Source of the DNA: a virus
Taxonomy: Duplodnaviria; Caudoviricetes
Length of the DNA: 64,000 bases
IMG/VR virus record: IMGVR_UViG_3300032030_002018
Reading direction: 5' to 3' (one strand)
Shown here: piece by piece, positions 1-64,000 of the stretch
How the letters are laid out: each line of letters starts with the position of its first letter
Position numbering within the stretch: the first letter of the stretch is position 1
Notes under the pieces: generated by a model
Told to the model about the DNA's origin: nothing
Database searches by the model: none
What the model saw: only the letters and a program-made list of their open reading frames with translations
Position numbers and translations under genes: made by a program

Positions 1-69
1 ACCTTACCAGTTTAGACAATACATTGCAGATAGAATGATTTCACAAGTAACAAATGGTGAATATTAATT

Positions 70-417
70 ATGAAAAGAGTTCTATTAAATGAAAATGATT
101 TACGAAGAATGGTAAACTATGCTGTTAAAACCATCTTGTCAGAAGGTAATAATGGCGCGTTGTATCATAATAAGCCTTTTTGGATTGGAAGTGTCAGTCT
201 GTTAGATGGCGAAATAGAGGAAGTGCATACATTTGAAGAGGCTGAGGATTGTGATTTTCACCATACATTCGTATTCTCATCTCCGCAAGTAGAGAAAATC
301 AACAACGAAGAAAACGCTATATTCTGGATTGATGATGGAAAAATACAAGGAACTTGGAGAGTTAATGTTCCACAACATATAATACAAAGAATAAGAGGCC
401 AAATTAAAATACTCTGA
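70..417 (+). CDS. Hypothetical protein with LTESDL-type N-terminal leader (putative virion/internal head protein)
   Basis: N-terminus MKRVLLNENDLRRMVNYAVKTILSE resembles ORFs at 3983, 5093 and 57636. Confidence 0.6.
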   Translation: MKRVLLNENDLRRMVNYAVKTILSEGNNGALYHNKPFWIGSVSLLDGEIEEVHTFEEAEDCDFHHTFVFSSPQVEKINNEENAIFWIDDGKIQGTWRVNVPQHIIQRIRGQIKIL

Positions 418-431
418 TTTTTATGTTTTTG

Positions 432-459
432 TTGGGCAGTCTATAATGACTGCCCTTTT
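432..459. terminator. Bidirectional intrinsic terminator
   Basis: gggcagt...actgccc hairpin followed by a T tract, between convergent genes. Confidence 0.6.
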
Positions 460-1209
460 TTATTTTTCTGATAATATGAAATCATTTATTCTTTTATTTG
501 TCATATCAACATACTGTTGGAATTTGTCAAATCCAATATAGTCAAATCCATTCTTTATTGCTGATACAGCTACGGTTCCGCTGCCCATAAAAGGGTCAAG
601 AACAACTTTGTCGTGATTGTCGTTTGGTATGCAATGTAATATATTATCAGGTAACTTTATTGGAAATGGCGCAGGATGCTCACTATTTGTAATGAATGGA
701 AAATCCCATACTTCTTTCTTGAATTCTGTATCCCTGAACCTATAGAAATCTGGTGAATTTGATTTCGCAAGCCAAAATATAAGTTCTGTTGTTGGTAAGT
801 ATTTACCTATGTTGACATTATGTGTTGACTTCCTATCCCATATTATTTCCTGTCTAATCTTGAAAGGGGTTTTGAACAACCATTGATATGGAGATACAAT
901 GCATCCGTGTCCTTTCCATATTCTGTTCTTGTGGTTATAGAACATACTACCGTTTTCTTTCAGCACCCGATAACACTCTGATAAGATGTCAATCTGCCAT
1001 TGTTGGTATTCATCCTCAGGCAGGTTATCAACATTAACATCACCATTGTATGCGATGTTATAAATCCATTTGCCTTTGATGTCGCTATCGTGATTCAATC
1101 CCTTCTTATTATAAGGCGGAGATGTTATGATTACATCTATTGAATTATCGTCAAGCATTCTCAATCCTTCAAGGACATCAACGCAATATATTTTATTTCT
1201 GTCTAACAT
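460..1209 (-). CDS. DNA methyltransferase, N6A/N4C, beta class
   Basis: TSPPY catalytic motif precedes DPFMGSG SAM-binding motif; paralogue of 43190-43924. Confidence 0.9.
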   Translation of the reverse strand: MLDRNKIYCVDVLEGLRMLDDNSIDVIITSPPYNKKGLNHDSDIKGKWIYNIAYNGDVNVDNLPEDEYQQWQIDILSECYRVLKENGSMFYNHKNRIWKGHGCIVSPYQWLFKTPFKIRQEIIWDRKSTHNVNIGKYLPTTELIFWLAKSNSPDFYRFRDTEFKKEVWDFPFITNSEHPAPFPIKLPDNILHCIPNDNHDKVVLDPFMGSGTVAVSAIKNGFDYIGFDKFQQYVDMTNKRINDFILSEK

Positions 1210-1212
1210 TTC

Positions 1213-1395
1213 TTACGCGTGGTTTGATATAATAGCATCACAATCTCTGCTTATTGAATCAGTGTACACTGATTTGATTTCATCAATTTGAGCGTCCGGA
1301 TAAACCTCGTAAAATAATTCTATTGCCTTTTGAATGTCACTGCTAACAACAAACTTATTGTTAATTTTCCAAATTCTAGTATACAGATACGCCAT
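1213..1395 (-). CDS. Hypothetical protein
   Basis: 60-aa ORF tightly packed in a minus-strand operon. Confidence 0.6.
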   Translation of the reverse strand: MAYLYTRIWKINNKFVVSSDIQKAIELFYEVYPDAQIDEIKSVYTDSISRDCDAIISNHA

Positions 1396-1399
1396 ATTT

Positions 1400-2050
1400 T
1401 TATAATTTTAGTTCTTTATCAATTTTTGCAAGTTTCAAGAAATGCTGTAATTCGTGTACATATTTAACATCCATTATGAATGTTCCATTTTCCCTGGTAA
1501 TACAGAATCTATCTTCTCTTGCCTCGATATTATATCCAATATGCGTTACCTCCGGTATATGTCCTAAAACATAAGTCTCAAATACATTAAGATATTTGGT
1601 TTTGTCAAAATTCTTATTTATAAATTCCCTTGATAAAGGTATTGGATAAAAAACGCAACTAGATATATTACAACGTAGTTGTAAAACTTCGTTTACTCCG
1701 TTTCTTCTGCTATAAACAAAATCGCCATACATTAAATCATCCTTTGTGAGAATTGGTTCTGTTTGTAATAGTGTTTTTGCACTTTCATCCCATTCAAAAC
1801 CTGCTGCTTTTAACTTATTATAAAAGTCAATATATTCAATATTGTTTGCAAATCTTTTATCTTCCAATTGCAACGCAAGTTTATGGTTGTAAAAATACAT
1901 AAATGAGCTATTTGCAATCATACAATAAGCAGATGTAAATAAAATACCGCGTTCTTCTGTAACAGTTCCGTCACAAAGATATATTTGGTGTGATATTTCG
2001 CTAATCAAAACATCGCCATTCTTCAAGTTCTTAATATCTTTCTTATCCAT
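1400..2050 (-). CDS. Hypothetical phage protein
   Basis: Long ORF; start placed at the MDKK ATG overlapping the upstream stop. Confidence 0.65.
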   Translation of the reverse strand: MDKKDIKNLKNGDVLISEISHQIYLCDGTVTEERGILFTSAYCMIANSSFMYFYNHKLALQLEDKRFANNIEYIDFYNKLKAAGFEWDESAKTLLQTEPILTKDDLMYGDFVYSRRNGVNEVLQLRCNISSCVFYPIPLSREFINKNFDKTKYLNVFETYVLGHIPEVTHIGYNIEAREDRFCITRENGTFIMDVKYVHELQHFLKLAKIDKELKL

Positions 2051-2870
2051 CGATTTTTTTCTCAAAAAATTCAACTATTTTTTTAATTTCAACTATTTTA
2101 CCAACATTTGTTGAATCCTTGTCATTCAATTTCTCATTTATTATTGATAAGACAAACATAATACCAATTTTATTTGCATTGATTAAAAGTTCTTCCCATT
2201 TGTTCAGTTTAATACCACTGTCACAATCGTTGAAAACTTTTTTCATAACGCTTAAAGAATTCGACAAATCCAATTCCTTTCCACACGATTTATATGTAAC
2301 AGAATCATTGTTTGAGTCTTCTTTTTTGGATTGGATTTCTCTTATTTCCTCATAATTCAATTCATCAGCAGGTGTGAAAGGATATACTCCTTTATCTTTT
2401 GAATAGCACAAGTTAGCCTTTTTAAGTTCTTCAATATAATCTGACTCCTGTTTCTCTGACGCAAATACAAACTCATTAATCGGTGCTACGAAAATATCAC
2501 CAGTAATGGCATAGCATACAAGTTCATCACAACCGTTATTACCGTTTGCATCATAACTGAAATATTTTTTATCCTTTACAATATAAACATTTCCGTTGAT
2601 ATTAACAACAAAATCCCCAACTTTGAATAAATACTTTCCCCATTCACTCCAATTTCTACACACGCGTTCTGGCCACAAAGAACAAGGATATGAATCATCG
2701 CCAATAAGCTGTCCAAAATTAGAAAAAGAAAAATACTTGTCACCGTCACTTACAATTACCTTTTCATCTGTTGAAATTTCCCTGTATTCTACATATCCAA
2801 ATGAATCAGACCATAATCTCAATCCAGGTCTCGCATTTCTCAAAACTTCGCAAACATTAAACATTTCCAT
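2043..2870 (-). CDS. Hypothetical phage protein
   Basis: 275-aa ORF in operon. Confidence 0.7.
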   Translation of the reverse strand: MEMFNVCEVLRNARPGLRLWSDSFGYVEYREISTDEKVIVSDGDKYFSFSNFGQLIGDDSYPCSLWPERVCRNWSEWGKYLFKVGDFVVNINGNVYIVKDKKYFSYDANGNNGCDELVCYAITGDIFVAPINEFVFASEKQESDYIEELKKANLCYSKDKGVYPFTPADELNYEEIREIQSKKEDSNNDSVTYKSCGKELDLSNSLSVMKKVFNDCDSGIKLNKWEELLINANKIGIMFVLSIINEKLNDKDSTNVGKIVEIKKIVEFFEKKIDG

Positions 2871-2885
2871 TTGTTTTTAATAAAT

Positions 2886-3599
2886 TTATCCTTTTATTTC
2901 TTTCATTTTTGCAATCGCTTTCTCATCGTGTTCCCACAGATAATAATCAACTTTTTTCTTTTTGTCTTTCTGAAATACCCAAAACACACTGTTATAATTC
3001 CTTGCGTGTTGCTGCTCTTTTATCTGTCCGCTCAACAACCTTGATTTCGCATTCAGATTGAACTTGTCCAATGTTGTAAAACCAGCCTTTTCAGCCTCCA
3101 ACCAAGTATATTCCTCATTTGCGTAGAACCTTGAACTTGATATGGTATTCTGGCATTTCACGACAAATATTCCACCATCCTTCAATATTCTGTAAGCTTC
3201 ATTTATCCAATGATGATAAGACTCGTGTAGTTCATACATTGGATAATAAGAAGAAAACCTCTTTGATATTATACAGCTTCCGTCCTTGATTGGCTTATCA
3301 GTTCTTGGACCACATACAAAAGGTGGGTCAAACATAATACTTAAAACGGATTCATCCTCTAACGGCAAAGAACCCCAGGGTTCAATCTTAACAACATCTT
3401 CCAATTGTGGGAATACATCAAATTTAAGAATTGGTTCAGGAACTTCTATGTCCTTACTGTTCTTCTTTTTATAAAATCCACCAGTACTGTACGTTATATC
3501 AACATCAAATGGGTTTCCATTATTATGCATATTGATAATATTCATAATAATCTCCTTTTGATTAGTGGACACATTTCTTATAACTTCATTATACTCCAT
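2886..3599 (-). CDS. Putative DNA adenine methyltransferase
   Basis: FDVDITYSTGG SAM-binding-like motif followed by DPPF catalytic motif. Confidence 0.75.
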   Translation of the reverse strand: MEYNEVIRNVSTNQKEIIMNIINMHNNGNPFDVDITYSTGGFYKKKNSKDIEVPEPILKFDVFPQLEDVVKIEPWGSLPLEDESVLSIMFDPPFVCGPRTDKPIKDGSCIISKRFSSYYPMYELHESYHHWINEAYRILKDGGIFVVKCQNTISSSRFYANEEYTWLEAEKAGFTTLDKFNLNAKSRLLSGQIKEQQHARNYNSVFWVFQKDKKKKVDYYLWEHDEKAIAKMKEIKG

Positions 3600-3883
3600 T
3601 TAAAAATCGTATTTTTTAATTCTTTTGTTTTTAACGGTATTTTTGTTGTGTCTAATTGTTTAATGTTGTTGAACACGTCAAAAAAAGACAAATAACTGTA
3701 AGTATGTGCAATAGCCTTAACATCCAATAAAGTTCCATCTTTTGAAACAATTGTGGAGTACTCTTTTTGTTTTAAAATATCTAACAAACATTGTAACCAT
3801 TTACTGTTTTCATTACTACATCCATCAATTGCTTTCTGTGCGGACGAAACAATTTCCTCATAATTACGATATCTAGTTACCAT
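3578..3883 (-). CDS. Hypothetical protein
   Basis: First ORF after a TAnnTTTG promoter at ~3901-3933. Confidence 0.6.
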   Translation of the reverse strand: MVTRYRNYEEIVSSAQKAIDGCSNENSKWLQCLLDILKQKEYSTIVSKDGTLLDVKAIAHTYSYLSFFDVFNNIKQLDTTKIPLKTKELKNTIFKWSIMKL

Positions 3884-3982
3884 CTATTTCATTTTTTTAG
3901 CAAATATATACAAATATTTTAAGAAAAACAAATATATTAAGATATTTATTAAGAAAAATAAGAATTTTATAATAGATATAAT

Positions 3983-4366
3983 ATGAAAAAGAGAATTAGA
4001 CTAACAGAATCTGACTTGCATAGAATCGTGAATGAGTCAGTGAAAAGAGTGTTGAGAGAAGGTGGACATTTATATTGGACTGATGATGAAGGTAATGCAC
4101 ATACAAATTCAACAGATTTATATAGAGGTGTTGATGGTGCGATATTGGTAAGTCACGGAGAATGGTCAGACCCTGAAATATTGTATAAAAAACATTCTAT
4201 TAACTATTGGGACGCAGAAGAATTACTTTGGAGTCATTATAAAGACTTTTGTGAAGAGAATGGTATAGAACCAACAGAAGACAAATTTGATGAATATGTT
4301 GAAGAATATGAGGATGTTGAAGGTGCCCTTGATGACCTTGTTTGGGCATTAGATGGAAATCCATAA
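3983..4366 (+). CDS. Acidic hypothetical protein with LTESDL leader
   Basis: MKKRIRLTESDLHRIVNESVKRVLRE; GATATTTAT motif upstream at 3941. Confidence 0.7.
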   Translation: MKKRIRLTESDLHRIVNESVKRVLREGGHLYWTDDEGNAHTNSTDLYRGVDGAILVSHGEWSDPEILYKKHSINYWDAEELLWSHYKDFCEENGIEPTEDKFDEYVEEYEDVEGALDDLVWALDGNP

Positions 4367-4385
4367 TTGACTATTATTATAACAT

Positions 4386-4426
4386 AAAAACGGTGAGTTT
4401 AATTAAAAACTCACCGTTTCTTTTTT
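4386..4426. terminator. Bidirectional intrinsic terminator
   Basis: aaacggtgagttt...aaactcaccgttt hairpin flanked by A and T tracts. Confidence 0.75.
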
Positions 4427-4464
4427 AAATTCACACTTACTTAATTTTTCTCAATTAAAAGATA

Positions 4465-4839
4465 TTAGCACATATCGCTAATACCTTTAACATACAGTCT
4501 TGTATTAAGCACAATCAGATACTTTCTGTATTGTTCCCTATCCAATGTGTAATACACATTCCTAAGGTTATACTTAATGAGGTTCTCATATATCCTGCTC
4601 TTAGTGTCAATGAACTCTATATAAGGTACAGAGTCAAACTCCTCAATCAGGATGTTGTGGAACTTCTCAAACGAATCCTTCTGACTGTCATCAATCTCAA
4701 TGAACTCCTCAATCTTGTTCACATCATCAATCATCGTTTCAAGACTGTCAACAGTAATAGTATCTTTTACACTCTTTGAATGTGATGGCGTACTCATCCC
4801 GAGTACGAATACTACCATAAATAATAACATTTTTTTCAT
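4465..4839 (-). CDS. Hypothetical exported protein
   Basis: MKKMLLFMVVFVLG signal-peptide-like start. Confidence 0.6.
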   Translation of the reverse strand: MKKMLLFMVVFVLGMSTPSHSKSVKDTITVDSLETMIDDVNKIEEFIEIDDSQKDSFEKFHNILIEEFDSVPYIEFIDTKSRIYENLIKYNLRNVYYTLDREQYRKYLIVLNTRLYVKGISDMC

Positions 4840-5092
4840 TTCGCTCTTACTTTTTACTATAATTTTTATCATTTTACTCCACTGTGTGCGCACACAGCGA
4901 AAGTTTATAAAAAAAACCCGCAGTTTACCCTTGGGAGTTACTTAACTAATATTTTTTCGCACTTCTATAATATAAATATATCGAACTTTCAAAAAGTATC
5001 GATTTTTTTTAATTTCAACAATGCAAATATACATAAAATATATGTAAAAACCAAATTTTTTAGATATTTATTTAATAAAAAATAGCAATGTT

Positions 5093-5629
5093 ATGAGAAA
5101 AAGGATAAGATTAACTGAAAATGAGTTAAATTCTTTAGTGAACAAATCTGTTAAAAGGATATTAAGTGAAACACACTGGCGAACGAGTTTAGATGCATAT
5201 AATAAATCGTCAGAATTGGTAGACGGTGTTTACCACATAATAGATAATCTTAGGGAGGTTGAAAGTTTTTTAAGAGACTATGCTGAATCTGTTAAAGGAG
5301 CAAAACCAATGTATGTTAAATTTGCAGGGTACATAGATGAAATATTCAACTATCTTATGAGAAAACACGACCAAATGTCGAATTTTGAAGAACTTTCTGA
5401 CGAAAATTTTAAAAATCAGCACGATGGAAAAACATTATCTCAATATACGGATGATTTTGAAAATGAAACTATGAGAGATGACTTTGAAGGGTTTAATGAT
5501 ACCAACGACCCAAGTGGTAAAAAAAGAAAATTCCAAGATTATTATGACGGTCCAAGTACTTACCAAAGAAGAACTGGGGAATACATACCAAATCCGGACT
5601 ATTATGAAAAATCAAGAAGGGCTAGGTAA
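5093..5629 (+). CDS. Hypothetical protein with LTENEL leader
   Basis: MRKRIRLTENELNSLVNKSVKRILSE; GATATTTAT at 5063. Confidence 0.7.
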   Translation: MRKRIRLTENELNSLVNKSVKRILSETHWRTSLDAYNKSSELVDGVYHIIDNLREVESFLRDYAESVKGAKPMYVKFAGYIDEIFNYLMRKHDQMSNFEELSDENFKNQHDGKTLSQYTDDFENETMRDDFEGFNDTNDPSGKKRKFQDYYDGPSTYQRRTGEYIPNPDYYEKSRRAR

Positions 5630-5671
5630 AATCTATTCTAATTACCATATGGTAAAAAAAATGAGCAATCT

Positions 5672-6607
5672 TTAAACGGATTGCTCATTTTCTTGTTCTG
5701 ATGATACTTGTTCGACTGTTTCAATGTCTTCTTTATATCTTTCTTTTGCTATTTTCAAAAAATCAGTTGGATTAACATTTATATCATTTACAGTGCTTCC
5801 AAGATTATCGTTCAGGAATATAATTTTTTCTCCATCTACTGTAGCCACTATATATAATATAGATTTATGTTCAAAGTTAGTATAATTAAACTTCAATCCT
5901 TGAATTCTTTGAATAAAATCATCTACTACAGCCTTATCAGCGCCAGAATCAACCAATTGTCTAACTCCGCTAATAGGCGATTTAGGTGGTAGATAATTTG
6001 CGACTTGTTCTTTTGTCAATTCAGCTGTTATGTGCCCTGACTTATCAATGATATAATATCTTGAATTAATATTGGCTCCGTATGTATTTTGAGGGGTATA
6101 AGAATTACCTTTTTTCTCATCGTTTTCACCATTATATGTTTTTACGTGATGACTGTAATCCATATCTTTGGTATAAGCCTTTTTCTTCCCCATCGGGTCA
6201 ATTCCAAATTCTCCTCTTATAGTGTTAACATCGTTTTTGTATTTATCATATAAGGCATTAACTCTATCAGTTTTATTAAATCTGAAATTATAACTTGTTA
6301 ATTTGATTATGCCTCCAATTTCTCCTTCGTATCCCATTTCCTTACCAAATGATTCATAATCGTCATAACCTTTCTTTCTATTAGTCAGAGGATTTATACG
6401 TTGAACCTTTGGCAGAACTAACTTTGCACTATTCACATAACCAATTGTAACGAACTTGTTGTTTCCAATCTTATCCAAAATATCAAATAAAACGTTTGGA
6501 GACTCAACTTTTCTGGCTTCAGTCAACATCTTTGAAGACTTAAAACCATTAATGTTCTCCATTAATGACAATATTCTGTTTAATTCTTTGCAATCTTTTC
6601 TTTCCAT
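5672..6607 (-). CDS. Hypothetical phage protein
   Basis: 311-aa ORF. Confidence 0.75.
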   Translation of the reverse strand: MERKDCKELNRILSLMENINGFKSSKMLTEARKVESPNVLFDILDKIGNNKFVTIGYVNSAKLVLPKVQRINPLTNRKKGYDDYESFGKEMGYEGEIGGIIKLTSYNFRFNKTDRVNALYDKYKNDVNTIRGEFGIDPMGKKKAYTKDMDYSHHVKTYNGENDEKKGNSYTPQNTYGANINSRYYIIDKSGHITAELTKEQVANYLPPKSPISGVRQLVDSGADKAVVDDFIQRIQGLKFNYTNFEHKSILYIVATVDGEKIIFLNDNLGSTVNDINVNPTDFLKIAKERYKEDIETVEQVSSEQENEQSV

Positions 6608-6647
6608 TGATATGTAATTTATTTTTTTTTATTTAATCATCATCTTC

Positions 6648-6790
6648 ACAGTATGTTAAAACTTGAACAAACTTGTCTGTCCATTATTAACTTCTTGCTT
6701 CAACCTACCACTGCTTTTTAGTGCCTCATCACTGAGTCTGTCATCCACAGTTGGATAGTCCACAAGCATAAATTCTGTAGTACTGCTACC
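6648..6790 (-). ncRNA. omegaRNA/reRNA scaffold of the IS607 TnpB (copy A)
   Basis: Overlaps the tnpB 3' end; 5' hairpin GUAG-CAGUA-CUAC whose loop can pair with the 3'-terminal UACUG; homologous to 10230-10335 and 14506-14652. Confidence 0.75.
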
Positions 6791-6889
6791 TACTATTCTT
6801 AAACCTTCATCAAGTATGTTTAACGCTGCATTGTAGTCTCGCTCAATCACTTCACCACAAACAGGGCATAACCATTGTCTGTCACTCAA
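6656..6889 (-). pseudogene. tnpB: TnpB C-terminal remnant (Zn finger and RuvC-III)
   Basis: [21 protein letters not shown]; N-terminal part absent. Confidence 0.85.
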
Positions 6890-7018
6890 CTTCAGTTCTT
6901 TATTGCTCTTAACATAAATTTCCTATTTAATCATCTTCTGTACACCACATACCACCAGGACAACTTGTGTCATTAAACGGACAGTCGGTACATTTATCTT
7001 TATTTTCTTCTTTGTTGT

Positions 7019-7300
7019 TCATTTTCTTCTGTTAAATTCATCTATAATATTTTGTGACGGTTTGCCAACTGATGCCAAATACTTATAGTAAAGTTTTTTG
7101 CAAACAAATGGGTTTCCATTACAACCGTCTGTATCTTTATGCGACCAAGGAAGCATACATTCAGGATAGCCATTATCCCACCACTCACATTCGTTTCCAA
7201 ATTCAAAAAGCAATTTATTCGCCTTTCTATTAACAGATGTTCTTTGTTTATTTTTTCCCATCTTTCTTATTTTTTCTCCTTTCAGCACTTCTGCGTCCAT
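7019..7300 (-). CDS. Hypothetical Cys-containing protein inside the IS607 remnant
   Basis: 93-aa ORF between the tnpA and tnpB fragments; start uncertain. Confidence 0.5.
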   Translation of the reverse strand: MDAEVLKGEKIRKMGKNKQRTSVNRKANKLLFEFGNECEWWDNGYPECMLPWSHKDTDGCNGNPFVCKKLYYKYLASVGKPSQNIIDEFNRRK

Positions 7301-7625
7301 AATACTTCCCTGAGAATGAAGCCAACAGTGACATCATATCAGCAGCCAATTCCTCAGTATCAGATACGTCCATACCATTTATCACAATTACCTCACACCC
7401 ATAACTCTCAAACATCTTCTTGATGAACTTGAATTGGAATCGTGTAAGTCTATCCTTATGTTCTATTACCAACTTATTGACCTTTTGTTTTATTATCAAG
7501 TCAGTCAGTTTAACAAAGCCACTTCTATTGTCATTCAAACCACTACCAACATCTTTTATTATATGTGTGACAAGCATTCCTTTCTTGGCGCAATACTCAG
7601 ATAGTCTCTGTGATTGTCTATCCAA
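7248..7625 (-). pseudogene. tnpA: IS607-family serine recombinase TnpA, N-terminally disrupted
   Basis: DVGSGLN...IEHKDRLTRF...SFSGKYYGRRS motifs; catalytic YARVS region missing. Confidence 0.8.
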
Positions 7626-7842
7626 ATCACCTTTCTGTTTTTGCTCATCTTTCTTTCCAATAACCAGGTCTATGTCTATCAGCCTCCTTTAATACTTTAT
7701 TGGTGGCTTCTTGTACGATGTTATTTATTTCGTATTCTGTTATGGGTTTCATTTTTTTGTTATCTTTCTATATAAATATGATTCACAATAAAAAAGTTAC
7801 CAATGGTCATTAAACAATTTCCTTGGTAACTTTAAGCAATCA

Positions 7843-8121
7843 TTACTTCTTCTCTTCTTCCTTCTTTGGTGATAAAATGCCAAACAACTTGTCAAGTTCC
7901 TTAATTTTGTCGTTCAGTTCCTGACCATTTACCTCAACAGTAAAATCATTGTTGTTAACCTTATCACCAATCGAACTAATTGTTGACATTACGTCATTCT
8001 TCAACGAATCAAAATACTTCTTTCCAACAATGGTTTGAGCCTCAGTCTTTGAGTAACCGGCTTCAACCAAATTCTTGAATAATTCTTTTCTGAATTCTGA
8101 ATCTAAAATCCTCATAATCAA
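7843..8121 (-). CDS. Hypothetical protein
   Basis: 92-aa ORF downstream of tRNA-Arg. Confidence 0.65.
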   Translation of the reverse strand: MIMRILDSEFRKELFKNLVEAGYSKTEAQTIVGKKYFDSLKNDVMSTISSIGDKVNNNDFTVEVNGQELNDKIKELDKLFGILSPKKEEEKK

Positions 8122-8144
8122 TACAATAATAATAAAAAAAAATG

Positions 8145-8218
8145 TACATCCTCTGAGATTCGAACTCAGGACCCACAGTTTAGGAAACTGTTGCTCTATC
8201 CAACTGAGCTAAGGATGC
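8145..8218 (-). tRNA. tRNA-Arg(CCU)
   Basis: Cloverleaf GCATCCT...AGGATGT-A; anticodon arm ACAGT-TTCCTAA-ACTGT. Confidence 0.92.
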
Positions 8219-8242
8219 AACATAATTATTTAAATGACATTG

Positions 8243-8274
8243 CAAATGTATATTATTTTTTTGTAAAAACCAAA
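8243..8274 (-). promoter_or_regulatory. Bacteroidota housekeeping-sigma-type promoter
   Basis: TTTG-N20-TACATTTG directly upstream of tRNA-Arg. Confidence 0.8.
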
Positions 8275-8290
8275 TATTTTAGAAACTATT

Positions 8291-8596
8291 TCATCTTCTT
8301 CCAATTCTTATCCTTGAATTATTTCTTCCAACTGAATTTCCCTGTGGTCTTCCGTGATTTACATTAGGACGTTCAGATACTCTTGGATATCTTTGTGGCT
8401 CTCTACGATAAATAACTCTTGGTGGAGGAACAGGTCTGCTGTACTCCCTCACAATAACAGTTCTCGGCGGCGTTGTTACAACAACAGTTCCAACATATGG
8501 ATACGGGTCATATATAATGCCATATTCGTCACAAGAACTAAATGCTATTGCGACGAATATAAATGCTAAAATGTATAATATCTTTTTCATAGGCAA
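8291..8596 (-). CDS. Putative lipoprotein with Pro/Arg-rich tail
   Basis: MKKILYILAFIFVAIAFSSC lipobox-like signal. Confidence 0.65.
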   Translation of the reverse strand: MPMKKILYILAFIFVAIAFSSCDEYGIIYDPYPYVGTVVVTTPPRTVIVREYSRPVPPPRVIYRREPQRYPRVSERPNVNHGRPQGNSVGRNNSRIRIGRR

Positions 8597-8622
8597 TTAT
8601 TATTTTTACCTATAAATATAAG

Positions 8623-9510
8623 TTATTTTTCGTTTTTATCTTCCTGAATCAATTCAAATGGTTCTTCCTTTGTTTCTTCAACTCTTTTCTGCGCAATATC
8701 ACAGTATCGTCTGTCAATATCAATTCCAATATAATGTCTGCCAGTCCTTTTTGCAACAGCACAGGTTGTTCCAACTCCATTGAATATATCCATCACAGTA
8801 TCTCCACGAAAGCTGAATAGTCTAAGGATTCTATCTGCAATTGCTTCTGGAAACATTGCAGGATGTCCCCATTCTTTCATATTCCTTTCACCAGGAATAT
8901 TCCATATATTGCTCTTTACCCATTCAGAGAACTCTAATTTCTGCATATCGTCAGAGTTGTATGGCTGTTTAAAATGCTTTATATCACCTTTTGAATATAT
9001 CTCAATAAATTCAACCATAGATTTCATATATGGACTTGAAGAACTCAAATAACTACCCCAACAGGAATAATGTACATTGCGATTATTCTTATTCCATATA
9101 ATCTCATTTCGCCATATCATTTTATTCTCAATCATCAATGATGTTATCATATGATGTGTTGGAATAAAATCACTCATCAATGGCATTGTGTTTATTGCGA
9201 TTCTACCACCATATTTCGTTACACGTATTACCTCTTTTAATATTGCGAATAATTGATTGAAATATTCCTCATTGGTGGATGTATCGTCATATTCACCATA
9301 TTCCTTGCCAAAATTATATGGTGGGGAAGTAAAGGTCAAATCAATGCAATTGTCAGGCAATGTTTTTAAAAACTCCAAACTATCTGCACATATAATAGCA
9401 TCATTTATTGGAGAATCATTGTTGACCTTTGAAAAGGTATTGCCATTGGCATAATAATGCAATACCCTTTTGTTCTTTCTCTTATTTATTATTTTCTTTG
9501 TTTCAGACAT
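8623..9510 (-). CDS. DNA methyltransferase, N4C/N6A, beta class
   Basis: TSPPY, HPAMFP and DIFNGVG motifs; ATG overlaps the terminal CRISPR repeat. Confidence 0.9.
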   Translation of the reverse strand: MSETKKIINKRKNKRVLHYYANGNTFSKVNNDSPINDAIICADSLEFLKTLPDNCIDLTFTSPPYNFGKEYGEYDDTSTNEEYFNQLFAILKEVIRVTKYGGRIAINTMPLMSDFIPTHHMITSLMIENKMIWRNEIIWNKNNRNVHYSCWGSYLSSSSPYMKSMVEFIEIYSKGDIKHFKQPYNSDDMQKLEFSEWVKSNIWNIPGERNMKEWGHPAMFPEAIADRILRLFSFRGDTVMDIFNGVGTTCAVAKRTGRHYIGIDIDRRYCDIAQKRVEETKEEPFELIQEDKNEK

Positions 9511-10134
9511 CTTTATATACCTTTATTTTTAAGGTCTTCTACAACATATAATAATATTTTTTTATTTTACCTAAGTTGTATATACCTTTATTTTTAAGGT
9601 CTTCTACAACATACTCCTACCTTTCTTTTCTGATTCTATGTTGTATATACCTTTATTTTTAAGGTCTTCTACAACATTATTGCAAAAGTCTGCTACGATT
9701 CATAGTTGTATATACCTTTATTTTTAAGGTCTTCTACAACATTTTCTAACTATCGAACCATAAGGCATCTGTTGTATATACCTTTATTTTTAAGGTCTTC
9801 TACAACACATTCGCTAACAAATCCTTTGACTTGGCAGTTGTATATACCTTTATTTTTAAGGTCTTCTACAACAGGGGGGGGATGTGTTGATGGTATGTGG
9901 TGTTGTATATACCTTTATTTTTAAGGTCTTCTACAACTTGGTGCTATGCTTTCAAGGATAAGTTTAAGTTGTATATACCTTTATTTTTAAGGTCTTCTAC
10001 AACTCATTTGGAGACATCCTTTTAGAACCTTCGTTGTATATACCTTTATTTTTAAGGTCTTCTACAACCACCAAGACATTATATAAATGGTGCAAAGAGT
10101 TGTATATACCTTTATTTTTAAGGTCTTCTACAAC
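9510..10134 (-). CRISPR. CRISPR array: 10 repeats of 36 bp (GTTGTAGAAGACCTTAAAAATAAAGGTATATACAAC), 9 spacers of 29-30 bp
   Basis: Identical repeats start (+ coordinates) at 9575, 9640, 9705, 9771, 9837, 9902, 9968, 10033 and 10099; degenerate repeat at 9510-9545 taken as the trailer, implying minus-strand transcription. Confidence 0.97.
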
Positions 10135-10180
10135 CTATGACGCATAACTCTTTATTTGTCAGTTGTTTATGACCATTTTT

Positions 10181-10340
10181 GTGATGTAAAAGACCATTAT
10201 TTTAAGGTCGTGGCATTCATTTTGCCACAGTTTTTCTGTTTCATTCTACCACTACTTTTTAGCGAATTGTTTCCAATTGGGTCATCCATAGTTGGGTAGT
10301 CCGCAGACTTAACATCCCCGATACACCTGGGTAGGGTTTT
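10181..10340 (-). ncRNA. Putative tracrRNA derived from a TnpB omegaRNA (copy C)
   Basis: 10230-10335 aligns with omegaRNA copies A and B; hairpin GUGGCA...UGCCAC; anti-repeat GACCUU-AAAA-UAAUGGUCUUUUACAUC at 10183-10209. Confidence 0.75.
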
Positions 10341-10359
10341 TAATTGTTTTCCTTCAATG

Positions 10360-11604
10360 TTATTTTGTTTCTGTCAGAATTCTATATCCTTCGTTCCTGA
10401 TATTTATCGCTGCATTTATATCCCTATCGTGTTCTATTCCGCATTGTGGGCATTTCCACATTCTTATTTTTAAGTTCTTTAATTCCTTGTTTTGATATCC
10501 ACAATTTGAGCATATCTGAGAACTTGGATAAAATCTGTCTATAACAGATAAGTTCTTTCCGTACCAATCACACTTATATGTAAGTTGTCGTCTCATTTCT
10601 CCCATATTGGCGTTTGTTATTGATTTTGCTATATGGTGATTTTTGACCATTCCCTTGACATTCAAATCCTCAATGCAAATAGTGTTGATGTTATCATTAT
10701 TCTTCGCCACATATGAAGTGATTTGGTGTGTATTGTAATTTCTTTTACCTGCTATTCTATTTTGTAATTTTGCAATCTTGTCTTTAAGTTTAATGTAATT
10801 TTTAGAAGGAACTTTAACCTCAACATCCTTGTTATACTTGTGTGAAAACACTGTCTCACCGGTTTTTATCCATTTTTTCTTGGATAGTTTTCTTTCAAGT
10901 TTTTTAAGTCTTTTTTCAAGTTTGGAATCCTTTTCATTCGTCGGAAATTTTGTGCCGTCAGACGTAATGGCATTTGAGTCTGTCTTAACACCCATATCAA
11001 TTCCAATAGATTTTTCTATTGATGGAGTTTCCTTTTCTTTTGCCTTAAAATCGTCATCGCATAGAATTGATATTTCATAGTAATCAAATGATTTCTTTGA
11101 AATAGTAAATTGGGTGATTCTACCCTGTATTTTTTTATGCAGTATAATTTTCACCCAATGAGGATGTCTTGGATTTTGTGGGTTAACAATTCTTACAAGA
11201 GATTTTTTGAAATTGAAAATCTTTTTGTTATCAGTTTCTTGTATTTGTATTGCAAATGAATTTCCGTATTTTTTACTTTTAAACCTAGGTTCATCCGCAA
11301 GTTTTTTAAACCATCTATCAAAAGCAGAATCAAGGTTTGACGCTGTATATATATAAGATATAGCTGGTGCTACCTTTAAAAATTCTGTATCTTGATTTCT
11401 TTTCAATACAGGAAGGTCTCTTGACACATCATATTGTGCGCTTAAGTGTTTTTTAGCTGTATCATTGTCTTTGTTTTCTTGATAATGTTTTTTTATTTTC
11501 TCTAAACAGTAATTCCACCACCAAACATTTGACTTAAAACATTTGTCAAAATATTCTTTTTGTTCATCGTTAGGATATATCCTGTATTTATATGCTCTTT
11601 TCAT
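10360..11604 (-). CDS. CRISPR-associated TnpB/Cas12f-like RNA-guided nuclease (414 aa)
   Basis: AYKYRIYP N-terminus; RuvC-I GIDMG, RuvC-II IEDL, Zn finger CSNC/CPQC, RuvC-III DRDINAA; adjacent array; no adjacent transposase. Confidence 0.9.
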   Translation of the reverse strand: MKRAYKYRIYPNDEQKEYFDKCFKSNVWWWNYCLEKIKKHYQENKDNDTAKKHLSAQYDVSRDLPVLKRNQDTEFLKVAPAISYIYTASNLDSAFDRWFKKLADEPRFKSKKYGNSFAIQIQETDNKKIFNFKKSLVRIVNPQNPRHPHWVKIILHKKIQGRITQFTISKKSFDYYEISILCDDDFKAKEKETPSIEKSIGIDMGVKTDSNAITSDGTKFPTNEKDSKLEKRLKKLERKLSKKKWIKTGETVFSHKYNKDVEVKVPSKNYIKLKDKIAKLQNRIAGKRNYNTHQITSYVAKNNDNINTICIEDLNVKGMVKNHHIAKSITNANMGEMRRQLTYKCDWYGKNLSVIDRFYPSSQICSNCGYQNKELKNLKIRMWKCPQCGIEHDRDINAAINIRNEGYRILTETK

Positions 11605-12050
11605 TTTCTGTTAAAATGAGGGTGTCTCATAAAACGCTTGAATTGCTTCCTTGATTCATAATATTTTGCGACTTTGAACTCCTTGTCATATACATATCCA
11701 CAGTATATTCCACCGTTATCATACCATAATATTACTCGGCGTTCATCCTCTTTTACATTGAACTCAAAATGTCTTCCAAAACAATAGCTGTTATATAGCA
11801 CAATAGCCATAGAACCATCAGAAGTCTTCTTGATAATCATTTTGTCCTTATGAGGAACTGGTGCCATATAATCACCATTCCCTAATGATATGAACTCATC
11901 ATTATCAATGTCCTTGTCAAAATGAATCATAATACGCTCAATGGGTAATGAATCAACTACCTCATACTTTGAAAAATCAAATGGTTTCATTTGAGCGAAT
12001 ACAAACGAAGATATTGAAAATACAACTAAACTTAAAATGAACTTTTTCAT
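11601..12050 (-). CDS. Hypothetical exported protein
   Basis: Signal peptide MKKFILSLVVFSISSFVFA; stop overlaps the nuclease ATG (ATGA). Confidence 0.7.
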   Translation of the reverse strand: MKKFILSLVVFSISSFVFAQMKPFDFSKYEVVDSLPIERIMIHFDKDIDNDEFISLGNGDYMAPVPHKDKMIIKKTSDGSMAIVLYNSYCFGRHFEFNVKEDERRVILWYDNGGIYCGYVYDKEFKVAKYYESRKQFKRFMRHPHFNRK

Positions 12051-12072
12051 AAAAACTATATATTAAAAAGAT

Positions 12073-12202
12073 AACCGCGTGACGGAATCGAACCGTCATC
12101 TTTCGATTACAAGTCGAATGTTAAAACAGGAAAATTGCTGTTAGTCGCTTTAAAATATCATCAAACGGCATTTACAATATTCTACCATTGAACTAACGCG
12201 GT
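12073..12202 (-). tRNA. tRNA-Thr(UGU)-like gene with ~59-nt insertion between D arm and anticodon arm
   Basis: Perfect acceptor ACCGCGT/ACGCGGT, D arm, anticodon arm TTCGA-CTTGTAA-TCGAA, T arm; insert 12119-12177 contains ACAGCAAT. Confidence 0.75.
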
Positions 12203-12219
12203 TATATATTGTTAAACAA

Positions 12220-12444
12220 TCAATTACATTCAAAAATCTCAATGTTCATCCTATACTTACCTTCCTTGTTTGGACATTGTGATTCATCCCTTTCCTCAAT
12301 GAAAGTTTTCAGACTATGTATATTTCTTTCAATGAATGATTCTAAACTATCTTCTTCACAAGAGAATGTCTGTGAACCATATAATAGTTTGTCTTTTAAA
12401 TTGCGCTTTATAAGTTCAGCACCCAATTCCTCAAAAATACCCAT
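12220..12444 (-). CDS. Hypothetical protein
   Basis: 74-aa ORF within the tRNA region, same strand. Confidence 0.55.
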   Translation of the reverse strand: MGIFEELGAELIKRNLKDKLLYGSQTFSCEEDSLESFIERNIHSLKTFIEERDESQCPNKEGKYRMNIEIFECN

Positions 12445-12470
12445 ATATAAAGTTAATTAAAAAGTAATTG

Positions 12471-12559
12471 TTGCGGGAGAAGGATTCGAACCTTACGTCC
12501 GGTTTTTGTCCCGGTCCAGTTTATGAGGCTGGCGAGTTTGACCACTACTCTATCCCGCG
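12471..12559 (-). tRNA. Atypical tRNA(CAU) with C1:A72 mismatch and long variable arm
   Basis: CGCGGGA/TCCCGCA acceptor, CTCATAA loop, CCGG...CCGG variable stem. Confidence 0.75.
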
Positions 12560-12572
12560 ATATAACTATTTG

Positions 12573-12657
12573 ACAAGGTTGCAGGAGTCGAACCTGCTAT
12601 CTTCAGATTTGGAAGTCTGATATGGTAAAATGTAATATCCGTTCCACTCAACCTCTC
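12573..12657 (-). tRNA. Degenerate tRNA-like element (8-nt loop CUUCCAAA, Gly/Trp-like)
   Basis: Good T arm GCAGG-TTCGACT-CCTGC and anticodon stem TCAGA/TCTGA; poor 5' half. Confidence 0.45.
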
Positions 12658-12665
12658 TTATAAGG

Positions 12666-13000
12666 CAGACAAAACAACCATATGGCAAATCTGTACAGTC
12701 AAGGCAGTTCCACATCTTCATCGCCCTAGGGATGACCATCTACGCTGCTACGTATTATCAGCAGAGTTGTGCCTTATTCACCACTTAGGTTCTTCCATTA
12801 TTTAACAATGCAAGGTTTTTAGAATCGCCTTGAACGGTAACGATGAAACTCCTTTCATCCCTCATTGCACTTAACTTCGATTGTAACGCTAATTTAAGAT
12901 TTTTCTAAATGACTATGAATACAATATTATAAACTCCACGTCGTAATCGATATTAGGAAGACATAGATAAGCGTTTTCACAAACTTACTGGTTTTGTCTG
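12666..13000 (-). ncRNA. Unidentified ~335-nt structured RNA candidate
   Basis: No listed ORF; bounded by a 10-bp terminal stem CAGACAAAAC/GTTTTGTCTG; internal hairpins; lies between tRNAs. Confidence 0.5.
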
Positions 13001-13008
13001 GTATATTG

Positions 13009-13083
13009 TGGAGCCACAGGGACTTGAACCCTGAACCTTCTGCGTGCAAAGCAGATGCTCTAGCCAAACTGAGCTATGACCCC
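13009..13083 (-). tRNA. tRNA-Ala(UGC)
   Basis: GGGGTCA/TGGCTCC-A acceptor with G3:U70; TCTGC-TTTGCAC-GCAGA. Confidence 0.93.
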
Positions 13084-13093
13084 AATATAATTA

Positions 13094-13253
13094 AGCATCC
13101 AATATGTGACCTAAACTGCACTCCTATGGAATTACCCAATGGTCTGTTGCCTATGAACGGATTCACTTTGCGTGCGTGAGTTGTCTCTTTCAGTGAGGCT
13201 CAAGGTTTCAGGGCTGTCACACGGTACTATAAACCTTTTTTCCCTTGGATGCT
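13094..13253 (-). ncRNA. Unidentified ~160-nt structured RNA candidate
   Basis: Terminal stem AGCATCCAA/TTGGATGCT plus inner TGTGAC/GTCACA stem. Confidence 0.5.
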
Positions 13254-13265
13254 AATATATTTGAC

Positions 13266-13324
13266 AGGAGACATTTAACAAAAACCCTGATTTATTTAAT
13301 AAAAAGAATTGCTGTAAGTCTCCT
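13266..13324 (-). ncRNA. ACAGCAAU-motif RNA (Y-RNA-like candidate)
   Basis: AGGAGAC-TT-ACAGCAAT...GTCTCCT. Confidence 0.65.
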
Positions 13325-13351
13325 TATTTATTTCCTATTTAATCACACAAC

Positions 13352-13413
13352 GGGAACTGATTTTTTCTGATGCATTTCAAGTACATTTAATAATAAAATT
13401 GCTGTAAGTTCCC
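13352..13413 (-). ncRNA. ACAGCAAU-motif RNA with an anticodon-like hairpin
   Basis: GGGAACT-T-ACAGCAAT...ATGTA-CTTGAAA-TGCAT...AGTTCCC; begins just after a promoter. Confidence 0.65.
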
Positions 13414-13429
13414 TAATTTTTTAACATTG

Positions 13430-13461
13430 CAAATGTATATTATTTATTTTAAATATCCAAA
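13430..13461 (-). promoter_or_regulatory. Bacteroidota-type promoter
   Basis: TTTG-N20-TACATTTG. Confidence 0.8.
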
Positions 13462-13500
13462 TTTTTGCAAAGTTTTTTTAGTTTTTTTTTAATAACTTTG

Positions 13501-14143
13501 TACGTGTGCCGGGACTCGAACCCGGAACTTGCAGTTTCATACCACTCTATGTTACCATAGCCAAACACTCTAAAATTCTTGCATTATTATCCCTATAGTT
13601 TTATGCTGCTCTTAGAGGGATTGCCTAAAAACTTGTGTTTGTTGTGGTCTGGGCTGTCTCTGTACCATATTGAAATTCTTGCAAGATATGAGTGTAGTTT
13701 CTATAACTACCAAGAGCAGTCCCTGTACTGCTGCTTTCAACGTCTTAAGGTTTTAACTTTATACTCATAAATTTCAACTTAGGTATCTCCCGTTCAGTCT
13801 CTACACGATTATAGCTTATTCTCTCCCCTTATTACCATCACTTCTGTAGAGAGTTTACCCACCCGATATAAGCCATTTTCGCTCGGTGTTGTCCTTACAC
13901 ATTATTGTTTAGTGTCCTGTTTATTCAATAAGTATTTCTCAGGGGAGGGTTTCCACCTCCAATTATGCAAACCATAAAGGCATTTTACTGCATACGTCAA
14001 TCGTTTCACTTTCGCCACCTGGGGTCCATCATACTTATCTAAAGGATTTCCACCGAATTTAGGAGATTCTACATAGGGATTTCTCGCCTATGCATCCAAT
14101 TTTAATAGAAGACTGCTATTCTATCCAGTTGAATTACACACGT
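13501..14143 (-). tRNA. tRNA-Arg(UCU) interrupted by a group I intron
   Basis: Exon 1 14107-14143 (..GCAGT-CTTCT) and exon 2 13501-13537 (AA-ACTGC..) join into a canonical cloverleaf. Confidence 0.88.
13538..14106 (-). ncRNA. Group I intron (569 nt) inserted after anticodon U36
   Basis: U before the 5' splice site, terminal G, core motifs AAATTCGGTGGAA, GTAGAGACTGAACGG and AGAGACAGCCC; homologous to the intron at 15537-16054. Confidence 0.85.
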
Positions 14144-14157
14144 CTGTGTTTTTTTTG

Positions 14158-14228
14158 ATGCCCCAGAACGAGTCGGACGTTCCTAACAAGAGCCAAAATC
14201 TTGTGCATTACCGCTATGCTATAGGGCA
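14158..14228 (-). tRNA. tRNA-Gln(UUG)
   Basis: TGCCCTA/TGGGGCA; CAAGA-TTTTGGC-TCTTG; T loop TCCGACT. Confidence 0.85.
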
Positions 14229-14233
14229 GTATC

Positions 14234-14347
14234 AGGTATCTATAAAACAACTGGAGTTGCAGGATTCGAACCTACGTATCATCATTATTAGTGACGCATC
14301 TTAACCTCTTGATTAAACTTCACGTTTTAGATTGCTGTAAGATACCT
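14234..14347 (-). ncRNA. ACAGCAAU-motif RNA enclosing a tRNA-like domain (anticodon AAU)
   Basis: AGGTATCT-TACAGCAATC-TAAAAC-[cloverleaf 14251-14322]-GTTTTA-T-AGATACCT. Confidence 0.75.
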
Positions 14348-14351
14348 TTTG

Positions 14352-14424
14352 TAGCCGGCACGGGATTCGAACCCGTATGGGCAGAATGAAAATCTGCAAT
14401 CCTAACCTGTTAGATGAACCGGCC
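14352..14424 (-). tRNA. tRNA-Glu(UUC)
   Basis: GGCCGGT/GCCGGCT; GCAGA-TTTTCAT-TCTGC. Confidence 0.9.
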
Positions 14425-14430
14425 ATCAAG

Positions 14431-14503
14431 AGCGGAAGACGAGATTTGAACTCGCAACTTTCAGCTTGGAAGGCTGACGCTCTGCCAATTGAGTTACTTC
14501 CGC
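14431..14503 (-). tRNA. tRNA-Gly(UCC)
   Basis: GCGGAAG/CTTCCGC-T; TCAGC-CTTCCAA-GCTGA. Confidence 0.93.
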
Positions 14504-14505
14504 AT

Positions 14506-14652
14506 ACTGTACGCTAAATTCTGAACAAACTTGTCTGTTCATTATTAACTTCTTGTTTCATCCTACCACTACTTTTTAGTACCTCATAGCTGAGTGTGTC
14601 ATCCATAGGAGGGCAGTCCGCAAGCGTAAATTCGGGTGTACAGCACCCTACG
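14506..14652 (-). ncRNA. Orphan TnpB omegaRNA scaffold (copy B)
   Basis: Aligns along its length with 6648-6790; hairpin GGGUG-CUGUA-CACCC whose loop pairs with the 3' UACAG; no tnpB ORF. Confidence 0.75.
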
Positions 14653-14687
14653 TTTAATAGATAAATACTCATTTTTTATTTACAATG

Positions 14688-14719
14688 CAAATGTACACTA
14701 TTTATTTGTAAAAAACAAA
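14688..14719 (-). promoter_or_regulatory. Bacteroidota-type promoter
   Basis: TTTG-N20-TACATTTG upstream of the orphan omegaRNA and tRNA run. Confidence 0.8.
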
Positions 14720-14736
14720 TTTTCAAACTTGAAATA

Positions 14737-14946
14737 TTATGATTTTAACGTTTTTTGCATTTCCTCATCCTCTAAATCATCAAGTTCAGACATTAAATCA
14801 TATAACTTCTCATTTTCAGCCTCATATATCTTTAAACTTTCATTACGATGATATGGATGGTCTATTCCTAATAAAGAATTCCTTACCTTAATACATTGGT
14901 CAGCAATCTCAATTTTCTTCTTTTCAAGTTCTGTTAATCTCTCCAT
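14737..14946 (-). CDS. Hypothetical protein
   Basis: MERLTELEKK portion of the listed ORF; the longer ORF overlaps tRNA-His. Confidence 0.55.
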   Translation of the reverse strand: MERLTELEKKKIEIADQCIKVRNSLLGIDHPYHRNESLKIYEAENEKLYDLMSELDDLEDEEMQKTLKS

Positions 14947-14963
14947 CTTCCAAATCATTTGAG

Positions 14964-15037
14964 GGAGTCTGATAGGATTCGAACCTATGTAAACAAGTGC
15001 CACAAACTTGCACCTAAACCTCTCGGCCACAAACTCC
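14964..15037 (-). tRNA. tRNA-His(GUG) with encoded G-1
   Basis: G-GAGTTTG/CAGACTC-C; CAAGT-TTGTGGC-ACTTG. Confidence 0.88.
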
Positions 15038-15050
15038 ATATATATTTATG

Positions 15051-15123
15051 TGCGCTCTGACAGACTCGGACTGTCAACTCCCAGATTAAAGGTCTGGTAC
15101 TCTGCCAATTGAGTTAAGAACGC
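15051..15123 (-). tRNA. tRNA-Lys(UUU), atypical C33 and T loop
   Basis: CCAGA-CCTTTAA-TCTGG; T loop TCCGAGT. Confidence 0.85.
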
Positions 15124-15130
15124 ATATACG

Positions 15131-15204
15131 CGCCCTGGGATGGGTTCGAACCACCGACATTTTGATTAACAGTCAAACGCTCTAACCAACTGAGCTACCA
15201 GGGC
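15131..15204 (-). tRNA. tRNA-Asn(GUU)
   Basis: GCCCTGG/CCAGGGC-G; TTTGA-CTGTTAA-TCAAA. Confidence 0.92.
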
Positions 15205-15280
15205 AGTTGTTGCAACTTAATTTGTTAAACATCAGAGGTTGCAACTTTGAATGTCCAAAACGCAAGGAAACATTCATTGT

Positions 15281-15366
15281 TGGCTTGGAAGGAATTGAAC
15301 CTTCACAGACATTTCTGTCTCTACATCCTAATTGTAGTGCGTCTCAACCATTTGCGCCACAATACC
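15281..15366 (-). tRNA. tRNA-Leu(UAG), imperfect acceptor stem
   Basis: CTACA-ATTAGGA-TGTAG, long variable arm. Confidence 0.75.
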
Positions 15367-15378
15367 AACATTATCTTT

Positions 15379-15466
<88 letters not shown>

Positions 15467-15476
15467 TGATTGTTTC

Positions 15477-16089
15477 TGGCGGAAGCACTCCGATTCGAAC
15501 GGAGACACCGCTTTGACACGATTACTGGCGGTTTTCCTTACCACTCTATGTTACCATAGCATATTTAACTTGGGTTGGAATTTCACCAACTTGGACAAGG
15601 ACCATTTATCCCTCGCAGCCCCATACATTACTGTCTTACATCGTTAAATATTTGTGGTCTGGACCATCTCTTTACCATATTGAAATTCTTGCAAGAATAT
15701 TGGTGATTCGAACACCTACCTAGTACGATTGCTAGATACCTCATTGCCATTTGAGGAATATAATTTCAACTTAGGTATCTCCCGTTTGGCCTCTACACGA
15801 TTATAAGGCTGTTACCTTCTACATCTATCACCACATAGTATGCTTGTAACATTTTATTGGTTCACCTCATTTTCGTTCGGTATAGTCCTTACACATTATT
15901 GGTTAGTGTGCCTTACGTAAGTTTATCTATGCGTATAGGGATTCAAACCCATCGCCGTTTATAGCATCTGCTTACTTCTCTTGCTAAAAAGGATTTCCAC
16001 CGAATTTAGGAGATTCTACTATGGGATTTCTCGCCATAGCACTCAAATTATATTAAGACCGCTGCCTTACCAATTAGGCTTATGCTTCC
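15477..16089 (-). tRNA. tRNA-Ser(UGA) interrupted by a group I intron
   Basis: Exon 1 16055-16089 (..GCGGT-CTT), exon 2 15477-15536 (GAAA-ACCGC...GCCA). Confidence 0.88.
15537..16054 (-). ncRNA. Group I intron (518 nt) inserted after wobble U34
   Basis: Same core blocks as 13538-14106, with covarying P7-like strands (GGCCA/TGGTC); terminal G. Confidence 0.85.
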
Positions 16090-16100
16090 ATTTATATTTG

Positions 16101-16183
16101 TTGGTGGAGACGGATTCGAACCATCGAAGACTAAAGCCAACAGATTTACAGTCTGTCCCATTTGACCACTCTGGAATCCACCA
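16101..16183 (-). tRNA. tRNA-Tyr(GUA)
   Basis: TGGTGGA/TCCACCA-A; ACAGA-CTGTAAA-TCTGT. Confidence 0.9.
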
Positions 16184-16287
16184 ATTTTTTATGTCACAAT
16201 ATGTCAAAGAACTCAACATTGCAAATGTACACAATTTATTTGTCATTTCCAAATATTTTAACGTATTTTATAAAAATGAATTATTTG

Positions 16288-16359
16288 AGCCTCAATACGG
16301 AAGCGAGCCGTAATTTCAAGATTACAAATCTAGCGTAATAACCTTTATACTATTGAGGC
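16288..16359 (-). tRNA. tRNA-Thr(UGU), atypical T loop
   Basis: GCCTCAA/TTGAGGC; loop TTTGTAA; T loop CTCGCTT. Confidence 0.75.
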
Positions 16360-16522
16360 AAAAAAACCACTCTACACGACTGTACTTTCCATACCTTGTC
16401 ACCTACCTAAGCGCATAATGACTTGTAACATAGTCTTCTGCCTTCCTTCTCAAGCATCTCCATAGGATATTGTTACCTTACCTATAGCCTTCTTGAACCT
16501 TGAATGATTTTTAGTTTAAAAG

Positions 16523-16606
16523 TCGGGGCGACACGATTCGAACGTGCGTACCTGTTAAGGTCCTGCTCCCAGGGCAGGTCGGAAACCAACTACCGGTTAC
16601 ACCCCG
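16523..16606 (-). tRNA. tRNA-Pro(UGG), atypical (C33, extended variable arm)
   Basis: CGGGGTG/CGCCCCG-A; CCTGC-CCTGGGA-GCAGG. Confidence 0.8.
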
Positions 16607-16685
16607 TATTTTTTATTTCACAATGCAAATGTACACAATTTATTTTACAATTCCAAATATTTTGGTGTTAAAAATTGTTATTTTG

Positions 16686-16760
16686 AGGTAAGACAGAGAT
16701 TCGAACTCTGGATACAACAGTTTTGCAGACTGCGCCGTTAGACCACTTCGGTATCTTACC
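16686..16760 (-). tRNA. tRNA-Cys(GCA)
   Basis: GGTAAGA/TCTTACC-T; GCAGT-CTGCAAA-ACTGT. Confidence 0.92.
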
Positions 16761-16852
16761 TTTTGTTTCCGTATAGGAAAAATAATATGAATAGTAATCC
16801 AAAACTAATAATCCATAATGCCATATAACCTTACATCTAATTATTATGTGAA

Positions 16853-18052
16853 CTACCCACAAACTAAAGATTTGTGGGCTTCTGACTTCATTGCTGACTG
16901 CCATTGAAATGGTCTTACATCTGCTCCATCAGTGTAATCGACAGTTCCTGCCGATATATTTCTTAATCCTTCTGCAAGGATATTCATTGCTGCATTAACA
17001 TCTCTGTCAAGAACTTCTCCACAATTTGGACAAGTCCATTCCCTATCTTTCAACGATAAGTCTTCTTTAACCCAACTACAACAATGGCAAGTCTTTGAAG
17101 ATGGGTAGTATCTACCTATCTTCACTACTTTCTTATTGTTCATAACTGCCTTGTAAGTAAGCATTGAAAGGAATGCTCCCCAACTTGCATCAGATATACT
17201 CTGAGCAAGTCTATGGTTTCTTTGCATACCCTTTACATTCAAGTCCTCACAACAAATTACATCATAATTCCTGATTAAGTCGGTGCTAATCTTATGTAAT
17301 TTGTCAAACCTACAGTTATGAATTTTCTCTTGTATTCTCGCAACCTTAATTCTTTGTCTGTTCCAAGAATTACTACCTTTCTGCTTTCTTGACAAATGTT
17401 TCTGCGATTTTGCAAGCTCTTTTGAATAACGCTTGATGAATTTGTTACTTGAATATCTCTTACCATCACTTGTGACTACCAAGTCTTTTAACCCCAAGTC
17501 TATACCAACCTTTGCATTGGTTTTCTGCAACGGTTCATATATAACTTGAGTAAGTATGGAAACATAATATTTTCCGCTCGGTGTAACAGAGATTGTCATA
17601 TTTCTGACATCGCCACCTTTGAATGGTCTATACTCCACTATCTTAATCCCATCTTTGAACTTTGGAATATATATCCTACCATTCTCAACAGAACAATGCT
17701 GTGGTATACGAAAACTTCCGCCATTTTTCTTTGCCTTGAATCTTGGAAACCTTGCATTACCACTAAAAAAATTAGTATATGCCGTTTCAAGATTTCTCAG
17801 TGCGAATTGAAGTGTCTGTGAATTGATTTCCTTTAACCACAAGTATTCTTCTTGTCTTTTTAGTTTGGTAAGTGCGCTTGCTTGTACATAGTAATTGTCA
17901 CTTTTACCATTATCAGTGTATTGCTGTTTTCTTTCAGCAAGAAAATGATTATAGACAAAACGTACAGACCCAAAATACCTTGCAAGTATTTGCTCTTGCT
18001 CCTTATTTGGGCACATTCTGTACTTATATGTCTTTAAAATCACTTTCATCAT
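16853..18052 (-). CDS. tnpB: IS605-family TnpB RNA-guided endonuclease
   Basis: GIDLG, CEDL, CHCC/CPNC, DRDVNAA. Confidence 0.95.
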   Translation of the reverse strand: MMKVILKTYKYRMCPNKEQEQILARYFGSVRFVYNHFLAERKQQYTDNGKSDNYYVQASALTKLKRQEEYLWLKEINSQTLQFALRNLETAYTNFFSGNARFPRFKAKKNGGSFRIPQHCSVENGRIYIPKFKDGIKIVEYRPFKGGDVRNMTISVTPSGKYYVSILTQVIYEPLQKTNAKVGIDLGLKDLVVTSDGKRYSSNKFIKRYSKELAKSQKHLSRKQKGSNSWNRQRIKVARIQEKIHNCRFDKLHKISTDLIRNYDVICCEDLNVKGMQRNHRLAQSISDASWGAFLSMLTYKAVMNNKKVVKIGRYYPSSKTCHCCSWVKEDLSLKDREWTCPNCGEVLDRDVNAAMNILAEGLRNISAGTVDYTDGADVRPFQWQSAMKSEAHKSLVCG

Positions 18053-18143
18053 TTAAAATATAGTTAAAAACTATCTCTTTTCAATAATAAATATTAGATA
18101 ATTTACAAAAAGTTCCTATTTTTTGTAAAAAATATTTTTTATT

Positions 18144-18239
18144 ATGAGTTATTTTTCTAAAAATTGGTCTAACGGATATTTTGTATGCTCCATTAGTGAA
18201 GCAAATCCTGATACTATTAGAAAGTACATTGAGAATTAA
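18144..18239 (+). pseudogene. tnpA: IS200-type tnpA remnant
   Basis: The 5' (atgagttatttttcta) and 3' ends of the 19055-19453 gene are fused. Confidence 0.85.
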
Positions 18240-18572
18240 GGTTTATGCAATTCATCCCATTAACTAAAGATTAATGGGTTTTCTTGCATTATTTATATAA
18301 AAAATAAAAGCTGCTGAAACTTTTTTGGAGGTATCAACAGCTTGGGAAATATATAGTTAAGTAAGTGCGCCAATTTTACATCATATATTTTTCAAACTGT
18401 TTTAACCTTTTATTATTGGTATACGCCGGTGTATCACATTCTTGAATTGAATGTGAAAGACAAATGGATGGATATTTCTGACTAAAATTTTTCATTATAT
18501 GTTTAAGGTGATAATTTCTTTTTATAAATATATATAAATTTTTGAAAAAAACAAAATTTTTGAAAATATTTT

Positions 18573-19012
18573 TTAAAAAGTTTCCATAAAATTCACCAAA
18601 TCAATATAATTTTGTTCAGCGACAAAACTAACAATAGTTGATATTGCCTTTTTTATTCTTTCTGCATTTTCAGTATAACATTCCTCGTATGGCTTATATG
18701 GTGTCAGTCTATCGTGTTGTTTTGGTCTATTGGAATAATATTCGGAAACAGTTTTAAAATGATTTTTAATAGCACTATAATCTTGATTTAACACTTCTAC
18801 AACAGCTTCGTTTAAACAATTTAGTCTAAACTCTACCTTGTTTTTACTAAGTGGGTCTATATCTATATCCACAAACCTCTTACAAAGGGCAGGTACTCTC
18901 TCTCTCCAATGATTAACGACTTGACTGTCTGGATAAAGACACAAACATACTAAATTGTCTACAATAGCATCTAAAACCTCACCGAATTTATCAGTCATTT
19001 TATATTTTCTAT
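18573..19012 (-). pseudogene. 3' part of a phage gene interrupted by IS605 copy 2
   Basis: Joins in frame with 21006-21089 when the IS is removed (..FGMKP-N-RKYKMTD..). Confidence 0.65.
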
Positions 19013-19054
19013 GCAAGAAAACCCATTAATCTTTAGTTAATGGGATGAATTGCA

Positions 19055-19453
19055 TCAGCCTTGATTCTCAATATACTTTCTAATAGTATCAGGATTCGCT
19101 TCACCAATAGAACATACAAAATATCCATCAGACCAAAAAGTATGTTCCTTCCAAAAATGTTTTCTTAGTATTGGTTGGAACTCTTTCCAAAGTCTGTTTG
19201 TACTTACTTGTTTCAATACTCTGACAATTGAAGTAACTGTAATATTTGGCGGATAACTAATAAGAAGATGTATATGGTCTTTGTCCGTTTCCATTATCTC
19301 AATATCAAAGTCACATCTACTTTCTACTTCCTTAAATACTAAAAGAACACATTCTCTAATTTCAGAAACAAGTAGTTGTTTCCTGTACTTACAGACAAAT
19401 ATTAAGTGACATTTCAAGTAAAACTTGTGTCTATTATTAGAAAAATAACTCAT
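19055..19453 (-). CDS. tnpA: IS200-type Y1 HUH transposase
   Basis: HLIFVCKYR, DHIHLL (HUH), FWSDGYF, YIENQ. Confidence 0.95.
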   Translation of the reverse strand: MSYFSNNRHKFYLKCHLIFVCKYRKQLLVSEIRECVLLVFKEVESRCDFDIEIMETDKDHIHLLISYPPNITVTSIVRVLKQVSTNRLWKEFQPILRKHFWKEHTFWSDGYFVCSIGEANPDTIRKYIENQG

Positions 19454-19560
19454 ATCAAAATATTTTTTTTACAAAAATAGTAACTTTTTGTAAATTATTT
19501 GATATTTATTATTGAAAAGAGATAGTTTTTAACTATATTTTAAACGTAAACGTAAAGAAT

Positions 19561-19785
19561 ATGGAAGTTATTAAAGGAATAAGTCTAAACGATGTACAAA
19601 AAGCAAAAGATACTTTGATAGAAGATGCAGAGATAATGAAGGCACTAAGAGATAGACTTAAAGAACAAGATGTTCCACTGCAAGAACAGAATGACATAAG
19701 GAAAAAGGTGATAGATATTCTTTCAAAGGATTTGTTGATAACAATGAATCTGTCAAGTTGCGCTGATATTATAAATGTTTGGTAA
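19561..19785 (+). CDS. Passenger hypothetical protein inside IS605
   Basis: 74-aa ORF on a ~260-bp insert absent from the other copy. Confidence 0.6.
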   Translation: MEVIKGISLNDVQKAKDTLIEDAEIMKALRDRLKEQDVPLQEQNDIRKKVIDILSKDLLITMNLSSCADIINVW

Positions 19786-19803
19786 ATAAGTAAAGATAAT
19801 TAT

Positions 19804-21000
19804 ATGAAAGTGATTTTAAAGACATATAAGTACAGAATGTACCCAAATAAGGAGCAAGAGCAAATGCTTGCAAAGTATTTTGGGTCCGTACGTTTTGTCT
19901 ATAATCATTTTCTTGCCGAAAGAAAACAACAATACACTGAGAATGGAAAAAGTGATAACTATTATGCACAAGCAAGCACACTTACCAAACTAAAAAAACA
20001 AGAAGAATACTTGTGGCTAAAGGAAATCAATTCGCAAACACTTCAATTCGCACTTAGAAATCTTGAAACTGCATATACTAATTTCTTTAGGGGTAATGCA
20101 AGATTTCCAAGATTCAAGGCAAAGAAAAATGGTGGGAGTTTCCATATACCACAACATTGTTCTGTGGAGAATAGTAGAATTTACATACCAAAGTTCAAAG
20201 ATGGAATTAAAATAGTAGAACACAGACCATTCAAAGGCGGAGATGTCAGAAATATGACAATCTCTGTCACACCAAGCGGAAAATATTATGTTTCCATACT
20301 TACACAAGTTACATACGAGCCTTTACAGAAAACCAATGCAAAGGTTGGTATAGACTTGGGGTTGAAAGACTTGGTAATCACAAGTGATGGTAAAAAGTAT
20401 TCAAGCAATAAGTTCATTAAGCGTTATTCAAAAGAACTTGCAAAAGCACAGAAACACTTGTCAAGAAAGCAGAAAGGTAGCAATTCTTGGAACAGACAAA
20501 GAATTAAGGTTGCAAGAATACAAGAGAAAATTCACAATTGTAGATTTGATAAGTTACATAAAATTAGTACTGACTTAATCAGGAACTATGATGTAATTTG
20601 TTGTGAGGACTTGAATGTTAAAGGTATGCAAAGAAACCATAGACTTGCTCAGTCAATATTAGATGCAAGTTGGGGAGCATTCCTTTCAATGCTTACTTAC
20701 AAGGCAGTTATGAATGATAAACAAGTAGTGAAGATAGGTAGATACTACCCATCTTCAAAAACTTGTCATCATTGTGGTTGGGTTAAAGAAGACTTATCGT
20801 TGAAAGATAGGGAATGGACTTGTCCAAATTGTGGAGAAGTTCTTGACAGAGATGTTAATGCAGCAATGAATATCCTTGCAGAAGGATTAAGAAATATATC
20901 GGCAGGAACTGTCGATTACACTGATGGAGCAGATGTAAGACCCTTTCAAGGGCAATCAGCAAAGAAGTCAGAAGCCCACAAATCTTTAGTTTGTGGGTAG
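19804..21000 (+). CDS. tnpB: IS605-family TnpB
   Basis: Intact RuvC D/E/D and Zn finger; near-identical to 16853-18052. Confidence 0.95.
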   Translation: MKVILKTYKYRMYPNKEQEQMLAKYFGSVRFVYNHFLAERKQQYTENGKSDNYYAQASTLTKLKKQEEYLWLKEINSQTLQFALRNLETAYTNFFRGNARFPRFKAKKNGGSFHIPQHCSVENSRIYIPKFKDGIKIVEHRPFKGGDVRNMTISVTPSGKYYVSILTQVTYEPLQKTNAKVGIDLGLKDLVITSDGKKYSSNKFIKRYSKELAKAQKHLSRKQKGSNSWNRQRIKVARIQEKIHNCRFDKLHKISTDLIRNYDVICCEDLNVKGMQRNHRLAQSILDASWGAFLSMLTYKAVMNDKQVVKIGRYYPSSKTCHHCGWVKEDLSLKDREWTCPNCGEVLDRDVNAAMNILAEGLRNISAGTVDYTDGADVRPFQGQSAKKSEAHKSLVCG

Positions 21001-21094
21001 TTCACTTGGCTTCATTCCAAATTCACAAATCAATTTATGGTGTAATGTTGAATGTATTTCTTCTGTTACTATATCGTCAATATAGTTCATTTTG

Positions 21095-21298
21095 TCATTT
21101 ATTTTGGCAATTATATTGTATATAATACATAAAACAATCGGGCGAAATAAATATTCCGCCCTTGTGTTTTGTCTTTCTTGAATACGTTTTCTTTGACTTA
21201 TGTACCTTGGTAGTTGAATGAAATCCTGGACCAAGTATGTCAAATTGAATGTCTCTATTCGCTTTTTTCAGTGCTTTGTTTAGAATTTTTGATGTCAT
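21095..21298 (-). CDS. Small basic hypothetical protein
   Basis: KVHKSKKTYSRKTKHK basic motif. Confidence 0.5.
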   Translation of the reverse strand: MTSKILNKALKKANRDIQFDILGPGFHSTTKVHKSKKTYSRKTKHKGGIFISPDCFMYYIQYNCQNK

Positions 21299-21432
21299 TG
21301 CTCTCCCAAATCTATATCTCCGTCAATATTGACGTGTGGTGGAACTTCTTTTGCGTGATAAATGCTCCAAATTGTTACTGATAACGATACAACGATTAAC
21401 GTTGCCATAATAATACAAAAAGTACTCATAAT

Positions 21433-21774
21433 TCAACTGTTTTTATTTATAAATATCTTGTTGTTTGATAAAAGCCATACCATAGCATCATATACAGCAT
21501 CAATTAAATGTTCTTTTGATAAGCCGTAATAAGATTCCACGCCAACACACCATTTATTTTCATCATCTGTAAATACTTCAACATCAACACCTTCATTCTT
21601 CATAATGGTAAGTAGACAGTCAGTAGACCAAGCAGGAATATCAAACTCTTCGTCTCTTGCTTTTGGACCGCCTATTCTAAGGTCGCTACCACACCAATAA
21701 TACATATCAGCAGTATCTGTTGGAAGGTCTAACATCTTTAATGTTTTGCTTTGGTCTATATTTGTCTGTCTCAT
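21433..21774 (-). CDS. Hypothetical phage protein
   Basis: ORF starting MRQTN. Confidence 0.65.
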   Translation of the reverse strand: MRQTNIDQSKTLKMLDLPTDTADMYYWCGSDLRIGGPKARDEEFDIPAWSTDCLLTIMKNEGVDVEVFTDDENKWCVGVESYYGLSKEHLIDAVYDAMVWLLSNNKIFINKNS

Positions 21775-21836
21775 TATCTGTCTTTTTTGTGTAATATACA
21801 AAATACGTTTTTAATATCCAAACAATTCAACAAAAA

Positions 21837-22571
21837 TTATGATTCCTCTTGAATCTTTTTTAATCCATAACTATCCAATACAAAAGCTGCTCTACAATCA
21901 AGGCAGGCGAATGTTTCGGTGATAATTGGGTCGTACTCCTGTTGTGAATGTCCGAATATCTGATATACACCCTTTAATGATTGTAGTTCACTAACTCCCT
22001 TATTGTATAGATGTTCTCTTACATCTGCCCACACAATGCTTCCACAGTTCGACCATCCACCACGGTAAAAACTTACATCTGACAATATACGTCCGCATCT
22101 GTCAGAATCAAGAATTGCATTAAGGTTATCAACATTAAGTTCTCCAATCTCACGCTGATAATCCTTAAACCAATCTGCTATAATACCAGCGTGTGAGAAC
22201 AGATATTTCTTATCTCCTATTTCGGCTTTATATGCGAGTTTAATTTTATCTCTATGTTTCTCAACAAAGTCGTTCATAGGTTTTTTGCTCATAGCGGACA
22301 ATCTGCATCCTCCACACTCTCTATAGAAATCATTGTTCAGGTAATGCATATCGTGATTTCCAAGTAATAGGACAACCTTATCCTTTCCTTCCAACCACTC
22401 TGAAAGTTCTTTAAGGTTTTCCAAAGCCATTTCAACCGTTATTCTCTCATATGGATAAGGGTCCATATAGTCTCCAAGGAAAATTATCTTATCGTAATCA
22501 TCATAGTTCTCAACTGCCTGTTTCCAGAAAGGTCTTCCGTGTACATCTGGTATAATTAATATCTTATCCAT
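21837..22571 (-). CDS. Calcineurin-like metallophosphoesterase
   Basis: DVHG, GDYMD, GNHD, SHAG, GHS. Confidence 0.92.
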   Translation of the reverse strand: MDKILIIPDVHGRPFWKQAVENYDDYDKIIFLGDYMDPYPYERITVEMALENLKELSEWLEGKDKVVLLLGNHDMHYLNNDFYRECGGCRLSAMSKKPMNDFVEKHRDKIKLAYKAEIGDKKYLFSHAGIIADWFKDYQREIGELNVDNLNAILDSDRCGRILSDVSFYRGGWSNCGSIVWADVREHLYNKGVSELQSLKGVYQIFGHSQQEYDPIITETFACLDCRAAFVLDSYGLKKIQEES

Positions 22572-22586
22572 TTTATGTTATTTTTT

Positions 22587-23414
22587 TTATTCATTAAATA
22601 CGTCGTAGAAAGCCTTGTAATTACCTTCTTGTTTTCCGTCAAGTATAGCAAACACTATATACTTGAACTTATCCTTATATTCGTCTGTTTCAAGTATTTC
22701 CTTGAATAGTTTGGCAATCTCCTTTGGCGGGTTATGAAATGCTCCACACCCCAATGCACTTAATACCAATGAATCGTTACCATTGATAAGTGCAACATTC
22801 AATATTGTTTTGATTTTGTTACGTGTGATGTTTTTTATTGCTTCCTCAATATGTCCATTCTCATCTACATATGGGTCACGATATCCGGCAACACTGACCA
22901 CATCAACAAGAAATGGTTCTTCAAGTGGTGCATAATAGTTGTTTTCAGTATCCCTGAACACCGTAACGTTCTTACAATAGACTGCACCGTTGTTCATATT
23001 AAGTGGATATTGATTTCTATCGTCGTATTCCATACCCATTTTTTTTGCCATTCTGTCACAGTATCTGTACATTTGTGTAAATAGATTGGTACGTCTGAAA
23101 AGATTCTCTTCTTGTGCGCCTGAACCACTGAATACACCTCCTCCAGGGTTTGATGCAGAAGCCATATTCAGTACAGCTGGATGATATCCTTGCTCAACTA
23201 ATTTATAAGCAGCTGCAAGGCTATCGCTATCAAGAACCTCAATCTTTGTGTCGTATTTTTCAAGATTGTCAAAGTCGATTGAAATTCTCTTTTTATAAAA
23301 ATTAGAAGAAATAATGTTGTTGTCAATCGTTATTGTCTTATCTCCAATGGTATAACCGTTTTTAACCATATCTATCGTATCAAGATAGATTGATGCACGT
23401 TTTTCTTTTTTCAT
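22587..23414 (-). CDS. Bacterial-type poly(ADP-ribose) glycohydrolase (TIGR02452-like macrodomain)
   Basis: VLNMAS..PGGG..GSGAQEE and LSALGCGAF motifs. Confidence 0.88.
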   Translation of the reverse strand: MKKEKRASIYLDTIDMVKNGYTIGDKTITIDNNIISSNFYKKRISIDFDNLEKYDTKIEVLDSDSLAAAYKLVEQGYHPAVLNMASASNPGGGVFSGSGAQEENLFRRTNLFTQMYRYCDRMAKKMGMEYDDRNQYPLNMNNGAVYCKNVTVFRDTENNYYAPLEEPFLVDVVSVAGYRDPYVDENGHIEEAIKNITRNKIKTILNVALINGNDSLVLSALGCGAFHNPPKEIAKLFKEILETDEYKDKFKYIVFAILDGKQEGNYKAFYDVFNE

Positions 23415-23420
23415 TTTATG

Positions 23421-23963
23421 TTATGATTTTTTCTTACATTCTTTTGGCTGTTTATCAACGAATGTAATCATCGCCTCTTTCATTCTTCTGATTACATATT
23501 CCTCACAATGTGTTTTAAGTACATTGAGAAGTCTTTGTGTTGAATGTGTTATTCGTTTATCCTTAATGTTGTTTTTAAGGCTGACTTCCTTTTTATGTTC
23601 ATTTTGTATTTTTATTTCCTTGTTGCCGCTCTTAACAACAAAACTTTCGTTTTTCCTCATCTTCCTGACTTGGCGTGTTGTTTTGTCGTAAATATAGCCT
23701 TTTTTTGCAAGAAACACTGAAATTTTTAATGTTTCAGTATCTGTTGCTTTTCTCCAGTATTGGAGGTTTTTTTTAAGCAATATATACCCACAGTCAACAT
23801 TATTAGTTACATCAATATCCAAAACACCTTCTGATACATCACAGTATGCTGTGAGGGTATATGCGATGCCTTCGTTATCAGCATAAGCGTTCCCTCCCCA
23901 TATTGAGAAAAGTTCGGGTGCTTTATCTTGTACAATTACGTCTCCTTTAGCGAATTTAGCCAT
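23421..23963 (-). CDS. Hypothetical protein
   Basis: ORF starting MAKFAKGD. Confidence 0.65.
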   Translation of the reverse strand: MAKFAKGDVIVQDKAPELFSIWGGNAYADNEGIAYTLTAYCDVSEGVLDIDVTNNVDCGYILLKKNLQYWRKATDTETLKISVFLAKKGYIYDKTTRQVRKMRKNESFVVKSGNKEIKIQNEHKKEVSLKNNIKDKRITHSTQRLLNVLKTHCEEYVIRRMKEAMITFVDKQPKECKKKS

Positions 23964-24324
23964 TGTGATTCTTGTTAAAATTATCAATATGTACTTTCAA
24001 TATATCGTCGTGTATAGCGTTTAACACTGTAAGTATTTCATCATCTGAAAAATGCTTTTTGATATCCTTCATAAGGTTATAAGCATCGTTTGTAAGTATT
24101 TTCTTCTTCCATTCCGGAAACTTGTCATTTTTGCACCATTCTTCTGCCCATTCGATTACACCACTTACAAAACCGAGGTATTCTGCAAACAGTATTATAA
24201 CTGGTATTGGTAAATTCTTAAAAGTTATATCCTCCATTTCTTTTTGTTTATTTTCTTTTATATTTGATGTTACAATCCATATTATGCCTGATATTACAGC
24301 AAGTGATATTAATGTTGTTATCAT
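23956..24324 (-). CDS. Hypothetical membrane protein
   Basis: Hydrophobic N-terminus. Confidence 0.6.
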   Translation of the reverse strand: MITTLISLAVISGIIWIVTSNIKENKQKEMEDITFKNLPIPVIILFAEYLGFVSGVIEWAEEWCKNDKFPEWKKKILTNDAYNLMKDIKKHFSDDEILTVLNAIHDDILKVHIDNFNKNHNG

Positions 24325-26138
24325 ATAAGTGAAGTGTCTTTATGTTTTTGATACAATCCTTTATGGTTTACGACCTTAATTTTCTTTGATACCTCCACTC
24401 TATATATTAATAACCTATTATTTCCATATACCCTATTGTTACTGTCAACACTTGAATCAAGGACAACGTATATGATTTTTGTTCCAATATCATCCTCTGT
24501 GATATAATCCCTTCCAGTGTTCTCTACGAACCTCTTTACTTTATCAGGTCTGAATATATATGGCGAAGAGTATTCTGAAAATCCTTCAAACCTATTATTT
24601 ATTGTTGATTTACTATATTTGTTTTTACCTTTCAACACAGCTTCTCCAATATAGTCATATTGTATGTCAATATTGTGTTTTCTCAACAGCTCAGGCAATA
24701 TTTTTTCTGCATACCCAACTCTTGTTCTACAAGTATCCTTATCTCTTATAATTTCCCTTACTTCATCGTCTGATAATGGCACTGCTATATTTCCTATTGG
24801 TTTACTGCCAAACTCACAGTCTTTTCCTTGATAGTCACCATCAACCCAATCGTATTTTGTGGAATCGCTTGGTATATTTGCTCTATTTGAGAAATCCTGT
24901 TCCCAAGTTGAGTACATATCAGCGTATTTCTTATTTACATAGAACTTTGTTTTCTCAACTGGTGCGTTTATATCCCTATATCCACACATTCTACCAATAA
25001 GTGCTTGTACTGTGGTATCCGACTTTGTTGAATGGTCATAGACCATATATATAATATCCTTAAGTTCCCTTTTAATTGTTATGCCTGCCCTAAATGCTCC
25101 TTTTATTAGGAATAGTATTGGTTTTGTTTCAATTCTGTCAATATCCTTTATGTCCTTTATAATTCCAATGCTTTTGGACATAAGGTTATTCAGGTTATTT
25201 ATTCTGTAAAGTTTTTCCATTTCACGTTCAATCATTCTGTAATCAATGTTTGAACCATTTGAATAAACATCAACTATTCTGAATTTATCTTTAACATAAT
25301 CATTGTTTTTAAACACCTCAAATCTTTTGCTTCTGACGAATATAACACCATAAATCCCATCAATTTTCATTCTATCATAAGCGTCACATATATAGGAGAA
25401 TATCCTACCGTCATATGTAACGTCGTCCCTTTGTGAATCTTGTATGAGTCCATTGGTTATAAAATCTGTTATCCCAAAATAATTGGAATCTGTTTTCAGG
25501 CTTATTATATCCTTGCACAATGCCGTATCACTAACAATCTCCTTGAATGGTGTGGCTGATACTGATACAATGTATATGTTTCTTGATATTAATTCGTTTC
25601 TGTTTTTCCAATCAATATTGTTTTTCTTGAAAAAGGCTGTAAGTACATTTTTCTCGCCACTTCCATAATGTGATTCATCAATAAAAATCACACTATTGTC
25701 TATTGTTCCTGTATATCTTGGCAAATCACTGTTTTTCAATATGATATACTTACAATCATTACCATTTCTTTTCTTTATGTATATATTATCGTCTGTTGCT
25801 CCTATGACTTGTTTTTTCAAACGTTCTGATGTTTGTCTCTTAAGACCGCAGTCGTTCATTCCAGTTACGAATATGTATCTTTTAACAGCCATTTCAGATT
25901 CTATTTCTGTCTGTGAGATAATGTTTACAACAGAGTTACATACACCTGTTTTTCCACTCTGCATCTTAGCTGTAAGTATGACGTGGTTTCTCCTTGTGTG
26001 TGGTTCATTGAAATCTCTCACAATGTCCTTTGCAGCGTCAATTTGTGTATCAAATACATATTCATCGTTGTGTATATCTAATGTTTTCCTTATACTATCG
26101 TTATTTAACGAATCCAATATAATATTTATATCAATCAT
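24321..26138 (-). CDS. SF2/DEAD-like helicase or ATPase
   Basis: AKMQSGKT Walker A, IDESH, SATP, QALIGRMCG. Confidence 0.8.
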   Translation of the reverse strand: MIDINIILDSLNNDSIRKTLDIHNDEYVFDTQIDAAKDIVRDFNEPHTRRNHVILTAKMQSGKTGVCNSVVNIISQTEIESEMAVKRYIFVTGMNDCGLKRQTSERLKKQVIGATDDNIYIKKRNGNDCKYIILKNSDLPRYTGTIDNSVIFIDESHYGSGEKNVLTAFFKKNNIDWKNRNELISRNIYIVSVSATPFKEIVSDTALCKDIISLKTDSNYFGITDFITNGLIQDSQRDDVTYDGRIFSYICDAYDRMKIDGIYGVIFVRSKRFEVFKNNDYVKDKFRIVDVYSNGSNIDYRMIEREMEKLYRINNLNNLMSKSIGIIKDIKDIDRIETKPILFLIKGAFRAGITIKRELKDIIYMVYDHSTKSDTTVQALIGRMCGYRDINAPVEKTKFYVNKKYADMYSTWEQDFSNRANIPSDSTKYDWVDGDYQGKDCEFGSKPIGNIAVPLSDDEVREIIRDKDTCRTRVGYAEKILPELLRKHNIDIQYDYIGEAVLKGKNKYSKSTINNRFEGFSEYSSPYIFRPDKVKRFVENTGRDYITEDDIGTKIIYVVLDSSVDSNNRVYGNNRLLIYRVEVSKKIKVVNHKGLYQKHKDTSLI

Positions 26139-26319
26139 CAATTCTACAAAAATCAGGTCTTGGTACGTTTTGGTCAATATTTGCCATTTTAAATATCTCT
26201 CTGAAATTTCCTTTATTGTCTTTGTACTTTGTACATACAATTCTGCTTAATCCATATCCAAAATACTCATATTCAAGCATATATGGGCAATTATTACATT
26301 GTTTTCTTTTATTATTCAT
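26131..26319 (-). CDS. Small Cys-rich protein
   Basis: CNNCP..C..FC; similar to the N-terminus of 26396-26800. Confidence 0.55.
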   Translation of the reverse strand: MNNKRKQCNNCPYMLEYEYFGYGLSRIVCTKYKDNKGNFREIFKMANIDQNVPRPDFCRIDD

Positions 26320-26395
26320 ATTATTTACTTAAATCATTTGTAGCAAATATATACGAAAAAAACTAGATTTCGAAATAAAATCTAGTTAAAAAATG

Positions 26396-26800
26396 TTATT
26401 TTTTTGATATAAATTTACATATAACGTCAGACGACAATAAAGTTCCGTATTTATGTGTTTCATTATCTGTGTAATACAGGATATAATCATACTTATCTGT
26501 TACGGTAACGTTTTTTCTTTCCTTACCTCTATATGGTGGGAAATGCAGTATATCGCCTTTTTTAATGTTGCTGAAATTAATTATTGGCTTAACTTTGGCT
26601 ATCGTAATGTCCGTTGTATGTTCTTCTTCATCGTAGGTACACCAAAATGGTTTTTTTATTTTTGTATCTTCTATATGATACCTTTCTATTTCCTTACACT
26701 CTCCGCTGTCTGATTTATACTTATCGCATTTCAGCGTTGTATATCCTTCATAGAATGCAGCAAATTTTTTCAGGTGTGGGCAATTCTCACAATTTGTCAT
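26396..26800 (-). CDS. Cys-rich hypothetical protein
   Basis: CENCP..C..WC. Confidence 0.65.
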   Translation of the reverse strand: MTNCENCPHLKKFAAFYEGYTTLKCDKYKSDSGECKEIERYHIEDTKIKKPFWCTYDEEEHTTDITIAKVKPIINFSNIKKGDILHFPPYRGKERKNVTVTDKYDYILYYTDNETHKYGTLLSSDVICKFISKK

Positions 26801-27477
26801 TTTGTAAAATCTATATAAAATGGTTTGTATGACATAATATAGGATTCATCAAGAAGGCTGACACCATACACATCTGTTTCTCCAAGTATTTCCTTATCGT
26901 GATTTGAGGTATGTAGATGTCCGTGAAGATTCAATTTTGGTTTCTTCTCCAAAATAGAATCCCTTAATCCACGACCTCCGATGTGTCCTCTTTCTTTGTG
27001 TTTGAATATCACATCGCTGCATCCATATGGTGCGTCGTGTGTCAGGAGTATGGAAACATTATCTGGCATTTTATTGTAAATGTCTTTAAGTGCTTCGTCG
27101 GAATAACCCATAAACGCCCAATGTCCGAATTGATGACACCAAGGTGTTCCGTATATTGTTATAACGTTTCCTTCTGAATCAATATAATCATATTTTTCGT
27201 CTTGGAGATATATTATATTTGTATCTTTAATAAGATTTTTGAATTTATCTCCGTGACGATAGAAGTAGAAGTCGTGATTACCACCAACAACAAAAATCTT
27301 ATCCACTGGTTGTTCTTTACACCAGGGGATAAATGTATTGACAATCCACTTTTCGGAGTCTTTAGTGTACCCCTGTATCATTAGTGGCAATATGTCACCG
27401 CAGATACAGAGGATATCACTTTTCTCAATGCTGAAGTCAAATTGACCGTGTGTGTCACTTATTGCGCAAATTCTCAT
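26797..27477 (-). CDS. Metallophosphoesterase
   Basis: ISDTHG, GD, GNHD, THDAP, HGHLH. Confidence 0.9.
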   Translation of the reverse strand: MRICAISDTHGQFDFSIEKSDILCICGDILPLMIQGYTKDSEKWIVNTFIPWCKEQPVDKIFVVGGNHDFYFYRHGDKFKNLIKDTNIIYLQDEKYDYIDSEGNVITIYGTPWCHQFGHWAFMGYSDEALKDIYNKMPDNVSILLTHDAPYGCSDVIFKHKERGHIGGRGLRDSILEKKPKLNLHGHLHTSNHDKEILGETDVYGVSLLDESYIMSYKPFYIDFTK

Positions 27478-28007
27478 TTGTTGCTTTTTATTTTACCTGA
27501 TTTTGTTTTCTTATAACCTGAGAAGAATGGATTAGTCTTAACTGTTTTCTTTTTGAAACATTTCTTCTCTTTCGGAATAGTCACAATGAATTTATTTTTA
27601 TCTTTATCTACCTTTGTAGCAAGTTCTTCATTGTTATATCCTTCTGGAATAGTAGTCGTAACAGTATGTGTACTATTACCATCCTTTGAAGTTACAGTGA
27701 CAATTAAAGAGTCTTTAGTCACCTCAATTTTCGGCTTGTTGTCTTTGTTTCTGTTGTAATCAACAGCAACCTTTAGTTCGTCTTCTCCGTATCCTAGTTC
27801 TTTGAACAGGTCGTTAGCGTCGTTAAAAAGGTCGTCTGCTCTGTTAATCAAATCGTTTCTTCTGTCGTAGAAGTCGTAGAATCCTGGACTGAAAATCATA
27901 TCTGTTGAACTAATATCATCAAAAATGTCGTTCAGTCTTTTCATCATTGAATTAAGGTTTTTGAATTGCCTTGTCATCTCTCCTTGTTTAACTAATTTGT
28001 TTGACAT
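27474..28007 (-). CDS. Hsp20/alpha-crystallin-like protein
   Basis: Beta-rich C-terminal domain ending FIVTIPK. Confidence 0.5.
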   Translation of the reverse strand: MSNKLVKQGEMTRQFKNLNSMMKRLNDIFDDISSTDMIFSPGFYDFYDRRNDLINRADDLFNDANDLFKELGYGEDELKVAVDYNRNKDNKPKIEVTKDSLIVTVTSKDGNSTHTVTTTIPEGYNNEELATKVDKDKNKFIVTIPKEKKCFKKKTVKTNPFFSGYKKTKSGKIKSNK

Positions 28008-28068
28008 AATTTTAAAATTTTTAATGATACAACAAATATATACATTTCATTTGTAAAATCCAAATATT

Positions 28069-28317
28069 TCAAATAGTTTTTTTACCGTCGCATATTTTTT
28101 TCCATTCAATATCCATTCTTGACCAAAAATCCCTACCCTCAGGTGTATTGTCAAATGACATAATACCCCCTATTGCATATCTGATATTGGATTCTTCGTT
28201 CAAGTAATTAACAAGTGTTTTAATGTCCTTAAACTTGTATGAACTAATGTGTTTTCTATAAGAATCCAATGCGTTATGTTTCTCTAAGAATTTAACAAGC
28301 GTATCTGCATTATCCAT
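28069..28317 (-). CDS. Hypothetical protein
   Basis: TPEGRDFW motif. Confidence 0.6.
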   Translation of the reverse strand: MDNADTLVKFLEKHNALDSYRKHISSYKFKDIKTLVNYLNEESNIRYAIGGIMSFDNTPEGRDFWSRMDIEWKKICDGKKTI

Positions 28318-28324
28318 ATGTACA

Positions 28325-29728
28325 TTATTTACTTTGAATTACTGATGAGATGTGTTCTCTGACATATTCCATACATTCGTCTTTTGTGACATTTTCTTTA
28401 TCCTTGTATTTCTCGACAAGCATTGATATAATCTTTCCAACAACCTTTCCTGGTTTAAGGCAAAACTCTTTCATAACATCATTACCGTTTACAGGTAACT
28501 TTGCTTTGATATCATCATTTTGTTTTTGTTTTTCCTCGTTCTCAATTTCATTATATGATTTGAGTATAGTAGGAATTTGATTAGCCTTTTTACCGTATTT
28601 ATTGGTAATGTTAATGTAATGTATTATTTGAAGGAGTGTATCAAGGTCGTCACCCATCTTGATTTTTAGTTTCTTAAGTGTCTTATGTGATGGGATTGCG
28701 CCTTTCTTATAGTTTTTGAATACGTTCTGCATAGAGATAATTTTGCATACAGAATTAATTAAACTTTCAGAATACCCCATCTTCTCCATAACGGCTTGTG
28801 TTAGTCTCTCACTGTTTTTCTCTTCTGAAACCCCATAAAACTGTGTAACCTTACCAACTCTATGGAACAGTGCTGATAGTCTTGATTTAAGGTTTTTGTC
28901 TGTCATATCAAGTATGTCCATAGTTCGTTCAAACGCGGTCATTTCTGCGTCTTCATCAACATTTGTTATTTCCTTTAATGCTGGTAAAATATAAGACAAA
29001 AGACCATTACAAAACATCATTCTTCGAATGGCGTTACTAGGTTGGTCTGTGAGTATAATTCTTGATACTTCACTGGTTATATAATCTTGCGGAACTGATA
29101 CAATTTTATCGGCGTTCTTTACCATACCAAGCCACGTGTTTTTCTCTATACCCCATCCAAGTTCGTTTGCAATCCTTATAACTTTAAGTATGTCCAAAGG
29201 GTTGTTTTTGAATTGTGTATCAGGGTCACCAATTGCCCTTATGGTATGCGTTGAGAGGTCTTCAACACCCTTTTCTGATGTATCCAATATATCATCCTTA
29301 CTGATATTGTAATACATTGAATCAATTGTCAGTACACTATTTTGTGCGTCGTCGTCACAAGTTCCAAAACAGGTTATTTTCGTTCCGTTTTCATCATATT
29401 TTATTTTGGTTGTCGCTCTGCAAGTGATGTATGCATCTTCAAAACCTTTTATTGACAGTGAAAACATATCATTATTTGGATGGTACTGTATAGTACATTT
29501 TTCTTCGTCTTTTGTGTTGAGTTTGTCCGTCAAGAAATCAAGAAAATCCTCGTGACTTGAAGCGTATAAATCAACTACAAGTTCAATATCGATTGAAGAA
29601 TAGAAAACAAAATATTCCCTAAGTGTTTTTCCACATATGAACACGTGTCCCTCCCATTCAGTTCCTTCAATAATATTCTTTATGAAGTCGTTGAAATTCA
29701 TTAATATACTATCTTTCATCTTGTACAT
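28325..29728 (-). CDS. CCA-adding/poly(A) polymerase-family protein with degenerate active sites
   Basis: Family layout (IRAIGDP..F..NPL.ILK..R; C-terminal LKPGKVVG) but the GG.VRD, DxD, RRD and HD motifs are altered. Confidence 0.75.
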   Translation of the reverse strand: MYKMKDSILMNFNDFIKNIIEGTEWEGHVFICGKTLREYFVFYSSIDIELVVDLYASSHEDFLDFLTDKLNTKDEEKCTIQYHPNNDMFSLSIKGFEDAYITCRATTKIKYDENGTKITCFGTCDDDAQNSVLTIDSMYYNISKDDILDTSEKGVEDLSTHTIRAIGDPDTQFKNNPLDILKVIRIANELGWGIEKNTWLGMVKNADKIVSVPQDYITSEVSRIILTDQPSNAIRRMMFCNGLLSYILPALKEITNVDEDAEMTAFERTMDILDMTDKNLKSRLSALFHRVGKVTQFYGVSEEKNSERLTQAVMEKMGYSESLINSVCKIISMQNVFKNYKKGAIPSHKTLKKLKIKMGDDLDTLLQIIHYINITNKYGKKANQIPTILKSYNEIENEEKQKQNDDIKAKLPVNGNDVMKEFCLKPGKVVGKIISMLVEKYKDKENVTKDECMEYVREHISSVIQSK

Positions 29729-30474
29729 TCAAAAATTGTTATTTTTTCTTCTGGTTGAACATTCTTAACAAATCTATCGTAAAAATTCTCTATCCAATCG
29801 AGTTCCTTATTGTCGTCATCTAAACCAACCCATTTATTCTTATCTACAAAGGCGTAGTTCCAATATGCACTATTATATGTTGCATATGATTCCTTGTCCT
29901 TGAATCTACTGAAGTACTTTGTTCTCTCCTTCATATTGTCGTATATCATACGCTCTTCGTCAGTTTCAGGGTCTCTTACATTATGAACAAGGTCCCAGGC
30001 ATCTTCATAAATTTTTCTATCCTTGTTAATCATTGTTTCCCAATCAACATCTTTATTGATAGCTTGATATACTTCCTTTCCATCTTTTAGAATCAACGGC
30101 ATTGAGAAATGTTCTCCAATTGCATATGACTTCCATTTACCAATTGGGTTCTCTTCTGACAATGCATCTCCGTTCTCATCATAATACAATCCATTCGTTA
30201 TTGTTCTGTAATATTCAAATGGAGACAAGTTGTTTATAGCCTTCAGTTGTTCCTGAATATATCCTTCTTGGAATTCGTTAAGCATAAACTTCTTGCTGTC
30301 CTTTATTATATTGGCATAAACCCTTGCTGTACTTTCCTTGATTTTAGCCGCGTCTTTATATCGGAACTTAACATATGGTTTCACTTTCAGAGACATATCA
30401 TATTTAGCCATTATCTCATCGGGTTTATCGCCAACAACCATAACGGAAAAAAATGTGCTTGGTTTAGTATTCAT
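29716..30474 (-). CDS. Hypothetical phage protein
   Basis: 252-aa ORF. Confidence 0.75.
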   Translation of the reverse strand: MNTKPSTFFSVMVVGDKPDEIMAKYDMSLKVKPYVKFRYKDAAKIKESTARVYANIIKDSKKFMLNEFQEGYIQEQLKAINNLSPFEYYRTITNGLYYDENGDALSEENPIGKWKSYAIGEHFSMPLILKDGKEVYQAINKDVDWETMINKDRKIYEDAWDLVHNVRDPETDEERMIYDNMKERTKYFSRFKDKESYATYNSAYWNYAFVDKNKWVGLDDDNKELDWIENFYDRFVKNVQPEEKITIFECTR

Positions 30475-30485
30475 TATTACTTTTT

Positions 30486-31586
30486 TTAGAATGGGTATAA
30501 ATTATCATTTGCAGCAACTGCACGTGGTCCATCGTTTTCGTCCCCATCACGTACAATTCTATTATCAAGCATATCTTGCAGAGCATCATAAAAATCAGGC
30601 GCGTCTCCTATATGTAAGGGAAGAGGTCCTCTATCAACATTAAATCTTATTGCGTATGCATCATCGATTGGCGCATCAATTCTTATTGGTTGAAAGTCGT
30701 CTTCGTCCCTGTGGCGAAGCCTAATCCTTGCATTTTCAATTTGTTCTTCTCTAACTCCTTCGTCGTAATCTTCAGCGTCGTCGCAATCATCTTCTAATCT
30801 GATATGAGGTAATCTGTAATTTGTATTTACTTCTGATAACTTATTAAATCCATAAGAAGCGAACATTATACCCCTCAATATGTTTACCATTCCGGAAGAT
30901 GAATTGTTCAAATAATCAGCAAAAATCCAATGACTTATTTTAACATTATTAATAATAAGCCAATGATAAACCTTGTCCATTTCCATTTGCAAATGGTTTA
31001 TATCACCCAACAACGTATCGTCTTCTTCAACCCATTTGGATATATAATCATTGTTTAACAACATAAATGTAGGCTTCTCATTTGAAATTACAATATTGAA
31101 ATCAATATTATTTGATTTTATTTCATCAAGTTTCTCTGATTCAAAAACAAATTTTTCAGAATTACTGTCGTACAACATATTTGGCTGTTTCTCTATCCAT
31201 TTTCTGTGTGGGGAAATACCGCCACCAATACATAGAATGGAAACTTCTGTGTTTCTTATTATTGTGTAATCTGGAATCAGATGTATATGTGGTGTGCTGA
31301 TTTTGTCATAATCGAACAAAGCCTTATCGTCATTTGCTCCTCTTATTATATAAATTGATATATTCCTACTTGCAATATTTTCTTCTATTTCATTCAATAT
31401 TTTTTGATAATCAATTAACGAATTATTGAAGTTGTTATTGCTTAAACATATAACAGCTGCGTTATTAAAATCATCGTTCCTTCTACTTCTCCTGATACCT
31501 TTAATTTTCAAATAACGTATTATGCTATCTATATTATCTTTTATAGAAATAACATATATTTTCGAATTTACATTAATAATATTCAT
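30486..31586 (-). CDS. Degenerate metallophosphoesterase-like protein with acidic tail
   Basis: IRGAND (cf. GNHD), ILCIGGGIS. Confidence 0.5.
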   Translation of the reverse strand: MNIINVNSKIYVISIKDNIDSIIRYLKIKGIRRSRRNDDFNNAAVICLSNNNFNNSLIDYQKILNEIEENIASRNISIYIIRGANDDKALFDYDKISTPHIHLIPDYTIIRNTEVSILCIGGGISPHRKWIEKQPNMLYDSNSEKFVFESEKLDEIKSNNIDFNIVISNEKPTFMLLNNDYISKWVEEDDTLLGDINHLQMEMDKVYHWLIINNVKISHWIFADYLNNSSSGMVNILRGIMFASYGFNKLSEVNTNYRLPHIRLEDDCDDAEDYDEGVREEQIENARIRLRHRDEDDFQPIRIDAPIDDAYAIRFNVDRGPLPLHIGDAPDFYDALQDMLDNRIVRDGDENDGPRAVAANDNLYPF

Positions 31587-31655
31587 AACATTCTAAATTA
31601 TTTTTAAAAAAACGGTGGTGTAATCTTTATGTAATCACACCACCGTGTTTATTAT

Positions 31656-33722
31656 TTACCAAGTTTTACGAGTTGCTTTTGAACTTGTGAAAATCTTGTC
31701 AAAAAGCATATCGCAAGAATCTACGTAATCTTTACTAACAGAGATTGTTACAATATCATCATCCAAAAGTGATATTGCGTTGTCGGCAGCCATCTTTTTA
31801 ATTTTTTCTGTAACAACAATATCTGTTCTTTTTATAAGAGACTTTACTGCATCTTTATTACCGCATTTAACGGCAATCTCCAATGCGTTCATTCCTTCGT
31901 CATTTACAATTGAAATATCAACATTTTTCTCGTTTACAAGTTTTTCTACAACCCAAGCCAATGAGTTTTGTGAACAAGCAATTGTCAATGCAGTATCAAG
32001 GTTGATGTCTTGTTCGTTAAGATTGTACACGCCTGAATCAATGGCAAAATTAATCATTTTATTCAGAATCTCACTTGTTGTTCCATCTTTCGCAAGGATG
32101 CTTCCACTTGCAAGGAATAGAAGAGTGTGAAGTACATTCTCGCCAAACCCTTCTTGAACTGTAGCGTCAAATGTTGGATGCAAAGTAATCTTCTTGAACA
32201 AATCAAACATAGTATTTGCTATTGCACCAAATATAGGGTAAGTATTCTTGTATTCCTCATTGACGTTGATTTCAGGCGTATCATCAATAAGTTTAATTGC
32301 CTCTTCCTCTTTCTTCTCAATAATATACTTATGAATAAGTAACGATTTATTATTTACTTTAACATCAATAATGGAATTGATATCAAATTGTAGAGTATCC
32401 TTACAGAAATCTGCCGCTTCTGTGCCACACAAAATCCTTCCATAGTTTGTAACAAGTCTGTTTACAACCGAACATTTGAAATCATCTTCAATAAGGTGAA
32501 ATCCAACGATTGAATTTTCTTCAGTAAAGTCTTTGTCAAAGTCAAATATTAAATACAAATTACCAGTGTCGTTTAATAACTGCTTCATAAAACCACATTT
32601 ACATATCGTTTCCATACAATGTGCGTTTCCAGTACTTACAACTAACTTGTTTCCTTCTTCGCTTAATATCTTGACTGGTTTTCCGTCAAAAAATTTCTTC
32701 AATGATTCCTTATTCCATTCAAACTTGTCTTTCAAATTTTCTGTGAACAGATTTCCAAGTTTAAAACCAACTCTTTCAAGTGCGTCAAAAATGTTTATTG
32801 CTTTTCCGCGATACTTAAACCCACTACCAATCATATTCATATTCTTGGTGCTATGAGCATTTGTAATACCAACACCGTCTTCAACTGTAAAACCAATATG
32901 AGCCAATTCATCTGTTTCCGGCTTATTGAAGTTGAACAAGAAATATTGTGTTCTGTTGTCGTATGAAGTAACGTAAGAGTTAAAATACTGGTTTTCCCTT
33001 GTCAAACACCATCCAGTTCTACCCCCACCACACAGCTTATGACTTGACTTGAAGGATGGTACTTTTAGAACCAAGACATTGTTATTATCAAAGATAATAG
33101 AACAATCCTTTGCGTTCTTCTTAATGAATTCCATTGCTTCATCTTTGTTCCAAGCGTATGTCGGTTTAATTGCTTGCTCTACAGCAGCCAAAATGTCCTT
33201 GGCATTATCAAATGCTGAAGACAGACTGATAAATTTACCCTGACGGTCAGCAGGCAATTTTGACAACCCATTGAAAAGTTTGTACCAATTTTTAAATTCG
33301 CCATTATTATTCAGTGAAAGTGTTCCAAGAGATGAAACTGGTTCAAACAATTCCAAAAGCATATTCTTCTGCTTTGTGTTGAACTTCCTAATCATTTTCT
33401 TGACGATGTTGAGCTTGTTAATCGTGTTTGTTTCATCTTCCAACAAAGAGAAATCTTCCGCATTTTTATATGCAACTATGTTTTGTTTTGAAAGGTCTTT
33501 GATGAATTCCCTATTGTTGTTAATCCATCTTGAAATTTTCGCAACACGATGAGGAACAATGCCTTGTACAAGCATCATAACAGCTGCCCAAACCTGATAA
33601 TTTGGCTTATTGTTCAAAATATCCATCACCGATAAGAAGTACTTATTATCTTCAAATGATGGAGTCAACCCAGCATTGGTCACAATTTGTGAAATCTGTT
33701 TTTTTGGATAATTTACTGACAT
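31656..33722 (-). CDS. Large protein with T-x-W-C domain and C-terminal ankyrin repeats
   Basis: TGWCLT motif; ENVLH, DTALTIA and MNALEIA ankyrin-like repeats. Confidence 0.7.
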   Translation of the reverse strand: MSVNYPKKQISQIVTNAGLTPSFEDNKYFLSVMDILNNKPNYQVWAAVMMLVQGIVPHRVAKISRWINNNREFIKDLSKQNIVAYKNAEDFSLLEDETNTINKLNIVKKMIRKFNTKQKNMLLELFEPVSSLGTLSLNNNGEFKNWYKLFNGLSKLPADRQGKFISLSSAFDNAKDILAAVEQAIKPTYAWNKDEAMEFIKKNAKDCSIIFDNNNVLVLKVPSFKSSHKLCGGGRTGWCLTRENQYFNSYVTSYDNRTQYFLFNFNKPETDELAHIGFTVEDGVGITNAHSTKNMNMIGSGFKYRGKAINIFDALERVGFKLGNLFTENLKDKFEWNKESLKKFFDGKPVKILSEEGNKLVVSTGNAHCMETICKCGFMKQLLNDTGNLYLIFDFDKDFTEENSIVGFHLIEDDFKCSVVNRLVTNYGRILCGTEAADFCKDTLQFDINSIIDVKVNNKSLLIHKYIIEKKEEEAIKLIDDTPEINVNEEYKNTYPIFGAIANTMFDLFKKITLHPTFDATVQEGFGENVLHTLLFLASGSILAKDGTTSEILNKMINFAIDSGVYNLNEQDINLDTALTIACSQNSLAWVVEKLVNEKNVDISIVNDEGMNALEIAVKCGNKDAVKSLIKRTDIVVTEKIKKMAADNAISLLDDDIVTISVSKDYVDSCDMLFDKIFTSSKATRKTW

Positions 33723-33801
33723 TTTATCTTTATTTTTTTATTTAACAATGCAAATATATACGCAATATTCAAAAAACAAAAATATTAAAAGTTAAATGAT
33801 G

Positions 33802-36123
33802 TTAACAAGATGAAGATGATGTGGATGGACTGAATTTTGCTAATAAACGGATTCTTTCGTCTTTTAGTAAATGAGGGTAATTACACAATAATAGCAAACA
33901 CTCCTGTACGACGTTATTGGTATAATCATCTTTTTTAGCCTTGTTTAGAATCTTACTCAACAAATATTCAAACATACATTGTCTTGGTCTACCTATATAA
34001 GAAGAGAAATTATTCACCAATCCTTCAAATACGGAAAGATTATTCTCATTGTTCAATATTGTTTCTGTTATAATATAAAGTGCGACTTTATATGCGTTAT
34101 CAATGGAAAGAGTTCCGTTATTGAAATCTGTGAGTTCTTCATCACAAGGAATTCTATTTGTCATACCAAAAAACCTATTAACCACCTCACATATCAAAGA
34201 CCTTACAATCTGCTTATTGACGAATATATCATATAATGTAATTCCGTGCTTATATAACACATTAAGCATATCAATTGAAATGACGTTTGTGATTTCTGTA
34301 ATCAAAGCGTCGTATATTCTATCGTCGTTTCTTCCATTTTGCTGAACAACATACTTTATGAAATCGTCTTTTATGCTTTCATTAGATAGCATTTTATCAA
34401 CCATAATATGGTTATGACTGCACATATAATCAATAACGCGTTTTCCATTGTTGCAAATTCTACAAATTACATCGTAAGACAACCCATACTCCTCCAACAA
34501 AGTATCAAAATAAGAACTACTTTCTGTGTGGAAAAACTCATTACATACCAGCATTGGCATTTCCTCAAATCCGTCTTTTTCAATAAATGCAATGAATAAA
34601 CGCTTTGATTTTTCATCTTTTTTATTGAAATCAGCAAACATTATAACACTGCAATTATCAAAATATTCATCAAAATGATTAGAATATCTCTCTCCAAAGA
34701 TATATTCCATAACGCCACCATTAATACGAACAACTAATTTGTTATCAGCATCCTTTATCGTCACGAAATCACATTGTTTACTTATGAACGACAACATACT
34801 TTCACGATTAAACTCAAAAGGAAGAACATCTACTTTCACAATTGAAGAAATATCAATATCATACTTCTTTATTATGTCGCTTATTGATACACTGCCATTG
34901 TATTTATTAATCAACGACACAATCGTGCCGACAGAGTTGTTTCTTTCCATAAGATTCTTATTGAAGAAATTATGCGCGTGTGTTATTCCGTGCGAACTGT
35001 CAATAGTGAACCCTATGATAGAATCAGCATCATTCTCGTTTTTGCTGAAATCAAATATTACAAACTGTCTTGCATCAGGGTTGTTTTCAACATAATCATT
35101 CCAATATTTCTTATTCTTTGAAATACACCAGTTTGTTGACTTTGTTAACCTCTTGATAGCCTCATAGTTCAAAATCTCAACAACAACGAACATCTTAGAC
35201 TCTTTGACTATATTATATGCAAGAGATTCAACGTTATTAAGATAATCAAGAAAAGATTCCTTGTTCCATCTAAAATGCACAACAACCAAATGTTTCATCG
35301 CGTCCATAATCTCGTTATAATCCTCAACCGTGGACATTTTTCTGACAAAGTTAACACATTTCTTCATATTGAGAAGACTGAACTTGTTTAGCGTATCAAT
35401 ATCCTCATCACTTTTGTCAGATGTTTTCAAAATCTTTTTTTGCGCAGTGTTGAATAAATTAATTGAATCATTAACTCTCTTATATTTTCTGATAACACGC
35501 ATTTCGTCAATAAGTTCGTTGACATCAGAATAAGCTGTGATAGTTTTCTTTGGCAAATTACTTGACAAACTTCCATATTTCTCATTCCACATCATAACCT
35601 GACGTATTGTCCATACTGATACCCTTCTACTGAATATCTGATTCAATGCCCACACAAAGAAATTCGGTGATTCATTTGTAATAGCGTAAATGAATTGGCA
35701 CAATGGTTGCTTTATGTCCAGCCTATATTTATTTGAAACTGGGGTAATAATCTTCTTATTTGAGTTAATGAAATTGTCTAATTTCTGAGATATGTCATCA
35801 TATATGCCATATACATAACTGAAAAACCTATTATATGAATCTTTAGTTTTTGGACATTCAATTTCATATAAACAAAATTGACCGTATTTATCAAGAAGGG
35901 TCGTGTCAATAATGCTTTTTAATGACATTAATCTCTTGTTCCATACTTCATCCGAAAAATATCTGTTATAAATAATAAGGTATTTGCAACCTTCTTTCTC
36001 CACGGTTACAGCATATCCATCATATATTGCAGAATCCTGTGAGGTGGAAAACAAAATATGCATAGGTTTTGCTTGCGCCAATTTGTATAATTGCCTATAA
36101 GTTCTTATGTGCTGTAATAACAT
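33802..36123 (-). CDS. Large protein, paralogue of 31656-33722
   Basis: WNKESF..TNWCIS..QFVIFDF..IGFT..GITHAH shared with the neighbour. Confidence 0.7.
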   Translation of the reverse strand: MLLQHIRTYRQLYKLAQAKPMHILFSTSQDSAIYDGYAVTVEKEGCKYLIIYNRYFSDEVWNKRLMSLKSIIDTTLLDKYGQFCLYEIECPKTKDSYNRFFSYVYGIYDDISQKLDNFINSNKKIITPVSNKYRLDIKQPLCQFIYAITNESPNFFVWALNQIFSRRVSVWTIRQVMMWNEKYGSLSSNLPKKTITAYSDVNELIDEMRVIRKYKRVNDSINLFNTAQKKILKTSDKSDEDIDTLNKFSLLNMKKCVNFVRKMSTVEDYNEIMDAMKHLVVVHFRWNKESFLDYLNNVESLAYNIVKESKMFVVVEILNYEAIKRLTKSTNWCISKNKKYWNDYVENNPDARQFVIFDFSKNENDADSIIGFTIDSSHGITHAHNFFNKNLMERNNSVGTIVSLINKYNGSVSISDIIKKYDIDISSIVKVDVLPFEFNRESMLSFISKQCDFVTIKDADNKLVVRINGGVMEYIFGERYSNHFDEYFDNCSVIMFADFNKKDEKSKRLFIAFIEKDGFEEMPMLVCNEFFHTESSSYFDTLLEEYGLSYDVICRICNNGKRVIDYMCSHNHIMVDKMLSNESIKDDFIKYVVQQNGRNDDRIYDALITEITNVISIDMLNVLYKHGITLYDIFVNKQIVRSLICEVVNRFFGMTNRIPCDEELTDFNNGTLSIDNAYKVALYIITETILNNENNLSVFEGLVNNFSSYIGRPRQCMFEYLLSKILNKAKKDDYTNNVVQECLLLLCNYPHLLKDERIRLLAKFSPSTSSSSC

Positions 36124-36126
36124 ATC

Positions 36127-37359
36127 TTAAAATTTAATTTCTGTTTCAAAAATGCTCTTGAAATTCTTGTCGTAGTCAATACCCATCATTTCACATTTAG
36201 CCTTTATCTCATCGGCAATGTTACTAATCCTCTTTTCATATACTGATACAATATACATCAATGTTTCATTGTTGCTACCATCAGACTTTGCTGACTTCGA
36301 TGTATTACTTAAGTTACTGTTAGTGGTTGACGAGTTTATATTTGCGCTATAATTATAGTAATTATAACTTGAATATCTGTTGTCATCCCCTAATGTGGCT
36401 AAATACTTGTCATCATCATTTTCATTACTGTGATATACACCATTCTCATCTTTCACCCAAGAAGTACCAGTAGATTTTATCTCGTGTCGTGTCCTTCCAA
36501 TTGTCTCAACAAGTTCAAGACCCATACCAAGAGCATTGTCAGTTTCCTCTGCAACAATATACTCTGACGATTGGTTATGTGCCTCATATCCTCCATTGCA
36601 GAAATTCATACACATAATGCCAGCCTTTTCAACAATATGTTTGACATCAGTATAAGGTTCTGAATAAAAACGAGTATAGCCAAATTTATCACATACAGGC
36701 TTCATATAAGTCTTATAGAAATCACCTGTGAACAATTTTGTACCACTACACTTCCAAGCAGAACGATTGTAATCAGGAGAGTCAAAACCAACAACATATC
36801 CAACATTATCAAAGAATGACTTGTTCAGGTTTGAACTACCCTTCATACCAACCTCCTCTTCAAGGAAGAACGCACCTTTTATCACATCAATCTTGTCAAT
36901 CATTGCCAACGATATGAATATAGCACCCTTATCATCAGCACCAATACCAATACCATCAACGTATAGTTCGTGCTTATTCTCCTTATTTAGCCTTGTTCTA
37001 ACATCCAAGTCAGCACCCGCCAATATAAAGGCTTTGTGCTTGTCCTGAACAGTGTCCAAATGCGCAGTCACACAAGGATAATACTCGCCCTCTTTCAGTT
37101 CACCTTTGGTGAAATACAGGTTTCCGTAATTATCAAACTCATACTGAACATTGTGCTTCCTTGCCCACATTACAAGATAAGTCACCATACGATACTCATA
37201 TCCGCTCAAAGAAGGAACGGACATAACCTCATACAACATCTTCTTGTCAGCATATTTGAGTCCGAAATCATCGTTCCTCAATTCAGCCTCAGTCTTTTCA
37301 ATTACAAGTTCTCCCGTCTCAGTATCAACTTGCTCTTTCTGATTCAATTGTACTACCAT
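36127..37359 (-). CDS. M20/M28-family zinc peptidase
   Basis: AHLDTV, GADDKG, EEVG, late H. Confidence 0.85.
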   Translation of the reverse strand: MVVQLNQKEQVDTETGELVIEKTEAELRNDDFGLKYADKKMLYEVMSVPSLSGYEYRMVTYLVMWARKHNVQYEFDNYGNLYFTKGELKEGEYYPCVTAHLDTVQDKHKAFILAGADLDVRTRLNKENKHELYVDGIGIGADDKGAIFISLAMIDKIDVIKGAFFLEEEVGMKGSSNLNKSFFDNVGYVVGFDSPDYNRSAWKCSGTKLFTGDFYKTYMKPVCDKFGYTRFYSEPYTDVKHIVEKAGIMCMNFCNGGYEAHNQSSEYIVAEETDNALGMGLELVETIGRTRHEIKSTGTSWVKDENGVYHSNENDDDKYLATLGDDNRYSSYNYYNYSANINSSTTNSNLSNTSKSAKSDGSNNETLMYIVSVYEKRISNIADEIKAKCEMMGIDYDKNFKSIFETEIKF

Positions 37360-37468
37360 TTAATATTATTACTTTAATTTTTTTGTTCTTTTTGTGGCAA
37401 ATATATATGCAAAAAAAATAAAAACAAAACGATTTAATAATTTTTAACACAAAAAATTGGAAGCCTAA

Positions 37469-37762
37469 TCAGCAATGATTGACTATTAAGCTTCCAAGAA
37501 TAATCCTATTTTCTTCAATATCAGATAATAACGATATTTTACGAATGTTATCATCATATATGTGACTGTACATTGTCTCACTTATATCATCACTATTATG
37601 CAAATCTGAAAATGATAATACCTCATTATTATCTGAACCAATAAAAGACACCGTAAAATCTTTACAATCACCAATTTTCTTTAAGTTATTGGCAATCCAA
37701 GACTCTGATAATGCCTTTAAATTATACATTATCTCTTCTTTACTTGCACTCATACTAATCAA
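37469..37762 (-). CDS. Hypothetical protein
   Basis: Overlaps the upstream stop. Confidence 0.55.
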   Translation of the reverse strand: MISMSASKEEIMYNLKALSESWIANNLKKIGDCKDFTVSFIGSDNNEVLSFSDLHNSDDISETMYSHIYDDNIRKISLLSDIEENRIILGSLIVNHC

Positions 37763-38490
37763 TACTTTACCATCTCAATGATTACACATCTGTTGAAATT
37801 GTTTACAGAATACCTCTGTGAATTAGAACCATTGGCAATAATCTCTATCTTTGTAGGACTTATACCATATTCATTTACAAGTTTGTTGTAAACTGTAATA
37901 CATCTGTTCTTAGACAAATTCATATTCAATACTGGATTTCCAGTTTGAGCATCAGCATATCCATACAATGTTATCTTTGAATTTGGATAACGGTACACAT
38001 AATCCCTCACATTCATAAGATTCGTATGAGCATCATTATTTGTTATAATACTGTATGAATTCCTTTCAAAGTTTATAGTCCAAGCTGTATATACAGGACT
38101 TTGTTGCACATACATATCATCCTCAATAACCTCCCTCTCGTCCTCTCTGACAATATAATTGTAATTGTTCGTTACATTCTTTTCAACAACAACAGGATAC
38201 TCCGTTTCATATTTAACTGAAATCGAAGGAACTACAACTATACCACCATAAGGAACATAATTTCTGCTAATTAAAACCTCACCTTGGTAATAATAAGGAT
38301 AATGCCTGGTTATTACATTAGCACCATATCCAACTGGTCTGTAAACTGGTCTTGGTCGTACATCTCTACGAGTTGCCACAACTCGTCTGTGACTAACAAC
38401 TCTACCTCCACCACCACTTCCATAACGATATTGTCCGAAAGAAGATAAAGAGATAAGTAAAAAAGTAATTAAAAACAATAATTTTCTCAT
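37759..38490 (-). CDS. Exported protein with OmpA-like peptidoglycan-binding domain
   Basis: Signal peptide; GYADAQTG..N..LS..R..NR. Confidence 0.85.
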   Translation of the reverse strand: MRKLLFLITFLLISLSSFGQYRYGSGGGGRVVSHRRVVATRRDVRPRPVYRPVGYGANVITRHYPYYYQGEVLISRNYVPYGGIVVVPSISVKYETEYPVVVEKNVTNNYNYIVREDEREVIEDDMYVQQSPVYTAWTINFERNSYSIITNNDAHTNLMNVRDYVYRYPNSKITLYGYADAQTGNPVLNMNLSKNRCITVYNKLVNEYGISPTKIEIIANGSNSQRYSVNNFNRCVIIEMVKY

Positions 38491-38625
38491 AATACTACAA
38501 TTTTAATTAATAATTTATGCTCCAAATATATATCTTTTACTTAAATAATACAAATATATCTATATATTTTTTTGTATTTTTAAAATATTATATATATATT
38601 TAACCAAATTTTATATATAAATATA

Positions 38626-40296
38626 ATGGAATATAATTGGTCAAAATATCAAAGGGACATATTTGATTTCGTTGAACACGGTGTTGGTAACTGTGTTGTC
38701 GAAGCTTGCGCTGGGAGCGGAAAAAGTACGACAATGATAAAATGTATAGATTTAATCCCAAAAGGTCACACAGTGCTTCTCACAGCCTTTAATAAGGATA
38801 TTGTTGACGCATTGTCCTCAAAGTTGGAGAGAAAGGATAACGTCAGAACTATGACAATACATAGCATAGGACTTAAAATGCTAATCAATAACCTTAAAGA
38901 CTCAAAACTCAAATTGGACGAATTCAAATATCGCACATATATCAATTCAAATATATCTGACATATCAGAAACATATAATAATTACAATCAACGCAATAAA
39001 GATAAGTATATAAAGAACATCAATAAATTCGTGGATTTCGGAAGACTATACCTATGTCAAACAGTAAAAGACCTATCTATGATTGAAAACAGATATGGAA
39101 TACAAGTTCTTTCAGACGAAAAAGATATTGCTGTAGATGTAATGAAGTGGGGTAAGAACAACACGGACATTATAGATTATACAGATATGATATGGCTTCC
39201 AAATGTGCTGTATTTGCAACCCTGGGGATTCAGGTTTGACTGGGTTATGGTTGACGAATGCCAAGACCTCAACAGAGCGCAAAGGGAACTTATTCTAAAA
39301 TGCAATAAGATTAACACAAGAATACTCGCATTCGGAGATGAGAAACAGTGCATATACTCATTCTCAGGTTCTGACCCTGAATCATTCAATGAACTCAGGA
39401 AAATGCCAAACACTATAACCCTTCCATTGTCAATAACATATAGATGCGCTGACAAGATTGTCGAACTTGCAAGAACTATAACTGATGTAATAGAGCCAAA
39501 TGACTTCGGTAATAAAGGTATAATACTATACGATACCAAATTGGAAGACATTGAGAATGGAGATATGGTATTGTGCAGAAATAACTCACCATTAGTACAA
39601 GCTTATTCATACCTTGTTAATTCAGGTAAGAAATGCTTTATAAGAGGTCGTGATTTCGGTATTGAACTGATAAGCATAATAAAATCAACCAAATGTGATT
39701 ATATCAACAAAGACTTGTCATCTGACGGTGTAATACCAAGATTATACGCAGACTTAATAGAATCAATCAATACATTAAAAGAAAAGTCAAACATAACTGA
39801 TGATGAGGCTCTTGACTCTGAATATATATTAAATAAGGTTGACATTATCAAAATAATTGAGATATTGTCAACAGATTTGAACAGTGCTGAAGAACTCATA
39901 AATAAGATTGACAGCATTTTCTCTGATAAATGGACTGATGGCATTATGCTTTCAACAATACATAAGGCAAAAGGACTTGAATCAAAGAACGTGCATATAC
40001 TTTGCAGGTCATTGATGCCATCAAAAAACGCAACAGAAGAATGGGAGAAAGAACAAGAAATGAACCTAATGTACGTCGCTTATACCAGAGCAATAAACAA
40101 GCTTTGCTTTGTTAAGGAAAACGGATTCCAAAATATATTCAACACGGAAAAAATCAGCCCTTTGAAAATAAGAACAATTGAACAAATAATCAATAAGATA
40201 ATTATAAACGAAAATAACACCAATGATAACAATACAGTACAAACAACTGTTAAAACATTGGTAAAACCAAAAGTGAATATAAAAATATTAAAATAA
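38626..40296 (+). CDS. UvrD/Rep-family SF1 helicase
   Basis: AGSGKS, VDECQD, GDEKQCIY, TIHKAKGLE, YVAYTRA. Confidence 0.93.
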   Translation: MEYNWSKYQRDIFDFVEHGVGNCVVEACAGSGKSTTMIKCIDLIPKGHTVLLTAFNKDIVDALSSKLERKDNVRTMTIHSIGLKMLINNLKDSKLKLDEFKYRTYINSNISDISETYNNYNQRNKDKYIKNINKFVDFGRLYLCQTVKDLSMIENRYGIQVLSDEKDIAVDVMKWGKNNTDIIDYTDMIWLPNVLYLQPWGFRFDWVMVDECQDLNRAQRELILKCNKINTRILAFGDEKQCIYSFSGSDPESFNELRKMPNTITLPLSITYRCADKIVELARTITDVIEPNDFGNKGIILYDTKLEDIENGDMVLCRNNSPLVQAYSYLVNSGKKCFIRGRDFGIELISIIKSTKCDYINKDLSSDGVIPRLYADLIESINTLKEKSNITDDEALDSEYILNKVDIIKIIEILSTDLNSAEELINKIDSIFSDKWTDGIMLSTIHKAKGLESKNVHILCRSLMPSKNATEEWEKEQEMNLMYVAYTRAINKLCFVKENGFQNIFNTEKISPLKIRTIEQIINKIIINENNTNDNNTVQTTVKTLVKPKVNIKILK

Positions 40297-40305
40297 AATA
40301 ATATA

Positions 40306-40599
40306 ATGAGTAAATTAAAAACTGTAATTGACACATATTCAGATAGTTATTATATGTGTAAAGTGTATGGTAAAACATTCGATAATGTGAGTAATATGGA
40401 ATGTTATTCAAATATAGAATTCAGAAAAGTAAATCTCTCTGATGAAGAGAATTGGGATTTAATTGAACAATACGGAATAAGAAAGGTTCCTTCAACATTG
40501 TTCTTGGATAATAACGGAGTCTTATTGATAATACTTTCAGGTTTACAAACAGAAGATAAATTGATTGAAACAATTAATACATTGATTGATAATGAGTAA
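40306..40599 (+). CDS. Thioredoxin-fold protein lacking CxxC
   Basis: YGIRKVPSTLF cis-Pro motif; SYYMCK in place of CxxC. Confidence 0.65.
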   Translation: MSKLKTVIDTYSDSYYMCKVYGKTFDNVSNMECYSNIEFRKVNLSDEENWDLIEQYGIRKVPSTLFLDNNGVLLIILSGLQTEDKLIETINTLIDNE

Positions 40600-41455
40600 C
40601 AATATAATATCATTAGCTGGTAGATTGCGTAGCGGAAAGGGTGAACTGTCAAAGATATTGGAGAGAAAAGGATATGAGCCAATATATTTTGCAATTCCAC
40701 TAAAGAAAATGTGTGGAGAATTACTTGGTGTTGATTTTGAAACACTTGAAAGGATGAAGAACAACAATGAGCATATTGATTTTGAATTCACCAAAGACGA
40801 TTGCAAATATATATCAGAAAAGACTGAAATACCTGAGGAATATATCTGTGAGAAACTATATGGCTCAAATGTTGATAATGTTCGTGGTATGTTACAATAT
40901 GTAGGTACAAATGTCATAAGGGAATATAATCCTGATTGGCACGTCAATGAGATTAAAAAAATGATAGACCCTAATAAGAAATATGTCTTCAATGACACAA
41001 GGTTTCCAAATGAAACCAAGATGGTTGAGGATATGGGTGGAGATAACTGGTTTATTGTAAGACCTTACATTAAGGAATTGTCACACCATATATCAGAAGA
41101 ATCGCTTAAATGGCAAATGTTTGGATATAACACAATACTTAGCGAGAAACTTGAAGAACTGTCAGAACAATGGGATATGTTCACAGATAATTATGAAGAG
41201 AATAAAAAACTTAGGAATAAAAGAATTGAAGAACTGAAATCAAATCCAACAGATATAAGTGACGGCATTATGGGTGATGATTGGAAATTGTTGATAAACA
41301 GATATATGTTTGAATACAAACCAATTGAGTTTAATAAGAACAATATTGAATCATATGCTTGTGAAAATGATGTATTATCAATATTGAATAAATACGGAAG
41401 TATTGAAATTATTGATAATCCATATAATATTGAGGATTTTAAAATATTTGCATAG
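40592..41455 (+). CDS. Deoxynucleoside monophosphate kinase
   Basis: GRLRSGKG, FAIPLK, RGMLQYVGT, DTRFPNE, HISE. Confidence 0.88.
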   Translation: MSNNIISLAGRLRSGKGELSKILERKGYEPIYFAIPLKKMCGELLGVDFETLERMKNNNEHIDFEFTKDDCKYISEKTEIPEEYICEKLYGSNVDNVRGMLQYVGTNVIREYNPDWHVNEIKKMIDPNKKYVFNDTRFPNETKMVEDMGGDNWFIVRPYIKELSHHISEESLKWQMFGYNTILSEKLEELSEQWDMFTDNYEENKKLRNKRIEELKSNPTDISDGIMGDDWKLLINRYMFEYKPIEFNKNNIESYACENDVLSILNKYGSIEIIDNPYNIEDFKIFA

Positions 41456-41460
41456 ATATT

Positions 41461-41498
41461 AAAAAAGCGTGACATTGTATTTTTGCCACGCTTTTTTT
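41461..41498. terminator. Bidirectional terminator
   Basis: aaaaaagcgtgaca...tgccacgctttttt. Confidence 0.75.
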
Positions 41499-41516
41499 AT
41501 TTGAATATTCTAAAAT

Positions 41517-42500
41517 CTAACTTATAGATAATATATCACTTGCATAATCGCTCCAACTCGTTGCAGACTTATAAGTCTCAACACTTTCTGACGGAACATA
41601 AAACTTTCTGCCAGAAGCATTATTATTAAATACTACATTACCTAATGATGGAGGTGTCGTGGCATAAATTGTTACGATTGTAAGACTAGTGCAATAAGTG
41701 AATGCAGAAGATGCAATACTTGTAACACTGTTTCCAATTGTTACACTTGTAAGACTACTACAACCACCGAATGCCCAACTTCCAATACTTGTAACGCTAT
41801 CAGGTATGTTTATACTTGTAAGACCTTTACAATTACGGAATGACTCCGTTCCAATAGTTGTAACACCATTTCCAATTGTTACACTTGTAAGGCCACTACA
41901 ATTATAGAATGTTTGGCTACCAATACTTGTAACACCAGTTGGTATTGTTACGCTTGTAAGACTAGCACAATAAGTGAATGCATAATCTCCGATACTTGTA
42001 ACACCAGTTCCAATTGTTACACTTGTAAGGCCACTACAATCTTGGAATGCACTTGTACCAATACTTGTAACACTATCAGGTATATTTATACTTGTAAGGC
42101 CACTACAACTTGAGAATGCACTTGTACCAATACTTGTAACACTATTTGGAATTTCGACTTTAGTTACTGTACTTGCAGAATAAAAAGCATATGTACCTAC
42201 AGTTGTAACATCATCTGCAAACGTTATTGTTCCAACACCATCCTCAAAGTCGTGCGAAGATATTGTTGTATTGAATGCATTAGTGTGCAATCCACCGGTT
42301 TTCGTCGATGTGGTTTCTGTTAGTTTAGCTGGGGCATAGTACATTATAACATTTGTTGGAACAACAGGCTCATCACCCTTTTTATTGAAATGTACTTCGT
42401 TTTCTGTTTCGCAGAGGCTCACGTTAGGTAGCACAGCTGTATCACCTGTTATATAGGACTCATAGTCCGTGTGGTTCAAGAATTTCTTTAAGTATATCAT
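41517..42500 (-). CDS. BspA-type leucine-rich repeat protein
   Basis: 23-aa repeats LTSVTIPxSVTSIGxxAFxxC. Confidence 0.92.
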   Translation of the reverse strand: MIYLKKFLNHTDYESYITGDTAVLPNVSLCETENEVHFNKKGDEPVVPTNVIMYYAPAKLTETTSTKTGGLHTNAFNTTISSHDFEDGVGTITFADDVTTVGTYAFYSASTVTKVEIPNSVTSIGTSAFSSCSGLTSINIPDSVTSIGTSAFQDCSGLTSVTIGTGVTSIGDYAFTYCASLTSVTIPTGVTSIGSQTFYNCSGLTSVTIGNGVTTIGTESFRNCKGLTSINIPDSVTSIGSWAFGGCSSLTSVTIGNSVTSIASSAFTYCTSLTIVTIYATTPPSLGNVVFNNNASGRKFYVPSESVETYKSATSWSDYASDILSIS

Positions 42501-42513
42501 ATATATAATTTTT

Positions 42514-43074
42514 TTAATGATTATCCCAATATTGTTCGATAAACGATAACATATCAGATGTTGTTATCCCGTATTCTTTTAGTGCCTTTGGTATTTTTAC
42601 CATTGGCTTGTTGCATACTTTATTGATTGTTTCGATATCTTGATTTAATGATACTTGAAAAGACATATAACGCCATCCATTAATAGTTGTCTCAACAGCA
42701 GAGGCTATTTTAAATCCGTCAACCAAAACATCATTGTTGTCACATCTAACACTAGATAGATTATATATTTCCTTCAAATGGTTTGCAAAATCCTTGGTGA
42801 ATACATCGCCGTATGATTCTTTTCCTAGAGATTTGCGCTTGATATTTACAAAAATATTTCCACTTACACCTATTATACACCCACCGCCTTGCGGCATTTT
42901 TGCATATGGTATCCCATTTTCTTGACAATATTTAATGTTACACGAACCTTCCTCACAATATATAGCTTCTGTCCTGTTTAAAACAACAATAACAGTTTCT
43001 TCTTGTGGTGAATCAATAAATTCTTTTTCTTTTTTTAGGAATTCAACTTGTGATGTATATCGATTTGTTTCCAT
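42514..43074 (-). CDS. Lipoate-protein ligase A-like protein
   Basis: GGGCI and NDVLVDGFKIAS motifs. Confidence 0.65.
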   Translation of the reverse strand: METNRYTSQVEFLKKEKEFIDSPQEETVIVVLNRTEAIYCEEGSCNIKYCQENGIPYAKMPQGGGCIIGVSGNIFVNIKRKSLGKESYGDVFTKDFANHLKEIYNLSSVRCDNNDVLVDGFKIASAVETTINGWRYMSFQVSLNQDIETINKVCNKPMVKIPKALKEYGITTSDMLSFIEQYWDNH

Positions 43075-43189
43075 AATATAATTCCAGTTTTTTGAATTTA
43101 ATAATAAATATCTAAATAAAACCATTTTGAACTTAAAATACTAATTTACTTTTGATTATTCTTTAATATTTTTTAAAGAAAGTTGATAT

Positions 43190-43924
43190 ATGTTGGAACT
43201 GAATAAGATATACAATATTGATGTGCTTGAAGGTTTGAAATCATTGGATGATAAATCCATTGACCTTATCATAACGTCTCCTCCTTATAACAAGAATGGT
43301 TTTAACAAGGTGAAAAAGAATAGAAAAGGGATATGGAATGGTTCGATTGACTACAATGGCGATACTATGAATGATTATATGGATGAGGAAGAGTATGAGA
43401 AATGGCAGATTGATATACTGAATGAATGTTTCAGGGTATTGAAGGACGACGGCAGTATGTTCTACAATCACAAGTTAAGGGTTAAGAATAATGAGGCTTC
43501 TTTCCCTCTTGATTGGATACACAAAAGCGATTTCATATTCAAGCAATTGATTATTTGGAATAGGACAGCAAGTCCAAATGTCAATTACTGTATGTATATA
43601 CCAGTTCACGAATATCTGTTTTGGCTGATAAAAAGGAATAAGAATCCAAGATTCAGAAGAGGTCAGGATATACCTTTCAAAACTGATGTATGGACACTTG
43701 TACCTGAGAAAAATACTGAACATCCTGCACCATTCCCAATTGAAATACCTGATAATATAATACCAAATGTAGCACAAGGAGAAAGAATAACAGTACTAGA
43801 CCCGTTTATGGGAAGTGGAACTGTGGCTGTATCAGCGATAAAAAATGGATGTGACTACATAGGATTTGAAAAATATCAAGAATATGTAGATATGGCTGAA
43901 AAAAGAATAAAAGAGATTAAATAG
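43190..43924 (+). CDS. DNA methyltransferase, beta class
   Basis: TSPPY, HPAPFP, DPFMGSG. Confidence 0.9.
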   Translation: MLELNKIYNIDVLEGLKSLDDKSIDLIITSPPYNKNGFNKVKKNRKGIWNGSIDYNGDTMNDYMDEEEYEKWQIDILNECFRVLKDDGSMFYNHKLRVKNNEASFPLDWIHKSDFIFKQLIIWNRTASPNVNYCMYIPVHEYLFWLIKRNKNPRFRRGQDIPFKTDVWTLVPEKNTEHPAPFPIEIPDNIIPNVAQGERITVLDPFMGSGTVAVSAIKNGCDYIGFEKYQEYVDMAEKRIKEIK

Positions 43925-43925
43925 A

Positions 43926-43958
43926 AAAAAAGCGTCCCATTAACGAGACGCTTTTTTG
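43926..43958. terminator. Bidirectional terminator
   Basis: aaaaaagcgtc...gacgctttttt. Confidence 0.75.
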
Positions 43959-43962
43959 TTTA

Positions 43963-45156
43963 TTATGATATTGGCAAAATATAATTTGCGTATGAACTCC
44001 AATATTGTGCTGATTTATATGTTTCAACACTTCCTGAAGGCACATAAAACTTTCTACCAGATGCGTTGTCTTTAAACACATAGGTATCTTCTAATGTTGG
44101 CGGAGTCGTAGAGTAAATTGTCGCATTTAATAGATTTTCACAATAATCAAATGCTCTAGTTCCAATACTTGTAACTCCACTTCCGATTGTTACACTTATA
44201 AGACTACTACATCCATAGAATACATAAGCACCAATAAGTGCAACACTATCAGGTATGTTTATTGTTGTAAGACTATATCCAGAATAAAATGCACTTTCTC
44301 CAATACTTGTAACACTATTAGGTATTGTTATGCTTGTGAGACTTGAACAATCTTGGAATGCACTTTTTCCAATACTTGTAACACTATTAGGTATTGTTAT
44401 GCTTGTGAGTCTTGAACAATTTTGGAATACCTGATTTCCAATACTTGTAATACCGCTTCCAATATTAACGTTTGTAAGGCCTCTACAATAACCGAATGCA
44501 GAATTACCAATACTTGTAACACTATCTGGTATATTTATACTTGTAAGACCACTACAATTATAGAATGCACTTGTACCAATACTTGTAATACCGCTTCCTA
44601 ATGTTACACTTGTCAAACCACTACAATTACCGAATGTAGAATTACCAATACTTGTAACACTATTTGGTATATTTATACTTGTAAGACTTTTACAACCATT
44701 GAATGCACTACTTTCAATACTAGTAACACCACTTCCTAATGTTACACTTGTCAAACCACTACAATCTTGGAATGCACTTTCTCCAATACTTGTAACACTA
44801 TTTGGCATTTCGACTTTAGTTACAGTATTTGCAGAAAAAAAAGCATAGTTGCCAACAGTTGTAACATCATCAGCAAACGTTATTGTTCCAACACCATCCT
44901 CAAAGTCGTGTGAAGATATTGTTGTATTGAATGCATTAGTGTGCAACCCACTAGTTTTCTGCGATGTGGTTTCGTCTAATTTTGACGGTGCATAATATAT
45001 TATAACATTTGTTGGTACGACAGGTTCATCACCCTTTTTATTGAAATGTACTTCGTTTTCTGTTTCGCAGAGGCTCACGTTAGGTAGCACAGCTGTATCA
45101 CCTGTTATATAGGATTCATAATCCTGATGATTTAAGAATTTCTTTAAGTATTTCAT
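43963..45156 (-). CDS. BspA-type leucine-rich repeat protein
   Basis: Near-identical N-terminus to 41517-42500; about three more LRR units. Confidence 0.92.
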   Translation of the reverse strand: MKYLKKFLNHQDYESYITGDTAVLPNVSLCETENEVHFNKKGDEPVVPTNVIIYYAPSKLDETTSQKTSGLHTNAFNTTISSHDFEDGVGTITFADDVTTVGNYAFFSANTVTKVEMPNSVTSIGESAFQDCSGLTSVTLGSGVTSIESSAFNGCKSLTSINIPNSVTSIGNSTFGNCSGLTSVTLGSGITSIGTSAFYNCSGLTSINIPDSVTSIGNSAFGYCRGLTNVNIGSGITSIGNQVFQNCSRLTSITIPNSVTSIGKSAFQDCSSLTSITIPNSVTSIGESAFYSGYSLTTINIPDSVALIGAYVFYGCSSLISVTIGSGVTSIGTRAFDYCENLLNATIYSTTPPTLEDTYVFKDNASGRKFYVPSGSVETYKSAQYWSSYANYILPIS

Positions 45157-45174
45157 TTTCTTATAATTAATTTT

Positions 45175-45615
45175 TTACATTATAACAATTTCATCGTGTT
45201 TGATTGTTGTATATATCACTGATACAGTAGTATTTCTTGACGGCATTGTTCCTTTTACAACAGCCATTGATGGTTTATAACCTTCTATGATTGGGGATGG
45301 TACAGTATATCCCTGTCCATATTGATAATCTCCGTTGTAAGGTTGAGCGGCTTTAGCACCATTCATATGTCGGTAATTAATCGTCAACTTATATGTGTTC
45401 TTTGTGTACATTACCGTAACTGTAACACTTCTTCTTGGCATAATGCCTTTCACCTTTGTCTTGGCTGAAGAATATCCGGCGACTGTTGGTGACATTACAT
45501 CATAAGAAGACCCATATTCGTATTCTCCTGTAAATGGGTCAATGAGCGGTTTTCCTGTTTCCGCATTGATGTAGTTTATTTTCAATTTGTAAGTTTTAAC
45601 ACTATTTTTTTCCAT
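45175..45615 (-). CDS. MucBP-like repeat protein
   Basis: Two repeats YKLxINY...Y.V.SP.I.GY....V.V.Y. Confidence 0.75.
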   Translation of the reverse strand: MEKNSVKTYKLKINYINAETGKPLIDPFTGEYEYGSSYDVMSPTVAGYSSAKTKVKGIMPRRSVTVTVMYTKNTYKLTINYRHMNGAKAAQPYNGDYQYGQGYTVPSPIIEGYKPSMAVVKGTMPSRNTTVSVIYTTIKHDEIVIM

Positions 45616-45709
45616 AATCTTTTTTTGTTTTTTCTTTATAAATATAATGATATTTTTGTTTTTTCTAATATCTGAATATTTATTGGGTGTAAATTTTTTC
45701 GTAAATATT

Positions 45710-48700
45710 ATGGATGAAATAAGATTGAGGAATATTGAGAATAATAGTGTTTTTTGTAAATACAATGTTGAAATATTGAATGACCCAAGTTGGATAAGTC
45801 TCGACCAAAATGAACACGTATCATACAGTAGTGTGACATCTGAAGATGTTCAGACTATAACTGTATATTGTGACAAGAACAATGAGATTGGTCCGAATGG
45901 TTTGATAAATGAGCGTCAAGCTACCATAAGGTTTGAACAGGTTGACAAGTGTTCAGAGAAATTCGATGTTCTTGTCAAACAGTCTGGCGCTACTATAATA
46001 AGCAAATACACAATCCTCAATGAGAATATGACAATGGGAATAGATTTCATTGAGGGAGGATACGGTGATGTATCAAAAAAGCGTGACACAGAGCCGGGTG
46101 GTACTGGCGAAGATGAGATGTGGTTGTCTTTTGATAATGACAATGTAAGCCATATCATTGAGGTGAAACCAAGATATGAGATAACATTGAGGGAGACATT
46201 ATATGCTGATTATGGCAATGGAACACAAGCTGAAGAGATACGTGTTGTTGGCGACACAACTTTTTCATACGACAAATGGGATGATTTCAACTATAGGTTG
46301 GAAGATATGAACAATGAGGGTCAGTACAAATATGAAACCCCATTGAAGCCTTGTGTTATACCAGAACATTTAAAAATGGATACGCCTAATATTAAATATA
46401 TTGGGTATGGAAGATATAAACTCTATTCAAAAGCTGACAGTAGAAATCCAAGTGCGTATGAAATGGGTGACAAGTCTTTCAGAATAATGGCACAGGTGTT
46501 GGAAGGAATAAGGTTCAGACTTGCTGAAAGATACCACTTACAGGCTTGTCCTGATAGTGGTGGAACTGATTGTGTGTCTTCAACAACAAAGATTGGGTGT
46601 GACGAAACTGCAATACTGTGTCTTGTTGATGAAAAACACGTTCAAAGCGTTAGTTATGAATTTTATTTCACAAGTGGTTCTGATGCTAATGTTCAGCCAG
46701 AAGGTGAAACAAACCATCCTATCACAATAGTTTCTAATAAGGTTGTTGACGGAGTTAAAACGCCATTATCCACAATAACAACCTCAATATCATCAAGTAA
46801 TATTGTAACATTGCATTATAATGGATATTCGGACAATGAATTCAAATATGCTTTTGATTGTTCAGAAAATCCGACAGATACAAATAGGGAAGTCACAATA
46901 ACATTCATACAAACTGACGGTGGTACTGATACAGGAAAGAATCCTTTGATATATACTGTAAGGCAAACATATACTGCTGAATATGTTTTCACAATGTCAA
47001 ATGTTGAGATACCTGCTGACAGATGTGGTGGTGTGAAGAATTACACTTATAATGTATATTGCAATAATAATATTATTGCAAGGAACATACCTAATACTGT
47101 TTATGTTACAAGAAATGATTCAACAATAACAAGGCGTTTTGACAACGCGTTATATTTCTTAAAGCCTTTGACGAAGGATAATCTTATTTCAACATTACCA
47201 AATAGAGATGCGATATGGGAAGCTGTTGTTGCGCAAAAATATGATAGATACGACAACATACACATAACACAAAGTGGTCTTTCTGATGTTGAAGACGAAT
47301 ACGAAAATGTCGAGTTTGTTATAGATTTAAAGAAACCGGAAGAAACAGTTAATTACATTTATCAGAATGATACCGATATAATTGGATATTTTGTATGTGA
47401 TAATGTTGATGAATGTATATCGAATTGCCTTGTTGACAATAGAACGGAAAAAATATATCCTGTAGTACGAGACGATAATTATAGAAAAGATGGTGCTGTA
47501 AAGGACGGCTCTCACGGCGCAATTGGTGTGGACGAAGGAAACATAAGGATGACAGGTGGAACTGGTTATTTAAGTATAATGTTTTTGAAAAGGGTTAGAA
47601 AGGGAGATAATTGGTATTTCTCGCTTCCCTCTATGACATTTGCAAATGAAAATGATGAAGACCGTATAACTATAACATATCCTGAGGTGTTTATTTCAAA
47701 GGGTAGTTTGGATTTCATAGAAACAGACCCTGAAGACAACCATATAAGATATGTGGTTAAGAATGATTATATAAAATCATACAACAATGATGATTTCTCA
47801 TATGATTATAAACTTGGAATATATGGAGAGAGATTTGTAAACCCAAACAAAGAATATATGTTCATTGTTGACTACAATCCTTCTGACAAATATGAGTCAC
47901 AGAATAGTAATGTTGATTTTTTGGAGCAAATGAAGGTACAAGGTAGAAAATTCTTCTCCATAACTAACGATGGGTGTTTTGAACTTTCTCTTTCGGTAAA
48001 TGCAAACTATTCAATTGAAAGCGATTTGAAACTTTCACCTTCTCAAATACAATCTGATAACAGTAAGACTTTATCCGCAAATTCTGGATATAACTATACT
48101 TTCTGGGAAGAAACATATAATAATGAATTTATAAGCGGTTCAACTCCTTGTCCAAGAGGTGTGGTAACAGTACCTAATATTTGGGGTATGCCTTATGAGG
48201 TAAAGGTATATGCTTGCATAAAGGAAGAAGACGATAATTCTGAATGGATGCAAGTAAGAATGGGTGACGACAATTACTCAATATGGCAAGACATTATGGG
48301 AAGTACATTTCCATTCACATCAGGTCATACATACGAGATAAGCATAAACGAGGGTGAGGTCAACAAACCTATAGTTGAATACTATTGCGTTAGTAAAACA
48401 CAGCCGTCAAGTAGTTCTCCTGATTGGCAAACAACAGCACCATCTCAACCTGTTTGGCAAGAAGGTATGGAACACGATGGAAAAATATGGTGGTGTTATA
48501 GTACTGTTGGCGATACTTCTTCCAAATATAATATAACTGAACTTTGTGATTGTTATATTGAAGACGGTGATAGATATGATAATTTTGTCGGTTTCTCCGG
48601 TAACAATTATTATATAATGTCAAGCAATAATACAACACCTCAAAGCGGAGATTCAAGATGGTCTGAAACAATACCTCCTATAACATCAACGAACAAATAC

Positions 48701-58008: not shown

Positions 58009-59256
58009 TCACCCAAAAATTGCAGAACGAATTGGCTGATATTGTGGCAATTGTTTCATAAATGCATCAACAGTGTCTCTTTTACCTGTATATTTTCCAA
58101 CGTCTTCTGACAGTTTACAGGTATCGTTATAGAAATTCCAATCAGGTGATTCCTTTATTGCAACAAGTTTTATTACAACATTCATTGGTTTCACATCGTC
58201 AGCAATTCCACTCCAATCATTTGTGAAATGTGTTCCAATACCAAAACTTGGTTTGCATAATTTACAAGCTTCGTTATGTATTTCAATTGCGGTATCAGTG
58301 TCCAATGCGTTTGAGAAAATGACTTGTTTTGTCTTTGGGTCTATTCCGTAATCATTATATAGTTTGACGATTTTATTCAATTGCTCTATATTGTCACCGC
58401 TGTCAATCCTCAATCCCTTGAATTGGTTTGCATAAGCTTCTGTTATATTCAATTTGAATATGTCAAAACCATAACTATCATATAGATATATGCCTAATGC
58501 GCCATTATAAGCCTTGTCCCAGGCATCCATTGCCATTTTGTTCGCGTTGATTGGACCGCCATTCATACCTGCAATTCCACATACGAATTCGTGCGCCATT
58601 GTGCCAATTGGCGTTAGGTTGTATTTCATTGCAAGATAAGGATTACTTGTTCCAACGAATTTCCCGCATAGGCAATCGTATTTCTTTGAGCAGTCAACAA
58701 AAGCCTTTACGGCTACGTCTTGTGTTTGGAATGAACTTCTTCTTCTTGTTCCGAAATCAGAGAAGGTACAAAAATTGTTGAGTAATTTCTCTGCCTTTTT
58801 ATATGACTTCTCATAATATTCGTGGTAATCAAACTTAATGTCTTGTTCTGTCATTATATAATATAATTCAGAAACAATAGCCAATATCTTGACCTCCAAC
58901 AATATCGTATTCCACCAAGGCCCTTCAATGGTAATGTCTAGTGTGCCATCTTCGTTTTGGCTTGCTGAAGCATATTCTGAATGGTATCTAAATCCTCTTA
59001 AGAAGGTATAGAACCATTCAGGAAGATAATAGCATTTAAGTTTCAAGAAAGAAATTTCTTCTTCTGTAATCCTCAAATCCTCCAACATCTTTATTTGTTT
59101 GTTAACCTCTTCTGCGAATCCTTTTGGATATACTGTCTTATTTCTGTCAACAAACTTATAAATAACCCAAGCTTTAGGAAAATTAACAAGTACAGCCAAA
59201 CACATTGTCAACTTATACAAGTCGTCGTCTAAGAAATGATTTATAATTCTTTTCAT
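58009..59256 (-). CDS. pncB: Nicotinate phosphoribosyltransferase
   Basis: DLYKLTM, DFGTRRR, GTSN, GTMAHE, RIDSGD, FGIGT, KLSE. Confidence 0.93.
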   Translation of the reverse strand: MKRIINHFLDDDLYKLTMCLAVLVNFPKAWVIYKFVDRNKTVYPKGFAEEVNKQIKMLEDLRITEEEISFLKLKCYYLPEWFYTFLRGFRYHSEYASASQNEDGTLDITIEGPWWNTILLEVKILAIVSELYYIMTEQDIKFDYHEYYEKSYKKAEKLLNNFCTFSDFGTRRRSSFQTQDVAVKAFVDCSKKYDCLCGKFVGTSNPYLAMKYNLTPIGTMAHEFVCGIAGMNGGPINANKMAMDAWDKAYNGALGIYLYDSYGFDIFKLNITEAYANQFKGLRIDSGDNIEQLNKIVKLYNDYGIDPKTKQVIFSNALDTDTAIEIHNEACKLCKPSFGIGTHFTNDWSGIADDVKPMNVVIKLVAIKESPDWNFYNDTCKLSEDVGKYTGKRDTVDAFMKQLPQYQPIRSAIFG

Positions 59257-59822
59257 ATTACAATAACATTTTCTGTGTTTCCAATATATTCTGTAAATCC
59301 ACTTTCAGTTCCATCCGGTATTGCAGGACAAAAATCCTTTATAACATTGAATTTAACGCCTTCAAGAACATTCACGCCGTCTTTCACCGTGTCAGCAACG
59401 CAATAATTATAGGCAATACCAACAACATCAATCTCTTGAATATTGTTCGACAGTACTAAATCTTTAAATTTTGTGCAAGACTCCTCGTTCTTGAAAATTG
59501 AATATTCCTCCTTATTAGGATTAGTTCCTTTTGTGAGGATTATTGCGTTATTACCTTTAATAGCATTCAATAATGGTTCATATATTGCTGACCCTTTAGA
59601 ATATTGAAGACAATGTTCCGGCCATACGCCTAAATTATTAAAAAAAGAGCAGTGATTCACTGGATGAAAATCAACAGTACATACAACAAAATCATACTTG
59701 TCTTTGTTCCTATTAATATAGTCAACAAGATTATCCATTGTTTTTGTTGAACCTTTAACACCCAACTTACCGCCATCCATAAAATCGTATTGGCAATCAA
59801 TACAAAGAAGCATTTTTTTCAT
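59253..59822 (-). CDS. pncA: Nicotinamidase/pyrazinamidase
   Basis: IDCQYDF, DFHP..H.SF, WPEHC, KG, GIAYNYCV. Confidence 0.92.
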   Translation of the reverse strand: MKKMLLCIDCQYDFMDGGKLGVKGSTKTMDNLVDYINRNKDKYDFVVCTVDFHPVNHCSFFNNLGVWPEHCLQYSKGSAIYEPLLNAIKGNNAIILTKGTNPNKEEYSIFKNEESCTKFKDLVLSNNIQEIDVVGIAYNYCVADTVKDGVNVLEGVKFNVIKDFCPAIPDGTESGFTEYIGNTENVIVI

Positions 59823-60787
59823 ATTCTCACTTTTTCGTTTTTAAGTTTCCTTAATATTTCATTTTTCATTTGCCTAACCCTTTCTGTTGTAAGGTTTAGT
59901 TTCTCTGCTATTTCCTGTAGTTTATATTCTCTGTCAACCCCAATTCCGAACGACATTGATATAATTTCCCTTTCTCTTGGTTTTAATTTATTCATCATTA
60001 ACCCTACAATTCTTTGGTTAGCCTGTTGTTCTGCTTCTTCCTCATAAGAGTTAAATGATGCCGTATGTGAGTTATAGTTTCTACTCTCTCCGCTTGTTCT
60101 GTTCTCATCGTCATCAGAAGACGACATAGCATCAATTGAAGATACTTGCATATTGATTACGTCAATGTTCTTTACCTCAATACCCATCTTTTCATACAGA
60201 TATTCCTTGATTTCCTCTGTTGAAGGATTTCTGTGATACTCTTGCACAAACATATCTGTAGCCTTTGCGAGAGTGCTATATGTCTTTGTGATGTTACTCT
60301 TTCGTATAATTCCGTCAGTCTTTGCAAGATATAAATTAAGGTTTCTCCTAATATAATGAACTGCAAATGTAATGAACGAATTGGTATATTCCAGTGGATT
60401 GAAATTATCAATAGCCTCAAACAATGCCAGATTTCCCTCATCAATCAGGTCTTCGATATTGCTTTCATTACCCATTGCCCTTGCTGCTGAAATAACAAAC
60501 CTTTGGTTAGAAAGGACAATATTATTTCTAATTGACTCCAATTCGTTGATGTCAATTCCGTACTTTTGCTTTCCAATCCTCTTAACTTCTTCATTGGTTG
60601 GTTGGAATTTGTGTTCGTTGAAATAGGATGAACGTATCTTATCATACTTTTTCTTGATTTGATACATTCTCTCAAGCATACTCTTCTCTTCCTCCTTTGA
60701 GAGCATCTTGATAGTTTTAACATCACGAAAATAAGAGATGATAGTCTCGTTGTAAGCACAAACTTTTTTCTGTAAATTAATGACCAT
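59819..60787 (-). CDS. Sigma-70 family RNA polymerase sigma factor
   Basis: NQRFVIS, DLIDEGN, F.TFAVHYIR, region 4 LTTERVRQ. Confidence 0.92.
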   Translation of the reverse strand: MVINLQKKVCAYNETIISYFRDVKTIKMLSKEEEKSMLERMYQIKKKYDKIRSSYFNEHKFQPTNEEVKRIGKQKYGIDINELESIRNNIVLSNQRFVISAARAMGNESNIEDLIDEGNLALFEAIDNFNPLEYTNSFITFAVHYIRRNLNLYLAKTDGIIRKSNITKTYSTLAKATDMFVQEYHRNPSTEEIKEYLYEKMGIEVKNIDVINMQVSSIDAMSSSDDDENRTSGESRNYNSHTASFNSYEEEAEQQANQRIVGLMMNKLKPREREIISMSFGIGVDREYKLQEIAEKLNLTTERVRQMKNEILRKLKNEKVRI

Positions 60788-61301
60788 TCTTTTTAGGTTT
60801 AAGTATAACAATCGTTCTGTTTCCCTCATCCTTCGGCATAGACTCAGGTACAGAAACATCTTCAAGCATAGTTATGAATTCAAGGATAGATTTCTTATTC
60901 TCTTCCCTTCTTGACAATTCCCTTCCTTTCATAGTAAGAACCACCTTAACTTTCTTGTTCTCCTCAATGAACTTCCTTGCGTGGTTAGACTTTGTTTTCA
61001 AGTCATTACTTGCTATATTGACACTTAATTGTATCTCCTTTATCTGATTGGAAGGGTTTGGTTTCTTTTTTTCGTTTTTCTTTTGATTATATAGGAATTT
61101 GTCAAACTGACATATCCTTATTATAGGCATATCATTATTACGACCAATCTCCACCAAGTCCATTTCCATAGACTCTGCAATCTTTTTAGCCTCATATAAT
61201 GACACTACCTTGCTTTCAATTCCTTCTCCCACAATTCTGACATCTCCCTTGAATCTGATGTCATCATTGACTCTGTATTTTTTGTCTGCCAATTTATCCA
61301 A
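60777..61301 (-). CDS. infC: Translation initiation factor IF-3
   Basis: DLVEI, IKEIQL..I..NDL..K, KVKV..KGRE. Confidence 0.92.
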   Translation of the reverse strand: MDKLADKKYRVNDDIRFKGDVRIVGEGIESKVVSLYEAKKIAESMEMDLVEIGRNNDMPIIRICQFDKFLYNQKKNEKKKPNPSNQIKEIQLSVNIASNDLKTKSNHARKFIEENKKVKVVLTMKGRELSRREENKKSILEFITMLEDVSVPESMPKDEGNRTIVILKPKKNGH

Positions 61302-61362
61302 TGTTTTTACAGTTGCAAATGTAAGTTATTTATTTGATATAACCAAATATATTAACATATTT

Positions 61363-61728
61363 TTATACTTTTTCCCAAATAAGTTCATTATCCTTGCATT
61401 TATATGTTCCTTCTGTTATACCGCCATTTATAACAAATTGATGTATTAATGATTCAATATAATACAGATTATCAACAATATACTTATGCAATTCAAGCAT
61501 ATGCTTCTCAATATCATCGGGGAACGCTCTTCCATTTTCATTCTCCTCTGTTCCTTTAATGGCACTGTCACTATATCCCAATATCAATGCCATATCCTCT
61601 AACAAATGACTACCTATATTATATAAGTTTGTCCTGTCAACATAAATCTTGTTGTCACCTTCCTCCTGCAAGAAGAAAAAAGGTATTAGTTTAATGTGTT
61701 CCTTTGTGAGTTCAAGTTTCTTAATCAT
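61363..61728 (-). CDS. Hypothetical protein
   Basis: 121-aa ORF in operon. Confidence 0.7.
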   Translation of the reverse strand: MIKKLELTKEHIKLIPFFFLQEEGDNKIYVDRTNLYNIGSHLLEDMALILGYSDSAIKGTEENENGRAFPDDIEKHMLELHKYIVDNLYYIESLIHQFVINGGITEGTYKCKDNELIWEKV

Positions 61729-62332
61729 ATCCAGTATGTCCGTTTATTTCTTTTATTTTCTTTGCTCTTTCTTTTCTCTTCCTTACCATTTCACGATATA
61801 AACCGTAATCCTTCTTCTTTGTTTCCATTTCCAATCTTAATTTTTTTATTTCTCTCTCCGCAAGAGACAACGGTTCATAATCGTATAAAGTTATATCTAT
61901 ATCATTGCAAGTGTTGTTGAATATTTCTATAATCCTTTCCTTGTCTCCATTACCGTCAAACCTTGTTGCTCCAAGCAATGTTGAGCCAACTTTCTTTCCT
62001 TTATATATCACATTAACAAGTTTCAAACATTTCTCCAAAGCCTCGTAAGACAGATAGTCCTTCTCTACGTGCGGTCTGAACCTGTTGCCCTTGGTTATGA
62101 AACATATGATAAATGTAGGTTGTTCCTCCTTCTTACACTCCAATATCGTTCCCAATTTATTGATATCGCCATACCTACTGTTCAAGTTAGCCTCAAATAC
62201 ATAAGGATACATTGCCATAACCTTTCTTTGGAAACCCTCGCTCATAATAGCGTAAAGATTAGTACCGACTAGGATTACATCATATTTATCCAACTCATCA
62301 ATCAATTTGTCAGATTTAATTATATTAACCAT
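61721..62332 (-). CDS. Macrodomain-like protein (DarG/TARG1-like, tentative)
   Basis: D.I..GTN...M..G......YP....LG layout and a late G..RFDG.G segment. Confidence 0.55.
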
Positions 62333-63395
62333 TAACCTTAAATGATTCAGATTCTTTTAATTTATTTATCATTTCAAGTTCTTCATCAGTCAATTTCTTC
62401 GGCATCTTAGACTTTACAACACCAATCATCGACCCAACAATATTCTGACCATATGTTGGAAGACCTTTTCCCCTATACCTTATCTGATACCCATCCTCTG
62501 TACCACTTGGTATAACTGCTTCCATCTTATTTCCGTCAAGGTCATACACATCAACCTTACAACCAGTTATTGCATCAAGTACAGGTATCTCAATAAGGAA
62601 ATACAAATCACTTCCATTCCGCTCAAATTTGTCGTGACTCAATACTTCTATCTCAACAATCAAATCACCATTCACACCATCAGGTCCTGCATAGTTACCC
62701 TTTCCACTTACAACAAACTGCATACCGGTATATAATCCCTTTGGAACATCTATATCGCACTCTTGCTTACCTTCGACCATTCCGACGCCGTGACAATCAG
62801 GACAAGGATTGGTAACAAACTTTCCGCTTCCATTACAATAAGGACACTCTTCAATCCTCTGCATCGTCATCATACCATTCCTCTGTGTCTTGACAATCTT
62901 TCCGGTACCGTGACAATGCTGACAAACACGTTCCTCACTTCTGCTAGTTTTTCCTGTTCCATTACAAGTAGCACAAGGCACAATACACTTATACCTTATC
63001 TTCTTTTTTAGACCGTTCTTTACATCCTCAATCGTAATTCCAAGTTTCACCTTAACATCAGAACCTCTTTTCTGATGTTCTCTCTCACTGAACATATCCT
63101 CAAATGGGTTGAATCCAAATCCACCCATTCCTCCGTGGAAATGATTCATAAAATCATTTAAATCAAAGTCAAAAGAACCATTGAAAGCCGGATTGTCATA
63201 TTGCTTGCGCTTTTCTTCATCAGAAAGAACACTGTAAGCTTCATTGACTTCCTTGAATTTCTCCTCTGCTTCTTTATCTCCTTGATTTTTGTCAGGGTGA
63301 TACTTTATTGCAAGTTTCTTATAAGCTTTCTTTATTTCTTCCTGACTTGCATTTTTATTAACGCCTAATATACTATAATAATCTTTCTTCTCCAT
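62325..63395 (-). CDS. dnaJ: Chaperone DnaJ
   Basis: J domain HPD, G/F region, four CxxCxGxG repeats. Confidence 0.96.
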
Positions 63396-63444
63396 AGTTA
63401 AAATGGTTGGGGAATATTGTTTTCCCCCAACCAATTATTTAATG

Positions 63445-63999
63445 TTAAACTGTTTCAACGTCTTCCGCTCCACCACTATTTGAAGTGTTATAAGCCTTGG
63501 CAGATATCTCATTCCAAACAGATAAATTCTCCTTTTCAAGTTCATCTATCTTTTCAATGTCTTGATTCTTAACGGCTTCCTTTATCTTTTCATTTATTTC
63601 AGATACCTTTTTCTTGTCTTCATCAGTGAGTTTATCCTTCATATCTTCCATAAGGTTCTCATTATTGAATACCATACTATCAGCCTTGTTAAGTTTATCA
63701 GCCTTCTCTTTCTCCTTGGCATCATTATCAGCATTCTCTTCTGCCTCTCGTTTCATCCTTTCAATCTCTTCCTTACTCAATCCTGATGAAGCCTCAATCC
63801 TTATTGACTGTTCCTTACCTGTTGCTGAATCCTTTGCACTTACATTTAGAATGCCATTTGCGTCAATATCGAATGTAACCTCAATCTTTGGTACGCCACG
63901 TCTTGCTGGCATAATACCAGTCAATGCAAACATTCCAACAGACTTATTTTGTGAAGCCATAGGTCTCTCACCCTGCAAAATATGTATTGTTACCTCCAC
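63445..63999 (-). CDS. dnaK: Chaperone DnaK, C-terminal part (continues beyond the window)
   Basis: [25 protein letters not shown]. Confidence 0.96.
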
Positions 64000-64000
64000 C

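Follow-up and report, generated by a model that had tools for sequence, protein, structure and literature searches.

A transposon-type RNA-guided nuclease and a CRISPR array in a giant phage of the gut or rumen

In a giant phage of the gut or rumen we found an RNA-guided nuclease of transposon type together with a CRISPR array. With a probability of about 0.8, we read the locus as a type V CRISPR effector module of the TranC kind, carried by a phage and built around a TnpB-sized protein. Intermediates between TnpB and Cas12 form a published class, which includes the transposon-CRISPR intermediates called TranC (Jin et al., Cell 2025, via bioRxiv 10.64898/2026.03.27.714800 and the review PMC13565253) and the V-U6 to V-U45 branches. 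The anatomy of the locus (Table 1), a conserved linkage, RNA structure with covariation, intact catalytic residues and one perfect protospacer were observed directly. Throughout, the window is the whole 64-kb stretch of DNA that was analysed, out of a genome of about 335 kb.

Table 1. Coordinates of the features at the phage locus, numbered from the first base of the window.
Feature	Coordinates	Strand	Evidence
TnpB-type nuclease ORF, 414 aa	10360..11604	minus	ORF call, Pfam/NCBIfam
Structured helper RNA (scaffold)	10170..10340	minus	Covariance model, RNAalifold, shuffle test
Candidate anti-repeat GGUCUUUUACA	10185..10195	minus	Duplex energies, permutation
Leader between scaffold and array	10135..10169	minus	Sequence
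CRISPR array, ten repeats and nine spacers	9510..10134	minus	Sequence
Spacer 7	9676..9704	minus	29/29 match to another phage contig (L279, 2058-2086)
Phage ORF upstream of TnpB, 149 aa, N-terminus resembling a signal peptide, without a Pfam match	11601..12050	minus	
N6/N4 DNA methyltransferase gene adjoining the array	8623..9510	minus	

A sequence-only reading of this DNA had described a 414-aa TnpB-like protein with three RuvC acidic residues and a zinc finger, very divergent from the two other TnpBs in the window and carrying an insertion of about 22 aa, and all of these features were borne out. The protein matched HTH_OrfB_IS605, OrfB_IS605 and Cas12f1-like_TNB in Pfam and guided_TnpB in NCBIfam (268 bits against a cut-off of 100). 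Both the RuvC triad, D203 (GIDMG), E312 (IEDL) and D395 (DRDINAA), and the zinc-finger cysteines C365, C368, C385 and C388 (CxxC...CxxC) were invariant in 35 relatives. With this D-E-D triad, a zinc finger, an N-terminal HTH/WED region and a length of about 400 aa, the protein has the makeup of a TnpB. Identity to each of the other two TnpBs in the window was 32-33%. The insertion, residues 244-265, lies between RuvC-I and RuvC-II and is specific to the clade relative to outgroup TnpBs; an AlphaFold2 model predicts that it forms a beta-hairpin. The best match by sequence was ISDra2 TnpB (1e-49 over residues 3-406), which was also the best match by fold (8h1j; TM 0.74/0.84 in Foldseek).

The surroundings of the gene are those of a phage operon rather than of a transposon. 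The start codon of TnpB overlaps the stop codon of the upstream phage ORF in an ATGA, the translational coupling claimed in the sequence-only reading, so there is no room for a transposon left end, and the flanking genes are a methylase and an ORF with no Pfam match. That reading had also placed no transposase, IS end, cas1, cas2 or cas4 beside the locus. Indeed, neither Cas1, Cas2 and Cas4 (Pfam) nor an adjacent transposase was found among the ORFs scanned in about 460-24000, a scan that covered all but a few of the ORFs of at least 120 aa and a minority of the shorter ones. The nearest transposase-type genes, at 7248-7625 (a serine-recombinase fragment) and 19055-19453 (a Y1 TnpA), belong to other elements. 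A sigma-70 promoter scan returned sites no more numerous than in shuffles. At the far end of the array, the terminal repeat ends in an A that is also the first base of the methyltransferase ATG; methylase genes also adjoin the arrays of three related loci (L183, L179 and L266).

As had been proposed, ten repeats follow the TnpB gene on the same strand, after 225 nt of non-coding sequence between the stop codon and the first repeat. The repeats are 36 nt long (read on the minus strand as GTTGTAGAAGACCTTAAAAATAAAGGTATATACAAC) and enclose nine different spacers of 29-30 nt, so that a scaffold followed by an array stands where a mobile TnpB would have a single flank-derived guide. The terminal (distal) repeat, at 9510-9545, is a degenerate copy whose 3' end carries 3 mismatches. 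A partial repeat 3' end, AUAAACAAC, occurs at 10162-10170 (base 10170 plus leader sequence) and is followed by 27 nt; comparable partial repeats were present in the leaders of three relatives (L178, L179 and L146). The exact repeat had no match in IMG/VR.

The association of gene and array was kept across relatives. Looking up to 700 nt downstream of each TnpB gene, we found an array at 11 of the 14 testable loci with at least 45% protein identity, compared with 2 of 219 at lower identity; one of these two low-identity loci (L146) falls inside the clade, leaving 1 of about 219 testable TnpBs outside it. The array-bearing proteins formed one clade (SH-aLRT 100), and none of the 59 other TnpBs in the tree had a downstream array. 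That homologues should keep adjacent arrays had been set down as a check on the idea, and 14 distinct homologues, down to 35% identity, did keep both the scaffold and a same-strand downstream array, the one exception being clade member P0022 (L181/L182), which had neither scaffold nor array within 2.5 kb. In these 14 lineages, scaffold and array follow the TnpB gene in differing genomic contexts. Scaffold anchor and first repeat lay 185-207 nt apart in the 13 loci that were aligned, and 234 nt apart in L146, and the repeats of the homologues diverged jointly with the scaffold. Viral and metagenome contigs were the only source of family members; none occurred in 185,579 species genomes. Chance does not explain the link between gene and array.

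The RNA between gene and array is structured and conserved. The scaffold spans about 170-200 nt, begins about 20 nt past the TnpB stop codon and does not overlap the TnpB ORF. Stem-loop 1 lies at 10317-10331 with the loop GUGUA at 10322-10326, and 3' of it follow a multi-branch core and two hairpins, the first variable and the last, at 10192-10209, similar to the repeat at 23 of 30 aligned positions. Covariance model R1 scored 157 bits at the window scaffold. RNAalifold predicted 29 pairs, 19 of them with compensatory change, and in a shuffle test 21 pairs changed on both sides and 89% of cells were paired against 75% in shuffles (0/500 as high). An Rfam search of 9000-12500 returned no known RNA family for the scaffold. 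Two omegaRNAs of the same scaffold class, homologous to this one, occur elsewhere in the window (6640-6799 and 14512-14657), and in both of them the loop is predicted to pair with the RNA's own 3' end in the same architecture. Together, these data suggest that the scaffold is an omegaRNA-derived, tracrRNA-like helper RNA.

Two sets of contacts could join this scaffold to the repeats. The 3' end of the repeat, AUACA, is complementary to the stem-loop 1 loop, and the pairing between loop and repeat end was possible in 13/13 aligned loci, with a compensatory C-G in L019 and L276 and a G-U in L273. The candidate anti-repeat could form 11 bp, one of them G-U, with repeat nt 3-13 (UGUAGAAGACC), and a second 11-bp anti-repeat duplex, of a sequence unlike that in the window, was found in L183. 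Cognate anti-repeat duplexes were more stable than non-cognate ones (-11.6 against -9.3 kcal/mol; permutation p 0.0035 with relatedness ignored); the candidate anti-repeat does not sit at one aligned column across loci. The pseudoknot strand also has a copy in cis, UACAUC, at 10183-10188, where it overlaps the candidate anti-repeat; its predicted pairing with the stem-loop 1 loop is better than that of the repeat end. This makes a one-piece omegaRNA mode possible, and a cis tail that could give one fixed guide is still there. The in silico evidence supports a guide RNA split into a scaffold and a pairing crRNA, perhaps alongside this one-piece mode.

Spacer 7 identified a foreign element: all 29 of its positions matched the terminase large-subunit gene of another phage contig, and its crRNA would be antisense to the terminase mRNA. 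On the protospacer strand, the 5' flank of this target reads ...GCATTG, which suggests a motif ending in TTG 5' of the protospacer, a PAM that rests on this single site since a target is known for one spacer only. Among the window spacers searched in IMG/VR, one of six had a target, and 22-mers of spacers 2, 3, 5 and 6 had no match there. Against INPHARED phages, the window array gave chance-level matches only and those of L184 and L179 none. When 61 family spacers were compared with the window and about 1.7 Mb of loci, only self-matches inside arrays were recovered, and within the 64-kb window there was no self-targeting at up to 7 mismatches other than a low-complexity near-match. Arrays turn over quickly between near-identical effectors: the proteins of L001 and L179 were 97.3% identical and their arrays had no spacer in common.

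We propose a working model in which the gene, the scaffold RNA of about 170 nt and the array would be transcribed on the minus strand and the RNA then processed. The old omegaRNA would persist as the scaffold, acting now like a tracrRNA. Its 3' part, GGUCUUUUACA, would pair with the 5' half of each repeat, and the repeat end AUACA would replace the omegaRNA's own 3' end in the pseudoknot with the loop GUGUA. The spacer 3' of each repeat would serve as the guide, and the RuvC nuclease would cut matching DNA beside a short 5' motif, with competing phages as the probable targets. Because no adaptation genes lie nearby, spacer uptake presumably depends on host machinery.

TranC is among the closest known systems. 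The phage locus resembles TranC systems in its TnpB-sized effector, downstream array and lack of cas1, cas2 and cas4, as well as in a predicted split of the omegaRNA into a tracr-like scaffold and a crRNA with a one-piece remnant kept. TranC clade 9 in particular is reported to average 414 aa, with no domain expansions and a likeness to ISDra2 TnpB, to have about 5 repeats of 38 bp and phage-matching spacers, and to include a Caudoviricetes member, CauTranC9, with a determined PAM (bioRxiv 10.64898/2026.03.27.714800). Since clade 9 has this mean size and a phage member, the locus may belong to it, and the other reported traits fit as well except for repeat length, which is 36 bp here rather than 38. 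LaTranC (9jfo/9jfp/9jfq), the only TranC with a solved structure, was a poorer match, with an E-value of 2e-33 over residues 263-403, the C-terminal third, and rank 4 in Foldseek. The protein is therefore not closer to TranC clade 3 (LaTranC, OsTranC3) than to transposon TnpBs, as ISDra2 TnpB matched better (1e-49 over residues 3-406 against 2e-33).

The TnpBs of ISDra2 (8h1j, 8exa and 8bf8) and ISFba1 (8iaz) share with the phage protein its size, domain order and intact RuvC and zinc finger, together with a scaffold RNA 3' of the gene and a guide 3' of the scaffold. Unlike them, the phage locus has no transposase or transposon ends and a single copy of the gene, its 10-repeat array replaces the single flank-derived guide, its scaffold lies outside the ORF, and its protein has the 22-aa beta-hairpin insertion. 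Cas12f (type V-F, Cas14) is likewise a miniature effector with a tracrRNA, a crRNA and an array without adaptation genes, but the phage protein lacks the expanded REC or WED domains. Cas12f repeats end in ...CAAC, as do those of the phage. We rejected Cas12f (NF049972, Cas12f2, 33 bits against a cut-off of 450; PDB matches at E about 4e-6 confined to the C-terminus), C2c8 (NF038192, 70 bits against a cut-off of 350) and the Cas12p 'hacker' (500-700 aa). Cas12r-CRISPR of Thermus Lalka phages has a 564-aa effector that needs no tracrRNA and 29-bp repeats (Trofimova et al., bioRxiv 10.64898/2026.04.20.719267). Like the present locus, it is encoded by a phage and combines an effector of TnpB descent with a short downstream array that lacks adaptation genes, its repeats resemble a host class (type I-E there, type VI-B here) and a role in conflict between mobile elements has been proposed, with a spacer diversity that suggests uptake by host functions; it differs in its TnpB branch and in having thermophiles as hosts. 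The sequence-only reading had named membership of a characterised Cas12 subtype as something that would count against novelty; with scores below the curated Cas12f2 and C2c8 cut-offs, the protein falls outside the curated Cas12 families. That reading had also called the locus a likely TnpB-to-Cas12 intermediate encoding a crRNA-guided nuclease against competing elements or the host. Array linkage, intact residues, an operon without a transposase and the spacer 7 target support this, but the suggested novelty did not hold: the class is already published as TranC, and we regard the locus as a real example of that kind.

The repeats themselves belong to the class that Bacteroidales use with Cas13b and raise the alternative that the array is a type VI-B (Cas13b-class) mini-array that loads a host Cas13b with phage guides, or uses host spacer uptake, with TnpB either sharing the array or being a mere neighbour. 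In repeat length (36 nt), spacer length (30 nt) and sequence identity (up to 28/36), the family conforms to the Cas13b class of Bacteroidales. Phage and type VI-B arrays share the layout GTTG...hairpin...GGTA...ACAAC and the reading direction, from effector to GTTG...CAAC. At 23 positions unused in the array search, the family scored 182 against 122 +/- 7 in shuffles (0/2000 as high). Host arrays of this class directly follow Cas13b genes (NF038190, 794 and 859 bits), the spacer 7 crRNA would have the antisense orientation that such a system could use, and phage type V arrays that mimic host repeats have a precedent in Cas12r with its type I-E-like repeats. Against this, both repeat ends co-vary with the adjacent TnpB scaffold, and scaffold and array accompany TnpB in the 14 lineages in their differing contexts. 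The strand of one protospacer is a coin toss. A search of 401 Bacteroidales genomes for the repeat, tolerating 3 mismatches or fewer, gave no match, and the window has no Cas13b-sized ORF, the sole ORF above 800 aa in these 64 kb encoding a 1699-aa tail protein. Further differences from type VI-B of Bacteroidales are that the neighbouring effector is a predicted DNA nuclease and that here the guide should lie on the 3' side of the repeat rather than the 5' side. We consider this alternative unlikely, and it is weak as an exclusive explanation; a shared adaptation route or dual loading may form an added layer to the TnpB system. With repeats of this class, another effector could also read the array. 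Because the repeats belong to the Cas13b class, the array may also have been captured and not have arisen from the omegaRNA; the searchable literature yielded no mention of such repeats with a TnpB. On a tentative version of this idea, which we hold to be possible but not probable, the array was captured from Bacteroidales hosts and the loop and anti-repeat were retuned to dock the foreign repeat. The array could keep using the host spacer-uptake route because its repeats stay host-like, and it might arm both the phage TnpB (against DNA) and host Cas13b (against RNA). The earlier suggestion of independent domestication is no more than plausible.

Two further readings were considered. If an ordinary mobile IS200/IS605- or IS607-type TnpB had landed by an unrelated orphan array, it would use one fixed omegaRNA guide and the array would be a bystander. 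The canonical appearance of the protein, the ability of the cis 3' strand UACAUC to close the pseudoknot and the decayed elements of the same scaffold class in this phage would fit such an event, but gene and array stay together throughout the clade and hardly ever outside it, repeats and scaffold co-vary, and the locus has no TnpA or left end and a start codon that overlaps a phage gene. This reading is disfavoured and, of all those considered here, we give it the least credence. Alternatively, an RNA-guided module could serve purposes other than warfare between phages, cutting or silencing host or self DNA for gene regulation, homing or genome maintenance. Repressors have arisen from relatives of TnpB (TldR, Cas12m), several arrays have a DNA methylase gene next to them, and 8 of the 9 window spacers have no known target. 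The catalytic triad, however, is intact and invariant, the one target identified lies in a gene essential to another phage, the 64-kb window contains no self-match, and spacers turn over quickly between near-identical effectors, all of which makes this role very improbable.

Taken as a TranC-like module, the locus cleanly illustrates, in nature, the passage from transposon guide RNA to CRISPR. The comparative data locate the key nucleotides, in the contact of loop with repeat end and of anti-repeat with the 5' half of the repeat, and so provide a testable design for splitting omegaRNAs. At 414 aa, the effector is among the smallest CRISPR-associated nucleases known, a property relevant to the delivery of genome-editing tools. 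The likeness to host Cas13b repeats suggests one possible route by which arrays that lack adaptation genes could acquire spacers, and the locus adds to the evidence that large phages turn miniature CRISPR systems on rival phages.

The 414-aa protein encoded beside the CRISPR array carries three TnpB domains in Pfam (HTH_OrfB_IS605, OrfB_IS605 and Cas12f1-like_TNB) and scores 268 bits with the NCBIfam RNA-guided TnpB model (cut-off 100). Across an alignment of 35 relatives, the RuvC residues D203, E312 and D395 and the four zinc-finger cysteines were invariant. The TnpB gene begins at an ATGA overlap with the stop codon of ORF 11601-12050 upstream, which leaves no space for a transposon left end, and 225 non-coding bases lie between the TnpB stop codon and the first repeat. 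The gene-distal repeat is degenerate and continues into the start codon (ATG) of a DNA methyltransferase gene, which fits a leader-proximal-to-distal polarity along the direction of the TnpB gene. The sequence-only reading had described this anatomy accurately in every point. The window is phage DNA, with 15 tRNA genes in 8 kb and genes for a tail protein, tyrosyl-tRNA synthetase, CCA-adding enzyme and helicase, and a search of 5.8 billion proteins placed an identical protein on a 334,726-bp contig. An Rfam tRNA match of 31.7 bits at 12081-12127 (-), immediately upstream of the tRNA genes, covers model positions 10-63 only, and ARAGORN called no tRNA there. Long tandem repeats of 69 and 138 nt (41667-42147 and 44150-44866) lie within ORFs 41517-42500 and 43963-45156, which probably encode repeat-containing structural or fibre proteins.

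Coordinates of the TnpB-array locus and related features (window positions unless a fetched locus is named)
Feature	Position	Strand	Details
TnpB ORF, 414 aa	10360-11604	-	ORF call, Pfam and NCBIfam
CRISPR array, ten 36-nt repeats and nine 29-30-nt spacers	10134 down to 9510	-	repeat GTTGTAGAAGACCTTAAAAATAAAGGTATATACAAC, read on minus strand
omegaRNA scaffold copy	6640-6799	-	70 bits; behind TnpB remnant 6791-6907 (-)
Stand-alone omegaRNA scaffold copy	14512-14657	-	73 bits; without nuclease gene
Further TnpB gene	16853-18052	-	flanks Y1 (IS200-like) TnpA
Y1 (IS200-like) TnpA	19055-19453	-	
Further TnpB gene	19804-21000	+	flanks Y1 (IS200-like) TnpA
Methyltransferase gene beyond array, window	8623-9510		
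Methyltransferase gene beyond array, L183	4169-4882		
Methyltransferase gene beyond array, L179	4413-5288		
Methyltransferase gene beyond array, L266	4216-4956		

The protein falls outside the characterised Cas12 families against which it was checked. A Cas12f identity was rejected at 33 bits with the Cas12f2 model (cut-off 450), C2c8 at 70 bits with its curated model (cut-off 350), and Cas12p on size, its members having 500-700 aa against 414 here. By sequence, the closest solved relative was ISDra2 TnpB (E 1e-49, full length); LaTranC, the solved member of the TranC transposon-CRISPR intermediates, matched only the C-terminal third (E 2e-33), and Cas12f structures matched weakly (E 4e-6). 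The AlphaFold2 model (mean pLDDT 86.5) was nearest in fold to ISDra2 TnpB (8h1j, TM 0.74/0.84) and ISFba1 TnpB, with LaTranC ranked fourth and Cas12f behind it. On this sequence match and fold ranking, membership in the clade of LaTranC itself was rejected. The two further TnpBs of the window are ordinary IS200/IS605-type copies that provide a useful contrast: they are 94.5% identical to each other, only 32-33% identical to the array-linked protein, and belong to a different TnpB clade.

Homologues keep adjacent arrays, as the linkage drawn from the sequence alone had led us to look for. Relatives at 40-61% identity, found in the same 5.8 billion proteins, were almost all metagenomic, several of them on contigs of 260-390 kb. 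We retrieved the surroundings of TnpB relatives (265 loci) from species genomes, assemblies, metagenomes and IMG/VR, and looked in every one for an array up to 700 nt downstream of the TnpB gene. An array was present in 11 of 14 testable loci at ≥45% identity and in 2 of 219 at <45%, one of which (L146) belongs to the clade. The module carriers comprise 14 distinct proteins (the window, L001, L018, L019, L021, L098, L178, L179, L183, L146, L266, L269, L273 and L276), whose arrays have 3-10 repeats of 36 nt with spacers of ~30 nt. In a maximum-likelihood tree, all 14 formed one clade (SH-aLRT 100); 59 other TnpBs fell outside it, and none of the fetched loci among these had a downstream array. 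A sister group of 385-aa proteins (40% identity) likewise has scaffold and array. The core clade has a 22-aa insertion, modeled as a beta-hairpin flanked by two helices, that the sister group and all outgroups lack; since the sister group already has arrays, the insertion arose after array association. An exception within the clade is P0022 (L181/L182 3703-4130; 379-kb contig, 57% identity, intact catalytic residues), which has lost both: neither scaffold nor array was found within 2.5 kb, and a 133-aa ORF follows its gene.

No family member above 40% identity was found among 185,579 prokaryote species (one genome each), and within the collections covered the family is confined to phages. Flanking genes vary between phages and include those for NAD synthase, baseplate proteins, a SprT-like protein and methylases. 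In at least four family loci the gene directly past the array, on one strand or the other, encodes a DNA methyltransferase (N6_N4_Mtase or EcoRI_methylase), which could be coincidence in methylase-rich phages or a self-protection link. ADP-ribose-processing genes also seem recurrent in these phages: the window encodes a microbial-type PARG domain protein (22587-23414, -), and PARG and NADAR genes adjoin TnpB in L183 (1-1688). Two short Logan contigs encode proteins identical to those of array-bearing loci with arrays cut to one or two repeats (L016 2707-2968, first and terminal repeats fused; L268 2872-3170, last spacer alone retained), reflecting either assembly collapse or real deletion by inter-repeat recombination. 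An unrelated-looking TnpB in a 66-kb viral contig (L010 48-1131; 40% identity over the C-terminal 260 residues) is followed after ~155 nt by four direct repeats of ~45 nt with a ~75-nt period and a different scaffold, and may be a second independent case of an array-linked TnpB.

The 225-nt gap between gene and array holds a conserved structured RNA and is not a spacer region. Measured from a CCTACC anchor just past the stop codon, the distance to the first repeat was 185-207 nt in the 13 RNA-aligned loci and 234 nt in L146. RNAalifold predicted 29 pairs across the 13 loci, 19 with compensatory changes. A 33-pair structure that we specified ourselves had 89% of cells paired, compared with 75% in 500 shuffles and 39-49% when partners were slid, and 21 pairs were altered on both sides; none of the shuffles reached the observed values. 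The covariance model placed the scaffold at 10170-10340 (157 bits) and found no match beside 92 outgroup TnpBs or beside the two IS200/IS605-type copies.

The same model identified two extra scaffold copies in the window. The copy at 6640-6799 follows a remnant of ~40 C-terminal TnpB residues, with a serine-recombinase (Resolvase) fragment without its N-terminus (7248-7625, -) 450 nt away, an arrangement that looks like a decayed IS607-like element. The stand-alone copy ends a few bases before tRNA-Gly (14430-14503). In each, the first-hairpin loop is complementary to the five bases directly preceding the guide (CAGUA with UACUG at 6640-6799, CUGUA with UACAG at 14512-14657). Among the intact TnpBs of the window, only the array-linked one has such a scaffold, so it could serve the stand-alone RNA in trans.

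In the array-linked scaffolds the corresponding loop is GUGUA and the repeat 3' end reads AUACAAC. The four central pairs of this duplex were kept in 13/13 loci, including L019, where both sides changed together (loop GUGCA, repeat AUGCAAC) and whose sister L021 retains U-A. The fifth pair was U-A in six loci, C-G in L276 and G-U in L273. Since these pairs are kept and change together across loci, we infer that the repeat 3' end has replaced the omegaRNA's own pseudoknot strand. A second complementarity joins the scaffold's 3' part to the 5' half of its cognate repeat: in the window, the candidate anti-repeat GGUCUUUUACA (10195-10185) forms an 11-bp duplex with repeat nt 3-13, and a different sequence in L183, GCAUUUACAAU, forms an 11-bp pairing with the start of that locus's own repeat. 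Over 13 loci, cognate duplexes averaged -11.6 kcal/mol versus -9.3 for non-cognate ones (permutation p 0.0035, ignoring relatedness), and several rely on G-U pairs, which points to contact at the RNA level, on this strand. TranC systems likewise divide the omegaRNA between a tracr-like scaffold and a crRNA, as predicted here. In the window locus this split looks incomplete, because the scaffold retains a cis strand, UACAUC (10188-10183), that overlaps the anti-repeat and could close the pseudoknot, its last hairpin resembles the repeat at 23/30 aligned positions, and the leader contains a partial repeat end (10162-10170).

The 14 arrays yielded 61 spacers of usable length (25-35 nt). No spacer was common to any two loci, even L001 and L179, whose proteins are 97.3% identical, indicating that the arrays turn over. 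Within the L273 array, two successive spacers are identical (a duplicated repeat-spacer unit, 3935-4060), and a tRNA-like sequence directly follows. One of six window spacers searched had a match in IMG/VR: spacer 7 (9676-9704) matches at 29/29 bases in a 4-kb viral contig (L279), inside a terminase large-subunit gene (phrog_9, E 1e-149) adjoining portal and HNH endonuclease genes. About 0.01 chance matches are expected for its 22-mer seed, and the match covers the full spacer. A crRNA made from spacer 7 would run antisense to the terminase mRNA, and the 5' flank on the protospacer strand, ...GCATTG, gives a first hint, from one protospacer, of a PAM that may end in TTG. No target was found for any other spacer searched in the window itself, IMG/VR or INPHARED.

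Together, these data support the interpretation of the sequence-only reading, a CRISPR-TnpB system intermediate between TnpB and Cas12, and we give a probability of about 0.8 to a predicted working phage-borne TranC-type module used against rival phages. Systems of this kind are already known: a 2023 catalogue lists CRISPR-associated TnpB branches lacking adaptation genes as V-U6 to V-U45 (PMC10691335), and TranC systems were described in 2025, according to a preprint (bioRxiv 10.64898/2026.03.27.714800) and a review (PMC13565253). The window locus is thus a further member of a published kind. According to the same preprint, TranC clade 9 averages 414 aa, has no domain expansions, is ISDra2 TnpB-like, and includes an active member from a Caudoviricetes genome with five 38-bp repeats and phage-matching spacers. 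The window family fits that description closely except in repeat length (36 nt versus 38 bp), and the locus is possibly a member of clade 9. As far as could be checked, the nucleotide-level covariation defining the two RNA contacts goes beyond the published picture.

So, within the same limits, do the Cas13b-class repeats. We searched 121 sampled Bacteroidales genomes for GTTG-N20-GGTA-N3-ACAAC, a layout as in Cas13b repeats, and recovered genuine arrays (period 66 nt) in at least six (G018, G057, G065, G076, G099 and G116) and a two-repeat run in G049. In two genomes checked, the array directly follows a Cas13b gene (NF038190, 794 and 859 bits) in the same reading direction. Family and host repeats are identical at up to 28/36 positions, and at the 23 pattern-free positions the summed best identity was 182 versus 122 ± 7 in shuffles (0/2000 as high); by this resemblance, the family repeats are members of the type VI-B class, descend from it or have converged on it. 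A search of 401 Bacteroidales genomes for the exact window repeat gave no match, and our literature search returned no paper linking TnpB or TranC to Cas13b-class repeats. A parallel is Cas12r of Thermus phages, a phage effector whose repeats resemble those of a host class, type I-E there and VI-B here, and for which use of the host adaptation module was proposed (bioRxiv 10.64898/2026.04.20.719267). The Cas13b-class repeats thus raise the possibility of array capture and of shared host machinery.

Follow-up and report, generated by a model that had tools for sequence, protein, structure and literature searches.

A phage-encoded TranC-type CRISPR locus whose predicted tracrRNA keeps a transposon omegaRNA core and very probably takes its pseudoknot strand from the CRISPR repeat

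Analysis of a 64,000-nucleotide stretch of viral DNA (the window; IMG/VR record IMGVR_UViG_3300032030_002018) revealed a minus-strand locus that holds a gene for a 414-aa TnpB-like protein, a tracr interval, a 10-repeat CRISPR array and a DNA methyltransferase gene, with the tracr interval lying between the intact TnpB-like gene and the array (Table 1). Judged from sequence comparisons, this interval is very likely to be the tracrRNA of a compact CRISPR system of the TranC type encoded by Bacteroidota jumbo phages, and the locus is a well-supported new example of the halfway stage between transposons and CRISPR that has recently been described. The carrier is a jumbo phage, a giant virus of gut bacteria, in which the effector is found on a contig of 335 kb, and its host is probably a member of the Bacteroidota. 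The window itself is AT-rich (34% GC) with 15-16 tRNA genes and recurring TAnnTTTG promoter-like boxes, which we take to be of the Bacteroidota type. No transposase adjoins the effector gene at this locus (hereafter locus C), and inspection identified no cas1-, cas2- or cas4-like ORF. Elsewhere in the window (16853-21000), a Y1 transposase gene (19055-19453) is flanked by two intact, near-identical TnpB genes of the IS605 type that point in opposite directions; the RNAs of these TnpB genes do not match the RNA model described below.

Table 1. Positions of the features discussed in the text (window coordinates)
Feature	Position	Strand	Remarks
Copy A, contiguous omegaRNA	6648..6791	-	Right end of a dead IS607; tnpB is a 3' stub (6656-6889)
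Serine recombinase of relic A	7248..7625	-	N-terminally truncated; no HTH or YxRVS motif
CRISPR array	9510..10134	-	9 identical 36-nt repeats, 1 degenerate terminal repeat, 9 spacers of ~29-30 nt
Leader motif, resembling an IHF site	10145..10157	-	Ends 10 nt before first repeat; same phase in homologues and Cas13b leaders
Predicted tracrRNA	10183..10340	-	~157 nt, ends inferred
Anti-repeat part 2	10183..10195	-	Predicted to pair with 5' half of repeat
Anti-repeat part 1 (ACCUU)	10204..10208	-	Predicted to pair with repeat AAGGU near pseudoknot strand
Extra hairpin	10210..10228	-	In CRISPR-linked loci (clear in 15/16), absent from A and B
OmegaRNA core	10231..10308	-	Common to A and B; nested stems with compensatory changes
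5' hairpin	10317..10331	-	Loop 10321-10327, predicted pseudoknot arm
TnpB-like effector, TranC-type	10360..11604	-	414 aa; RuvC D203/E312/D395 and Zn finger intact
Copy B, orphan contiguous omegaRNA	14506..14649	-	Behind promoter-like motif; ends 2 nt before tRNA-Gly

The preliminary description of this DNA had proposed that the interval is related to two contiguous omegaRNAs of the same window, copies A and B, and the sequence blocks said to be shared by A, B and C were all found in place. To evaluate this kinship independently we used a covariance model built from 12 contiguous omegaRNAs of other phages, with zero window sequence included. The model matches exactly three places in the window, namely A (131 bits), B (123 bits) and C (72.6 bits; 10193-10332, E ~3e-12), in agreement with the proposed homology. 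The same model scored 47-86 bits against 13 split homologues, with a weak match to locus L217 and none to L162. On this evidence the minus strand of 10230-10335 is a true omegaRNA homologue, and an omegaRNA-derived, tracrRNA-like scaffold is supported at the sequence level. No Rfam family, RAGATH-18 included, was matched by A, B or C even at an E-value of 10. The pairing between the 5' loop and the scaffold end reported earlier for A (CAGUA/UACUG) and B (CUGUA/UACAG) holds as well: in the 12 outside elements this 5-bp cis pseudoknot is paired in 100% of cells with 1 column covarying, and two further contiguous elements carry the compensatory types CAGCA/UGCUG and CUGUG/CACAG. The same RNA core is also present in the IS605-type elements L021 and L050, whose omegaRNAs resemble the 5' stem of C at least as well as those of A or B do.

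Copies A and B are therefore best described as same-family relics that, by sequence, show the ancestral type and are not a proven ancestor. The tnpA gene and right end of an IS607 element, absent at C, are present as a relic at copy A, where the recombinase stub, without HTH and catalytic motif, is 69% identical to the TnpA of the intact IS607 in L230. The earlier proposal that ancestral and derived states coexist in one genome holds only loosely: A is a dead relic, and B has no nuclease gene. An origin of A and B by re-fusion was rejected, as A has a TnpB tail and an IS607 tnpA and both copies are without the extra hairpin. We note that orphan B (14506-14720) lies behind a tRNA-cluster promoter motif, such that an RNase P cut at the tRNA-Gly would leave it a 2-nt guide, and that in L230, L232 and L234 the ends of related omegaRNAs adjoin or break into tRNA sequence, suggesting that the A/B family favours tRNA clusters.

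We then compared the DNA of 16 distinct related loci, reading the 5' loop at a fixed offset. These loci have a common order of omega-like core, extra hairpin, anti-repeat, leader and 36-nt repeats with ~30-nt spacers, and their repeats differ widely while all ending in CAAC. At the window locus, the loop GGUGUAU pairs at six of seven positions with AUACAAC, a sequence described earlier as the end of every repeat, which holds for nine of the ten repeats and fails at the degenerate terminal one. Four inner loop/repeat pairs are conserved in all of the loci, and at three positions loop and repeat have both changed, yielding the loop/repeat-end types UGUAU/AUACA, UGCAU/AUGCA, UGUAC/GUACA and UGUGC/GUACA, together with UGUAG/UUACA, UGUAA/UUACA and UGUCA/UGGCA. 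The clearest covarying case is the close pair of L019 (UGUAU/AUACA) and L018 (UGCAU/AUGCA), in which the change in the L018 repeat retains the pair with the loop and weakens the repeat's own palindrome. Over 9 distinct combinations, cognate loops and repeats scored 41.5 compared with 35.0 when permuted (p 0.0003-0.0005, values that are optimistic because the loci are related, as is the anti-repeat permutation below). Mismatches affect the fifth pair in 4 of 15 loci, and the seventh pair previously drawn, of G with the terminal C, is present in only 7 of 16. The remaining exception in the window, a G opposite A at repeat position -2, at first sight looks like a flaw; this G is, however, invariant in 16/16 loci and the opposition matches the non-canonical -106G/-2A pair of the ISDra2 pseudoknot (PMC10097598).

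The anti-repeats behave in a similar manner. In the window, the ACCUU:AAGGU helix and an 11-bp duplex with one G-U give -20.5 kcal/mol, and the window's own repeat is the best of 15 repeats tried against the window tail. Cognate anti-repeat duplexes sum to -243.5, as against -179 +/- 11 when permuted (0 of 20000 permutations), and in the unconstrained duplex test no more than 6 of 15 rows have the cognate repeat at the top. The short arm comes immediately after the extra hairpin and would meet the repeat next to the pseudoknot strand, on its 5' side; in most loci another hairpin precedes the long arm, and the distance from core to array is 95-99 nt in 14 of the 16. Co-folding the window RNAs with the pseudoknot bases held open yields -47.7 kcal/mol, compared with -35.3 and -9.4 alone, and reproduces the two-duplex layout drawn in the preliminary description. 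The single-guide design suggested there is likewise supported. In L177 (6595-6905) the tracr and a two-repeat mini-array lie 3.2 kb from the nuclease gene, which argues that they form a separable unit. Since the loop changes with the repeat 3' end and the anti-repeat prefers its own repeat, the CRISPR repeat very probably supplies the pseudoknot strand, as had been suggested, with the loop covarying in trans with the repeat end across the 16 loci.

The trans pseudoknot alone is weak (-3.3 kcal/mol), and the window tail contains a possible cis partner, UACAUC, whose 6-bp helix would be stronger (-6.2 kcal/mol). This helix, the VI-B-like repeat and leader discussed below and an IS-like end (ATACGGT) after the last hairpin of L187 speak for a reading in which the interval still acts in cis as a whole omegaRNA, with the leader as its guide and the array serving, for example, a Cas13b of the host, or, in a weaker form, in which both modes are used. 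A general cis pseudoknot was rejected, because 5 of the 16 loci have no cis partner and its position varies in the others. In addition, loops track repeat ends, anti-repeats track their own repeats and many homologous repeats are far from those of Cas13b (17-22 of 36 positions identical), which makes cis action highly improbable. UACAUC, which is not conserved, would be buried upon repeat binding.

The RuvC triad D203/E312/D395 is invariant in 64 sequences and the effector scores 268 bits with NF040570. The fold of the modelled effector is closest to TnpB (8h1j, 8iaz), with TnpB folds ranking above those of Cas12f. The effector has neither the expanded REC/WED domains nor the profile score of Cas12f (V-F): it reaches 33 bits with NF049972 (cut-off 450). 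With NF038280, the profile applied for an IS607 element, it reaches 147 bits (cut-off 350). Its ORF stops at 10360, ahead of the tracr RNA, and the model is without a disordered C-terminal tail, unlike Cas12n (V-U4), although the best PADLOC profile is Cas12u4. Approximately 85 protein clusters share 43-61% identity with the effector.

The effector's relatives also bear on where the system came from. In a quick protein tree, all 11 CRISPR-linked proteins fall on one side of a branch (SH-aLRT 97) and the A-family proteins form a separate group (SH-aLRT 100), with a backbone that lacks resolution. An IS607 of the A/B family could have split its own omegaRNA, in which case the repeat would be a duplicate of the element's 3' end and A and B would display the direct ancestral state. 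A clade joining CRISPR-linked and A-family proteins was not rejected (AU p 0.71), the distance from pseudoknot core to guide is equal in the two (UACNGU and UACAAC), and L187 offers a possible old right end (p 0.006, uncorrected, in 1 of 16 loci). The A-family TnpBs, however, share only 29-36% identity with the effector, a distance at which other TnpBs also stand, and lie in their own clade. Furthermore, the 5' stem and G-A geometry of C are as close to the IS605-type L021 and L050, and VI-B arrays agree with the present one in repeat length, termini, spacer length and leader phase. We regard such a split as unlikely, while recognising that it concerns origin only and is compatible with the mechanism favoured here. 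The L187 sequence (4171-4177) is a perfect IS607-family right end located after the last tracr hairpin and is possibly a remnant of an old 3' end; ATAC starts also occur in L001, L162 and L179.

The array itself points to a different source for the crRNA half. Its fixed 3' end, its degenerate distal repeat and a leader motif on the tracr side indicate that it is read on the minus strand, in line with the preliminary description, and not on the plus strand. At the 10-nt phase the motif has a mean of 1.7 mismatches, compared with 4.3-6.7 at other offsets, and stands out clearly even given that the offset was chosen after the data had been seen. We label it IHF-like as our own assumption; a literature search turned up nothing that confirms the IHF consensus or a use of it in leaders of this kind. 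Scanning genomes for similar repeats identified 11 Bacteroidota loci, several beside Cas13b, and in 5 of 7 Cas13b leaders the motif recurs with the 10-nt phase unchanged. Most of the Cas13b repeats found in this way are identical to the window repeat at 23-26 of 36 positions and one at 19, figures inflated by a search pattern built from the window repeat. VI-B arrays likewise have 36-nt repeats of the form GTTGT...ACAAC, ~30-nt spacers, no cas1/cas2 and this leader motif 10 nt before the first repeat, and can acquire 30-bp spacers from II-C Cas1-Cas2 in trans (PMC8092290). They differ from the present system, which has a RuvC DNA nuclease as effector and a repeat that is predicted to pair with a tracr rather than to form a lone hairpin. 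The match in repeat, spacer length and phased leader motif suggests that the crRNA half was probably captured from a type VI-B-like leader and repeat and not cut from the omegaRNA, although convergence on the same host integrase could also produce the likeness. The omegaRNA splitting of the preliminary description was therefore probably not a simple cut, given the extra hairpin of the tracr and the captured look of repeat and leader.

GTTG...CAAC termini are typical of Bacteroidota arrays (PMC8092290). It could accordingly be argued that a decayed solo TnpB sits beside an orphan array by chance, the ACAAC ends reflecting Cas1-Cas2 constraints only, and the failure to find a target would fit such a view: no convincing protospacer was detected in cultured phages, plasmids, 46 viral records or 401 genomes of a Prevotella's family, nor in two exact IMG/VR scans or any of the fetched loci, and these searches yielded no PAM. 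Chance is nevertheless largely refuted, and extremely improbable, as 16 loci, with protein identities as low as ~35%, have the same layout, their loops and anti-repeats covary and the catalytic triad is invariant.

Several observations on the repeats and spacers are recorded here in their own right. The first 11 bases of spacer 4 match 6944-6962, inside relic A, where ~0.3 such matches are expected by chance. The degenerate terminal repeat (9510-9545) extends into the start codon of the gene for the DNA methyltransferase (8623-9510). In L182 (4703-4800) the array end abuts a tRNA-like sequence and one spacer is duplicated, and the TnpB-bearing viral loci L010 (890-1140) and L012 (3698-4640) contain unrelated repeat arrays with a 72-74-nt period. 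In L285-L288, up to 30 of the 36 bases of the window repeat recur within a long bacterial ORF that by eye resembles glutamate synthase, a likeness probably due to chance in AT-rich DNA.

Splitting of an omegaRNA was proposed from the TnpB structure (PMC10097598). TranC systems are presented as transposon-CRISPR intermediates (Jin et al., Cell 2025, PMID 41027434, as relayed in PMC13565253, PMC13639567 and bioRxiv 10.64898/2026.03.27.714800), and their arrangement, in which the repeat completes an omegaRNA-derived tracr, is given after Jin 2025 in PMC13565253. The split-omegaRNA arrangement at locus C is the published TranC arrangement and not a new principle. Every testable TranC feature was found: a compact TnpB-like effector with intact RuvC, array linkage in 16 loci with no transposase or cas1/cas2 among called neighbours, a tracr homologous to transposon reRNA/omegaRNA and, by covariation only, a crRNA repeat that rebuilds pseudoknot and stem with the tracr. 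The features of Cas12f, Cas12n and intact IS607 were absent. LaTranC (PDB 9jfo/9jfq; 478-575 aa) matches the effector in sequence only at residues 263-403, and differs in that the present clade is phage-borne and its array VI-B-like. A TranC that is active, phage-borne and from a clade with a mean length of 414 aa has been described in bioRxiv 10.64898/2026.03.27.714800, according to which only 2 TranC clades gave a consistent tracr structure. Compared by description, CauTranC9 resembles our system in being phage-encoded, in a clade average of 414 aa, in having no expanded REC/WED domains and in its short array, and has a reported repeat of 38 bp versus 36 here.

Among transposon systems, ISDra2 TnpB (PDB 8h1j, PMC10097598) has an omegaRNA with the same pseudoknot between 5' loop and scaffold end and the same G opposite A(-2), and ISFba1 IS607 TnpB with its RAGATH-18 reRNA (PDB 8iaz, PMC11061315; the Rfam RAGATH-18 model is without a match here), the best fold match together with 8h1j, forms a pseudoknot of 5' loop and last scaffold bases; both differ in having a single RNA, one fixed guide and a transposase. 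Cas12f (V-F) and Cas12n (V-U4) share the pseudoknot R:AR1 plus a long repeat:anti-repeat duplex R:AR2, whereas our effector is TnpB-sized and its tracr is still recognisable as an omegaRNA by sequence. The tracr also follows the stop codon instead of lying inside the coding tail, the feature that marks Cas12n. A divergent 465-aa member, L217 (1822-2200), has a tracr that overlaps the coding tail, as in Cas12n, and a repeat without the GTTG start.

Taken together, the sequence comparisons show a tracr that retains a transposon omegaRNA core and that, in most relatives, has no 3' pseudoknot strand it could rely on. The 3' tail of the tracr pairs with the CRISPR repeat, and the 5' loop pairs with positions -7 to -3 of that repeat, so that the guide-pseudoknot-stem core is re-formed in trans immediately ahead of the spacer. 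We further propose that effector gene, tracr and array would be transcribed from the minus strand, that host RNase III would probably trim the tracr:repeat duplex and that the effector would carry out 5' trimming. This protein, of TnpB size, would then load the dual RNA and cut spacer-matching DNA next to a 5' motif, new spacers would come from host Cas1-Cas2, and the likely targets would be competing phages or mobile elements. The system likely arose when a solo TnpB and its omegaRNA landed upstream of a VI-B-like leader and repeat that had been captured, the terminal ACAAC of the repeat being a fit for the loop, an event that would have happened once, in the ancestor of the clade. By what is said of the work of Jin and colleagues, TranC can also use contiguous transposon reRNA. 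It is conceivable, and we put it forward tentatively, that the phages carry an unpublished, phage-specific TranC lineage whose crRNA half derives from a captured VI-B leader and repeat that displaced the omegaRNA 3' strand, and whose nuclease may load contiguous omegaRNAs such as orphan B. A remnant of the displaced strand may survive as the anti-repeat.

The additions beyond TranC as published would be an array of VI-B-like origin and an effector that uses contiguous omegaRNAs of the same genome, for which A and B are natural test substrates. The family also supplies dozens of candidate nucleases of ~400 aa with a predictable single guide. Finally, the 16 loci form a natural series in which the step from omegaRNA to tracrRNA can be read base by base, with compensatory pairs ready, and which bears on the question of whether the first TranC repeat came from a duplicated transposon end or from a captured host array.

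Follow-up and report, generated by a model that had tools for sequence, protein, structure and literature searches.

A 161-nt element that lies between a promoter and a tRNA-Gly gene of a huge phage is best read as a guide-RNA-only derivative, devoid of tnpB, of an IS607-linked TnpB element of Lak-like megaphages. The DNA under study is a stretch of 64,000 nt, in the following simply called the window. Its best DNA matches are the Prevotella phages Lak-A1/C1, and the source phage is a Lak-like megaphage. The core of the finding, namely that the element contains an omegaRNA scaffold and that it is a discrete insertion, is very probably correct when both points are taken together. The complete reading, in which this guide-only IS607/TnpB derivative is also transcribed through the tRNA-Gly leader and homes in trans, combines observed and inferred parts, and we estimate its joint probability at about 0.5.

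The omegaRNA scaffold upstream of tRNA-Gly

The minus strand of the window carries 15 tRNA genes, and three TnpB ORFs were found in the window, at 10360-11604(-), 16853-18052(-) and 19804-21000(+). The features of the tRNA-Gly locus, listed in the direction of transcription, are the following:

14688-14719, minus strand: predicted promoter of the Bacteroidota phage type (TTTG, 20-nt spacer, TAcaTTTG), which serves the tRNA-Gly-Glu-Ile-Gln unit and predates the insert
14667-14687, minus strand: original leader of tRNA-Gly upstream of the insert, from aligning the filled with the empty allele; its last bases are TGAGT (14667-14671)
14506-14666, minus strand: insert of 161 nt, missing in the relative L180; AGT at both junctions makes its bounds ambiguous by 3 nt
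14654-14666, minus strand: left piece of the insert, 13 nt, of unassigned origin and too short for an IS607 left end
14506-14653, minus strand: omegaRNA scaffold, from the covariance model, base pairs and family covariation
14634-14648, minus strand: 5' hairpin of the scaffold, whose loop (14639-14643, CUGUA) forms the 5' pseudoknot strand
14507-14511, minus strand: 3' strand of the pseudoknot (UACAG), with the final scaffold base next to it at 14506
14486-14505, minus strand: guide position, consisting of AU and the first 18 nt of tRNA-Gly, from the right-end geometry of the family
14430-14503, minus strand: tRNA-Gly(UCC), from ARAGORN and the Rfam tRNA model (66.6 bits), at the head of a Gly-Glu-Ile-Gln cluster

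The scaffold, in the following also called the orphan scaffold, was initially recognised by its similarity to sequences that accompany TnpB. Over 146 nt, 14506-14651(-) is 81.5% identical to 6648-6793(-), which follows a C-terminal remnant of TnpB. The orphan scaffold is also 77% identical over 69 nt to 10237-10305(-), located directly after the TnpB at 10360-11604, and over 145 nt it shares 77.7% identity with the 3' end of a full TnpB gene in the Prevotella phages Lak-A1/C1. Comparison of 14506-14687 with Rfam, RAGATH-18 included, gave no match at the gathering threshold or at E values up to 10, and the single-sequence fold of the scaffold was uninformative (z-scores of -0.7 and -1.15).

A covariance model was built from an alignment of 52 distinct TnpB-linked copies, all of them from other huge-phage contigs. 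The orphan scaffold matches this model over its full length (positions 1-155 of 155) with 126.7 bits and an E value of about 1e-24, a score that falls inside the range of the TnpB-linked copies (73-157 bits). According to the model, the architecture comprises a hairpin at the 5' end, a variable hairpin enclosed by three nested long-range helices, two helices on the 3' side and a pseudoknot. In the orphan scaffold, 34 of the 35 family base pairs are standard pairs, those of the pseudoknot included.

Covariation was assessed for seven helices, again including the pseudoknot, in a model-based alignment of 81 distinct sequences. Across the family, 87.5% of the cells are paired, compared to 35-52% when the partners are slid, and the covariation score is 0.41, compared to at most 0.12 in the slid controls. 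None of 500 shuffles reached the observed values. The pseudoknot helix taken by itself is paired in 81% of cases across the 81 distinct members, and each of its five pairs shows changes on both sides. The orphan carries CUGUA/UACAG, and the family variants are CCGUA/UACGG, CAGUA/UACUG and CUGUG/CACAG. The covarying pseudoknot that had been described beforehand is thus retained and varies as expected of a paired element.

Neither a TnpB ORF nor a tblastn match to TnpB was found within 1800 nt upstream of the orphan scaffold. With the full-length model match, the 34 of 35 pairs and no TnpB-like ORF adjacent, the original prediction of a complete omegaRNA scaffold without a tnpB ORF holds, and by these comparisons 14506-14653(-) is such a scaffold.

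The scaffold and tRNA-Gly lie on one strand, 2-3 nt apart: the conserved ..ACAGT ends at 14506, followed by AT and then by the tRNA. The spacing is given as a range because the AGT at the junction is common to the filled and the empty allele. With the scaffold ending at 14506 and tRNA-Gly starting at 14503, the distance of 2 nt that had been foreseen was recovered. The tRNA-Gly sequence also occupies the place of the guide, as had been proposed, with AU and the 5' end of the tRNA following the scaffold. No terminator-like site was found between the promoter and the tRNAs.

Promoter and empty allele of the tRNA-Gly unit

In the promoter consensus of Bacteroides, about 19-21 nt separate TTTG at -33 from TAnnTTTG at -7. 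The predicted promoter at 14688-14719 fits this housekeeping-type consensus of the Bacteroidota. The pattern occurs at 18 sites in the window, compared to 3.9 +/- 2.1 expected, which amounts to a 4.6-fold enrichment, and no shuffle out of 100 reached 18 sites. On the gene strand, before genes and other tRNAs, lie 16 of the 18 sites. This enrichment lends weight to the consensus promoter that had been noticed upstream of the scaffold. Around TTTG...TAnnTTTG an extended motif of about 50 nt is strongly conserved, and it precedes both tRNAs and protein genes; this motif probably represents one temporal class of phage promoters. Minus-strand sites are located, for example, at 8243-8274, 13430-13461, 16222-16253, 16626-16657 and 56873-56904.

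A relative without the scaffold was found on JGI contig L180, which was traced via a 97% identical homologue of the 69-aa ORF located between tRNA-His and the promoter; an exact look-up of this ORF gave no match. Positions 25-395 of L180 correspond to 15042-14672 of the window (98.4%) and positions 401-864 to 14508-14042 (96.4%), and between them the scaffold is absent. The gene order is common to both, namely tRNA-His, the ORF, the promoter and tRNA-Gly, Glu, Ile and Gln. In L180, just a 26-nt leader leads from the promoter, which is identical to that of the window, to tRNA-Gly. Other tRNA units in the window have similarly short leaders.

Because L180 has the flanks, the promoter and the gene order without the scaffold, the insert can be delimited to 14506-14666, i.e. 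161 nt. The comparison of empty and filled sites upstream of tRNA-Gly among related phages, proposed beforehand as a check, therefore provided a clean empty allele, and the alignment shows the 161-nt element as a discrete insertion polymorphism that separates phages of 96-98% identity. The filled allele is no assembly artefact, as a Logan contig from a second sample (L179) is identical to it across 14066-15408 and an ENA contig shows its gene spacing. The short leaders of the neighbouring tRNA units suggest, short of proof and in a comparison with no outgroup, that the empty state is older than the filled one.

The empty allele also changes the view of the promoter. The original prediction had assigned it to the omegaRNA as its own, and this part had to be abandoned: the same promoter stands 26 nt upstream of tRNA-Gly in L180 and consequently belongs to the tRNA unit and not to the omegaRNA. 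As judged from the two alleles, the element landed in the leader of a pre-existing tRNA transcription unit and borrows its promoter.

At the junctions, the left flank ends in TGAGT in the window and in TAAGT in L180, and the element's own end is ACAGT, with the last three bases alike in all of them. The empty allele has the 20 nt of the guide position without a change, directly after TAAGT in this one empty site. TGAGT/TAAGT (14667-14671) is named here, from a single site and by analogy with IS607, as a candidate target-adjacent motif (TAM) or recombination core.

Further relatives of the locus were sought by other routes. The GenBank phage collection contained no syntenic tRNA array, exact scans of IMG/VR and of JGI metagenome contigs with this tRNA-Gly gave no match, and a degenerate tRNA-Gly scan returned 90 loci, none of them related outside the tRNA itself. 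At the other end of the tRNA cluster, directly downstream of tRNA-Gln, a group I intron model shows a weak match at 13778-14116(-) (24 bits, E 0.0017), and the sequence of L180 differs from that of the window in this intron-like region.

The scaffold family of megaphages and its relation to IS607

When IMG/VR was scanned with a short pattern from the core, more than 80 loci were obtained, most of them on contigs of 100-550 kb. In about 60 of these, TnpB lies directly upstream according to tblastn. About 15 loci have no TnpB, counting those with at least 1300 nt of upstream sequence. Overall, the scaffold family comprises more than 90 copies in Lak-like megaphage contigs, and about one sixth of them are without tnpB and keep the structure. 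The scores of the tnpB-less copies are like those of the linked copies, and their mean number of pairs is 30.5 of 35, compared to 29.4 in the linked ones. One of the tnpB-less copies, L048, has a truncated 5' end. Five others (L007, L010, L014, L015 and L050) have sequence directly upstream with homology to what precedes tnpB in full elements, and by this homology they are internal-deletion derivatives that retain both ends. The tnpB-less scaffolds are therefore a recurrent class and not a one-off.

The family is also found close to tRNA genes more often than expected. A same-strand tRNA starts within 300 nt of the right end in 12 of 90 copies, compared to about 3 expected from local tRNA density. 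This enrichment in front of tRNA genes holds for both linked and orphan copies, and the copy in the window, with 2 nt, is the extreme case. Two tnpB-less scaffolds, L028:796-937 and L029:954-1096, end 21-23 nt before a tRNA-Tyr, i.e. at about one guide length. A cut by RNase P in these two would possibly leave a tail of about guide length, and thus a natural tRNA-processed guide RNA. In L015, about 75 nt that resemble the 3' part of a tRNA come after the orphan scaffold at 11676-11833; they contain sequences like an anticodon arm and a T arm, and tRNA-Gly and tRNA-Glu are next. A tRNA gene may have been the insertion site of this element.

The nearest TnpB-linked relatives of the orphan scaffold are those of contigs L017 and L063. 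L017 has the first 14 nt of the scaffold, a run that occurs in no other IMG/VR contig, and its pseudoknot type matches that of the orphan. Homology of the orphan locus to the L017-type tnpB tail begins at about 14657. A serine recombinase (resolvase) gene adjoins tnpB in L017, L063, L037, L051 and L067; the scaffold family is thus in part IS607-like, and most of its copies are solo tnpB. The comparison of filled and empty alleles likewise revealed neither inverted repeats nor a target duplication, and a common AGT core precedes both junctions, which is IS607-like.

In the case of the 161-nt element itself, no serine recombinase gene (tnpA) was found at the locus, and the 13-nt left piece matched none of the sequences upstream of tnpB or tnpA in the relatives. 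The left ends of L017 and L063, as well as the TAM of the family, were sought and none could be defined. The element ends in ..ACAG(T) and not in GG, and other subfamilies end in ..ACGG(T) or ..ACTG(T). Lacking tnpA, tnpB, a left end and a GG terminus, the element is not itself an IS607. The idea of a minimal non-autonomous IS607 derivative consequently survives in one half: descent from such an element is the favoured reading, in line with the clean empty allele, whereas mobilisation by a serine recombinase is doubtful, as only 13 nt lie left of the scaffold and no IS607 left end is recognisable. So few bases would not suffice for a recombinase to bind, and the mini-element probably does not transpose. 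Most likely, a full element inserted and its genes were then lost by internal deletion. Two other origins were considered and rejected: an in-frame internal deletion of tnpB, because the TnpBs of the family start with MLRA.. and not with MSIY.., and, for this copy, a left end of the element in the upstream sequence, which is the phage's own promoter.

These features can be set beside a described IS607 system, the C. botulinum IStron, in which CboTnpB has the TAM TGGG and the scaffold ends in TCGG, so that the last bases are common (bioRxiv 10.1101/2023.11.20.567912). The difference between TAM and scaffold end lies further in, and through it the element avoids cutting itself (bioRxiv 10.1101/2023.11.20.567912). 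TAAGT and ACAGT of the present locus parallel TGGG and TCGG, with the TAM being guessed from one empty site. A serine recombinase in the nearest TnpB-linked relatives, together with junctions without inverted repeats or target duplication beyond the core, is a further likeness. Unlike IS607 elements, the orphan locus is without tnpA and tnpB, ends in AG(T) instead of GG and matches no Rfam family.

The window itself holds two other scaffolds of this kind:

6641-6795, minus strand: sister scaffold ('copy6'), 127.4 bits in the covariance model, situated in a decayed IS607
10187-10336, minus strand: related scaffold with a divergent 3' part, 85.9 bits, after the CRISPR-linked TnpB 10360-11604

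The decayed IS607 (6641-7625(-)) contains a resolvase fragment at 7248-7625, without the N-terminal DNA-binding part and the catalytic serine region, and a TnpB cut down to its last 77 aa at 6656-6889; the Pfam matches are Resolvase and Cas12f1-like_TNB. JGI contig L177 is 100% identical to 5095-9825 of the window. The scaffold of the CRISPR-linked TnpB has its protein-proximal core in common with the orphan scaffold. This TnpB is about 33-35% identical to the TnpBs that bear the orphan-type scaffold, and it now uses a split guide. After it lies a CRISPR array at 9545-10134(-), in which 10 repeats of 36 nt alternate with 9 spacers of 29-30 nt. In its 3' half, the repeat is similar to the 3' end of scaffolds of the one-piece family, and the spacers matched none of the sequences fetched for comparison.

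The two remaining TnpBs, 16853-18052(-) and 19804-21000(+), are of the IS605 type, with 94% mutual identity and a common right end that stops at a GC-rich hairpin. A Y1 transposase (19055-19453(-)) accompanies the TnpB at 19804-21000, and a Y1 fragment lies at 18165-18242. Both were rejected as partners of the orphan scaffold, because their right-end RNA is of another family. In Lak-A1/Lak-C1 (L001/L002), one in-frame stop, as read with table 11, interrupts the TnpB ORF at 1872-3134, and about 2 kb downstream lies a suppressor-type tRNA with the anticodon UUA; the stop and this tRNA are consistent with stop-codon recoding.

Possible function, alternatives and meaning

RNase P removes the 5' leader of a pre-tRNA whatever its sequence. 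TnpB binds its own scaffold and takes the approximately 16 nt that follow it as the guide. On this background, the promoter would give rise to one precursor that contains the leader, the scaffold, tRNA-Gly and then the following tRNAs. RNase P would cleave it at the 5' end of the tRNA and leave most scaffold copies with a tail of 2 nt. Because the cut falls at the 5' end of the tRNA, the tRNA would be unharmed, and the leader would be a safe and highly transcribed landing site. A compatible TnpB, made elsewhere in the genome, may capture some of the precursor before RNase P does and so obtain a guide against empty alleles. The empty alleles of co-infecting relatives would then be cut, and the 161-nt element would be copied when they are repaired with the filled genome as template. 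Such homing in trans would need neither a left end nor a transposase. A weak point of this sequence of events is the distance of 2-3 nt to the tRNA, since efficient RNase P would remove the guide, and active guided complexes may therefore be rare or absent.

Two kinds of known elements resemble the locus most. Standalone omegaRNAs of OMEGA systems have been reported to function in trans together with compatible effectors (PMC10691335, citing Altae-Tran et al. 2021); the biological role of these RNAs is described there as unknown. Like these, the present locus has a complete scaffold with no adjacent nuclease or transposase, its flank fills the guide position, and the same genome holds effector-containing loci of a related kind. 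Unlike these, the orphan resides in a phage and not in a bacterial chromosome, and it lies in a tRNA precursor whose promoter it borrows. The tRNA 2-3 nt after the scaffold moreover sets tRNA maturation against guide retention, and activity in trans is here a prediction. The second kind are the PATE-like non-autonomous IS200/IS605 elements, which encode omegaRNAs (bioRxiv 10.1101/2023.03.14.532601). In common with them, the orphan encodes no protein, is a shortened derivative of a TnpB transposon in which the right end and the guide RNA remain, and would require TnpB in trans. PATEs, however, have both hairpin ends and a Y1 transposase moves them, whereas the orphan has only 13 nt left of its scaffold and its relatives carry a serine recombinase of the IS607 type, so that any spread would be by homing.

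In this latter respect, the free-standing homing endonuclease genes in the tRNA regions of T4-like phages, e.g. SegB, offer a parallel (PMC13096335, review PMC13565253). They too are selfish elements in a phage tRNA cluster, patchy among close relatives, with the empty allele as the presumed target. The orphan differs from them in that it encodes no nuclease; it would owe its specificity to an RNA guide and depend on a nuclease from another locus.

The main alternative is that the element is an inert hitchhiker, i.e. a dead TnpB remnant of recent origin that is transcribed only via the tRNA leader, removed and degraded, with its structure intact through youth. We give this explanation a considerable chance, somewhat below even. 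The window contains no TnpB of the matching subfamily, the sole related one being 10360-11604, and the IS607 that surrounds the sister copy at 6641-6795 is clearly decayed. Divergence between the flanks of the two alleles amounts to only 2-4%, and no difference separates the three filled copies, which leaves little time for decay. With alleles so young and filled copies identical, the intact structure may simply reflect youth. The 2-nt spacing, by which RNase P would strip the guide, points in the same direction. Against it stands the observation that tnpB-less copies recur in many unrelated megaphage contigs with their structure kept as in the linked copies. The retained part moreover begins a few bases from the 5' end of the scaffold and not at a random point of tnpB, and standalone omegaRNAs do work in trans elsewhere (PMC10691335).

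An action of the scaffold as decoy or regulator, which had been put forward with the original prediction, is improbable. Here the guide-less scaffold cut by RNase P would titrate or inactivate TnpB, including the CRISPR-linked one at 10360-11604. The near-identical core in the orphan and in the scaffold of this TnpB is in line with such a role, as are the strong predicted consensus promoter that would drive the orphan and the geometry that predicts a 2-nt tail. However, we found no evidence of a benefit, and closely related phages with the empty allele manage without the scaffold. Other tnpB-less copies lie 21-87 nt from the next tRNA or have no tRNA at all, and a guide-less product is thus no trait of the family.

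Finally, a small protein from the 52-codon open frame 14514-14672(-), derived from the C-terminal tail of TnpB, is very improbable: this open frame begins at an ATG and coincides with the frame of the TnpB tail in relatives, but it is inherited from tnpB, whose coding tail overlaps the RNA; the same RNA is non-coding in other subfamilies, where tnpB stops upstream, an exact look-up of the 52-aa product found no gene on record, and the sequence changes track base pairing and not codons.

The preferred reading, a guide-only derivative homing in trans, can be extended to the family as a whole. Guide-only mini-elements might form a regular layer of parasites on megaphage TnpB, situated in tRNA leaders with guides on tRNA 5' ends, with homing serving as a weapon between phages; we regard this extension as speculative and rather doubtful. 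Phage tRNA promoters would then express the mini-elements and RNase P would render them harmless, and TnpB supplied in trans would cut the empty alleles of co-infecting relatives, so that linked markers would home as well.

Altogether, the element is best filed with the standalone or PATE-like guide-only OMEGA elements, and it stems from an IS607-linked TnpB family for which Rfam has no model. New aspects are the occurrence in a phage, as a fusion with a tRNA precursor, the natural pair that the filled and the empty allele form, and the pattern across megaphages. As the filled allele and the empty, target-bearing allele are only a few percent apart, spread by means of a borrowed nuclease becomes directly testable. 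The locus links selfish elements with strong promoters and built-in RNA processing, both of which crowd the tRNA clusters of phages, and it is a possible natural counterpart to engineered fusions of tRNA and guide RNA. Even if it were only a young relic, it would still document the decay of TnpB elements in megaphages and tRNA leaders as their preferred safe sites.
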